A DNA stretch of 64,000 nucleotides from assembly GCA_964057225.1 (NCBI GenBank), contig OZ059897.1, positions 14,570,001-14,634,000 on the forward strand, in the 5' to 3' direction. The translations under genes and the position numbers were made by a program. The stretch comes from Auanema rhodensis (lineage: Eukaryota; Animalia; Nematoda). Numbering within the stretch: the stretch's first letter is position 1; each line of letters opens with the position of its first letter. Of the stretch, positions 1 through 64,000 are shown piece by piece. The notes below the pieces were generated by a model, which searched no databases, was not told the DNA's origin, and saw nothing but the letters and a program-made list of their open reading frames with translations.

Positions 1-3000
1 TCTAACAATCTTAGTATTTGTCAAACATTCCAAAACATTTTCTCTATTTTGAGCTCCACAGAACTTGCCGATATCGTACTTGCATTTCTTCTACACATAA
101 ATCATGAATATGATATTCAATTAAAAGCAAGTACCTGAAGTTCATCATCCATTGTGTTATCAACAGCTTCAATCTTTTCTCTATAGAACACCATAGAACG
201 ACAATCATGTCCCAAAGCATTGAAGTTTTGACGGAGACATTCAACGGTATCTTCAAATGAGTCAGCTTCGTTACATCTGAAAACATTACATAAAACTAAA
301 TGAAAAACTTAATTTTCTACCTGAATTTCTTTAACTCAACTGCGCACTTCTGTGCGAGTTGTGGATCAGCATCGGCCATATGTTCTTTGTCGTCAAACTA
401 AATAAGCCTGTTAGTTTTACAAATATTAACATAAAATATTCTTCGTGCAACTAACAGATCATATTAACATATATAGGTATAAGCTATAAAGTGGAAAGGA
501 GAGGTAGGTAAACTATCAAACGAAACTGTTAATTTCTAAGTGAAATTAAGTGCTAAATATTAGTATGACTCCCAAGTTTAATGCAGACACCCCACAACAC
601 CAACTCACTTCTACCTGTTCTTGCTGAAGATAGGCCACTTTAAGTTGCTTCTTGCACGGATCAGATAAGTCAGAATTGTGGCCAAGAACCTTGTGCTTGA
701 ATCGGACTTCAGAGAGACAACGGATAATTTCAGCCCTAGAATTTTAGCACTGCCTCATAAAATTCGAAAAACGACTTACTTATCGTTTCCATGTCCAGTA
801 CAATACTTCTCGATATCAGGAGTACAAGCCTTTTGGAATTTGTAGGAGAAATGGTAATCCCGGAGAGAAACCAGTTCAAAGTGGTTAACATAAGACTTAC
901 ATTTTCCAGTCATTTCTGGGGTATCCTGTAATATAGACAAAAATATTATAAGCGTAAAATTTCCTCAATAAAACCTTATTTCTAAGAAGACACTCCATTA
1001 CATCTCCGTGATCAATTTCGTCATTTTGGAATTCCTCACAGTAGGTGGTGATAACTGGCTTACATGCTCTAGTTAAAGCAATATTAAGTTTAGTGTCCTG
1101 TGATTCCATTTGAGTGAATTTCACAAGTTCCTAAAAAAATATCTTAGTGTGGCAAGAAAAGCACATTACCTCATGACATCTTTTATGTTTATTTACGAAT
1201 TCTGGCTTTTCAAAGTTATCTTGTAAACATTGCATTTCCTATAATATAAAATTTATAATTTAGCATAAAAATAAGATAATACCTCCATAGGCTGGACATT
1301 ATGACTACAATACTCAGAAAGAGCATCACGGCAATTATCTTCAACTTCTGGCATCAAATTTACACGGACAGCGCGAGAATGGAGAACACGTCGAACTTCG
1401 ATACCACATTTGTAGGTTAACTAAAAATAAAAAAATAAAAAAGATTAGAAAAAATAGACAAACAGGATTTTTCTCGTCATAGGCGCTTCTGTAAAGACAA
1501 GCAAGAACTTGTGGACCTGGGTCAGGAATATTAGCATCATTGCTAGCCATATGCCAATTATCTAATGCATGACACCTACAAAACAAACATGAATGACTCA
1601 AAAAAAGAAAAAACTTACTTATTAATAGCTTCATCGTGACAAGCAGCATAAAGTTGTGGATCTAATGTCCAATCGCGAGCCATGAAGTATTGTACCTAAA
1701 CAAGCAATATAAGTTGAGGTTTTCAAAATGGCATAAAATAAACCTCTAAAAGACGTTTCTCACAGTCAGCAGTCATATCAGAATTATCAACATGCTTCAT
1801 TAAACACTCAAGCGTAGCTGTCTCAGAAACAGCATCCATGGAGCACACGCCATCAATTAAGGGACGGCAAGATGCATAAAGGACACGATCCACCTTGTAG
1901 TTGGAGCCAATATCGGCAACCTAACAAACTTTGTTTAGAAAAATAATGTAAATGTATTCACAAACCTTTACAACTTGAGATACTGCTTGAAGACACTGAG
2001 GTCCAAGCTTATCTTCCTCTTTACGAGCTTGAGCATGCTCCATCAAACAATGCAAAGTTCTTCCTTCAGCTTCAATATCACCTCTTGGGCTACACCACTT
2101 ATCAATTTCAGATGCGCATTGCATTACAAGTTCTGGAGCCATGCGGAATTCATGAAGCATGAGTTTCCTGTGATTAATCATCTCATGTTGGCATTCCTTT
2201 GAAGGCTTATCCTTGTTATTATGAGAAGCATTTTCTAAACAGAGAAGAATCCAAGATAAGTGGAAGTGAGCAGCAGCTTCAAGATGACTCTGGGGCTCAC
2301 ATTTATAACTAAAAATAGTAAAAATTGAATAACAAAAACAAATCTGCATCATACGCTGTCATTTCCGGTTGGCAAGCTTTAGTTAGAGGATGAGCCATTC
2401 TATAGTCTCTTCCATACATGAAAGCTCTCTCCGATAAAATATTGGAACACTGAATTATGATATTTAGATCAATAATATATAGAAGAACATACTGCAGGAT
2501 CCATAAATTGGTCATTTCGTTTTAATAAAAGACATTCGTATACTTTTCCCTGTCCGGATGGAACTTCTTTACAATATTTCTGAAAAAAATCCATAAAAAT
2601 CTTAAAGATTACTGAAGCCAACTTCACGATCTGCTCTGCAAGCAAAGAAAAGAGGTCTATCTAAATGCCAATCTTCGCTCTGTAATTCGGCTAATCTCAT
2701 GACTTCGTGTCTACAGTCCGGATCAATCTCATTCAACGCATCAGTTTGCTTTGACATTTTAACAACTTTTTCAATAATACACTCCAAGGCCATACCTATT
2801 GATCAAAATCAAAAATGAATAGCAGCAAAAAATTATCTAGTACCTTGGGTGTGGTTAACTCTAACTCCTTGATGAGCTGCATTTGGTGTTAAAACTGCAC
2901 ATCCAAATTTGTTGATAGTAGCACGACACTTATCAACAAATGGTCCAATAAGACGAAAATCAGAGAAAGCCAACTTTTCCGTTCTTGCTTAAACATTCAT

Positions 3001-3962
3001 AATAAACAAATATTATATAAACGACAGCTTACAAAGGAAAGCATGACAATTAGTAGTTTTAGAAACCTTGTCCACAAAATCGATCATACAACTCAAAGCA
3101 TGCCCAGGTTGAGTCAATTTAACGCAGTTGTTCAAACCTAAAAATAGAATCACAATAGAAATACTACTGAGAAAAATATACCTTCATTTTCTTTAAGTTC
3201 TGCTTCACAATATTGCTTTGCAGCAGCAATAAATCGTTCGTCCTGTGTAAGTCTCACCTAAATTTCGGGTATCAACCAAAGGAAGCATTGAAATTAATAA
3301 CCTTGAAATCCCACACAAGACTCTCACATTCTTTAGTAAGAGTTTCAGTTTCAGAATATCCAGCATCTTGCAAACATTCAACAATGGACATATCACTATT
3401 TAAATCAACGCCTTCCTAAGAAAATATTGCGATTATATTATAAACTTTGAAGAACAAGTGAAACCTTTCTACATAATTTATTGATGTCATTTTTACAAGC
3501 ATCAAAACTCAAAAGATTATCCTTACTATTTTGGGCATTTTGGGCATTTTGTTGATTTTGCTGATTTTGTCCTGAAATATTAAAATGAATATATGCACCC
3601 TTATTCTATTTCGGAAGATGTTTTACGCAGTATGGTTTACTCGCGATTTATCGGATCGTTTTCGAGATCGAGAGATATCAAGAAACCTGATTTGTTGAAC
3701 AGAAAAGAATAGTAATGATAACGGAAAAAGAACATATTCTTAATCATAACCATTAATTTATACTATTTTATAAACTACGGATCTTTCTATTATTCATACA
3801 AACTGGGACAATACAACAATCACAATACTATATTTCACTTACGGGTATCAAAGCGACCTAATAAGAATAATATTTTAGAGATTGTTAAAAATAATAGATT
3901 AAACAAAAAAACGTACCATGGACAAACGCTATCCCCAAGCAGAAAAGGAGAGCTATCCTCAT
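1..3962 (-). CDS. GLG1: Golgi apparatus protein 1 / cysteine-rich FGF receptor (GLG1/ESL-1), multi-exon, 3' end lies beyond the window start
   Basis: ATG at 3962 opens a signal peptide (MRIALLFCLGIAFVH). Exons encode repeated Cys-rich GLG1 units, e.g. CRHEVMRLAELQSEDWHLDRPLFFACRADRE, EFRMAPELVMQCASEIDKWC, GRTLHCLMEHA, DPGPQVLACLYRSAYDE. Confidence 0.93.
3843..3857 (-). CDS. Candidate 15-nt frame-preserving microexon in GLG1 intron 1
   Basis: Minus strand reads ttattcttattag|GTCGCTTTGATACCC|gtaagtg. It has a strong donor, a TAG acceptor and 15 nt in phase 1-1 with no stop. Confidence 0.55.
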
Positions 3963-5539
3963 TGCTTGTTGACCCACGTGAGCAATTACTAGAACTAATA
4001 CATTTTTTAATTATACTATTATACGGATAAAAACAACAGAAAATAGATAATGTACAGAATAAAGGAATATATTAAAATGACTAGAAATGGTTGAATGATA
4101 ACACTATTCCGTATTAATTGCGGACAAGGTCTCTCCAACTTGGTGTTGTGGGCTACACGTGTCCATCAGGTAAAATTGCGCACAAAAAACTAAGAGAATA
4201 AAACAAAAATCCAATTTTATTAACTAAAGTTTAGAAATAAGAATGTTTCGTATGTTATCACGAATAATTTCTTCCGAAACATTTCTCCTGGAAATGGGAG
4301 AATATAGGCTAAACATATAGGGGAGATTTAGGTCATCGAAATGAAATGAGAATGAGCGCCTAGGATGCAGGGCCACACTATTGACTGCTTGGTCGCTGGA
4401 CGGGTATGTGCCACGTCACTAAAATGGTAAGTAAAAATATGGTCGATTAATCAAGAAAACACTTTTATAATAATGTAAAAATGAAAGCAACTGCCGAGCA
4501 AATGTGTCTTCAACAAGCCGCATTGTTACGTCTTGAGTTCGAAAAAACACCAAGATTGGGCACCAAAGCTAGGGTATTAACTTGTCGAACAACAATATAA
4601 ATTGGGCTCTTTTGACAGCGTTTGATTTTAATATATCATACCAAAATATAATGTTTCATTACAACGGTATTTTTCATATCTGGTAGGAAGGAAGGCTGTT
4701 CACGTTTAATTTTGTTTCGCAAATTTCTTTCAATATATTAGTTTCTAGTTTAGTTCAGGGAGTATGAATTTTATAGCATTGTATTTTACACATTGGGAGA
4801 TTAATATTATCAAATGGATGAAATGCTTTTTTTTCCAAAAATGGCCTATATCATTATGAAAATTCTTTTATTGCGAATGATTCGCACTTCTCCCGCGTAT
4901 TAGTAATTCTTTTTGTAATCTAAATACTAATAAAAAAATATGAAATCAATCAGCAATTAATAGATATAGAATAGTGAAATATGCAAACGTGACTACCCTA
5001 TTTGCCGAACAAATGACCCGCTTGGTCTGTAAGTGTTGACTTTGTTCAATGGCAAATTTTTTAAAAGCGAAATGAATTTCCAGTTCATCAAATAGAGTAA
5101 CTAATTAGACTGGAGCAATTTTGATTTTTATGAATGAGAACAACTTTTTAAGTGGATGGAAAATATGCAGTTCATTACTTTGAAAAAGAAAAAATATATT
5201 TAATATTTGATCAAAAAAATATGAATAAAAAATATGATCAAAGAAATTATCACTTACCAAAATTGAGGTAAAAAGTTCACAAGGGCGGTGATATATAAAA
5301 AAGGCAGGGTGTACGTGACCGGGTAGAGCATTACTCAGATACAAGGATTTGTTGTCAGGATTGATATATTTACTAAAGAATAAAAAAATAGTTACATTTA
5401 TAGTTGTTCAGAGGGTTTTTGTTAAATTAAGAAGTGTATAAAGATTTCTATGTAGTTTATAATGTTATAAGGGAAATAAAAATAAATTGAATATTATTTT
5501 GCGGAATGCTTTGTTCTTCAGTCACTTCTTTCTAGGCAG

Positions 5540-7408
5540 ATGCATACATCCTTTTTAGTTATATTTCTTGGCGTAACACTAATTTCTTCAGCATATAATG
5601 AACAATCAAAAGAATTCCCGGTAAAATGTTGGTAAATTTAGCAAGCAATATGTTTTTCCAGATATATTGGAACCTCCACACCCAACACTGTTATCGACAT
5701 AATATAAGTATACCTTTGGATGAGTATGGGATTTTATATAATGAAGGTTTTTTATCATATATGTTTTATATTATTCTTAATTATTTCTATATTTTCATAT
5801 AGGTCACTCATTTAGAGGTGGCAATGTTGTAATTTTCTATGAGTACTCATTCGGGAAGTTTCCTTATTATAAGGATTATAATTTATCCCAAGCTGTAAAT
5901 GGGGGAATGCCGCAGGTTTTTCCATTTTCAAAAATATATTAATGTGAATATCTTTCTTTGTGCAGTTGGTTAACATAGAAGAGCATTTAGCTAAAGTTGC
6001 TGAACATGTTGATGAAAATATACCGCACGCTGATTTTGGTGGAATAGCAGTGATTGATTTTGAGGAATGGAGACCATTGTATTCATTGAATTGGGGAGCG
6101 AAACGAGTACTTTATTTCAATCTTTAGAATTTTAAAATTATAATTTTTTACTCTTAGATATATCGTAGGAAATCTATTGAACTAGTTAAGCATAGGTACC
6201 CATTTCTATCTGATAAGGCAGCGAAAGATTTAGCAGAAGAGGAATTCAACTATGCAGCTAAGTATGGTTAATTAAAAACTTTTTGTTACAAATATCAATA
6301 GAAAAATTTTCGTGGAGACGATTTCTCTTTGTCGGAAGATGAGACCTTTTGCAAAATGGGGATTTTATGGCTTTCCATATTGTAATTATAATGCTGGTGA
6401 AGGAGAAGGACATCAATGTTCCCAGAAATATCAGAATTCTAATAATGAGTAGAATATTTTAACAATATCTAAGAAACTATTATTATATATTTAGATTGCT
6501 TCCTATCTTCACTGCTGGAAATGCTTTATTCCCTTCAATTTATTTAGATATGAAGAAAAATGAAAACCGTCTTTATGTGATGGTAAGGAATTTTTTTTTA
6601 ATTCTCGAACTTGTCGAATTTAGGCAGTTCTACGAGAAGCATTACGAATTAGCGGCAGTGGCGCTAACCGCCTTCCTATTTATGCTTATACAAAGTTCGA
6701 ATATACACCCTATGATGATTTAGACTCATTCTATACAAAAGTATTGTACGATTTTTTAAAATTAATTATTTATTTCGTTAGGAAGATGTCTGTAACACTG
6801 TGAAGCAATCTGCCGATATGGGTGCTGATGGCCTAGTTCTGTGGAGTACTAGCGCTAATATGGTACAAAGGTGTACATATGTTGCAGACTATATAACTAA
6901 TAAGCTAGGACCGTAAGTGTTAAGTAGTTTAATATTTCTTTATAAAAACAGTTATTACTGTATTTAGATAACTGTTTTATTTGTATTATACTCCATTGTT
7001 TCAGAATTGTTGATCTTGTTAGGAAACGTATTCAACGATGCAGAAGTTTGAGATGCTCTAATAATGGAAAATGTGTGACAAATCATATGGTTTCCAAGTA
7101 CACTCAAATGGAACTTTTTGTTCTCAAATACTTTTTTCTATTTCAGATGCTCTGTACGTGTTGATCCTGAAATATATTCTTGCCAATGCGATCAAAACTA
7201 TTCTGGAGATTCTTGTCAATTTCATCAACGTTACAATTTGCTTTACAAAAAAGTAAGTAGAAAGCATATAATTTATTCATATAGCCTCATATAGAAAACT
7301 AATTCGGCGGAATCAGTTCTCAATGATGGCTTGTTCTATTATCTCGAGCAAGATTCCTTGGGAATAACACAGGCTCCATTACAAGTTGATACTCCGTATT
7401 ATTTATGA
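5540..7408 (+). CDS. chhy-1: Hyaluronidase / chondroitin hydrolase (GH56), secreted, C-terminal EGF-like domain
   Basis: Signal peptide MHTSFLVIFLGVTLISSA. Motifs IYWN, VNGGMPQ, catalytic GIAVIDFEEWRP, KWGFYGFPYC, ALFPSIY, MGADGLVLWS. C-terminal CSNNGKC...CQCDQNYSGDSC. The last exon is tentative. Confidence 0.9.
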
Positions 7409-7728
7409 GTTCCTTGTCTTCCTAATTTGCTTAATCATTCAGGGATCACACAATGTAATTAAAACTAATTGTTTTTCTAGAATAATTTGTCATGCATTTT
7501 TATTTTTTAGGTTTTGATCATTTTCGTTTAAATTTACTAACTTTTGAACTCTTAATCACTATTGTGATTGTTTACTTTTCTCGAAATTACGACTTTTATA
7601 AGTTTTTTTTATAAATTTTCAGATTTTTGTTTCAGTTTTTACTCCTACTGCCTAACCTCTTGTATTTCATATACTTTTAACGAATGCTTTTTTACTTAAT
7701 AAAAATTATTTCAGTATTTTATTATAAT

Positions 7729-8056
7729 ATTTTTTTTTTTGCTTTAACTATTATTTGGTTAAAGCAACAGCCTTACGTCAATACTAGAAAGAAGGCGTAC
7801 CCACCGGATATGAAGCCACGCCTCGTTTGAGCGCCTTTGGCAAAATGCCGAAACTCCTTGTGCTTCTGACTGGGTCTGGCTTAAATTTAAGATCCGCCTT
7901 TTTCACTACTGGTTGTTAGTTCGTTCTAGTAGTTCGCCAATAATTGTGAAAGCGGCAGAAGCTGCATAGTCGAGCTGGGTGCATCCAGGCCGGGCCATTC
8001 ATTGCGACTAATTTGGAAAACGTACCCGCTTCGAATGAGTGAATCTAGTGTATCCC
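7729..8056. other. Unexplained GC-rich, self-complementary island flanked by a T-run and a perfect 8-bp hairpin
   Basis: T-run ending at 7740, then GCTTTAAC...GTTAAAGC (7741-7765), then ~280 nt much richer in GC than the flanks with nested inverted repeats. No long ORF. Confidence 0.35.
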
Positions 8057-8480
8057 CATCTTTTCATTCATTACTTTTTCATTTTATTTTTACTTTTTTT
8101 CTTTTTTATTTCATGTACAATGACTGATCGATACAACTGAAGAACAATAGTAAAGAGAAAATTTAAGGAATATTTATGCCTTCCCTTGAAGCTCGGCTTC
8201 TCCGAATAGACAACATAGTCTCCGCTGTATTCGCAATGCCCATTGACTTGTCAATAAATTAAGCTTGGTCCATTGACCATATTTCTTCCTTTTTTCCAAA
8301 TCTTTAGTTCTTTTCTTTAAGTATCTCTTTATAAATTTTTAATATCTGCATATATCTTCTCCGTCATTAACACTCGGACTTCTATTCGTATTAGTTATAA
8401 CATACATATCGATAAGCATATATAATGAACCATATACCTTATTAGCCCTTCTAATAGTTTCAGTAACAAAACATGTAGCT

Positions 8481-11400
8481 ATGTTGATTCAACCTCTAGG
8501 ACTTATTCTTTATTGTGTGATTTTCAATTACATTAGTGCTGGCGAAGATCATCTTGAAGGATTCTCAAAATTACTTATTGAGCAATTTGAGTTGCAATCT
8601 CATTTAGCTTTAGTGGAAGAGGTTTGTTTGAGCTGTTTATATTCAATAGCAACAAAAACCGATTTACTTATTCTCTTTAAGCAACGAATTTATATTTTTC
8701 AGGAGCTGCAATCTCTGATTGGAAATATTAGAATCGAGTCCGAAGATCCTCTTGCTTTGCTCAATACTGCTAAAGATGGGCTCGAGAATTTATTCAATTC
8801 AAGAATCGACGTTTTGAGGGTTTCTTTTTTTTCGACATATTTCTATAAATGTTATGGTGCAGTTTCTTGTGTTTACATATACCTAAGTTCTAATAGAATA
8901 TGCTACGATTCTGCCGTAGTAAGCTTGCAAATGAGCATTTTCTCTGCCTTCTGTATATATTCAGGTTAGGCGAAAATTGGTGAGAAATTTTTTTCGAAAA
9001 CTTGCTCTCGAATAGTGAGATAAAACAATGAGTCTTATGGCCATTTGTTTGCTTTCGATTGAGCTGTCATTTTTGCCAGCTCAGATCCGTATTCTTAGGA
9101 GATATTTTCTTCCTGTTAGTGTTATTAGCAATTTGGTCAACAGAATCTTATATTATAAACTATGTTATATATTAATCAATTTAATTATTCCTAAAATTAA
9201 AGGGATTGAATGAATAGAATATTCTCAAAAACTTTGATAAGGAATATATTTCTTTTATAACAAACTTTCCTGTCAATCTGACGTTTATATAAGATCTAGC
9301 CTAGTTTGATTATACACACTTTCCCCTGGGAGCTTCTGCTGCTGCCTTCTTCTCTTCTCCCCCACCCTGTGTGGGCTTGGACTAGGATTCTCATCGATCT
9401 CTCATTACGAGGGACGAGGGTGAGCAGGATGTGAGAAGAAGCAAGCATTGGAGAGGGAAGAAAAGAGAAAAGTAAAAGAGCTTTCCGAATAGGATGAGCT
9501 TAGAATAAGTAACCTAAACCTAATATAGCTTAACAAAATTCATTCTCATTAATATGAAAACGAGACACATAAGACTTAGAAATGCCTTTGTTTTCAGAAT
9601 TTGGTAACTGCAGCGGAGTCTGCAGCTCAAGAATATATACACGATGCTCCGGAAATAGAAGTACGTTTACGCTAAGATTAAAATCAATGAAAAAGCTTCT
9701 GCTATTTTAGTTTTTGACTCCTCTGGACGAAATTTCTTGCGAAAAAGAAATTAGACGTATGAACGAATCAGATGTTCGAGTTCCTTCAAATCGTGACCAC
9801 GGAAAGTCGGGAATTCACATCAACATCGAAAGTTATCAATGTGGTGAGCTGAAATCACACATCTTAGAAAATTCTCAATTTGGCAAATATTTCTAGACGC
9901 TCGTGTTAGACGCGATTTTTCTTGGACGGGCAGCAAAGTGGTTGAGGATGTGATGAGAAAAAATAAAAATAAATACCCGGAAATGGGACATCAATTTATT
10001 GGAACATATAGTGGATTAACGCGATTGTATCCATGTTTGAATGTATATTATTTCTATTTAGACATTAAATTTTTTTAGGGAGACATTGGGAAATCGAACC
10101 TTCACAAATCACTATAGATTTGTATGATCCAAAATTTCGTCCGTGGTTTGTTAATGCGGAAACTACCCCTAAAGATATCATATTCTTAATTGATTAGTTA
10201 AGAAATTTAATTTTATAAAATTTATATTTTGGATTACAGCTCCGGGAGTGTAAAAGGACCTACTATGCATCTAATTAAAATAACGATGATGTATGTAATG
10301 TCAACATTATCTCCAAATGATTACTTTTACGGTAATATATAATTAAAAATAGTAGTTTTGAGTCTTAATTTTAGGAGTATATTTCAATTCTCATTTCGGG
10401 CCTATTCTAAGTTGTCATAATACAACCTTCATTCCAGCCACTACGGCAAACAAACGAGTGAGTTTTCACGTATATGTTAATTAAACGAAAACAAGTGTCA
10501 CGTTTAATATATGTCATTTTAAAAACTCAAATATAATTAACGGTTGTTATTACATTAGCGAAGTAGAGTTTTCCTAAATTATGATTTTTTTGTTTTAGGT
10601 ATTTTTTGAGAAACTAGGACAATTAGAAGAACATGATCAAGCCCATTTAGGAGGCCCTCTGAAGTTTTCTTTAGATGTTCTGAGAGAGGTTTGCACAAAA
10701 TAGTTCTTGATTATTTTTTTTCTTTAGAATCTAGAAAACAATTCTTCGTTGTTCTCAAATTCAAGATCAGGTGGTCATAAGCTTATTATCCTATTCACAG
10801 ATGGCGTTGATGAATGGCCTAGTGAAGCTTTAGACGAAGAAATTCGAATTCGTGGAGCAGATCCTGTGAGTCATTTCTTTCGTTCAAAATTGACTAAGCG
10901 TTATTTAGGTTAGAATTTTTGGTTTTTCTATGGGGTATGGTACAGGTCAGCTTCCACTACTGAACTGGCTTGCCTGTAAAACGTTTGCATCGTATTCTGG
11001 TAATAAATAAATATAAATATGATTGCACTCTATTAATTGTTTAGTTATTGATTCAATTATGGATGTTAAACCACAATCAAGATCTTTTTTGGATTTCTTG
11101 AGTGAACAGCATTCACAGTATTTGAGAACCGTTCCTATAATGAACCGTGAAATTAGTTGGTAAGTAAAACTTCTTTGTTTTTAAATTATTCTTTGTGATT
11201 AGGACAAGTATGTATATGGAAGCCCAAGGTCTTGGTCCAACAGTTACAATATCTTTACCGATTCTCAATAAAAAAGGAAATATGATTTGGTCCAACCATG
11301 GCATGGCTGGAGTAGCAGGTTAATTATAGTTTTTGCACATGTTAATACCTTTCTTTCTTAGGTCTTGACATTGCACTCTCAGAAATCACAAAATTTTTAC

Positions 11401-13717
11401 CAAAAGGTGAACAGGTTTATGGCTATGTAGTTGATCATAATGGTATTTTGCTGTATCATCCTAATTTAATCTTGCCGGTAATTTATGCGATAAGTGATAA
11501 GCTAAGATATTTATTCTTAGAAAACAGAAATACATTGCATTAGGCGTAGTGCTTGTTATGACGCCAGTCAAGTGCGATCAAAAGCAGGTTCCGGACTTCG
11601 AGTAAAACATATTACTGTACTAAAAACGTATTTAATCTAATATTGTAGGTTCAATATGGTTTCAGTGATCAACGTGTCTACCGACTTGTAGGCCTTATTG
11701 ACAGCATTCCAACTATAGATATGGTAATGCATACATATAAAGCATATATATTTTGTTTTACGTTACAGTTCGAATTAGAGGGAAACTCGTCTTCTTTGGC
11801 TACTTTGAGAAAGCTTGTCCTCTCCCATTCTTGCAAAGGCAACAAAATCTCAGATGTAAGAAAGTTGTGATATTCACTAGTATATCTTACGCTCTTTTCC
11901 AGAACGATAGGGAGTACTATTGTGAAGCAATATCTAATACACCATATACTGTAGTCATTGTAAATAATATGAAAGAACAAACTTTAACTTTAAATTATGC
12001 AATACAAAAAATTTTAGTTGGCGAAAACCCTATGGTATCATATTTCTTGTCTAAAAGGTTTGTATCACTTTAATTTTTCTTTTTAATAAGCCATAAACGT
12101 TTTAGAGATATTTGTAATTGGATGTTGGATCGTATTTCACCCGAGCTCCGATTTTCTGCCCTTCTGGAGCTAAACTGCACTGACGACATATCCTTGACTA
12201 AGGGACTAGTCAATGCAGTGTATAAGTGGTCTAGCTCTTGGCCATTGCAAGGTTCTTTTCAATTCCATCATTCTCAAATTCAGATATTATTCTAGATGGT
12301 TTAACAAATGTGTCATGTGAAGAAACAAAATTGCCTATAGGATTCGATTCACAATATTTTATTAATTCGTTTGTACATTCTCGAGCTCAAGTCAGCACCT
12401 TCTTTCCAAAATGGTAATATGATTAAGAAAACGGCTAATTTGACGAATATTTTGCAGCACGTTCGCTACAATGAAAGCTGTAACTGCCAAATTTGACAAA
12501 GAACGATATAAAAAAGATCCTTCCATTCATCTTCAGATGACTGTTAGAAATAATATCATACTTGCCTATAAATCTCTAGCAGATGATTATAAAAATAGAC
12601 TAGCTGTTGTTGGTGTTCAATGGAAGCATGATTATGTTGATAGTTTATTCCGAAATTGGACTTCTTCGAAAATAGACTGGTTAACCAAGTGCAGAAGGGT
12701 TAGTTTCACTAATTTCTCGTTATTAAGAAAATTTTTAAATGTTATCTTATATTTATAAATTTTCTAAGTTATGATATCAATTTCAGAAAGATTGTTTAAT
12801 AGTTACAAGATCAGGATTTGTGGTTGCTTCAACAACCAGAAAGCAATTAGGCCACTTAGCTATTTTCGATCCTCAATTATTTGCAACTCTAGTCGACCAC
12901 AATTTAGTGAACATGTCGGTTCTTGTTGAACTTTGATTTAATACCATGTTTAAATTTTAGAACAATATCATATGATGCTCAAGGAGAATGTCCCGTAAAG
13001 AAAGTTGCGCCATGGAGTAGTTCATCAAATTCTCGTAGGGGATTATTCAGAACATTGATAGATTTTGCAGTTTTGGTTATCAAGAAAGTATTTTGGTATT
13101 CATACATTTTTTATAATGTTTCAAACCAAAAATTTAAGGCTCGATTTACTTTTTCCTGATAAGGCAGTAGCGCAACCATCCATGAGTGGTGGAATATGTA
13201 GATTTCAACGAATAAAACCTATCGAACGGTAATGTCTTTCATTAATTATTATTAACCAATTATTAAAATTAAGATGTTTGCTGCAACATGCACATTATAG
13301 CTTATCGTTAAATATATCGAAACAAATGCAATTATCTAACCTCAAATGTTCTCGGTAATACAAAAGGGAAACAACGAAACTGATTTATATCATTTACAGA
13401 TATGCTAGACTATTCTCGATTACTGACACACACTTGACTTTGGTAGAAGTTGATCGGGCTTGCATTGGTTTCAAATCTAAAGTTAATTACCCTATAGAAC
13501 CTGTGAAAAGTACGCCAACTACTTTTTTTTCTCAATTTAAATTGTTTTTATAGTGGAAGGTTGTGATAAAATTGGAAATTTCGAAAGACGGAAACCTCAA
13601 CAGTATAATATCTCAGTCACTAAGCCAGATTTCACTGCTGAATGTGCTGGTAACTTTGCCATCACTAATGATTTCACTTTGGCTCTTGGAGCAATTCTGT
13701 TTTCGATGTTGTTTTAG
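8481..13717 (+). CDS. tag-180: Voltage-gated calcium channel alpha2-delta subunit (VWA + Cache domains), tag-180-like
   Basis: Signal peptide, then QFIGTYSGLTRLYP, DLYDPKFRPWFVNAETTPKDIIFLIDYSGSVKG (intact DxSxS MIDAS), LIILFTDG, YGYVVDHNGILLYHP. Ends in ECAG plus a short hydrophobic tail (GPI-type signal). The symbol also rests on adjacency to raga-1. Confidence 0.88.
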
Positions 13718-13913
13718 ATTTATTTGGAACGGGTACTTTTCCTTTTCAGAACATAATAACACAATGTATATTTTTGAAATGAATTTATTAAAATGATAAA
13801 AGTTTGATAAATAATACGAATACAAATTTTGTCTATGGCATAAAGAGTATTGGCAACAATTAATGTAAAAATTAAAATTTTGGAATATATTGCCTTAATT
13901 TTGTACAATTATG

Positions 13914-15339
13914 TTACTTTGCCTCGAGAATCTCGAAATGTTTACGAGCGTTCTTAATGTTCATCAAAGTTGTTGCAGCAGATATGGTACCTAAAAATCA
14001 TCTTGAGATTCGAAAGACTAAGAAAACCAAACCGTCAGAGACAATCACCATGATAAAAGTGTTTGGAGTGAATGAATCAATAAACGCTGCAAATTTCGAA
14101 TTTCTAACCTGCATGTATTCAAACTGAGAATGCATTTTGCTATAATGAAATAATTGAGTAAAATTAGATAAATGCTCAACAGACTTGCAACTAAGTTTGA
14201 ATTGCTTGATTATGTTGGAAACTTTCTCAAATCTGTGAGGATCTTTATGTTCAGCAATCTCGGCATGGGCAATCACAAGTAAGGTGGTTTTTTCAAATAA
14301 TAGAACCTAAATATTCATCAATCAGGACATTTTTTTAAACTCTGCCTACTTCATCAGCATCAACAATAGAAGCAAATTTACGAAGTCGTTCCTCCATAAG
14401 ATTTACATTAGGAATTAGTTTGTAAACAATAGCTGACCAAGCCTAAAATAACCATTAGATACTTGAAAATAGTATAACTTTAAACCTTGTACAACGTTTC
14501 ATCCCAAATACTACTCCTATAACATTTTACGGGGACTGTTGATCGTTCTCGACCTGCTACTTGCTCACCACAACGCAAAATTTCCTCTTCCTTTTCTGTG
14601 AAAGTCTGAAAAATTAGGTAGTAATAAACATGCACGTTTTCACGCCGAGTTTTCTTGAAGAATTCTAGTTTTTGCTCAATTTTAGGAAAACAAGTTGGCT
14701 CATATGAAAAAAACAATTCTCGCTTTGAATTATTCTATTTATAAACTCACAGCGTCCCTTTTTCCTTCTTCTATTAAATCCAATTTGTGAATCAAACAAA
14801 ATACCTACAATACACTGATTAAATTAAATAATTAATTTAAAAATTACTTGCGCATTTGGTGAATTACTGAATAAAGCTTCCAAGCATGAATGATAATTCT
14901 TCAAATCTTTATTGAATTCTCTACTTTCTACGTCGAAAACATAAATTAAAACCTGTAAAAAACAACAAAAAAAAATCAAGGGTTCAGTTTTTTGAACAAC
15001 CTGCACACCCTTGAAGATTTGATCTTTCTGGGAAATGAGGAAATTTTCCATAAATGTTTCCTGACCACCACAATCCCATAAATGAAGAACAAGATTCCCC
15101 AGAAACCTTCACGAGTAATGTTTTTCAATCAACTGTTAGAAACTGACCTAACGTGCGCATGCTCAACTTCTAATGTAGGTCCCAAACGAGAAGTATCTCT
15201 TGCAATATAATTGGCAAAAATGATCGATCTAAATGTCGATATGTATGAATGTTTGGATATTCATTAACCTCATGCTGGTCTTTCCAGACCCACTTTTGCC
15301 CATAAGCAACACTTTACGTTTTGAAGCCGAAGAAGACAT
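13914..15339 (-). CDS. raga-1: Rag GTPase A/B (Gtr1/RagA)
   Basis: [68 protein letters not shown]-like [40 protein letters not shown]. Confidence 0.96.
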
Positions 15340-15767
15340 GTCTACAAGATAATTTAAATAAATTTACTTTTATATTCATAGAAAGATAAAATGCTTGGAA
15401 CACAAATCCCTTTTAGGAATAATGTAATACATGAACAAACGCATTCTGTTATTAATCTTTCGAAATACATGATGCTAAAAAGAAGTAAAAATTTTTGCGA
15501 TGATCACCCCGTTAATTAATTTACACAACCTCAATGGGCCCAAAAATTGAAGTGAACTAATGCAATTGAAAAGGTAACAACTAACATAAATACAACAATT
15601 GATAATAGTTTTAAAAGATGATTTGCGAGGGAAGTGAATTATTATTATTGCGGTGCCATCAGATGGTTATGTTTTAAACGATAAGATATATGAAATATTT
15701 AAGATTACAATTTGAAAAGTACCGAACACGCGTTCATTAAGAGAAATATAGGAATACATGTAGAAAT

Positions 15768-18675
15768 TCATTCTCCATTGCTCGGAATAGTAGTGAAAGC
15801 TTGAAACATCTCTGGTGGAGAAGCCGTATCAGATCCTGGCCAATCGTCGTCGCTCTAAAATCAAAAAATGATTCAAAGAAAAGAGTATATTACGTACAGG
15901 AAGAGCATCTTTCACAGGAGAGCTCAAAGCATTTTTCGAGGAAGAAAAATCAGCCCAACAGTCATTTGAACCAAGATTGTTATCAATTGTACTGATAGGA
16001 TCAGAATCTGGCCAATCTTAATTTCAAACTTTTAAATAATTTTCCATGAAATTTTAAATACCCAGCGATCGATTAATAAAATCGGACTCCTGAAGAGTGT
16101 TTTTTTCGGATGTGGATTGACTAGTGTTATTCGAAAACCAATCGTCATCTTCTACAATTAAGTTCATATTTGATTCAAAAGCTACATTTAATTGATCACC
16201 ATTTCCTCGAGTCGGCCAATCATCAATTCCAATAGATTTCATGGAGCATAAATCATCAAACCGAATTTCAGATCCAGTGTCTTTTAATTTACACAAGTCT
16301 TCAAAAGCTTGCGCTTGATTACTATTATTAGATACATCAATATCAGGAAACGTATCATGTTCAACTGATATCCTGAAAATAATTAAATAATACATCATCC
16401 AAAGCGTAGTAAACCTTTCTACGGATTCAAGAAAGTCTGTATGCAGAGAAGGAAGACGCTTCGAAGTTTGAAATTCATTAAACTCGCGAATATTATCAAC
16501 TGAATCGATCGTTGCAGGCTGCTGATCACTTTTAGAATTGCCTAAAAATATCGGAATAAAAATAAAACAATCCAATATTTACCTAGCAGATCGGAATTGG
16601 AGAATTCTGTTTTTCCATCATCAGTTTCAGATTTGTTCCACTCTAAAAACTGTTGTAAAGCAACACAGATTGCTGCCCACTCATCGCTCTCAAAATAATA
16701 AATCAGTTTTAAAAATTCAATAACATTTACCTCTTTGTATTTTAGTAAAGTTTCCATAATAGGACTATTTTTCAGAGATTGCTGAATATCTAAGGCTAGA
16801 TAAACATGGAATGAACGAAGGGAGATAAATTGAAGACGAGGATAAGTTAACGGAGGGAGGATACCATTAATTAATAATTTAGCAATATTACATTCCTAGA
16901 GAAAATAAAAATAGTCTAAATCTGAACATATTATATCAAACCTCAAAGAAATATGAAACCAGTGGGGTAGGAACTTCCCCAGTATTGGAATAAACAGCAT
17001 AAACAATTATTTTGTGCACTAATCGTTGAAGTAATGATCGTAATGGATATTTATATACATACGAAAACACCTGGAAAGACAGTTAAATGATCGATTATAT
17101 TAATGCAAAACTCACTTTCTTGAATTCTGACTTCCTCATTCCCTCGAGAATTTCAACGTGAGTGGGCAGATGATTAGTATTACATAATGACACTAACAAC
17201 CTCATTAAGTATAGCCAGAGATCAGATTTTTCATCATTCTATATCAATTATTATAAAATAATAGAATAATTTCTAATACCTCTAAATTATCGATGATCAT
17301 TTTCATTATTTCACCCGATCGCTTTGCCACAATTGTCTCAACAATACGTTCATTATCAAGAATAGTCTGAAACGTCATGTATTAAGAAATAAATTTGCAA
17401 AAAAAACCTCTTTTTGGTCTGATGTGTCACCATTAAAACCAGCGGTCCAATCTTCTCCGGGACTATCCGTCTCTATTATGTGACTAGGGCAATACATGAC
17501 ACAATTTGTTTCGATAAGACAAAGTAGAATCTCAGAACTATTAATAACAAGAGATCTGTTGGGGCCATTTTCATCTACCTACAAAATTAACTAAACATAA
17601 GAGAAACGAAACATAAAATACATTCAGCATCTTATCCGTTAAAGCAGTTATTATATCAGCGGTAAATAAAGAATCATGTAATATATCATCATTAGAGCTG
17701 CAGGAATATAAAATATCACGTAAATTTCTAAAAAACAAAAACATACAGCTTCAATTTTTGCTTAACTGTTTTACCTGATCAGATCAATATACAAATCAGC
17801 CGCATTATCATGTACAGCTTTAGGAAGTGAAGGGTCTAACAAACCTACAAGCTGGCCGGCTAAATTTTCCTTGACAAGATACTTAATGCAACGAATTATG
17901 AAAAGAAAAGAAACAGCAAACCAGGTTACCTGCTTCATTTCATTAATTTCATCTGTTGAAGAAGGTACTTTTGAAATATTCTGCAATAATTCACCGATAG
18001 CTCCTAAGTGTAAATTATTTAGGCATTTTTCCAAGAAACTAGTTGTCTTAAATAACTGCATGCACTGCAAATAAGAAAGTGAGGTTAAATTCCACAATAT
18101 TACTTTATCACAAACCATATCGAAATTTTTTTGAAGAATATGAACAACTATTTTCATGAAAAAACTAGCAACCAAATGATTCATCTGCTTAATGGAATCA
18201 ATATTAGTTTTCAAGCAATCTATAGCAGGCTCACACTAAATACTTCGTTATTATTTAGTAATTTTTAAATAAGACAACATACACTTAAAAAGGCTTTTAC
18301 TAAGAAATCATTGTTTCGAACAGTCAGTATTTCACTACATAAATGAGCATACCTATAAGTAAACTTGTAACTTAAAACAAAAACGTTTCCACATACTTAT
18401 ACTGTTCTGTGTACTCCTGATTTTCTGAATAAGCTGGAGATAGCGCCCCTGATACAATTTTAACAAGATTTTCCGGTTTCGTGATACTACAAAAGAAGTA
18501 ACATAAATATTTTCAGCTAAAGAGCATCTTACAATTCTATCAATTTTTCATTTCCTGAACGAATCTCTTGTAAAGTAAAAGGATCGGACAATATACAATC
18601 AAGTAATAAATTTTCTTCACTCTTCAATAATTTTTGCAATGAATTCTCTTCGACAGCTAGAGTATCCCAGAACAT
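15768..18675 (-). CDS. saps-1: SIT4/PP6 regulatory subunit (SAPS family)
   Basis: N-terminus MFWDT...LQKLLKSEENLLLDCILSDPFTLQEIRSGNEKLIE, AHLCSEIL, NHLVASFFMKIV, VHDNAADLYIDLIR. Acidic low-complexity tail with repeated DDWP motifs. Confidence 0.82.
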
Positions 18676-19272
18676 TGATTTCTCTGAAAAGCAGAAAAAT
18701 TGCTATTTCGACTCTTAAATCAAATAAAATATTCAAATAGAGGTTTCAAAACTTCATTTAGGTTCCAATCATACATAAGTTTGTGTATACAATTTTCTTA
18801 ACCAATGATCATAGTTTATGCAATGACGTAAATAAAAAACAAATTACTGTTATTATATAACAGAAGAATATTATGCTGTTTTAAAACTTGGCCACAGTCC
18901 AATTTCAAAAAGATGGTCTCAGCGCGCCAACGCTAACGGTACGTGGTGAAGGTTTAAATTATTGCGCTCCATTTGGTGAACATGGTTTATATTATTTCAG
19001 AAGTGAGCATATTCCATGCGATGCAACAATATTGATAAGAACGAGCGATAAGACCTTACTTCTAGTTAACTCTCCACACTATGCAAGAATCTCCTTTTTT
19101 GAGAATTTGCGTATTTTAGGCCAATTACAACCGCCTACAAAAAACCATGGCAACGAATGATTTTAACGATTGCCGCTCATTTAATATTCTCTTTCATTTT
19201 TTCTTAGCATAAAATTACTCAAAAAATAAATTATTATGATTTAGATATAATAAACCTAAACTTTCTTGGGAA
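18676..19272. promoter_or_regulatory. Probable bidirectional promoter between saps-1 and SAS10
   Basis: Divergent ATGs ~600 bp apart. GC-richer core with GCGCGCCAA (E2F-like, 18922-18930) and TTGCGCTCCA (18962-18970). Confidence 0.5.
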
Positions 19273-21055
19273 ATGGCACAGAGGCGAAAGTAAGTTTCTC
19301 ATTTCTTTTATTTAAAGAATAATAAAACATAGAAAAATAAAATTGTTTCAAAAAGTTGAAATTTAGAGCGAATTTATTTAGGTCGAAATATGTGGAGCCC
19401 GATAGTGATAACGAAGAGCTCCAAGATGAGATCACCCAGTTTCATAATAATAAATCTAAAGTTGACCGATCGGCTTATAGTCGTCAGAAGGTATTTCATT
19501 ATGAAAAATACATTTTTGTGATATTTTTTAGAATGAACGCGAAGAGGAAGTGCTGAATGTTGAAGGCGATGCATCTGATAATGAAGGTGCTACATCCGAC
19601 GATTCTCTGAATCCATTTGAAATTGATGACAACGATACTCCAGAAAGGTTGAGAAAAAAACTACGACTCATGGCTCATGATCCGAGATATCGCGGTTTGC
19701 TTTTACAAAGCTCAGCAGATATTTATTATTTTTTCAAGGTGAAGAATTTCTTCCAAATGATTGGGGCATTTCCCGTACTGCTTATTATGGCACTGGGTAG
19801 TTTTTTCGATTCAATTTGTTTTTTTAAATAGTTTTTTGAAGATATGTTGATGATGACTTCGGAGGCATGAGAGAAGAAGAAATCGAAAATGCCGAATTAG
19901 AAGAAGAAGATGTTATAAATCGTCAAAAACGTTTTGATCAAATCACTGCTGATGTAACAAACATTTTGGATGAACAGGATGACGAGGAGGAAAAAAAAAA
20001 GAATGTTGAAGTATGAATGTTTCCTGTTGTGGTTTGTTGAACTTCTCGGTTTTAGTCTGTCAAAGTTGAAGAAGAATGGTCTCTAAAGGAAGCTAAAAAG
20101 CGCAACAAGGAATATCAGGAGCTTTGCTCAGAATATGCTCGCAGGGTATGTACAACTTCATATATATATATATATATATATTTTTTATTATTTAGGCTGA
20201 GTTAATGGTCTGTGTTGTTCAACCACTGGCTGATCTTGCTCCTAAACTTCACCCTGGATCTGTTATTGGCGAGCAAATATATATAATCATTGAAGTTTAT
20301 GCAAAGTATGAATTTTCCTTTTCTTCCATGTTTCTAATTTTTTTTAGCTATTTGATGGACATGCTTGTTGTTTTAAAGTTAAAAAGTTCTTCTTTCGCTT
20401 CTAAAAAAATGAAAGATAAATCTGTGGATCTACATCCAGCGCAAGCAAGACTTCTAAAGTTGAAACCTGTAATATAGGAGTGGAAGCTTATATTGACTAT
20501 TTTTCTTACAGATGATGAAAAGAGTTGACGACTTCATTGATCTTCACTTTTCGACATTCATGCAGTTGAGCAAAGCTCTGTCTCCTTCAGAACTGCTTCC
20601 TGAATACAAAATGGTCGTTGAGCCTCTCCGAATTAAGAAGGTTTATTCAACGATACAACTTTTCTCATTAGTGTTTTACAGTCTCTTGCTTACCCTCCTG
20701 TTACTTCAAAGGATGAAGATAATGATGCAGATGCAGAAGATGCAGATGATGCGGATGGTGAAATGATTGTTGATGAGAATGGAGAAAGAAGACTTGCACC
20801 ATCATCGATTGCCAAGAATGCTCAATCTAAAAAACAAAAGAAGAAGAAGAACAGAACTGCCAAGGTATGCAGCTAAAAGGTGTTGAAAATTGTCAAAACG
20901 ATGTATTTCAGACTGCTAATCGACACAGATATCGTGAAATCAGTAAGAAAGTTCGTTCTCAAATTGGAACCATTCGGAAGGAAGATAAGAAATACACTGG
21001 AGAGTCTCGCGGTATTCGCAAGGGTGTTATTAAATCAACGAAGCTTTTGGCTTAA
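19273..21055 (+). CDS. SAS10: SAS10/UTP3 SSU processome component
   Basis: Acidic N-terminus with NDWGISRTAYYG. C-terminal Sas10 domain NRHRYREISKKVRSQIGTIRKEDKKYTGESRGIRKGVIKSTKL. Confidence 0.85.
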
Positions 21056-21249
21056 TCACGACTTCCATAATAACATTCGATCTACATTTTGTTACTTTTC
21101 TTTATTTCTCTGTTCAGTTAAAAACTAAATACATATACTTTTTACTTCTTTGTTTCATTCTTGGAATAGCGTCTTTTGTTTCGCTGAGATTATTATATAA
21201 TTTATCATGTTTTTTGTTTTATCGATTTTTATTAAAGAATAGGTGCCTA

Positions 21250-23648
21250 ATGTTGGCTGGACAAAGAACGTTAGGAGAAGGAATTATTATTCAGGTTTGC
21301 TTTTTATGGCGATTTGAGTGAATCATGTATAATGAATACCAATTTGTCATAGCTGTGTTTATTTGTTGTATAAAAAAAATTTCAGGTGGACAAGAAAAGT
21401 GCCACCATACAAGGAGGTCGTTTAGGAAAAGTATTGGTAAACATAGATGCATTACATATTAACTATCCAAAACGTGAAATGCGAGATATTTTCAAGGTTC
21501 TAGTTTAACTACAAATTCTTTGAATATGCAGTTTACAGCTTAAAGATGTAGTATGTTTCACAGCATCAAAACAAGAAAATGATTATATTGCAACATCTGT
21601 AGTTAAAAAAAGCGAACTTATAACTGTCGAAGGAAAAATTGCTGATACAAGTGAAAAGTGTGTTCTTAGCGATTTTTTTTGTGAATTTTCTATTTTAGGT
21701 ATTGTTATGTGGATTGTTCTAAAAAGTTCGGTAAAGTATTTGTTCCATATTCTGCACGCAATTCAGGGGAAAAAAGTTTTATGGGAAGAGGAGTAGAGAA
21801 AGGAAAAGAAGTAGAGTTGAAGGTCCTCTTTTAAAATTATATCATTGCCTGGAATATTTTCTTTAGATTTTTCGACAAGCACAACCCATGAATCAATGTT
21901 ATTACATAGCTTATGGAATCCAATTTCCAAATGAGAAAAACATTGAATCTATAGAGAATATCAAAATCGGTGTTCAAGTAAGCATTACTTGATTAGCTTC
22001 AATTTTGTTTTTTTTTCAGACTGGTGTTATTATCCATATGGTTTCTCATGAGGACATATTAATTTATTCTCCAGTATGTTCTTCTTTTTTTTTATTAAAT
22101 CAGCATTTCGTTTTAGATTAGTGGGGTGTCAAGATTAGATTATGGGGAGAAACAAGATTGGATGTATCTTGGAAAATTTGTGAATTATAAAGTTGAATGC
22201 TGTTTTGCTTGTCCGATATATAATTTGAAAGTTAATTGGATTGCTAGCGAATGCCAACCTGCTGTAAGATATATTTTCTTTTTATGATAATACCAAAATT
22301 TATTCCAGAATATTGATTATCCCATTATTGAAGATTATAATGACGATACTATATTACACCTGAGAGTTCCTGCAGTTGTAAATAGGGTATACAAACAACA
22401 AAGATGTGCGTGGTTATGGAATGACCATATAGGTAATTCTTGTTTCGTGATTGTGGTTAAAAATATACGTATGTTTAGGTCGAATATATGTTTCTGGTGG
22501 ATCATTTACTTTGGATCTTAAACCAATGGAAATAGTGAATGTACATGTTCTTTTCCTAGGTTCTTATGAAGAAGTACCATGGAAAACTTTAGAACTCAAA
22601 TATAATGTTTGTTTATATGTTTAATTATACTAATAATGTTTCTTTTTAGATTACTGATATAGATAAAAGTTCTATAACACAACTATTAAATACAAATGAT
22701 GATTGGGTTGTGAGTTTCCTCAAGTCTAATTGTTTCCTTAAAAAACAATTCAGGTAACTCGTGTGCAAGAAAACCAATCTAATAAGTATTATGCATTTTT
22801 AAATCATAGTACTGTTGGTACTGCATTTGCAGCATGGACTGATTTTAATGAATTAGATTCTGAAACAAATCTTAAGACAGAGGATAAATGCAGGTAAAAT
22901 ATTTGCATGTTGAAATTTATTAGTATCCTATCTATGTATTTAGAGTGACTTATTACTCTCAATTGCGCGAAAGGAAATTTGTTTGTAGAGCTGTATTGGT
23001 AACGCCATTAGAAGAAGTTTCTAAAATACCTCATATTCATCCTATAATACAATCACATAATCATGTAAAAGAAGTATGTGTTAAAAAATTTAATTTCAAT
23101 ATTGTTATTTTGTTAGGTACCGGAAATATCTGAACATATTCCTATTTATAACAACGACGAAATAACACCACAAGTATCTGAATGTAAATCATTGTTTCGG
23201 GACCGTCCCCTGGAATACGTAAAATGCTCTGAAGAAATTAAATTCTATCTCTTTATTATAGGAAGATTCATTATTTCTTTCTGATAGTTTGTCTCAGATG
23301 ACAATAACTGACCAATTCTCAAAAAACGTAAATTTGTAAGTCACGGAGATTAAGAAGTACGGTAACCTCTATGTTTAGTTTGGAAAATTTTGGATTGTCA
23401 TCTCCAAATTATCTTTGGGAGGTGACATCACCATTAGCAACTGCCAATGTTCCTACTGAAACTAAAGAAACTCAAACGGATGCCACTCTAGAATCTGCAA
23501 TTTTGCAAGACTTGCTTGATCATTTCGTGGATATTGGAGAAGTTGCTCAACGGTTTGTTGCTTTAAAAATATTATTTTGATCTTGAATGTTTTCAGTAAA
23601 CCACAATTATTAAAAAATATCATTAAACTTAATAGAACATTATGGTAA
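21250..23648 (+). CDS. Uncharacterised multi-exon protein with about 5 tandem OB-fold/cold-shock-like repeats
   Basis: An open spliced frame runs across about 15 short exons. Repeats of G-x-I/V...G-K/R-V/I-F/Y-V...L-K-x-x-D/E-x-V...A-x-x-V, e.g. GEGIIIQVDKKSATIQGGRLGKVLV, VEGKIADTSEKYCYVDCSKKFGKVFVP, AVVNRVYKQQRCAWLWNDHIGRIYV. Confidence 0.7.
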
Positions 23649-24111
23649 ATCACAAAGTTTTATCAATATATACTGATATAATATTAATATTAACTAAAAG
23701 TTTAATTTAGTAATTTGTTAAAATATATTAATATTTTATGTTAAACAAACCTATGGTTTGTTATATTTGAATAGTTTTACTTATTAGATTATTTTTAATG
23801 AAATAATTACTTACAAAATTTTAGCATTTTTAATGCATTTGTTGTTTTGCACTTGCCTTAAGATTTGTTATGGAAGTTACAGCCCGTTGTTATTTTCATT
23901 GTTAATTTTGTAATAGATTTTATACCGTTAAATAAGATAATAAATTTTGTATGGTTTTATTTACACATCTGTCACAGAATTGAGATTAATTAGATGTTGT
24001 TTTGAAACATGTGTATATAAACCATGAAAGTAATAAATACAATTAGATTTCAGTTATCTATATTCATTTTAAACTCGTTTCAATTGCTATTTCATTTACC
24101 TATAGGCAGTT

Positions 24112-24943
24112 ATGATATCTGGTCAAACGATCTTACTGTTCGTCATGACGGTGAGTGTTGTGGTGGATGCACAAGCGGAGAGGAAGGAGTTTGCTGATAA
24201 GTTGATTAAAATTGCTATTGACAACATGAAACCAAAAGATGTGTTTCCGGTAAAACTAATGAATAGATATGTTGTTACTTTTTTTAAACTTAGTTCACTG
24301 ATCTTGTTTTGGACGAAATCGGCAAAAATGTTAAAATTCAAGATCTTGGTAATACGCAATAACGAAATTTCTATCAGATCACGAAATTTCAGATATGACA
24401 TCCATAATAGCTAAAGGGGTAGCTCCCGAGAAAGTCCCTTTCTTCAACAATATCAAAAATGAATGTATCTAAGTTATTACCTTATATTTACATTTTGATG
24501 AAATATTTTTGCAGTCGATAGATGCTTGAAGCAGAAAGGAAGAAAAGAGAAATCGGGAGACGTTTTGGATTTGGCCGTACCAGTTTTTATTGAAAAACTG
24601 AAGAATTTTTACGGAAAGGTAAGCTGTATTTCTCTTTAACTTTATGAATATAAATTTAATAGCTATTGGACAAGTATAAAAATATGAAAAAAGAAAACAA
24701 AAGCACGCAAGATGTTCGTCAAGGTGTATACAAAATGGCAACTTCAAATATATCCAAGGATCTGGTCCAAAACATTATAACAGGACTTACTAACGTAAAT
24801 ATTTTTTATAGTATTGGTAATATACGGTATGGTTTTAGAAACTTGAGTGTCCTCTCTGGCAGTGTACATTGCAAACAACTAAGAAACTAGTGAAGTATAC
24901 AATTCATAAGTATGATAAATCTGGATGTCCTAGCCCTATATAA
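24112..24943 (+). CDS. Small secreted Lys-rich alpha-helical protein, paralog A
   Basis: Signal peptide MISGQTILLFVMTVSVVVDA, then ERKEFADKL...MKPKDVF, DRCLKQKGRKEKSGDVL, C-terminal CPLWQC...C. Six exons. Confidence 0.75.
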
Positions 24944-25082
24944 TTTCCGTTTTTTTTTAATTGTGAAAATATCATTTACTTTGTATCATTGAAAAAATAA
25001 ATTTTTTTTGAAATATGTTCAATATATGTTTTCAAAGTAAAGCAACATTTACCAATGATCAAATATAGTTCCGACTCTAGTC

Positions 25083-25506
25083 GGTTTTATGCCAAAATTT
25101 TTTAACAAATGTTTATCCTGGGTTTCCAAAAAATTACAATAAGCCTATATTAAACACCCTGATTCTCCATGAAGTAGCCTGAGCCTCTTAAAAATTACCT
25201 CGAGTCTCCAAATACTCTACGCTGTAGATAAGGATAAGCTTAATTCTCGAACAGCACTAGATATGTTCTGTGCCTTTCAGACTGGTTCACTTCATAGAGG
25301 GGCGACATCAAAAACCAACAAAAGCCTTAATTGTAATAATTACAATTTTAAAAAATTGTGTTTTTTTTACCAGCTTTACAAATATCATTTACAAGGTTTT
25401 ATTTCAATTTTTTAACAAATGTTTAAGTTGAAACTCTAAAAAGTACCCAAAGCCTCCATGAAGAACCTTAAGTCTGCATGACGAACCCTGAGTCTCCAAA
25501 TACTCT
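25083..25506. repeat. Degenerate direct repeat (~310 bp spacing) with ~21-nt subrepeats
   Basis: AATTTTTTAACAAATGTTTA at 25096 and 25406. GAGTCTCCAAATACTCT at 25202 and 25490. CTCCATGAAG and CCTGAG-like units recur in between. Confidence 0.65.
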
Positions 25507-25980
25507 TAGTAGGGGGTTGGCAGAAAACCTATAAGAGACATATTTTCATTACAAATAAGTGATGGGCATACATCATATTAGAGAGAAACAATGATTTGAG
25601 GATATAGTGAGTCTGTTGTTGAAATGATTTGCAACAATGATGATAATCATAATATTCGAGACAAAGAATCATAAACCATAGACACAGAATTGTTTTTCCA
25701 TAATCCAAAGTAAACATCTAACTAATTATGTAAACGGGATGTTGGCAAGAGTATATGTTACTTACCTGTTGTCAATACACCAAACAACACCAACAATAAA
25801 AACAATTTTCATTGAAAATATCTGTTTGAATCCAAAAATTGGAAATTATGATCGTCCAATTAATCGTATTATGAAGGAAATTGTTTTTCATTTCGTATAC
25901 TGCCTATATAAGACGTAGTAAGCGTACATTGGGTACTGTTGTTTTAAAATTATTTGTAAAGTGAGTATTTTAGATTCCAA

Positions 25981-26811
25981 ATGTTGAAGTCGTCTCTTAT
26001 ATTTTTCTCTGGAATATGTTTTATGGTCTATTGTCAGGAAGCTCGCAAGGAATTAGCTGAAAAACTCAACAAGGTCTTTGTGAAAGTTGAAACATTAAAA
26101 CCAAAGGATATGTTTGGGGTAGTAATATTCACTCAACATAAAGTTAAATAGAAATTTTCTTAGGTAATAGATGCTGTTGTAACGGATATGAAAAAAGGAG
26201 TTGCAATTGACGATATTCGTAAGTTTTTGAATAAATACTGAAGAATGTTATATATAATCTTTCAGCTTTTGTGGATCATTGTCTTAATCATTTACCAAAA
26301 GACAAATTGAATACATTTTCCCAAATGCAAAATAAAAGTAAACTATTGATATACAATATGATATCTAATATTTTGTTTTAGTTGATGATTGCTTAAAAAA
26401 GAAGGGAAGAAAAGAAAAAGCTAAAGATGTATTAGCTGATTATGGTAAAATTGTCTGTAACGATTTAAAGGAAAATTACAAAACTGTACAATACAATCAA
26501 TATTGTAGTCACATTTCAAGAATATATTACAGATTCAAAACAAGAAAAAAGAAAATGAGAAGAAGAAGAAATCTGATACTGAAATCAGGACTGGACTTTA
26601 TAAAGCAACAAATACTGAACTTGCTAAGAAACTAATACAAAAGTTGATTACAAAATTAATTGCAGTAAGTATATTTATTTTTTAATGAACACAATCTATT
26701 TTACAGAAGCCTGCTTGCCCTGTTTGGCAATGTGTTGTTAGCAATTCTTCTTCTATGTTAAGTCTCAAGAATTATAATACTACTAGCTCATCTTGTAAAG
26801 CAGATGCTTAA
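25981..26811 (+). CDS. Small secreted Lys-rich alpha-helical protein, paralog B
   Basis: Signal peptide MLKSSLIFFSGICFMVYC, then ARKELAEKL...LKPKDMF, DDCLKKKGRKEKAKDVL, C-terminal CPVWQC...C. Exon layout matches 24112-24943. Confidence 0.75.
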
Positions 26812-27250
26812 ACATTTTTGAAATGTATTGAAATGTTGCTTAACGTATATTATAGAAAAACTTCTTTTTTTTCAAATAAATAATTCGTATATACATAAAT
26901 AGCAATTACTTTATATAGTCCCTATATATACTAAGGTTAAATTAGCAATGACTTTAGCTTATTGTATTATTAACAATTTCGGATAAAAAAAAACGATATA
27001 CATGCATTACATGCTAGTGAACCTATTGAAATTTTATTTTTATTAAAAATAAATAAATAGTGTAAAATATAAATATTATTATAATATTTCTGGAATTATT
27101 CTTTTGATTAGCTAACTAAAGTTTTTGAACTTCGATCAAAACTCAAAACAAATCATTTTAACTGAGAGTTTTGAAATAGGCACATTTGATATCAAAAACA
27201 TTATATGTCTCTAAAAATCATCTGATGATGTCATATAAGGTAATAATAAC

Positions 27251-29738
27251 TTATAAATTTGGTGGACGATCAACAGATAATGTCATTAATCCTGTAATTG
27301 TTATATTAATTTTATTATTGTTTTGCACAAAATGAAACCTTTTGCAATTGCAGCATCATAAGTCAATACTACATGACGTCTGTCAGATGTTGAACGACGT
27401 CGTAATAAGCAGGATTTTCCAGGTCTTTAATTAGAAGAATAAATGACATAGTAATTTAATGCTATACTTCGTTCTTGCAGTTGAATTACTTGGCTTTCTG
27501 TTTGCCAAGTTTAAATGGCTTAACCATTCTTCTCCAGAATGAGGTATCACGAGCTGAAATCCGTGCAATGATAGAATCAACACTTCTAATTGTAAACCTT
27601 TTCGAGTTGGGGTAATGTGGAGGTTCGCAGTACTGTCTCGCAGCCACTTGATCGACGAACTAGTACTGCGCGATCTCCTGAAGCTATAAAATTGAAAATA
27701 CATTTTGAAAATGATATTACCTAAAAAAGAACGATTCATAACATAAGGGGAGCTAGCGGTTTCAAAAGTAACTTTTTTTAATTGTGGAACTTTTTGTATT
27801 TCATTAGTTACTTTGGTAATATAATTTCCCTAAAAGGTGTCTTATATGATATATTTTGAAACTGATTTACCTTTGAACCACATTGTGGCGATATAAGAGT
27901 TTGTTTATGATCGTTTTCTCGACTTGAAGCAATGGAAGAAACTTAAAGCAGTTAAATAACTTACTAAAAACAAAGATTTTTCTAAAAACCTGGACTTTCT
28001 CTACGAGGTAAGCTACGTTGGCTCTCTTTGCTACTTCGACGACTACCACTTGTTGTACTTTCTGTTGGGCTTATACGTCGTTTAATTACTAATGGTCTAC
28101 CACCCTTCCCACGTCTAGCTGGTCTTGTTACACTGGTTGCATTATGATCATGATATTCAACTTTCTCATGATTACTTGCTTGAAGCAGAAGACGTCTGGA
28201 TTGATCTTTATCAGAGCTCTTTGATCGCTTGTCATCCTTCCTTCGTTTTTTATCCAACTTCATATCTGGTGAACCCATGTGATTCAAACTGGACGACGGT
28301 GTGTCAGATGCTACTTTTCCTACTTGCAAATTACGAGTAGTTTTCGATGTCATCATCAAGCAGCTTGGTTTATCGGTTGGCGTCTGAAAGCAACGGAAAT
28401 CTCAAGGGAAACATAGCTGACAATGTGAGACACAACATGACATTTTAGTGATTTAGGTCAATACTCGAGTAATAGTATAGAACACTAGTATATTAGAACT
28501 ATTAGAACAGTGAATGGAAATTACCAAATCATTTTTCAGGGTAATTATCATCTCCGGCGTCCATATTCTGTGTGGTTGAATGCCAGAGTTTTTATCATCT
28601 TTTCGATTTGATTTCTGAAATTTTAAAATATTAAAGTAGATACTTTAAGATTTCAGATGTCAGAACAGCTTTCTAATGTTTCTTTCTATGCACTCTGATG
28701 TTTTAAAACTTTACTTTGGGGACTATGCAATTATAGATGAAATCTTATAAATGTTCTCCATATTTTTAAAAATAATGGCCATTATAATGGCGAAATTTAG
28801 AATTTTTTTTTGATGTTTTAAACTGTATAAGAAAATGCGCTAATGTTGCCCTGCTACAGAGACTACATAGATAACGACATATTGCTACACCCGTATGATG
28901 TACGGAACAGCAGTTGATCATCAACACATTAAAATAGTTCTTCTTCGGTTTTAACCCAGTAACTCAAGGTACTAGTTGGAACCGACCATTCATTTTAAAA
29001 TGAGTCGATTATTTTTGGAAAAGCCATCCCGGGGTATCCAGGAAGGCACAAGTATCGTATGGTAGTTCAGGGTTGTGTGTTTGTTGAACTGTAATTTCAT
29101 ATCAACTGATGTACGCGAGTACCAACTTATTTTCAATACAAATTTCTGATGGCTGGTTGCATTGAAAGCTATTCCAGTTTTTTTTGGCAAAATTTATTGA
29201 AAATGTTCAGAATCAAAAAAATCATAAATTATATGAATAAAGAACAAGAATGGTCAATTTAGTTACATACTTCGCTTTTTCTCGGTTGAGGATCATCAGA
29301 ATCAGGTTCCGACTCTTTATGCTGTAGTTTAGACTCAGAGCTACGCTCTCGCCCTGAACTATGTTCAGATCTTAAATATGAATTTAATAACACATATCTA
29401 TAACACTTTTTGATATTGATTACCTTCGGAAATTAGTATAACTACTTTCTGATTTTCTCATAGTTTTATCTTCATGCCGATGTCTGGAACGTCTTGGAAC
29501 TGATGGCCCAGGCTCATCGGAGTCGTCATTGTCTTCTCGAAGAAGCTCTTTTGACACTACTCTAGGTCTGAAAATTAAGATTTTAGGTATTGATAAGCAT
29601 TTTACTAGCGTACCTAGGCAAAAGTCTATAATCATGTAGAGGAGACTCAACACTTGCTATGGAATGTCGTCGTCTTCGAACACGAGGTTTTTCTTCTTTT
29701 CTTGAAGAAACATTCAAAAGTGCAAAATAAAATGCCAT
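27251..29738 (-). CDS. Uncharacterised Ser/Arg/Lys-rich, largely disordered protein with an RVxF-like motif
   Basis: The spliced frame runs from MAFYFALLNVSSRKEEKPRVRRRRHS through ORFs 29420-29653 and 27982-28359 to ...GLMTLSVDRPPNL*. It contains KKVTF. Confidence 0.6.
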
Positions 29739-32700
29739 ATCTGAAGGTAATAAAATATAACAAAGAAATACTGAAAAATTAAGAAGAAATAGAAAAAAAT
29801 GCAAAAATAGGAGAGTGTAGTTCATCTCCAATAGCCTAAAAATGTGAGTTTTAGAAAATAAACCAGAAACTGAGAAATAAGATGGAATGGTTAAAAGACC
29901 AATGGGAGAAAAGTTTTTCTTGGTTTAGTCAATTCTAAAATTGGTATTTTGCTGGAGGCTGTTTTTATGAAAGATGAGAATTGAAGCTATGTGAGGATAG
30001 AGGAGGAGAATGACACACCCGTAGTCCTGAGGGAAACAAGGATGTTTTAGAGAGTATAGAGAAACAAAGGAAGCAAGAATACATGCCATTCAGATGATAG
30101 AATCTTCAATCAGAGCTATATTGAAGAAGATATAAACATATACGTGTAATTGAAAATTATTCAAACTTGGAATAAGGAGAACGTAAGAACGTTCACAGTT
30201 AAGCTTATAAACTTATATATATTTATGTATATATATTGTTTTCCCTATGGACATATAGTTCCGTTCAAATATTAAACATTCATATCAAAGATTGAAACAA
30301 ATGAAAGTTCGGAAGACCATTGGATAAGTAATGCCAAGTGGGAATAACTAGCTAGAAATAATAAATTTGTGTCAAACTTAAAATGAAACCAATATAAACT
30401 TACTCTTTCAGAAAATCTTTTCAAAAGTAGCAGGAAAGTTAGATACAAACGTGATCCTTTTTGGAAAAAACAACAAGATGAGCTTGGGATAAAATTTTAG
30501 AAAATATTCTCGTTTGTGTAGTTTTCAAGACAATTCGCTTATTGGTCTGCCAACTTATTGTTTCGTCTTTTTCACAATCTTGCACAACATAACCAGCTAT
30601 TAGTTAGCACTAAGATGATAGAAGCTTTGCCAAAAATAAGAATTTGGCGTTCACAAGTGCATGACTCGCACTTCCTATACACTTAACCTATAAATCGTCT
30701 TTTAGCTATTTTTCTTTTTTTTTAAATGTCATATTTGAAAGAGGAGAAGAAACTTCATATTATTGCGAGAAATTTTTAATGCAGAAAAGCAATACTGGCC
30801 TTGAACAGCCCATTTCTTTTTCTGTTTCACAATTCGTCCTGATCATGACAAATGGTCCAAAAATATATACTGTTAGACAAATAGATGAAGGAATTCGACA
30901 AACCGGCAGCTGAAACCGGACCGGTTCCGTGTGTCAGGGGCAATAGTGGTCAGTCTGATTTCAGGCTCAAATAAACTTTTTTTCATCACTTTTTAACTCC
31001 CATGTTTAAAATTTTAATCTGCGCGTAATATTTCTTTCTTTATTTCGCATGTGTAGAAGTTTTAAGCCCAAATCAGAAGCTTGCTTTAGTTTAACTGTAT
31101 AAAAACACTAAAAATAATTTTGGAAGAAACAAAAAAAAACGAAAAACAATTATTTTGACACATCATTTCATTCAAAATAGTTTGATATTGAAAAGCGATT
31201 CAAACAAAAAGTTTATTAAATTGAAAAACATTGTCATTCGACTGAATATTGACAATGATTCTGAGATGAGATACTTACGTATAACAAATCTTGTATTCAG
31301 CAATAGCTATAATCCTATAATACCTTCGATATCTTCAGCCTAAACTGATCTTATGTTATTACTTTTCTTCTTCTTTTTCTTCAAAAATTTTCATTTAAAG
31401 ATTCGGTACAACATCCTGTTCTTAATTTTGCGAGAATTTCCGCTCTAGCCACTTAAATCTACAGAATATATGAGATGCTCATATACTGAGACAGCTAGAA
31501 AACATAGTTTCCGTTTATCTTCTCAACTTTTTCTTCATATCGTGTCAAGAATCTTATTTTTTTTCGAAACAAGTTTAAAAAGTTGCTGTCTCGAATATAT
31601 TCATGTTGCTCTCTCAAAAAATAATATACATTTGAGCTATTTTCTTAAAATTTAACATGCTTTTTCAGTGTGTAACATAACATAGAATATAGAAAAAGTA
31701 AAATAAAAGTACAAATCCCTCTATAATTTCTCTCTTTTTCAAATCTCTATACTATAAGCATGGGAAGAACAATCTGTCAATTTTTGAAGCTTTTGTTGTG
31801 ATGCATGTGATGAAGCGAAAATGACTGAAAAGGAGAATAAAGCAAAAGATAAACTCACCTATTGTGGAAAATGGTCATTTAAGACAATAGGGGAATGACT
31901 CAAAAATGATGTTCTCGGGTTTCATGAGCTATGTCAACTTCAAATTTGGCTTGATAGCACAATCTTATTTTTAGTTGATTTTTTTGCGAAATCAAATAAT
32001 TCACGTTGACCGTATGCTATGATATTCGACTACTCTATCCTTTCAACTCAATGAGTTCACGAAAAGATTTCTTTTTCAAATATCAGATATATCAATATAT
32101 CTAAATCCAAATTCTTTTGTTATCAGAGTTCATATCGATTCACTTCTAAAACATCAAAAAACATACTACAGCCTAAAAGGAGCCCGTTTTCACATTTTTT
32201 TTGAGAAAAAACCAAATAAAATTTTGTTAATTTGTAAAGATTATACACAAATCAAACAGTTGAATAGCACGACACAATAAAAATAGAAACATTTGAACTA
32301 ATCGAAAGTATATTTATCTTTCATAACCTACTTTTTTTTTATTTTTCTCCCCCCCAACACCATCAAATTCTTTTCTCTCTATCTTTCTATCTTTCTCTCT
32401 CTCACTCTCCTATCCTGTTTGAGCATTTTTTAAAATGCTACGGCCTGCACCGTATACTTTTCTTCGACATCTTCTTGTCATCTTTAACTAATAAGCGCTT
32501 TGCCTAAATTTGGCTCTTTTGACTGAAAAAAATTCGAAGAACAAGCTGGAACTTTTTGAACAAAAACTTAAGAACAACGATTATATTTTTGAAACTAAGC
32601 TTAAGTGTTGCTTTCTTCGAATTTCTCTCAAGGTGATCACAAGCATTTTGAAACCATTCAATATATATTAGTATTTACTTTTTGTTTTTGTTTTTCAGTT

Positions 32701-32833
32701 TTTTCTAAATTTCATAACAATTGAAAATTTCAAGATAATTTTTAATTTGATTTACCACTTTTTCAAAAATAAACACAAAGATCACGAAGATCTTGTGATC
32801 TCGGCTCTTCATATAAATCAAAAAGAGTTTCAC

Positions 32834-32940
32834 GATAAGAATATCTCCTTACTTAGAAAAAACTTCAACGATAAGTGATAAGATAGTCCAAAACAGTAAT
32901 GTTATTGAAGAAAAGTAAACGCAGGAACAAGATAAGTATC
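32834..32940. promoter_or_regulatory. Cluster of GATA-factor sites
   Basis: GATAAG at 32834, 32870, 32877 and 32931 within ~105 bp of a long intergenic region. Confidence 0.4.
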
Positions 32941-34864
32941 TCAAGTGCATGAAACACTCATACCCTTGTTTTCCGGTTAATCATCTCAGCAAAGCCCCTG
33001 TTCTCACTATCTCTTCTTCTTCACCTCTCTCTTTATCGTTTTCATGAAATTCCTTCTTGCCTGATTGACAGGCTGACTGGCTAGCTATTCGCACAGCACT
33101 GTGCTTTTGGGCAAATACTATATGTCACCTGGGAGGGACGAACAGATTGTAGAACTGACAGAGGTGAGGGAGTTGAGCCGTCCATTATCGTGCTCAACCG
33201 GTCCAGCCACTGATCAGCCAGCTAGCTGTTGCCTGTCTTGCTCCTACGTTCACTCATTGCTGACTATGCTATTAGCTCAGCTCTGTTTCTTGTTTCTTCG
33301 CCTGGTCTCCTCACTTCTCTCAATTCCTCTTTTCAGCTACCGTCGCATTCTATCGTTTGACCATCCTCTCACATTTCTCGCATCTCTCTCGATTTTTCTC
33401 TTTCACTAGCCCTTGTCCAATCCGATACAGAATCCGAAAGAGGGTATGGAGCGTTAGTTCGAACGGCGAAGAGCGCTGTGCTCGTCGTGACGGTCTCTCC
33501 TATTCTGTTTAAGTGGATTCTCCTCACCTAGCAGATTGAGCTTATTTTGCCCTCTTCCTTTCATTCTTCTATCTTTCGCCTTTCTCCAACTTACATCTGC
33601 TTCTTATATTCAGCAACTTTCCGCTACCTTTACAAGAAATTTGAGAGACTGAATAACTATATTTGTCTATATTCCTTGATCTTTAATGAAATTGTTATAT
33701 ATTTGTAACTATTTATTTTTATGAAGAGCTCATACTTAAGCTTCTAACACATCTCTTGTCAGTTATGAGCCAGTGTGACTCACATGTTTCATTCAATGTA
33801 CTTTAAGGAATTTGTTCCCTTTTGTTTCAAAAAATACTTGACATCTCGAAAGTCATCGCACCTTCTTCAATTCTTCCTTCTTCTTTTTATCCCTCCCGAC
33901 CAGTGCAATTATGGGAGTTTCTTCTGCTTATAAGATTCTCCGCATTTTTGAGCATTTTCAACTCAATCATGTACTGATAAATAATATATATTTTATTATA
34001 TTTATATATATTATGATAGTTTGTTCATTGAAATCTTACTTATTTTACTTTTCTGTAGTCTCATCTTCTTTTTTGTATGTAACTAACCAAGGTAGGCTTT
34101 TGATATTCACCTAATAGTTATAAATACATTTTTCTTCTTACACATATTCTCAATTTTCATAAAAATAAAACAAAATAGGAACCGAAAGGAGACTTTTATT
34201 TTCATTAAATTGATCTAACCCTTTCGCATACTGTTGTTTTCGAAAATGTTGGTTAAAGTCGTTGGTGTTTTTCTCTGTTACAGCTCTATTAATTCATCCA
34301 TTTTATCGTTCCCTCTCCTTCTCCGAGCAAGCGGCTTCTGCAGAGCAATAACTTGCATTTTTAGAAAACAGAGCAAGTCGCTGTTAATCGGATTACACGA
34401 TGTTTCCTGGTTGTTTAGGTACACACGAACTTGCAAAAAAGCTTCAATCATCTCGATTCTTCACCTCTCCGAGTTGTGACGTCTTCTAGTACGAAATTCT
34501 AAAATTAGCCACAAAAATTTAAACCAGATTTTGGAATTGCCAGATTCCCTCCGTTTTTTTTGTCTTAATGATTTTTAATCTTTCACTAATTATTGTTTTA
34601 AAGATTTAAATATTAAAGAATTTATGAAGAAAGTTGGAAAATTATTTTATTACAATCGTATACTACTTTTGTTTTCGTTTACTGTTCTATTTTACTGTTA
34701 CTCTACTTAGTTTCTTACTTTTTTAATTGCTATACGAATAGATTTATAATAATAATTTTCACATTTTAGTTATTAGTTTCTAAATTTTCCGGAAGAACAT
34801 CTTCAATTTCACTATTGTCTATCTTAAATCTGAATGTTATCGTTTCAAAAGACGTGGTGAATGA

Positions 34865-37574
34865 ATGAAGTACATTTTTCTTCTGTCTCTGTTAGTAAAT
34901 ATAGAGGTTTGTATAATTATTATAACTATTTTCATATAATTTTTATATTTTAGAATCGGTTATTTTGTTCGGGTTCATCGATATTAGTTGATTGGTCACC
35001 TTATGTGGTTCCAAATGTTCAAGCATATGTTCTAGATTATTCACCTCCAGTTGGATTTCCTCCAGCAGGAACATCACTAGCTTCGTAATCACTTCAATTT
35101 ATAAATTTAATTTTATTAAATAATAATTTAGAAATGCTCGTAGAGCTTTACTTAATGGTACAATATCAGCAACAGAATATACAATCTATTTATCAGCTAT
35201 AACAACTGATGGATCAAGAACTAATGTTACAGAATTAACATTCTTTAGTAGTAAGTATTTTATAATTTTAGTTTTTTCTATTAAATTCTTTCAAATTAAT
35301 ATTCAAAATCAATACGCTTGTTGTGCATAATCTAATTATACTAGAAGTTTATTTCCGTTATTTTGAAAGCTCTTCAGAAAAGCTTGAACTTCTATCTTCT
35401 TCAAGTTTATAGTGAAGCAAACAATCACATATTATTCTTGACAAGATCGTGGTATTATTGGATTAAACTGTATTTTCATAAAACATTAAAGTTTGTTGAT
35501 TAACAACATAAACTAAACTGTTTTTCTTGGACATTGGTTCGTAGATGATGTAAGCAGCTTCTTCATGAATTCTGAAGCTGTGGAAACATATGTGATTACT
35601 GTGCTTTATTTATTTATAAGATTAGGTTATTGGTTAAGCGCCAAACGATCATCTTAGTCTCTCTTATCTATCTCTCGTCTATGCTCTTCTCTCTCTCTCA
35701 TCTTCATCTATTCAACAAAATTTACATAACGCATAATAGTATTAAAGAAACAAATACAAGTGAAAGCAATAGTTATGTTTCAAATATTATACTTTTTACT
35801 TTAAGTCATATAGGGAAAATAACTTTAGTTGATTAACCACATTGAATTTATTTATTCAATCCTATTTTCAGGTCCTGATCCTCCAATTCTGGATACAATT
35901 GAAACAACAGAACATGAAGCCACAATTTCATATTTCCCACCACAGGGATCAAATCTTAGTTATTATATTGGTAGATATAACATCTTCTTATACTTTATTT
36001 ATAATTTTATATTTAAGAATACTATCCAGAAGGACATCAAGAATATTCAAATGTTTTAGAAACTAAAGCATCAGTGTTTAGATTACGTGGATTAGATAGT
36101 GGAGTTTCATTTCGAATTAAGGTGAATATTGAAAGATAAACAACCGTTTCAATCAATGCATAAAATGAAAATGAATTTCACTAAAAACTTCTGTTTTCAG
36201 ATTAAAACCATCTTTCGTAATGTAAGATCAGAAAAGGGTATTGAAGCATCTTTTAAAACACAAGGAGAACGTAAGTATTCACTAAAAATAATAAAAAATA
36301 TTCTATCTATATTGAATAGTTTCTATATTACTTTTATTTTTTGATTGTTCAATTGTTGTCTATCGAAAGAAAGTTGAGAAACAACTCAAATTGAAAACTT
36401 GTAGATTTTCCGATTGTTCACTTCCTTTTGTAACTCAGCAACAGCAATTTAAGTGTTGTCTTAAACATATCTAGTTGCTGTTTTCAATCCTTCGTCTTTT
36501 TTATTTCAGTCGTTCAATTCTGCTTTTTCACAAAGTTAGCTTATTGAAAACACTAAATAGGGGGTAAAATAGATGACGAATACACGAATTTCACATCTTT
36601 TTCAACTCTTCTTTCTCCGTTTCTCTCATTCCCTCTTTCATAATCCATGAGTTTATTGCTTTCTCGCTTTGCTAGTTTCTGTAATACCTCGTACCTTTCA
36701 TCACCTATCTTCCCTCCCAAAACGCAAACGATACGGTGACATAAAGGGAGGGGGGAGGACATTTTCAAAGCTAACGTGAAATTTGAGCTTTCTCTCCTCT
36801 ATAGCTTTGTATAAGAAAGGACGGTGAATCAATCAGTAGGTAGAAAAATTAGTTGAATATGCTCAAAGGAATATAGAGAAGGAACACAGATCTGAATAGT
36901 TTGTTTTCTATTAGAAGAATATATTGAACATTTTTCACATTTCAAAAATCAACTGCATATACCATCCTATTTCATATATGTAATTATAAAAAAACAATTT
37001 ATTTACGAGTTAGTTACAAATAGTTATATAAATCTCATATTAAATAATAATAATATGATTATAAACTTTATTTTTTGCAGCAAATTATGATTACTCAAGT
37101 TCTGGTTCGGGTGAATTGTTCAGTGTTCGAACACTCCCTCCTGATTTCAATTTAGCTACTACACCTCCACCTACAGATTATGAAGATTATTCTAAAGAAT
37201 ATACGACAGAAGGTATTTCTATATTTTTTTCTCTTTAATTGAGTGTTGTACTTACTTGGCTAAATAAGTGTCATTTCTCTTCATTTTAGACAACTCTGCG
37301 GAAGCGCAAACAGTAGGTGGACTGCTCACGTCAACCTTACAGACCGTAAAAGCATCTGGTAAGTGCTATGAAAGAGATTTCATAAATGCGAAAGGTTCTT
37401 AAACAAACTGAAAAAAAATTTCAAAAGGTTTTTCTTAACTGAGGGAACTAAATGTGCAACTCAAAAGCACAATTTGTTTCGAAATCAATAAGGTAGACAA
37501 TTCCAGTATCTCCTGTTCATGTACCTATAATAAGAACTGATTCTACAACTACAACGTCAACTACTGCTAGTACT

Positions 37575-37605
<31 letters not shown>

Positions 37606-40236
37606 CGACAACAACGCCAACAACTGCAACAACTACATTGACTTCTCCAATCACAACAGAAAGTCCTAAAACAACTATTAGGTAACGAAATAAGAAGAAT
37701 AACAATGAAATATAAAATACACTTCAGAACACCAGCGTTACCTAATACATTTTCTGAATTATCTAAGAGTAATGCTGCTCCAGCTTCATCAGAAACGAAA
37801 GCTACAACAACACCTAAGCCAACAACTAAGATGAACGCTGAAGAAATTGACACTGGAGATTATGATAATGGGGAGGTATTCATTAAAATTCCTGTATTTT
37901 TAAATTTTCTTTCTCATTCATTTTAGAGTTTTAATCTCATATCTCTGGAAGAGATGGTTCAAGAATATGGAGAACCATCCTACATTGATATGTCTCAAGA
38001 AGAGACTATGGTTAGGTTGGATTGGCATGTACCTGAAGGTACTGTATGCGATGCATTCTTCCTGAATTATACAATCTTAACCTTATCTCGACCCAAATCA
38101 TTTTCAATAGCAACAACTGATGAATTCACCCTTTTAAAGGTAGTTTTGTTTAAAATTAATAAAATTTATATAATTTTCTATAATTAGATGTTCCCTGAAC
38201 ATTCTCTAGATCTTCGAGTTTTTTGTATGTTGGCTGGATCACTTTCAAAAACATGGTGGGCTCATCGAATAGCTTTTCTGGGAAGTACGACCTTCAGTTT
38301 CATTGTCCTTATTTAACATATGAAATCTATTTTAAGAGCCGAAGCCCATTGAAGGGTTCCGTGTTGATTCAACAATTACGGATGAATTTTATGTGGCTTC
38401 TGTTACCTTAGATTGGAAATGGCCTGTAATACATGATTTCAATGTTTATAAGATTGTTGTTACGTATAGACTTGGAAAAGTAATTTAGTAATGATGTGTC
38501 GGATTTAAAATACAAAATGATTTTAGGCTCAAGAACAAGAAATAGAAGTTTCAGAAGAAGGTCCGGTAAAAATTGATAAATTGGAACCAGCTCAACAATA
38601 CAGTTTCTCTGTTCGAAATGAATCAATTGAACTTCATTTAGTATCAAAACGTATTGAAATTAATCAAATTACTCGTGAGTTTTAATTAGAAGAAAGAATA
38701 AAATCTGTTGTTTTAGCTCCTCTTATCTCTTCAACAGTATATCCTGGTCAAATATCTTCAACAGCTATTAATATCAACTTCGGTGAATCTGATCCAGAGC
38801 AAGGACGATTTGATCATTATGAATTAACTTTCACAGGAAATAATAAGAATATTACAAGAAGAATTGATATGGATCAAGAGTAAGTTCAGAAATTTTAATT
38901 GTCAACTGTTAATTTCTTATTATATTAGACGTTCACTTACATTTACCAAGCTTATACCTGGAAAAACATATGAATTCTCGCTGTATACTGTATACAAAGG
39001 AATAAGAAGTAGACCAGTTAAAGAATCAGTTACTACATGTATGGTTTTTCTTAAATTATACTTTTAATTATTTAATAATATTTAGATCCATTGAAAGTTA
39101 ATCAATTATTCCCAGTGGTTGGAAAAGATTATGTTGTATTGTATTGGGATATTGAAAATTTCGCCGATAGTGATTGTCGATATCGTGTCAGGTGAGTATA
39201 TTATTCAATATAATTTTGGAATAAATGTGTTTTTAGTTATAATGCTGATAAGATTCCTCCTGTTTCTGCTGAACTACGAGGTGCTAGCCGTCATAGGTTT
39301 AGTAATCTACAGGCTGATGTATATTATACGTTCACCATTTTGGTCATCATGGGTAGTGGTAAAGCAGCAGCTGAAAGTGAAAGTGAAATGGTTACCGTAC
39401 ATATTCCTAAAGGTTTTTTTAATTGAAAAAAAACTTCATATAAACCATTCTTTTCAGGAAAATTAAGTCCGAAAGTTCAACGAGCAGGAACAAGAGAACT
39501 ATCGGTTGAATGGGAGAATGATTACAATGTTTTTAACAGCTTGAATGGAGAAATAAAAAACTATGCTGTTATAGTTAGTGATAACTATGAAGTAAATTTT
39601 TATTTTTATTTTTATTTTTAACTTTAATTTTAAGAGTAACGATGATGTATATGAATTAAAATCCTGGTATGAAGTAAAACACGAAGAAGGTAAATGGGGA
39701 TCGTATAGGTAAATCAAACAAACTGTCAAACTTCACAGTTAAAATTCCTATTTTTAGAGCTTCGCCTTCCGATTATTATCCGTTCAGTAACGAAGTTCAA
39801 AGTGCGGTTTATACTGTAGGGACAGATGATTGTATACGAAGAAGTTTAGATGAACCTGTATGTATTTAGATTTGAAAAACAAATTAAGTAATCGTATGAT
39901 TTAGTATTGTAATGGTATATTGAGATCAAATACAACTTATATGATCAAAATTCGAGCTTATACTGACACAAATGTAGCAGTGGAATCAGAATGGGGAGCA
40001 ATAGATGGCGTTGTTGCAACTGGCGAAGAAGAAGAAAAAGGAGGTTTGTCTTTCTTATACTCTTTGAATATTATTTTAAATTTTTTTATTGATCATATAA
40101 AATTACAGGAAAACGATTACCTTGTTATATGTATTTAAATGGTTGTAATGGCAAAGAATCGAAATCAACAACTTCGATTCTATCTATAACTACTTCTATC
40201 ATAATTCCAATATTGCTTTTACTCAGGTTACTATAG
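34865..40236 (+). CDS. Fibronectin type III repeat cell-surface protein resembling an R3 receptor-PTP ectodomain, with a Thr-rich region and GPI-like tail; no phosphatase domain
   Basis: Signal [16 protein letters not shown]3 repeats ([40 protein letters not shown]). Juxtamembrane-type block [12 protein letters not shown]...VGTDDC...[20 protein letters not shown]. Ends [15 protein letters not shown]. Confidence 0.8.
37574..37635 (+). repeat. Coding (ACA)n microsatellite giving a poly-Thr mucin-like tract
   Basis: ACAACAACA... read in frame as a Thr run inside an exon of the FN3 gene. Confidence 0.85.
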
Positions 40237-40807
40237 CTTTCTTAAGTAATCTAGCAACCTAGTGACATAATTCCGTCTTTGTTTTGTATTTATAGCTCGC
40301 TCAAAACTCCAAAGTATAAATATAATATATAGAGCCAACAAATTATTCCTTCCCTATTTATTATTCGTTTTTACTAGTTAAATTTTGATATTTGTTTAAA
40401 TAATTATAACTAATATTTTACTTTTAATACATATGTAACATATCTTTATTACAAATTGAAATTTCTAAGGAATTAATCCGAAATTTCTGATCGCAATTCA
40501 TGCCGATGTGTCTTCTCATATGGGTTTACAGGTTCATACTAATGTATGTTTTCCTAATTGTCTTTCTAGTTTATCATATCGTTTTATACCATTAGAAACT
40601 ACTTCCTTTCTGCTTTCTTTCAGTATATGTTGTAAAATTTTAAATATACAAGAAATAAATTTTTTTTTGTTCAAAGCAAGTCGTAATTATGTTGTACAAT
40701 TAGATTTTGAAAAATAGTATAAGAAAAGAGAAATTGTTGAGTGTTTTTTAATTTTGATGACCGTTCGTCTGGACATCTAAGTAGACAAAGTGGTGGTCAA
40801 AATCTAA

Positions 40808-40817
40808 AACAGCTGTT
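40808..40817. promoter_or_regulatory. Palindromic E-box AACAGCTGTT (HLH-1/MyoD-type) upstream of the sarcoglycan gene
   Basis: Perfect 10-bp palindrome with a CAGCTG core ~430 bp upstream of a muscle gene ATG. Confidence 0.4.
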
Positions 40818-41250
40818 GCTATTCTGCCGTCATCTTGAAGTTGTTGTAATAGATGCCTAAAGGCTTCCACTCATGTCAACCTCTTTTGTGATCGATTATC
40901 TCATTATTAGACTAACTTCTTCCTTAATTCCCTTTTTTATTATTTCTACTTAAAATTTAGTTTTCAAACAAGAATATTTAGGAATAATAACAAAACGTTG
41001 TTCTTAAAGCTATAATGTTTCTTAAAATCTTGTGATGCACAGACGTTGTAACTTATTCTTAATACTATAGAGCATTGTAAAAATATTTATTTCTTACTTT
41101 CTAATACATTTGATTTAACTACAACCTACTTATTTTTTATCTTAACTATTGAAAATATTATATTCGTTATTTAAATTCTTGATAGCTTCATTACATACTA
41201 TATGTACTAGCAACTTTTTAAGCTAACTAAAAAGTTCAAACTTGTTCAAA

Positions 41251-42646
41251 ATGAATCGTTATCCTATGTATGGAGTGCAAGATGACGCTGTATGGTCCAG
41301 AGGAGGCTCAATGGTTATGGATGTACCTCCACGAGGTGCATCACATGCTCCAACACATTATGCTAGCAACAGTCATACATTGAATACTTTGCCTTATCCG
41401 ACCTATCCTCAAGCTCATACTACTGTTGTACATTCTTCTGTGAAGCCTGTACCAGACTCTGATATATACAGGTTCGTTTGCATAAAGAAGACCACCTATT
41501 CAGAACTTGAATTACAGAGTTGGTATATACGGATGGAGAAAGCGATGCTTGTACATATTTATTTTAATTTTAACTATTGTTATTGTACTAAATATGGCTT
41601 TGACTGCGTGGATTATGTCGGTTCTAGATTTTTCAACCGTAATGCTGTATGTTATTTATATTGATTTTAATTTTAAATTTTAGGATGGGATGGGAGCTTT
41701 AAAAATAGTTGATGATGGAATTCATGTTAAAGGACGTGCTCAGTTTGATAAACCTGTACACTTTTCACATTTAACTACTGCTCGGGTATAATATTGAAAA
41801 GTTATATATAAATTTATAATTTTACATAAGATTTTATTATAATTCAACATAGATGTTTATTTAACTGTTCGAGATATGTTCAATGCTTTTAGGGTGAAGC
41901 GATGAGTATTCAAAGCTTCCGAGGTGTTCATATGCAGGCGAGGAATATCTCAGGACAACCTTCTTCAAGTTTTACCTTAGCTCCTGAAGGAAAGGCTCAG
42001 GTTGTCTGTGATCGTTTTGAGGCAAGTTATTTTTAAAAAGCTATTTCGAATTTAATATTCTAGATTACCGACAAAGATAACAAACTACTATTTTTCGCTG
42101 ATTCTGAAGAAATTGGAGTGAAACTTCCTAATTTACGAATTCTTGGTAAGAATATTTCATCTTGTTTTCGAATGGTTGTATCGTTTTGAAAGCATAATCT
42201 AATTCAGACGATGGTGGCAGTGTTTTTGAAGGAGCCATTCAAACAGCATTTGTTCGACCTGAGCCTGATACGCCATTACGGTATAAAACTAAAACACTTT
42301 TCTAAATACAGAGTTCTAATTCAGTCTTGAATCCCCTACCAGAAGTATCTCTGTTGATGCAGCTCAAGACATCGAATTACTTACTGCTGCAGGAGAAGTA
42401 AAGTTAACCTCATTGTTGGATATTACCATGACATCTAAAAAGGTTAAAAAGCAAAATATACAAAATAATTATAATAGTTTATAGGGTGAAATAAGATTTG
42501 AATCTCCTAATATTTACGTTGATGGATTACCCCGAAGTATTGGTAGAGGAGCTCCACAATTGCAACTTTGTGTTTGTCACAATGGAAGGCTTTTTTTGTC
42601 GGTACAAGGAGCTGATTGTAGAGCTGATAGAAACATCTGTGAATAG
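41251..42646 (+). CDS. sgn-1: Gamma/delta/zeta-type sarcoglycan
   Basis: [37 protein letters not shown] (type II TM), [21 protein letters not shown]-terminal [12 protein letters not shown]...C...IC. Confidence 0.92.
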
Positions 42647-42865
42647 TTTAAGTAGTATATAAAACGTTCACACTAGATGATCTTTTTGCCCAACCTTGAC
42701 AGTTTTTGATCATTTTTGGACATTTACAAGTCCATTTTGTGTCTTAACTACCTAAAAATATCTTTTTTTTTTCAAAAAACCTCTAGACCATTTTGCCCAT
42801 TTTTCATTTTACTACATTTTCGAATATTTTTGATGTTATAAATGACCTCGATTAGTCTCCGAAAA

Positions 42866-43515
42866 GATCTACCTCTAATTACAACATCCAAGAGTTAGCA
42901 AAAATATTAAAAATAAGACATTTCCGTGGTGTTTTTATGCGTGACACCTTTCTGAATAAGATACTACCAAGAGAAGTCAGAATTGACAATCTTGAGTCGA
43001 ATAATAATGAAGGTACACATTGATCTTCTAAAAATCTCAAATGCAGCATCTTTATCACAATTATAAATGTGTGAGGAAATATTGAATTTTAACTGCCTTC
43101 TTGTCAGCTTTCTTTCCTGTTTAAAAGATATGAAGAAAATAGACTCGAATATTAAGAAATTTTATGATAAACTAAATGTCAAAGAAAGTTCACAAAAGGA
43201 TTATCTTTATGCTAAATTAGTTTGATACAAAATGAATTACACTAACTTAGGAGATCACACTAGAATATATGATTAATAATGCTCTTCTCTTGGCAGATAT
43301 TTTTGAAAACTTTTGAAACTTAAGTCTGGATATCTATTTGCTATCCTTGCTGGTACTACACCAGTCCAGGTTTAGCTTGGGATGCTATGTTGAAGAAAAC
43401 CGAAGTAGAATTAGAAGTTGAAAAATACTTGATGATTGAAAAGGTATTCGAGCTGAAATGGTTAATGCTGTCAAAAGATACTCTAATGCTAATAACAAAT
43501 ACACTCCGAATTTGG
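42866..43515 (+). mobile_element. Decayed Maverick/Polinton (adintovirus-like) relic: cysteine protease fragment plus protein-primed PolB fragment
   Basis: 42866-43023 reads SNYNIQELAKILKIRHFRGVFMRDTF...IDNLESNNNEGTH* (adenain-like, W codon now a stop). 43151-43515 reads KFYDKLN...DYLYAKLV*...LLLADIFENF*...PCWYYTSPGLAWDAMLKKTEVELE...KGIR...KRYSNANNKY, with stops and frameshifts and no introns. Confidence 0.85.
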
Positions 43516-43878
43516 TAAATGTTCAAAAACGATCAAAAACTGCAGAAAATCAAGATTGGGCAAAAAGATCGTCTAGTGTCAACATTTTATATACTACTAG
43601 TATTATTCTACTTTATATATATATATATATATATTTCATACTAATATATCACTTAATTTACTTATTTGTTTCTCTTCATTTAACTATGAACTTTATAAAT
43701 ACATTTCTCTAGCATTTACTGTAGTTTGCACTCTGTTTACGGATTAATGATGCCACCACTGCATCGACATGTTAATATTCAAATTACCATTTTCAATGAA
43801 GAATTATATGCTGTGAAGCTTAGTATTCGAGTAGAGCCCGATTTTCATGAAAAATTAATCTTCTTCGACCAATATTGA

Positions 43879-45609
43879 ATGTTTTTCACTGCCCCGACAA
43901 CTGATCAGCCCTGGACCAGAGGCAAGGTTTGTGATAATATCCAGACCAATGTAATATATAACTAATAGGTTCTCTTTATATCACTTGCTCTAAGGCTCAC
44001 TCTTGTGTTATATTCAAATATTCATGACTATGTGTTTAACGTAAGTTCATAATGAACATACCAAAGTAAAATTTAAGGGTTTAAGGTTAGCTTCACAGAT
44101 ATAGATTATCATGTGTTCTCCGATGCGGCGCAACATGTAGCTAATGGTGGAAGTCCATACGATAGAGCAACTTATAGATACACTCCAGTGTTAGCATATA
44201 TTCTTCTCCCTAATGTTAAATGGGCTGATTTTGGTAGGTCTTTGGTATTTGAACCAACTTATTTTTTAATTTTTAAGGAAAATTTTTATTTTGCTTCTTT
44301 GATATAGTGGTGGGGTATCTTTGTTTCGCTATTATGGATCATGTTAATCCACCACCGTAAGATTTCGAACCGAATATGCCTTTGAGAGTCATAATTCAGA
44401 AAACCGAAGAGTAGGAAAGATGACAAACATGCATCCAAAGGGAATGATGGCGATGAGATTGAAGATCCTCACATTGCTCCAGTTGTATTTTTTTGGCTTG
44501 CTAGTCCATGGACTGCGATTATATCAGCTCGGTACATCTAAGTTTCAACTTTTTAAATATTTAATACTTTTTAAGTGGTAGCTCCGATTCCTTAGTATGT
44601 GCTGCTGTTCTTTTAACACTATATTTCTTACAGCGGAAAAATGTATTTTTTTTAAAGCTTAGTTTATGTATATAATATAATTTATAGTGGGTGATGTCGG
44701 CTGTTTGTCATGGACTCCTCGCCGTTCATTTAAAGATTTATCCACTTATATATCTTCCTTCTCTTTTTATTTATTTGTCCGAAATGAAAAATAATTCTCC
44801 TTTTTGGGATAAAGTAAAATCTCTAGCATGTAATGTTCGAGGCTTTGCATTTATATTTGTATGTTGGCTTCCTATTTTCCACTTCTAATTTCTCTGCATT
44901 TCAGACGTCCTTATTCTCATTTGTACTAATTATTTCTCTATTCACTTTGACATATGGAGATACTTTCTTAGAAGAATTTTTGCTATATCATATAAAGCGG
45001 CGAGATGTTCGACATAATTTCTCTCCCTACTTTTTACCGCTATATCTGTCTCAGGTTTGTTATCCAGCGATTTTCATATACTTTATATCATTTAGGATGA
45101 TCCTAGTTTATCAAAGCTTATAGGATTATTAGCTTTCATTCCTCAAGTTGTGTCAATTTTGTACTTCGCATTCAAGTAAGTATATTGATTAATTTGAAAT
45201 TTCAACTTATTTATTTAGATTTTATAATGACTTACCATTCTGTTGGTTCTTAACAACTTTTGCATTTGTTGCTCTCAATAAAGTGTGTACAAGTCAGTAC
45301 TTTGTTTGGTACATGGTGTTTCTACCTTTGATTGCAGATCGTTTCCAAGTAACATAAAGGTTTATTTTTATAAAAATATATTCTAACATTTAGATGGAAC
45401 GCCGAGATGTTCTGAAACTTATTGCTTATTGGGCGTTTGGCCAAGGACTGTGGCTCTTATTTGCGTATTTTTATGAATTCCAAGGTTTACCTGTATTCGA
45501 ATTTATATTTATAGCTTCACAAGTTTTTCTTCTTATTAACTGTTATATAATTCGTAAGTTAATCCTTATGTACAATCCTCAATTTAAACTCAACTCTAAG
45601 TCAGAATAA
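43879..45609 (+). CDS. pigm-1: GPI mannosyltransferase 1 (PIG-M)
   Basis: [15 protein letters not shown] (DxD), [65 protein letters not shown]. Confidence 0.95.
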
Positions 45610-45764
45610 TTACTTAAGATCTCAATGTCATAACGGTTCATATCGTAACTCGAATTTGGTGTAAATAAACTTTTATTATGTTAACGTAGTTGTTTGTAAC
45701 ATGTTTTTACATATAGTTTACTTTTTATTTTGAATATCTAAATGTTTTTACAAAGTGTTTTCAG

Positions 45765-47001
45765 ATGGTTTTCTATCTAATTGGCTTGGGTTTAGGAGAT
45801 GTTGAGGATATCACTGTCAAGGGACTGAATGCTGTGAAGTATTCAAAGGTTTTCAAATACATTATTATTTTTTCGCTCTTCAGAAAATGCAAAAGGGTTT
45901 ATCTGGAAGCATACACAAGCATATTATGCTATGGTTTAGATAAGTCTCAGTTAGAATCGTTTTACGGTCGTGAAATTATTGAAGCAGATAGGAGTATGGT
46001 AGAACAGGATTCTGGTAATTTTTTTGTATTTAAATAACATTTAGAAACAATTTTAGACGATATCCTTGAGGGAGCTGATGTCGATGACATTGCCATGCTG
46101 GTAGTTGGAGATCCATTTGGTGCCACCACACATGCTGATTTAGTTATCAGAGCCAAAGAGAAAAATTACGAAGTCACTTTTATGAAAACACTTGCGTTAT
46201 TATTTATTTCCATTTTAGGTTAAAGTAGTTCATAATGTATCTATCATGAATGCTGTTGGTTGTTGTGGACTACAAGTATGTTTCCATTTTGATGTTAATA
46301 ATTCAATTCAGCAAAATAATTATTTCAGCTTTACAACTTTGGTGAGACTGTATCTGTTGTAATGTGGCTTGACGGTTGGGAGCCGGATAGTTACTATGAC
46401 AAGATTGCTGCGAACAAGAAGAAAGGTCTCCACACTCTTTGTCTGTTGGGTAACAAACCTCATATTGTTATTTCTTGTATATTATTGTTTTTTTAGATAT
46501 TAAAACTAAAGAACAAAGTGTTGAGAACATGATGAGGTTTGTATCATAATTTGAAAACATATTTCTACAAAATGCTATAGAGGTCGCAAAATATATGAGC
46601 CTGCTCGTTACTTAACTTGTTCTGAGGCAGCTTCCCAATTATTGAAAATCTGCGAAAGAAAGAGAGATGCTGGCGAAAAACCAGGTAATTCACATTATTC
46701 TATATTTCTTCAACAATTTTTCAGTTTATGATGAGGGTACTCCTGTTGTGGGACTTGCACGTGTAGGCTGGGATTCTCAGAAGGTTAACTATCTGTCAAA
46801 ACGAAGAATAATTGTTAATTTTTCAGATTGTATTTTGTTCTTTGAAGCAAATGGCCACTATTGATATGGGGCCACCACTTCATTCCATGGTTATCCCAGG
46901 TACATACGATGATTTGCTTGCTTGCTTGAACTACGTATATTTTAGGAGATATGCATCCTTTGGAGTTGGATTTGTTAAACACATTCAAAGAAAAATATTA
47001 A
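45765..47001 (+). CDS. dph-5: Diphthine methyl ester synthase (DPH5)
   Basis: [91 protein letters not shown]. Confidence 0.96.
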
Positions 47002-47134
47002 TTTTACTAGTTTATTGGTTATTGTTTTTCTATTCTTGTTGAGTTTTCATATTTTAAAAAATATATATTAATATGGAAATTATAATGCCAAATAGATAAT
47101 TTTTCTCGGCTCTAATAGTGTTTTATACAATACT

Positions 47135-48549
47135 CTAACGAATACTCTGCTTTGGACTTTCTCGTCGTGGTCTTTTTTTCCAATCTGATTCGATACTGAA
47201 CTTCGTTGTAGCTTCTCCCCAGTCTGGCCAATATCTAAATTAATGAGTTGTCTGGATTAGAACTGATATATAAATTACCTGTTCTTAATTCTTTCCACAT
47301 ACTCCATTAGATTGGGACATTCTGTTTTTATGAGTTCCAAATGTTCATTGTCATAAGGAGCATATACAATCTGGGCCAATACGCCGAATAATGTAGCATC
47401 AATCTTAAGGTAATAATAAAAAGAAAGAAAGAAAGAAGAATAATACTCTTGTTGGTTTGAAGCCTGTTAAGTAGTGTTTAGCACCGAGATATTTGCTAAG
47501 CGCTCTCAGATCATCACAACCTTTATTAATCTGTTCTTCCCTACTGTGTCTTCCTATTCCTGTATGAAGTAGGAATTGTTTTTGCTGGAAACAGTTGAGA
47601 AAGAGTTGACATTTACTACTCACACTCATGCAAGTATTACCGCTTTAACGAAAAAGTGTTTTAAGACAGGAGAGAACAAAGAGAAAAATATTCCACCATG
47701 TAAATGAGGAGGTAGGTTATTAAAAATCTAAAATAAAGGGATGAGCTGAATAAAAGTATTGTTATTGTAATACTTGATCCATATTTTCGATGCGTAACAA
47801 AACGTAGCTTGGAGTTAAACTTTGCTCAGCTAACGACTCAAATGCTCGGCCAGTAGCCTTTTGCTCGTCTGATAAGTGCTCTTCAAGAGATTTCTTATCA
47901 AGTATATTGGTTAAATCTCTGAATATTCAGATAAAACCTGCTCAATGTTTCGTTATACCTAATAATAAAGGAAGAATCATGATATTCCGTGCCATTATAT
48001 TCAACAAAGGGTAAGGTGCCTTCTAATGATCGCGTGGAATGGCTACATGGTACATTCTATTACATATTGAAAGCTAAGCTAATTCGGTATGTATTTAAAA
48101 AACCTTGTATGGAATTTCGGCTATTCTGAGCCATGTTTCCAATTTTAAGCAATATGGAGAAAAACTTGGAATGACTTTAGTACGAGGAAATTGATATAAG
48201 TATACAATTCCTGAAATATACTTCATTTTAAGTAAGTTAAGTTTTTCAATTATTCTTTGGAAAACTTCTTGCAAAATTGAGCTAATTGTTAAATATAATT
48301 GAATCAAATTGCTTTTACCTCAAGATTTTGTTAACACAAATAAATTAGAAAAAAATATTAATAACAGTAATATAGTTTACCTGCTTCCCAATCTTGTTTG
48401 AGCGGACTAGATCTAGTGCGATTTTGCGTTATAACTCTGTATAATAATAGAGAACCACCACTAATAATAGCCACTTTACCCCAAGCAGGTAACTCTTCTA
48501 TGAAAGAAGAGAACGATTTCCAGCTCTCCTCGAGATTGAAATCAGGCAT
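47135..48549 (-). CDS. Failed-axon-connections / cadmium-responsive (CDR) GST-like protein
   Basis: N-terminal TM, KQDWEAGIVYLYQFPRTKVIPSFSPYCLKLETWLR, GTLPFVEYNG...DS, GIGRHSREE, DDLRALSKYLGAKHYLTGFKPT, YWPDW. Confidence 0.88.
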
Positions 48550-50051
48550 TCCTAAATCATACCATAGACTCAGTTAAGAATTATAGTAGAAGAACATAAC
48601 GATGTGAAGATGTCAAAGCAGTACAAACTTCAGTCGATATTTGAAATTTTCGAAATTAAAAATAATGAAACTTGTTAGACTCAAGATTATTTGTCAAAGC
48701 ATGTGAAAAAAATATTTGAGACAACATAATGAAAGCTTTGTAAATTTTAGACAGCTGCACTAGGCTCTTTACGCGAAACTTCCACTGTAACATAAGAGAA
48801 TATAGTAAAAACCAAAGTCAAAATAGCTGAAGTATGAGATAAGTTCTATGCATGCGGCTAATGAAAATACGAAAATCGATTTTGATAAGGAAACATGACA
48901 TCATTAACTATCTAAAGACGCAAAAGCATTATTAGAAGAAAAGAATGCTTATAACATTTTAGTCGAATGAATGCTTCAAACTACGGGTATTATTTAAGAG
49001 ATATCTGGTTTCGGAGGAATTTATTCTTGTGACTGCTTGTTTTTCCTTGTCTTTGATGTGGAGCAAACGTATAGTTTTGACGAACAAAAAACCAACATAT
49101 TTCGAAAATAGTACTAAAAATAGCGGAAAGATTTTTTTAAATATATGAAAAATTATTACTTCTTACGGACACTAACCAAAAATTCGGTAACGTAACTTGA
49201 AAAGGAATCTGTATCATCGAGGAGTGTGTAAACATTGACGTAAAGACGTAAAATCTCTCTTAGCTTAAGACAACAGATCATATGAGAAGACAAAAAACAG
49301 ACTCATAATGTTACTGTTAGACAGAATACAATTGCAATATATTTTGTGAACTGAAGATAAGAATAATCAATTGAAATAAAAGTATTTTAAAAAATCTATT
49401 TATGTATACGTTAACAGATTCTAGAAATTGTTATGAATCAACATTCTCGACCTTCTAACAAATCAACCGTTACACATTCCGAAAATAAGGGAACTAAGTA
49501 AATGTCTTATTTGACCCGTTGTTCAATAAAGGTTTTTAATCAATATGTCAATTAAGTTAAAATTAGGTTATGTGAAAAATCATAAGCGCAAATACTTTAA
49601 TTCTTCAAAAACATAAACGAAACGCGAACTAGAGGTAAAAACCAAAAAATATTTGGTTTTTCCACCCAATGCTTCAAGACGTTTTCAATGACACATCAGC
49701 AAGCACCTGGTATATCTACTAAATTGATCCGAATATACATGTTTATACGAAGTATATTTTTTTTCTGACCAAATCGTAGAAGAAGGATTTCTGTTTGTAA
49801 GGTATTATTTTAACTAGACAAATTATACAACGTCAGAGGTTTGCGATTGTTAATAAAAAAAATAAATGAAATATTTATTGCAACATATTTTGGTTATTCT
49901 AAACATTTAAATTTTAAAATAAAAAATCAGTAACAGCATAGGAGGCTGGCACTTAAAAATCGTTGGATTATAATAATTAAACTTCCGAGTGAATAAGTTT
50001 GTTGCTCAGGCGATACTGGAATATCTCCTGAGACGCGCTCTTTTTCAGCTT

Positions 50052-50100
50052 TGCGGGATATTTGAATGAAATGGCGGTTGTTGGCACATTGGGCGCCAAA
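50052..50100 (+). promoter_or_regulatory. CDE-CHR (DREAM) element and E2F site in the top-2 promoter
   Basis: TGCGG-GATA-TTTGAA (50052-50066; GCGG + 4 nt + CHR TTTGAA) and GCGCCAAA (50093-50100, reverse complement of TTTGGCGC), 120-165 bp upstream of the ATG. Confidence 0.6.
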
Positions 50101-50216
50101 TGCCTGCATTTGTCTCATTCTTATTTGTTATAATTTGTTGGTGTTGTCATTGATCTTTTTTTATTAAACTTTGTAATCGTTCATTTAGGGTCAAGTAATA
50201 CTAAATTTTTAGGAAC

Positions 50217-53200
50217 ATGAGTGAGTCTGAGAGTGATGGAGACTTCTTTATAGACGACTCACCGAAGGCAAAATCAAAAAAGAGTCCCAAAAAGAGTCCC
50301 AAAAAGCCTCCAGCAAAAAAAGGTGATAAAACTGGTATGGGTTTACTATACTATTACATAGTTACATTGTGCTTATAGCCGATATTTCAATGTCTATGAC
50401 AGACGAAGATAGAAATGTCTTTACTAATATAGATAAAGTTAAATCTAATAAGAAAATGGCTATTGAGGATATCTATCAAAAGAAGTCACAGCTTGAGCAC
50501 ATTTTGCTTCGACCTGATACTTATATTGGATCAGTTGAATATTCGGATAAAACAGTAAATTCATTTGAATGGTTTTTTTTACCAATAATTTTAGCCCATG
50601 TGGATTTACGATCCCAAAGAGGAAAAGTTGGTTCAGAGGGAAATTTCTTATGTTCCTGGACTTTACAAAATTTTCGATGAAATATTAGTAAATGCTGCAG
50701 ATAATAAGCAGCGTGATCCTAAAATGAATCTTATTAAAATTGAAATTAATCAGTATGATTCTAATCCTGTAACGTTTCAATAATTCCAATGATATTTAGA
50801 GAAAAAAATCAGGTCTCTATCATGAATAACGGAAAGGGAGTTCCTGTAGTTCACCACAAAGTGGAAAATATGTATGTACCAGAAATGATCTTCGGAACTT
50901 TACTTACATCTTCTAATTATGATGACAGTCAAAAAAAGGTAAATTTTTTAAATGATTTTTTTTCACTTGTCTGATAATTGATTAAGGTTACTGGTGGTAG
51001 AAACGGTTATGGAGCTAAGCTATGTAATATTTTCTCCACAGAGTTTACTCTGGAGACATCATCGAAAGAATACGGAAAAAATTTTAAGCAGGTTTTGTCT
51101 GTCTTATATCACTAGCTTTATTCTTTATTTAGACTTGGATTAATAATATGACTAAGGATAAAGATGCTGCTATTGGTAAGGCTTCTGGCGATGACTATAC
51201 TAAAGTAATTATTTTCATTATACTGTTTTGTATTATATAGCTTTAGATTACCTTCAAACCTGATCTAAAGAAATTTAAAATGCCAAAGTTGGACGATGAT
51301 ATTGTTGGCTTAATGATGAGAAGAGCATATGATATTGCTGGTAGTACTAGAGGAGTGAAAGTTTATTTGAATGGAAAGCAAATTCCCGTATGGTTTATCT
51401 TTTTATTAGATTTTCATTTTTAAGTTTAGGTACAAGGATTCAAGCAGTATGTGGAACAGTACACAAAAGATCTTACTGGACCAACTGGGGAACCGGCCAA
51501 AATTGTTTACGAGACTGTAAACGATCGGTGGGATGTAGCTCTGGCTGTTTCCGATCGCGGATTCCAACAAGTGTCGTTTGTAAATAGTATCGCTACCACC
51601 AAAGGAGGAAGGCATGTTGATTATGTTGCCGATCAGATGGTAGCAAAATTAATTGATACTATCAAGAAGAAAGTTGGCAAGAGTACTGTTAATGTCAAAC
51701 CTTTTCAGGTTAGCCTATTGTCTTGTTTTTAAAAAAAATTCAATATCTAGGTAAAAAACCACATGTGGGTATTCGTGAACTCGTTAATTGAAAATCCTAC
51801 TTTCGACTCTCAGACGAAGGAAACCATGACTCTTCAAGTAAGCATGTACATTTTTTGCTTTAATAACATGATATCATTTCCAGTCTAAATCATTTGGTTC
51901 TAAGTGTGAACTTTCTGATAAATTCACCAAACAAGCTATGTCTTGCGGTGTCGTAGATGCTGTGCTGGCCTGGGTTCGTTTCAAACAACAGGAAGACATG
52001 AATAAGAAATGCTCTGGAAAGAAAACAACTAAGCTGAAGGTATTTCTTTTTTTAGTTGCAATATAATCATTATTCTATTTTTAAGGGTATTCCTAAACTT
52101 GAAGATGCTAATGATGCTGGAACGAAAAATTCTCATCTTTGCACTTTAATTCTTACTGAGGGAGATTCCGCCAAAACATTAGCGGTATCTGGACTTGGAG
52201 TTGTGGGAAGAGATAGATACGGAGTTTTCCCACTTCGTGGTAAACTTCTAAATGTTCGCGAAGGAAATATTAAGCAGGTTTGATATTCGCTTTCATATTG
52301 ACCCCATGAGTCACACACTTTAGGTTTCTGAAAATCAAGAGATTAACGCTCTAATTAAAATTCTTGGTCTTCAATATAAGAAAAAGTATGAAACTGAAGA
52401 TGATTTCAAAAGTCTTCGTTATGGAAAAGTGATGGTCATGGCAGATCAGGTTTCTACATTTTTACAATGTATAAAGCTAAATCAATTGGTTCTAGGATCA
52501 AGATGGTTCTCACATTAAGGGGTTGGTTATCAACTTTGTTCATCATAATTGGCCAAGTTTGATTCAAAGAAATTTTGTTGAAGAATTCATTACTCCTATC
52601 GTGAAGGTTTATATCTTCATTCAAGCGAAATTGATGATATATATTTAGGCAACAAAAGGAAAAGATGAGCTATCTTTCTTCTCGATTCCCGAGTATAATG
52701 AGTGGCGTAACGCTACTGAAAATTGGAAAACTTACAAAATCAAATACTACAAGGGATTGGGTAGAATATAATTTTTTAAAATATTTATGATGACTTCTAA
52801 AATACAGGTACTTCCACGTCGAAAGAAGCTAAAGAGTATTTCTCTGACATGGCTCGTCACCGAATCAAATTCAAATATGGGGGACCTGAAGATGATCAAG
52901 CTGTTGATATGGCCTTCTCAAAAAAGAAAATTGAGGAACGAAAAGAGTGGCTGACCAAATGGATGGCCGAAAAGAAAGAAAGAAGAACTCAGGGGCTCGA
53001 GGAAGAGTATCTTTACAACAAAGATACAACTGCTGTTACCTTTAAGGATTTTATCAATAAGGTACTCTGCTTCTTGAAAGCCTGCTGTTTATTATAGTAT
53101 TTTAGGAATTGGTACTTTTCTCCAATACTGATAACGAACGGTCTATTCCATGTTTAATTGATGGCTTCAAGCCTGGCCAGAGAAAGGTTTGTTCTTTATA

Positions 53201-56200
53201 TATTCATTATATGATAAATGTTTTTAGGTCATTTTTGCATGCTTCAAGCGTGCCGATAAACGTGAGGTTAAAGTAGCTCAATTGGCTGGCTCAGTTGGTG
53301 AGCTTTCTGCATATCATCATGGTGAAATGTCTCTCATGGGCACTATTATTAACTTGGCTCAGGTATGTTTTTAAAGTTTCAATAATTTCAATCAAAATTG
53401 TTTTAGGACTTTGTGGGATCAAATAACATCAATTTACTTTTGCCTATCGGTCAGTTTGGTACAAGATTGCAAGGTGGTAAAGACAGTGCTAGTCCTCGTT
53501 ACATTTTCACTCAATTAAGGTAAAAAAAAATTACTTTGTCAATATATGTTTTTATTTGTAGCCCAGTTTCTCGTGCTCTTTTCCCACCCACGGATGATCA
53601 TGTACTTCGTTTCCTCTTTGAAGATAATCAAAGAATTGAACCAGAATGGTATTGTCCAATTATTCCAATGGTTCTTGTCAATGGAGCTACAGGTTTTTAA
53701 TATTAATTAAATGAATTAATGAAGTTCTGCCTTAGGCATTGGTACCGCTTGGTCGACCAATATTCCTAATTACAATCCTCGAGAAATTGTTGAAAACATG
53801 AAACGGCTTATCAACGGTGGTAGTCTTAAGTCAATGGTTAGTTGAAATCACTGCATTCACATATAGTATTTGATGAATTTAAGCAACCTTGGTACAAAAA
53901 CTTCAGAGGCCATATCGATATGATTGATCCTTCACGATTTGTTTGCTACGGAGAAGTTGCTGTCATTAACGACGATACAATTGAAATAACAGAATTGCCC
54001 GTTAAAACATGGACTCAAGGATACAAAGAAACTGTTTTGGAGCCTATGCTTGAAGGTGTTGAAGGAAAAGGAGAGAAATCCGAAAGAAAACCTCCTATGA
54101 TATCGCAAGTTTTATCTTGAAGACTGCATTTAAAATATGAAGTTTTAGTGATTTCAAGGAGTATCATACCGACACCACTGTTCGATTTGTGGTAAAGTTG
54201 CCGCCTGGAAAGTTGCAGCAATACGAAGCCGAAGGATTGCATAAGGTTTTCAAACTGCAAACTGTTTTGAATACCACTTCAATGGTTAGTTTCAATATAA
54301 TATTAAAATATTGGAATTGGCCAATGATGATTAAAAATATTAAATCTGAATTATAAGAATCGTACTACAGTTCTAGTCTAGTATATCAAGTGCTAATATA
54401 ACCAGACACAAGTACGATGAAATCAGTAATAGCTCGTTAATGCGATGAAGTGCTGAGAGTTTGACTTCGTCTAAAGGCACGAGCATACATTCGAATATTA
54501 TAATGATTACCAAAAGGCGAATCTGAGGCCACTATTCCAAATATCATCTGTGATATCAATTGTTAAATGTCGAAATTTTTTCATGTTATAGGTTTTATTT
54601 GATTCTGCTGGATGCTTACGAAGATTTTCATCTCCGGAAGAAATCTGTCAAGAATTCTTTGGAGTTCGTAAAGCTAAATATATTGATAGAAAGAAATTCA
54701 TGGAAGGCATGCTTCGTGCTCAAAGCGACCGCCTTTCTAATCAAGTACGCATTTGATATCTTATCTTCTGTCATATATCTTGATATAAGTTTTTATGTTT
54801 AATTTTAGGCTCGTTTCATCTTGGCTAAAATTAAAGGAGAAATTGTCATGGAAAACAAGAAAAAGGCAGTTATTGTTCAACAACTTATTAAACATGGTCA
54901 ATTCCTTGTTTATATATATTTTTTTAATTCGATGATTACAGGCTTTGCTCCTGATCCAGTGAAAGTTTGGAAGGAGTTACAGAAGAAGAAGGAACTAGAA
55001 GAAACTGGTGAAGTTGACGTAGATGATGAAGAAGATGAAGAAGATGAAACTAGCGATGAACAGAAGAAACTCGATACTAAGTTATCCGACTATGACTACT
55101 TAGTCGGAATGGCACTTATCAAATTGTCCGAGGAAGAAAAGGACAAATTATTAAAGGTTTTTTTAAATTAGTTTTTATTTTCAAGTAGCATATTGTAGGA
55201 GAGTCAAGAGAAGTTAGACGAATTGAAAAAACTTGAATCCAAAACTTGGGCTGACCTTTGGAACGATGATTTAGAAAACTTCCTTACCGAACTTAAAAAG
55301 CAAGAAACTAAAGAGAAATCTGAGCAAGAAATAAGCATCAAACAAGCTGCAAGAAAGTTCCAGAGCGATAAACCCAAAGGAAAGAAAAGCGCTGCTGTAT
55401 CAGCTGTTAGTCACTCTTTCTGTTAAAAATTGATGCTCTTTTAATTTTAGGAAGTTTTACCTTCTAAAGATGGTATTCGTGTGGCTCCTCAAATTGATAA
55501 AGCCCTGAAAGAGAAATATGAAAAGATGACAGCACCCAAGAAAGAGAAAATAAAAAAAGAGCCGAAAGAACCGAAGAAACCTAAAAAGGAAGGTGGTGAT
55601 ATTATGAAGTTCATGAATTTAAGTGTTAGTTTCTTTTTCCTCCTTTCTTATTTTAACCATACCTGTTTCAGACTGATAAACTCGATAAAACTGAAGGTAG
55701 CGATGTAAGTTTTATATGTTGTATTGTCTTTATTTCGAAAATTTTAGGCTGATTCTGATGATGAATTCAAGTTAAAGAAGTCCAAGAAAGCATCTGATTC
55801 GTCTAAGGAAAACGAGGATGATGATGATATTGAAATTGAGGATAGTAATGATTCTCCAAAGGTGTTTTTGTTTTGTCATGTATGCGTCATGTTTTTTCTT
55901 GCAGAAACCCCTTGCTCCTAAAACGACAGCTGCTAAGAAAACTAAGAAGAAGATCGAAAGTGACGAGAGCGATGATGATGATGCATTTGCGCCAAAGAAA
56001 AAATCATCTAAGAAAGTATGTATTTATTGTGTTTTAGCCTATACATTTATCAAATTGCTATAGAATGATTCTGTGTTTGATTTGTCATCTGATGAGGACA
56101 GTAAGAAAAAACCTGCAGCAAAGAAAGCTGCTAAGCCAAAAGATGCTAAGAAGATGACGGATTTCTTTGGCAAAAAATCTAGTCCATCCAGAAAAAGGAA

Positions 56201-56425
56201 AGCCGCTGATAGCGATGTTGATGCTGTACCTGACGAAGTTGTAGATGTAGCTCCTCGGGCCAAATCGTAAGTGCTTAATATAACTGTAATATAGATTCCT
56301 TTTTTTTCAGGTCCCGTGCTCGTCCCCAAAAGAATTACAATTTTGCTGAATATGATGGCTCTGATTCTGATTTTGATGTTCCAAAAAAGAAAGCCAAAGT
56401 TATCGATAGTGATGACGACTATTAA
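50217..56425 (+). CDS. top-2: DNA topoisomerase II
   Basis: [77 protein letters not shown], catalytic SASPRYIFT, Lys/Asp-rich tail. Confidence 0.98.
54318..54531 (+). ncRNA. Intronic composite box C/D-H/ACA scaRNA (U85-like), predicted U5 snRNA loop-1 guide
   Basis: Terminal stem TGGCC/GGCCA, C box ATGATGA 54324, D' CTGA 54346, hairpin ATCGTACT/AGTACGAT, H box AAATCA 54420, hairpin GCTCGT/ACGAGC with upper stem GATGAAGT/ACTTCGTC and loop TGAG (CAB), ACA 54487, C' ATGATTA 54503, guide AAAAGGCGAA, D box CTGA 54523. Confidence 0.85.
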
Positions 56426-56663
56426 CTAATTTTATTTGCTGTACTCATTGATCCTGTGTGCTATTGCGGTTATAATTGAATCTCATTCTAATATTATATA
56501 CTGATTATCTGTATAATTTTGCAAATAAGTTTTTTCTATTTCTGTTCGTTTTGTTTTGAGTTTATGGAGTTTAATACTCGTTCATATCCTTGGTCTAAGC
56601 CTTCAAATGGTATTACGTTGTGTTTTTTTCAGATTTTGTTATGAGCAATTAATCCGTGTTAAT

Positions 56664-58374
56664 ATGCAAGGTTTAAAAGTGTTCAGTCTTGCTGTTTTGT
56701 GCGTTTGTGCTGCTGCTATTAACTTCACCGAAGTTTTGAAAGAGCTTGAAGATGTCAAATCTGGCGAAATTAAGCTGAAATGGAATGGTCGTGAAGTTCT
56801 TTGTAACTGTACTGATAACTGTCTACTGACATCCGAACTGAATGGAGTATTATCTAGATACAATCTATTTAATGTCTGTGTTGGATACGCTTGCTTAACT
56901 AAGCGGGGATATTATGCCGATGGGCAAGAAGAACAAATGAATTATGGCTGCATAGGGATGGACGGGGAAGATTCCGTACCATCTGAAAAATTTCTACATT
57001 GTAGCTCAAAGGGCTACGAAACAGCGCATTGTTGTAATGAATCATTTTGTACATCAAACCTTTCGATTGCTTCTCCCAATAAGGATCTTGCTTTGAGCTA
57101 TGTTACTGCATCACCTACTCCTCTTGCTGTATTCATTGATAGTAGATACGGTTATCTGCTTGGAGTTCCGCTATTTTTCTTAATCCTGTTAGGATATGGG
57201 GTTTGGTCTCTCGCTACAAATAGACGTTCTAGTGAGTTGTTCATTGTATTTTGTTTTAATGTTGATTGTTTTAGGGTCGCCAAGAAATAACTGTAGTCCT
57301 TTGTTGGAAGAAGGTTGCGGAAAGCCAGTATCAAAAGATATAGGCCTCATTTCTGGTTTAACCTTGTCTTCAACTATCTCGGAATCCGATGACAAAAATG
57401 TAAGAGCTGATTATTCTCTCGGATCCGGCTCCGGACCCATCAAAGTTCGACAGCCCACCCTATCAGAAAGGGTCATTATTCATAGTCAAATCGCCTCCGG
57501 AAGGTTTGGAACTGTATTCGCTGGCGAACTTGACGGACAACGTTGTGCTGTGAAAATATTTGATAGGAAAGACGAATCGTCGTTCTACCGCGAAATTAAT
57601 ATGTTTGAAAACTTGCAACTGAGACATCCCAACATCTTGATGACTTTTGGATATGATGTTGTGACCTCAAACCACGGAACACGTTACTGGCTTCTTACCG
57701 AGTTTCATACTTACGGTTCTATTGCTCAATTCTTTTTATATCGTACTGTAGCCCTTCCTGTTTATATTCAAATGGTTCGAAGCATTGCATCTGGTCTTTC
57801 ATATCTTCATATTGCTTTACATGGCGGAAAAGAGAAACCTAGAATTGCTCACCGAGATATCAAGCGGCAAAACCTCCTGGTTAAGAAAGATCTAACCATT
57901 GTTATTGGAGATCTGGGATTGTCCGCATGCGATGATGGCTCATACTATTCGACTTGTGAAAATAAACAGTCTGGAACTATTCGTTATTTAGCTCCTGAAA
58001 TATTGGATAACACAGCAGGAACAAGTTTTGATGCATTATTGTATGCTGATATGTACTCGTACGGATTAGTAATGTGGGAAATGGCTTGCAAAATTCGAGG
58101 ATTCAGAGGAGTTCCTGAGTTTACTACTGAGACTCTAGCTTATCATCATGTTGGTCGTGATCCCGACATTCCAAGCATGAGAAAATGCGTATGTGAAACA
58201 GGATTCCGTCCACACATATATCCTTCTTGGCTGGAAAACGATCTGATGGCTGTTGCCGTAGAATGTATGAGAGATTGTTGGTCTCCTGATGGATTTAACC
58301 GACCTGACGCTACATCTGTTCGAAGGCGGTTTGATCATGCTTGTCGCTCGTTCGACGTTCGGATCGAAATGTAA
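56664..58374 (+). CDS. TGF-beta/BMP family type I receptor Ser/Thr kinase, divergent, one intron only (57232-57274)
   Basis: Signal peptide, Cys-rich ectodomain ending CCNESFC, TM YLLGVPLFFLILLGYGVWSL, GS box SLGSGSG, kinase motifs SGRFGTV, AVKIF, LRHPNIL, KPRIAHRDIK, IGDLGL, GTIRYLAPEIL, ADMYSYGLVMWE. Confidence 0.9.
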
Positions 58375-58813
58375 TTTGACACTGTAAGTTTTGTGTCTTT
58401 ATATTAGCAATCGTATCGTTCTTTCAGAATTTATTATTATATATATATATATATATATAGTTCCACTACATATCTGATCTCATTCATATCTTTCATATTT
58501 AACATTTTGATTCCCTAAATTCACTAAGTCAATGAGTCTCAAATTTCTTCCTAGATATATTGTGCCAAATGTGTAATACTTGTGTGTAAATTTGTACTAT
58601 TTACCTCTTGTAACTTATTCTGTTGTGATTCTAAGAATTGTGACTTGCTACTCTCCCTTACTAAGTAAGGCTGGTCAGCTTCTTGTATATCGATCTCATA
58701 ATAAGAAATTTGTGGGTTTCAATTAATAACCTAAACATATTCCATCATTTATTTTCATTTTATTTCATAGTTCGTAAATATAAATAATTGGTTATGCTAG
58801 TGTGGGTTTTTTC

Positions 58814-59535
58814 TTAACTCTTCTTTCGTGAAGAAGACATTGGTGGATACATTTGATTAGGGAAACAATATGGACAAGATTTCTGAAGTGGAGGCTGATC
58901 AATTATGTTTCTATAATTCATCTGCTCAGGCAATTGGTTTCCCGAGGGTATCATTCCGGGGAATGTGTTCATTAGCTGTCCTGTGTATGGGTGGTGAGGA
59001 GGATTGAAGGTAATTGGTACAGGTTCCGGTGGATGGCTTCGTGGACTATGATTTTGTTCATTGTTGTAACTATGGAAGCTTGAGGGCATCTGGATTTGTT
59101 GGGGATGTGGCAGTTGCGATGCGTATTGTTGCATCGAAGGAGATGAGTAAATCTAAATTTGGAATAGTTGTTTTCTGGACTAGAAATGAACATACCTGTT
59201 GAATACGCTGTGCAATAGCTTTTCCTAATTCTGTTCCGAAACTATGAGCATTTCCACCGAATATGGAAGTTTTGCTATATTTGAAGTATTTGTGAACACA
59301 GGTAAAATATTGTTGGCACTTACGGTATTTGTGAATCCGGTGATTGTTGAGGAAGATTAGTTGGATAGGATCCAAAAGAAGTTGGAATAAACATTGTCTG
59401 AGGTTTATTTTCGATCGTATTTGGTTGATTAAGCAGATGCGGTGGCGGAGGATAGCCCAAAGAGCATAGAGGGCAATTCTCATTTTGTGCGTATGAATAA
59501 GAAATAGTTAGAATAACGATAAAGACCAAGATCAT
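58814..59535 (-). CDS. Secreted Pro/Gln-rich protein bracketed by two CxxC motifs (3 exons)
   Basis: TTTCAG acceptor just before the ATG. Signal MILVFIVILTISYSYA, CPLC near the N-terminus, CPYC near the C-terminus. Two GT-AG introns join ORFs 59320-59610, 59070-59483 and 58814-59134. Confidence 0.7.
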
Positions 59536-61148
59536 TCTGAAATATGTTTGTACGAAAATAATAAATTGTTGGAATCTAGTAACATTACAATAAAGATGAG
59601 GTGAAAGCAAATTCTGTGGTAGTTTTTATGTTCTATTTTGGTTGTATTTCAAGAAAATTCATAGTGCACAGTGCTAATGGTGTCAGTCGTTTCTCCCTAT
59701 ACATATCGGATCATTGAAACCGTAATTCGAGAAGACGGAAGGCTACATAATAAATTTCGCTGAGTATGAGAGAAAGTTAAGCAAGAATGAGAATAGATGA
59801 AGCTATGTACAGAGGAAAAGAGAAGATGGTGGGGTCAGATGGACACCCAGTCCGCTAGTCGAGTTTAGGTGTTAATGGCTCTGCTACTCTTCTTCTTCTC
59901 TCTTTGCGGGATTGTATGCTTATACGCAACTCGACCTATGTATCTATTGGTACATATTGACGTTTATTTTTCTTTTCTATTGTATAACTGTGTGAAGAAA
60001 CCGGACAAACTAATGTCCCTCTCTCTTAATGTTGTTCAATTCATCGTCTAATATCACTATCCCAGTCATGATCATCCTGAGCACCTTCAAGAGGGACCAG
60101 TTGAGGTGTCAGAGGGCGGCCGCTGACGAAATCGAATGGCTTCAACATATTAGTTTCTATGAATAGAAAACAGGATTGTTATTAGTATGACAAGAGTTTC
60201 GCTGCTCCATCTTGAAAGAGGTGGAGAAGAGAAAAAAGAGAAGGAAAGAGTCAAAATGAAAAAAGAGTTATGAATTGATGATCCAGAAGACCAAAATTGA
60301 GCAAGGGTAAAGACCAAATTGGAACACGAAGCATATTCTGGCATATGACCGGTTATGCTGTTTTGAAGTTCAAATAGATTCGTGCAATATATTTGGTTTC
60401 GCTTAAAATTAAAAATATTCGTGATACTTCAGAAGGTACTGGTAGATATACCGCCAGACAAGCCCGGGGAGGATAGGGTTGTGGAGGGAGAAGAATAGTA
60501 TGAGTGCACAGACGTCGCTGAGAATTAAAACTTTAAAGAGCTACGTGTACAGCATATACACGACTGATCGTCCTCCCTCACAATACATGCATAGAAAAAA
60601 GTTTTTCGTCTAATTGTATTTGTCTGTTAAAGCTTTGAAAAATCCATACCGTCTACCTCAAAAGTTAAGAAACGACGTTTTCCGCTTAGTATTATACAAA
60701 CTTTGTTCATGTTGTATTGAAACAAATTACAAGTAATTAATTTTGTTTACTATTTGTATTTTTGTTTATATGATTAACTTCGTTAAAACTAAATAAAAAT
60801 ACTAATTATATGATCATTTTATTAAGAACTTATACTTCATTGAAAACATGAATATAAGGATAATCTGATTAAATTGTTATATGAGTAGTCTGAAGTATTT
60901 TTTAATCTGAAAAATCGTTTGGATTTGGAACCCGTGGAATTAGAAAGAATGTGACAAAAATTGGACAAATATGTTAATAAATGTTGGCTTAATGAGATAA
61001 GAACAACCAAATAGAGAGGATGAACAAAATCTAAAATATGTAAATTGAAGATGATTATATAATCAAACACCACAAAAGTGATAAAGTCATAAAAACATTT
61101 TTGTTATCTAAGTTTGAAACTTCTAAGCCTTTCCTCCGCTTAATGAGC

Positions 61149-62256
61149 TTAGCTACCACCTTGTTGTAGTTTTTCTAAAGGAGGACAAGTCGGTCGGCGA
61201 CAGTAGCCGTTTAACTTTAGTAGGAATTTCACATGACATTCGAAGAATACAGCAGGCTAAAATAAAAAAAATATTAAAGCATTAAAACGTGAAGAAATAA
61301 AAAGAATAAATATAAATTGTATAAAATAATATATTTGATATAATATTTCAAAAATATTTGAAATTTGTTCTTTTCTTAATATCGTTTAACATAAATTTTA
61401 GTTTAAAATGAAAATATTTCAACTTTTAATATATTAAATATTCCAAAAAAATGGGGGAAATTTTAAAACACAATTCTCGTCGCTATGTTTATTTGCGAAA
61501 CAAACAGCAAAAACTTTTTAAGAAAGAGTATACAAAAGAATCAATAAGTGACATATTTTTCGAATTTCATTCCAAAAATTCTTTTAAATAATTATAATTA
61601 AAAGAAATAAAAGCTAAATATACCTGATCAACATCCAAGGAAAATGCATGAACAAATAGACCACCTTTAAGATCATGAGTATATTCTACATGTGGAAGAA
61701 CTGTTGGGAATAAGGAACAACCAAATTCATCAAGTATTGGAACCTCAAATTGTAAGATAATAATAATCATAAAACAACATATAATCAGATGAAATTATGT
61801 AAAATAAAAGCAAATAAAGAAAATATTCTGAAACGTACAGGATTTTTTGCATTCTCAGAGCTACGCACGGTACAGTTGTGTACCATTATGCAATATAGCC
61901 CAGTATCTCGTCCACCATGAGAACAAGACCATGAGTGATAAAGGGGGTCTCCTACCAGGACTTGGCTGAAATTGAAAAAAATAGATAAACAAACAAACAA
62001 ATAAACAAACAAACAAACAAAAATAAATATTATAAATATTATTACCTATGAACAACTGTACCATTTTCATCATTTCTACGAACAGCGTATTCACATTCAG
62101 GATCAGGAAATCTATAATAAATATAATAATTAAAATATAAAATATGATAATATACCGTCCCATTGGTAATTCTATTATTTCTTCTGGAGAGAATATATGA
62201 TCCTTATGTGTTTCAAATGCTAATACACAAGAGATGAAGAATAAGATAAGAATCAT
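61149..62256 (-). CDS. Short cuticlin-like protein containing only the ZP-C subdomain
   Basis: Signal MILILFFISCVLA, PDPECEYAVR, VLVGDPLYHSWSC, YCIMVHNCTV, ILDEFGCSLFP, VHAFSLD, VFFECHV, CRRPTC. Confidence 0.85.
61986..62022 (+). repeat. (CAAA)n simple repeat in a cuticlin intron
   Basis: AAACAAACAAACAAATAAACAAACAAACAAACAAAA. Confidence 0.8.
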
Positions 62257-62889
62257 GATCTGAAAATGAAATAAAATTTAAAAAATTTTTGAAAACTTTA
62301 AATACTTAATAATTTATTTACTTTACAATATACTATATACTAGATTTAATTTAAATAACATGAATTAGTATAACGAAACTGGCCCTTAGGCTATTATTGG
62401 GCATTCCAGACAAATATTTTTATGTCTGTTAAACAAGCTTTAAATTCAAAAAGTATGCTTGTTAACAAGAATATAAAGAAAATTCATGACAATAACGTTT
62501 TAGAATAAGTTAATCAAACAATTTACGTAAAGATATTACTAACAAGATATATCCAAACAAAGAAAAATTGATAGAAAATCAGGCAATTTATTGATAAAAG
62601 AATGATCCAAGGAAAACAAAGACAATTTTTCTTCGTTTTTTTTTATTGGAAATAGTTAGTTTTGAAGGTAATTGTAGTTTGCTTGCACTATTAGGTAAGT
62701 CTTAGATTTTAATGAAAAGAACGATTAGAGGAATGAGAGAAAATACCTAGAAAATGATAGAATAATGAACTAAATTAGAGCATAAAGTTTAATTTATGGT
62801 TTATAAAATGATTAAAAAAATGTTAAAGAGGAAAAGAAATCAATGAGATTGCTATGGATAGAAAGAATTGTAACTACATAAGAAACAGA

Positions 62890-63190
62890 AAAAAGGGGAG
62901 AAGAGAGAAAGAGGGGGGGGGGGTGAAGTTAAGAGAGAGAGAGGGGGGGTCATAGTCTAGTGTATTTCTGATAATCGGTAAGACCTAATAAAGACGATAA
63001 TGTTGATGACGATGAAGAAAAAAAGAAAAAGAAGGAAGAATTAATGTGGTGATATAGTAGAGTGGATGGGAAAAGGAAGAATACAGACGAAAAGAAATGA
63101 AAGATGACTATCATTCAAAGCAGTGATGAAGACGATGAATATGAAGAAGAAGATGATGTTAATGCTGATGATTGTACTACTGATGAGAAA
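62890..63190 (+). repeat. Purine-rich low-complexity tract (GA repeats, G-runs, GAT/GAA repeats)
   Basis: AGAGAG runs, an 11-nt G-run near 62914, GATGAAGAAGAT repeats. No supported spliced frame. Confidence 0.6.
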
Positions 63191-64000
63191 AGAATTATGT
63201 CGTTGAGAAAGTTGATGACCAATATATACATATAGAAATATAATAGATATCTATAATAATCTTTTAATAAGAGTTATTAAAGAAATATTTAGTAAAACTT
63301 GATCAATGCTCATCATGTTTAATATCAAAGTTGAAAATTTCAGTAATAAAATGGTAAATATAAAGTTTATGTACTTAATTAAACAAAAATATATTATATA
63401 TGTATGTATTTTAGTGAAAATTATATAAAATGATTATAATGATCAGGACATTTTCAAGTTTTATGTCTAATTTTTTAAACAGTTTTTTATTTAATTAAAT
63501 GTATTAGACTTCGATTTTTACATCAAAATAACATCGATTCCAATATTTTTAAAGTTATATGGATCTTTTAAACTTTCTTTTACAATTGCTTTTCCTCATT
63601 TCAAACTTTTTTTTTTCCAATTTCATACAATCAAACATTTCGATTAATTAAGGAAATTGCCTTTGATCTTTTCCTGGCATTAGAGTTGAGAAGTTTTAAG
63701 ACTGATGAACTTAACTAAGACTATGACTTTGTACTTTTTCATTTTAATATTTAATATAATTATAATAAAGATTAAATATTATTTTAGAATTAATCTTTAT
63801 ATATATATATATACATCAGACTGTGTGTATATGAATGTGTATATATGTGGATCTTCCTGTTTACTTTTTTACGTTTTTGCTTTCATATCTCTAGAATCAT
63901 ATGTGAATATATCTTACGTTTTGCCTTTGCATCTCATACATTCTTCATTTCTTCGTTTTGGTATCTGTTTCCTTTCCTCTTTTATCTCTCTCTCTCTCTC

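What the first reader, a model, noticed from the sequence alone, without database searches (positions are those of the whole stretch)
54311..54540. Composite C/D + H/ACA scaRNA hidden in a top-2 intron, with a guide matching U5 loop 1
Seen: the other top-2 introns are ~40-50 nt, but 54285-54591 is ~307 nt. It carries, in order, a terminal stem (TTGGAAT-TGGCC / GGCCA-ATTCCAA), box C, box D', a complete hairpin-H-hairpin-ACA module with a UGAG CAB box in the second loop, box C', a guide and box D. Known: this nested layout is that of U85/U87-type scaRNAs. Inference: the 10-nt guide AAAAGGCGAA (54512-54521) is complementary to the invariant U5 sequence UUCGCCUUUU, and the D+5 rule points to the G of UUCG (Gm37 in human numbering). 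The 3' pocket strand of hairpin 2 (AAAGGC, starting 14 nt before ACA) also matches U5 GCCUUU, which suggests the adjacent U43. The 5' pocket strand does not fit that target, so the pseudouridylation target is unresolved.
Basis: partly seen in the sequence, partly recalled or inferred. Interest (0 to 1): 0.85.

Follow-up and report, generated by a model that had tools for sequence, protein, structure and literature searches.

The report
Intronic mixed C/D–H/ACA guide for U5
The one long intron of this worm's topoisomerase II gene carries a real, conserved ~220-nt guide RNA that joins a box C/D and a box H/ACA module, both aimed at the invariant loop of U5 spliceosomal RNA; it is a new nematode member of a known RNA class, and it sits in a different top-2 intron in different worm lineages.

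Summary
Intron 54285-54591 (307 nt) is confirmed by spliced RNA contigs, and its neighbours are 42-64 nt. It carries, in order: terminal stem, box C, D', hairpin, H box, hairpin, ACA, C', guide AAAAGGCGAA and box D.

The same RNA lies in introns of top-2 in Caenorhabditis remanei, Necator americanus, Angiostrongylus costaricensis, Haemonchus contortus and an unnamed relative. One metagenome contig has it in another gene. C box, C' box, guide, D box and AAAGGC-8 nt-ACA are invariant. The stems covary: in hairpin 2, 12 of 17 pairs show compensatory change.

The D guide places 2'-O-methylation on U5 G37. In the window's own copy the 5' pocket strand has decayed (UAAUG), so pseudouridylation here is doubtful.

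Only the host gene is conserved. The RNA occupies four different top-2 introns across lineages. No Rfam family matches. C. elegans CeN128 may be the orthologue; this is unverified. Cajal-body targeting is untested, and the UGAG loop motif is not conserved.

This scan earlier reported a different U5 guide (Um41 type) elsewhere in this genome.

Verdict: real, and a new member of the U85-type class.

The parts
54285..54591 (+). Host intron of the topoisomerase II gene (between ...NTTSM and VLFD...)
   Evidence: Spliced RNA contigs in runs X10-X13 skip 307 nt with GT..AG ends. The flanking exons translate as TOP2.
54311..54322 (+). 5' strand of the terminal stem (outer TTGGAAT, inner TGGCC)
   Evidence: Pairs with 54527-54540 in the MFE and centroid folds. 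The inner stem covaries among species.
54324..54330 (+). Box C (AUGAUGA)
   Evidence: UGAUGA is invariant in all 7 homologues.
54346..54349 (+). Box D' (CUGA), preceded by an A/U-rich, non-conserved spacer
   Evidence: Present in the window. The relatives have AUGA at the same distance, and the upstream sequence is not conserved.
54359..54418 (+). H/ACA hairpin 1 (lower stem AUCGUACU/AGUACGAU); no clear guide pocket
   Evidence: Folds. Every homologue has a hairpin here, with a different sequence.
54420..54425 (+). Box H (AAAUCA, ANANNA)
   Evidence: An ANANNA motif lies in the hinge of all 7 homologues.
54432..54484 (+). H/ACA hairpin 2. Lower stem 54432-37/54479-84; 5' pocket strand UAAUGC 54438-43; upper stem 54444-51/54464-71; loop 54452-63 with UGAG at 54454-57; 3' pocket strand UAAAGGC 54472-78.
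   Evidence: Segmentation was verified by script. Covariation: 88.5% of cells paired, 12/17 pairs compensatory, 0/500 shuffles reach the observed value. RNAalifold finds the same structure unaided.
54487..54489 (+). Box ACA, 14 nt after the first A of AAAGGC
   Evidence: AAAGGC + 8 nt + ACA in all 7 homologues.
54504..54509 (+). Box C' (UGAUUA)
   Evidence: Invariant in all 7 homologues.
54512..54521 (+). D-box antisense element AAAAGGCGAA, complementary to U5 U34-U43. C54518, the fifth nt upstream of box D, faces G37.
   Evidence: Invariant in all 7 homologues. Unique in the window.
54523..54526 (+). Box D (CUGA)
   Evidence: Invariant.
54527..54540 (+). 3' strand of the terminal stem (GGCCA, CU bulge, AUUCCAA)
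   Evidence: A separate RNA contig ends at 54545.

Best explanation
This is an intron-encoded, mixed-domain box C/D-box H/ACA modification guide RNA of about 215-235 nt. It is processed from the spliced top-2 intron. A terminal stem brings boxes C and D together. An H/ACA module (two hairpins, H box, ACA) is nested between D' and C'. The element upstream of box D pairs over 10 bp with U5 snRNA loop 1 (U34-U43). This should direct fibrillarin to 2'-O-methylate G37 in human numbering. In the family as a whole, the pocket of hairpin 2 pairs with G37-U42 and C45-A49 of the same loop. This presents U43 to dyskerin for pseudouridylation. In the window's species the 5' pocket strand has diverged, so this copy probably keeps the methylation function and has a weakened or lost Psi43 function. 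Shown here: the motifs, the intron, conservation, covariation, and a weak RNA signal. Inferred: protein binding, the two modifications, and the state of this species' U5 loop.
For: The intron and its exceptional length are confirmed. A 162-nt RNA contig lies inside the intron at 54384-54545 and ends 5 nt past the terminal stem; no other intron has such a contig. All boxes and stems are present. Homologues with the same order of elements sit in top-2 introns of C. remanei, N. americanus, A. costaricensis, H. contortus and an unnamed nematode, and in one metagenome contig. C, C', guide, D, AAAGGC and ACA are invariant, with fixed 14-nt spacing. Hairpin 2 covaries: 12/17 pairs compensatory, 0/500 shuffles, and slid controls 30-52% paired against 88.5%. 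RNAalifold finds it unaided. The terminal stem covaries: C-G vs U-A, G-C vs U-A. The 5' pocket strand UUUAG in relatives is the complement of U5 C45-A49. Gm37 and Psi43 are known U5 modifications in human, and Gm38 in Drosophila (PMC7960923; PMC13228274).
Against: There is no direct evidence of a discrete RNA of this size; the only RNA signal is one contig at depth 2.8. This species' U5 sequence could not be read, so the pairing rests on the canonical loop sequence, taken from my own knowledge and from the numbering in PMC8283771. The window's 5' pocket strand UAAUG keeps only about two of five pairs. Hairpin 1 has no recognisable pocket. D' and its spacer are not conserved. UGAG in the apical loop is not conserved. 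It is not known here whether nematode U5 carries Gm37 or Psi43.
Confidence: 0.85

Rival explanations
1. It is an ordinary box C/D guide RNA for U5 G37. Its long internal region is only a structured spacer, and the H and ACA motifs and the pocket are not functional.
For: A stand-alone ~105-nt C/D RNA with the same C'-guide-D sequence exists in metagenome contigs L023/L043, so the methylation guide works without an H/ACA insert. In the window the 5' pocket strand does not fit U5. Hairpin 1 lacks a pocket. C. elegans CeN128, a possible orthologue, clustered with C/D RNAs after RNAi (PMC2442092).
Against: AAAGGC-8 nt-ACA, the 58-60-nt size of hairpin 2, an open pocket, an ANANNA hinge, and a 5' strand complementary to U5 C45-A49 are kept in six of seven species, while the stems change by compensatory substitution. 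A mere spacer would not preserve these.
Confidence: 0.1
2. It is a cis-acting intronic element that regulates top-2 splicing or expression, and its snoRNA-like boxes are incidental.
For: It is always found inside top-2 in clade V species, and top-2 is the only conserved feature of its location.
Against: It occupies four different introns. It lies in an unrelated gene in L008. Its invariant parts are exactly the trans-acting guide and protein-binding boxes.
Confidence: 0.03
3. It is a chance assembly of short motifs in an A/T-rich intron, or a decayed relic with no function in this species.
For: The motifs are short. The fold z-score is only -2.3. Rfam has no hit. The pocket is partly decayed.
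Against: Model R1 scores the window copy at 93 bits alongside copies from other genera. The boxes, the guide and both stems are intact. An RNA contig lies in the intron.
Confidence: 0.02

Closest known systems
U85 / SCARNA10 (vertebrates; Drosophila U85, scaRNA:MeU5-C46)
   Same: It is a single intron-encoded RNA with a box C/D core at the ends and an H/ACA module nested inside. Both of its guides aim at loop 1 of U5 snRNA (PMC5733568; the architecture is from my own knowledge of Jady and Kiss 2001).
   Different: U85 guides Cm45 and Psi46, using its 5' H/ACA hairpin. This RNA guides G37, and Psi43 through its 3' hairpin. There is no detectable sequence homology, and no Rfam SCARNA10 hit even at E<=10. 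The host gene differs.
ACA57 / SCARNA11 (human U5 Psi43 guide)
   Same: The predicted pseudouridylation target, U43 of U5, is the same (PMC7960923).
   Different: ACA57 is a plain H/ACA RNA. Here the pocket is part of a mixed-domain RNA, and it is degenerate in the window's species.
Drosophila Gm38 guide (scaRNA:MeU5-G38, name from my own knowledge) and the stand-alone C/D RNA in L023/L043
   Same: The methylation target is the same: G37/G38 of U5. Gm38 is confirmed in Drosophila (PMC13228274). L023/L043 carry the identical guide next to box D.
   Different: These are simple C/D RNAs without an H/ACA insert. In human, no guide is listed for Gm37 in the 2021 review table (PMC7960923).
C. elegans CeN128
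   Same: It was first annotated as H/ACA and later called C/D. It is predicted to methylate U5 (PMC1474057). Its level responds to depletion of C/D proteins and, more weakly, of Nhp2, Cbf5 and Gar1 (PMC2442092 supplement 4). This is the behaviour expected of a mixed-domain RNA.
   Different: Its sequence and locus could not be obtained here; the Deng 2006 and Zemann 2006 papers are not held. Identity with this family is therefore only a lead.
U87/U88 (SCARNA5/6) and the U5 Um41 guide reported by this scan in a DIS3L2 intron (s1-421344)
   Same: They are intronic guides for methylation of U5 loop 1, and the second is in the same genome.
   Different: The target differs (U41). I did not re-examine it.

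Membership tests
Box C/D guide RNA | Box C (RUGAUGA) near the 5' end and box D (CUGA) near the 3' end, joined by a terminal stem | tested here: met
   AUGAUGA 54324-30; CUGA 54523-26; stem of 5+7 bp. All are conserved, and the stem covaries in 7 species.
Box C/D guide RNA | An antisense element of at least ~10 nt ending 1 nt upstream of box D, with the target nucleotide opposite the fifth position | tested here: met
   AAAAGGCGAA 54512-21 gives 10 Watson-Crick pairs with canonical U5 U34-U43, and C54518 faces G37. It is invariant in 7 species. This species' own U5 was not readable.
Box C/D guide RNA | Internal C' and D' boxes | tested here: met
   C' UGAUUA is invariant. D' is CUGA in the window and AUGA in the relatives.
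Box H/ACA guide RNA | Hairpin - hinge with box H (ANANNA) - hairpin - ACA | tested here: met
   AAAUCA 54420-25 and ACA 54487-89. All 7 homologues have both motifs. Hairpin 2 is supported by covariation.
Box H/ACA guide RNA | A pseudouridylation pocket whose two strands pair on either side of the target U, with the U 14-16 nt from H/ACA | tested here: inconclusive
   Six relatives meet it for U5 U43 (UUUAG / AAAGGC, 14-nt spacing). In the window only the 3' strand fits; the 5' strand UAAUG keeps about 2 of 5 pairs.
Mixed-domain (U85-type) scaRNA | An H/ACA module nested inside a C/D module in one RNA, with a target that is a Pol II spliceosomal snRNA | tested here: met
   The order C-D'-hairpin-H-hairpin-ACA-C'-guide-D is the same in all 7 homologues. 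Both guides fit U5 loop 1.
Mixed-domain (U85-type) scaRNA | CAB box (ugAG) in the apical loops of the H/ACA hairpins | tested here: inconclusive
   UGAG is in the window's hairpin-2 loop and near the hairpin-1 apex of L003 and C. remanei. The aligned hairpin-2 loops read AGAG in the window, L003 and Necator, and AGGG, AGUG, AGAU and AAUG in the other four.
Mixed-domain (U85-type) scaRNA | Accumulation in Cajal bodies and binding by WDR79/TCAB1 | not testable with these tools
   No localisation data are available. As of 2012, neither Cajal bodies nor coilin had been reported for C. elegans (PMC3388055).
Mixed-domain (U85-type) scaRNA | A stable RNA of the predicted size | tested here: inconclusive
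   One 162-nt contig at depth 2.8 lies within the intron and ends at 54545 in run X10. Contigs cannot show RNA ends or size.
Rfam SCARNA / ceN families | A score at or above a family's gathering threshold | tested here: not met
   There are no gathering hits in the window or in six homologous loci. The best sub-threshold hits are generic C/D or H/ACA models.

The most novel reading that the evidence does not exclude
This is the first mixed-domain C/D-H/ACA guide RNA family recognised in nematodes, animals in which coilin and Cajal bodies are not documented. It supplies the guide for U5 Gm37, a modification with no assigned guide in the human table. It is held in one host gene (top-2) while moving among at least four of that gene's introns. 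That would imply selection for co-expression with top-2 rather than for a position, similar to other nematode non-coding RNAs that ride in introns of germline-expressed genes.
Probability: 0.4. Interest if true: 0.65.

Novelty: new member of a known kind. Interest (0 to 1): 0.55.

Why it matters
U5 loop 1 aligns the exons during splicing, and its modifications (Gm37, Um41, Psi43, Cm45, Psi46) are conserved from insects to humans. The 2021 review table lists no guide for Gm37 in human. A conserved nematode RNA with a perfect G37 guide, and in most species a canonical Psi43 pocket, makes both modifications testable by genetics in C. elegans and its relatives. The family also offers a clean natural experiment. 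The host gene is fixed across Caenorhabditis and strongylid parasites, while the intron changes four times. The window's species shows one of the two guide functions decaying while the other stays invariant.

Tried and rejected
- Rfam at gathering and at E<=10 gave only generic sub-threshold C/D or H/ACA hits.
- A search with one top-2 exon against cluster representatives and against the word index found no close relative of the window. It still led to L003.
- The top-2 genes of Pristionchus pacificus, Mesorhabditis spiculigera and Brugia malayi, and of the unnamed L001/L002 organisms, carry no copy, either by pattern or by covariance model with filters off. This says nothing about copies elsewhere in those genomes.
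- The metagenome pattern scan returned 82 loci. Only L008 (composite) and L023/L043 (plain C/D) are convincing; the rest look like chance matches in mostly non-nematode DNA.
- Attempts to tie the RNA to C. elegans CeN128 failed. The Deng 2006 and Zemann 2006 papers are not held, the available supplements give no locus, and text searches for the guide sequence and for K12D12 found nothing useful.
- No U5 gene lies in the window or in any fetched locus, and the findings index gave a blank by sequence. This species' U5 loop therefore stays unchecked.
- A telomerase-RNA reading was considered and dropped. I saw no conserved stretch resembling a template for the nematode telomere repeat in the aligned copies.
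- Hairpin 1 and the D' spacer were inspected for a conserved second guide. None was found, apart from a weak GUU(C)GUA similarity before AUGA in the strongylids and L003.
- Exons were translated and searched one by one.
Full report
**The observation**

The host gene on the + strand is a topoisomerase II. Its exons translate to TOPRIM and TOP4c sequence. Contigs of four public runs, which the tool only guesses to be RNA, carry the mRNA with its introns removed, so they do contain RNA. They skip 307 nt with GT..AG ends, placing the intron at 54285-54591. The eight other introns laid on this stretch are 42-64 nt.

- outer and inner terminal stem, 54311-22 with 54527-40
- box C, 54324-30
- D', 54346-49
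- hairpin 1, 54359-54418
- box H, 54420-25
- hairpin 2, 54432-84, with UGAG in its loop
- ACA, 54487-89
- C', 54504-09
- guide AAAAGGCGAA, 54512-21
- box D, 54523-26

The minimum-energy and centroid folds recover the terminal stem and both hairpins, with z = -2.3. The guide plus D box occurs once in the window, against 0.04 expected by chance.

In run X10 a separate 162-nt contig (depth 2.8) lies wholly inside the intron, at 54384-54545. It ends 5 nt past the terminal stem and 46 nt before the 3' splice site. No other intron has such a contig. This is weak but positive evidence that part of this intron outlives splicing.

**Relatives**

Rfam has no family for the element, either at gathering thresholds or at E<=10.

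One top-2 exon was searched by reference and led to a Logan contig (L003/L004) from an unnamed nematode. Its top-2 gene carries the same C'-guide-D string and the same AAAGGC-8 nt-ACA string.

Full-length nematode TOP-2 proteins were then used to fetch annotated genes. The element is inside top-2 of:
- Angiostrongylus costaricensis (L005)
- Necator americanus (L007)
- Haemonchus contortus (L092)
- Caenorhabditis remanei (L090)

A pattern scan of metagenome contigs added two things. One is a further composite copy, L008, which has a 13-bp terminal stem and sits in the intron of an unrelated gene. The other is a plain ~105-nt C/D RNA with the same guide, in L023/L043.

Taken exon by exon, the window's TOP-2 is closest to trichostrongylid and other strongylid proteins (about 80% identity) and about 70% identical to Caenorhabditis. 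The window therefore comes from a clade V rhabditid near the Strongylida.

**What is conserved**

All seven composite copies share the same order of elements. From box C to box D they span 203-304 nt. The following are invariant:
- UGAUGA of box C
- UGAUUAC of C'
- AAAAGGCGAAUCUGAG (guide and box D)
- UAAAGGC
- ACA

Each copy has an ANANNA motif in the hinge.

The terminal stem always begins one nucleotide before box C and directly after box D, and it covaries (C-G vs U-A; G-C vs U-A).

Hairpin 2 is 58-60 nt in every species and aligns almost without gaps. On the structure I drew:
- 88.5% of cells pair
- 12 of 17 pairs show changes on both sides
- no shuffle out of 500 reaches any of the five measures
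- sliding the partners by 1-3 columns drops pairing to 30-52%

RNAalifold predicts the same lower stem, open internal loop and upper stem without being told.

A covariance model of hairpin 2 through box D scores the eight copies at 84-121 bits, counting L003 and L004 separately. It finds no second copy in the window.

It also finds nothing in the top-2 genes of Pristionchus pacificus, Mesorhabditis spiculigera or Brugia malayi, even with filters off.

**Targets**

The U5 loop sequence and numbering are human...U34 U35 C36 G37 C38 C39 U40 U41 U42 U43 A44 C45 U46 A47 A48 A49... This comes from my own knowledge, and the C36-Gm37-C38 numbering agrees with PMC8283771.

The D guide forms ten Watson-Crick pairs with U34-U43 (eleven in C. 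remanei). The fifth nucleotide upstream of box D, C54518, faces G37. By the standard box D+5 rule, this predicts Gm37.

For the H/ACA part, the substrate's 5' segment pairs with the 3' pocket strand and its 3' segment with the 5' pocket strand. AAAGGC pairs with G37-U42. In L003, Necator, Haemonchus and C. remanei the 5' strand is UUUAG, the exact complement of C45-A49. Angiostrongylus has UUCAG, and L008 has UUAG within a longer strand. [quoted passage not shown] That is a canonical pocket for Psi43.

Gm37 and Psi43 are established U5 modifications in human, and Gm38 in Drosophila. The 2021 review table lists ACA57 for Psi43 and leaves the guide for Gm37 blank (PMC7960923; PMC13228274).

**The window's own copy**

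The 5' pocket strand here reads UAAUG(C). By alignment with UUUAG, only the G opposite C45 and the U opposite A49 still pair. Comparison shows this is a lineage-specific decay of a pocket that is intact elsewhere, not a different target.

I put the chance that this copy still makes Psi43 at roughly one in three. The methylation guide is untouched.

Hairpin 1 has no recognisable pocket, and its sequence differs in every species. The spacer before D' is also not conserved. I assign no target to either.

**Host and position**

The RNA lies in four different introns of the same gene:

| Intron position | Species |
|---|---|
| after ...KPFQ | C. remanei |
| within ...MADQ/DQDGSH (Toprim) | Necator, Angiostrongylus |
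| after ...NTTSM | the window |
| in the acidic linker before KLSDYDYL | Haemonchus, L003 |

The window has short introns at the first two places and none at the last. Either the RNA has moved repeatedly within top-2, or an ancestor had several copies that were lost differentially. In both cases the gene, not the intron, is what is kept. This suggests that expression together with top-2 is what matters. That last point is inference.

In the window, C. remanei and Haemonchus, box D lies about 65-80 nt from the 3' splice site.

**Is it a scaRNA?**

In working terms it is a U85-type mixed-domain guide for a spliceosomal snRNA. Strict membership needs Cajal-body localisation and a CAB box.

UGAG is present in the window's hairpin-2 loop. 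The aligned loops read AGAG in the window, L003 and Necator, and AGGG, AGUG, AGAU and AAUG in the other four. UGAG appears in the hairpin-1 loop of L003 and in the upper part of hairpin 1 of C. remanei. This is compatible with a loose AG-containing signal, but it is not evidence for one.

A 2012 paper states that neither Cajal bodies nor coilin had been identified in C. elegans (PMC3388055).

**Prior knowledge**

I could not find this family described. A lead is C. elegans CeN128:
- it was first annotated as H/ACA and later reassigned to C/D
- it is predicted to methylate U5 (PMC1474057)
- it clustered with C/D RNAs after RNAi (PMC2442092)
- its Z-scores respond to depletion of both C/D proteins (Nop58 2.41, Snu13 4.71, Nop1 2.54) and H/ACA proteins (Nhp2 1.48, Cbf5 1.26, Gar1 1.70) (PMC2442092 supplement 4)

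A few plain C/D RNAs in that table also respond to both protein sets. I could not obtain the CeN128 sequence or locus. If CeN128 is the C. elegans orthologue, the RNA has been cloned but its composite nature and Psi43 pocket went unrecognised.

This scan has also noted a separate U5 Um41-type guide in a DIS3L2 intron, and U5 gene arrays, elsewhere in this genome. I did not test those notes.

**Limits**

- Only one reads call was available, and it returned contigs, which cannot give RNA ends or abundance.
- This species' U5 was not readable.
- Covariation rests on seven sequences, three of them strongylids.

**Verdict**

The pseudouridylation question is resolved at family level: the target is Psi43, and the pocket is degenerate in this species. 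It is a real, conserved new member of the mixed-domain U5 guide RNA class, with an unusual history of changing introns within one host gene.

Noticed in passing
window 54105-54148: This top-2 intron has GC..AG ends rather than GT..AG, according to the spliced contigs in all four runs.
   Followed up: no
L023 1066-1184 (-) and L043 223-341 (-): A stand-alone box C/D RNA of about 105 nt carries the identical U5 G37 guide (ATGATGA ... TGTGACTA-CA-AAAAGGCGAA-T-CTGA). It lies in two A/T-rich metagenome contigs of unknown organism.
   Followed up: partly
L008 179-440 (-): A composite homologue with a 13-bp terminal stem lies in the intron of a gene that is not top-2. The upstream exon ends ...DDYQEITSGK. 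The contig is 54% G+C and its organism is unknown.
   Followed up: partly
L003 1835-1863; L005 6736-6762; L007 5118-5147; L090 2011-2100: An extra small hairpin sits between ACA and C' in L003, Angiostrongylus and Necator, and C. remanei has an insert of roughly 100 nt there. The window has only 14 nt at this place.
   Followed up: no
L005 6581-6596; L007 4953-4968; L003 1672-1687: There is weak shared GUU(C)GUA similarity just upstream of the AUGA that stands at the D' position in the strongylids and L003. It could be a second, lineage-restricted methylation guide. It is absent from the window.
   Followed up: no
L090 1949-2059: Hairpin 2 of the C. remanei copy scores 21.7 bits (gathering score 80) against the first hairpin of Rfam ceN126, a Caenorhabditis H/ACA snoRNA. 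This is probably generic H/ACA likeness.
   Followed up: no
window 56556-58374: A long, nearly uninterrupted ORF for a receptor serine/threonine kinase-like protein follows top-2 on the same strand.
   Followed up: no
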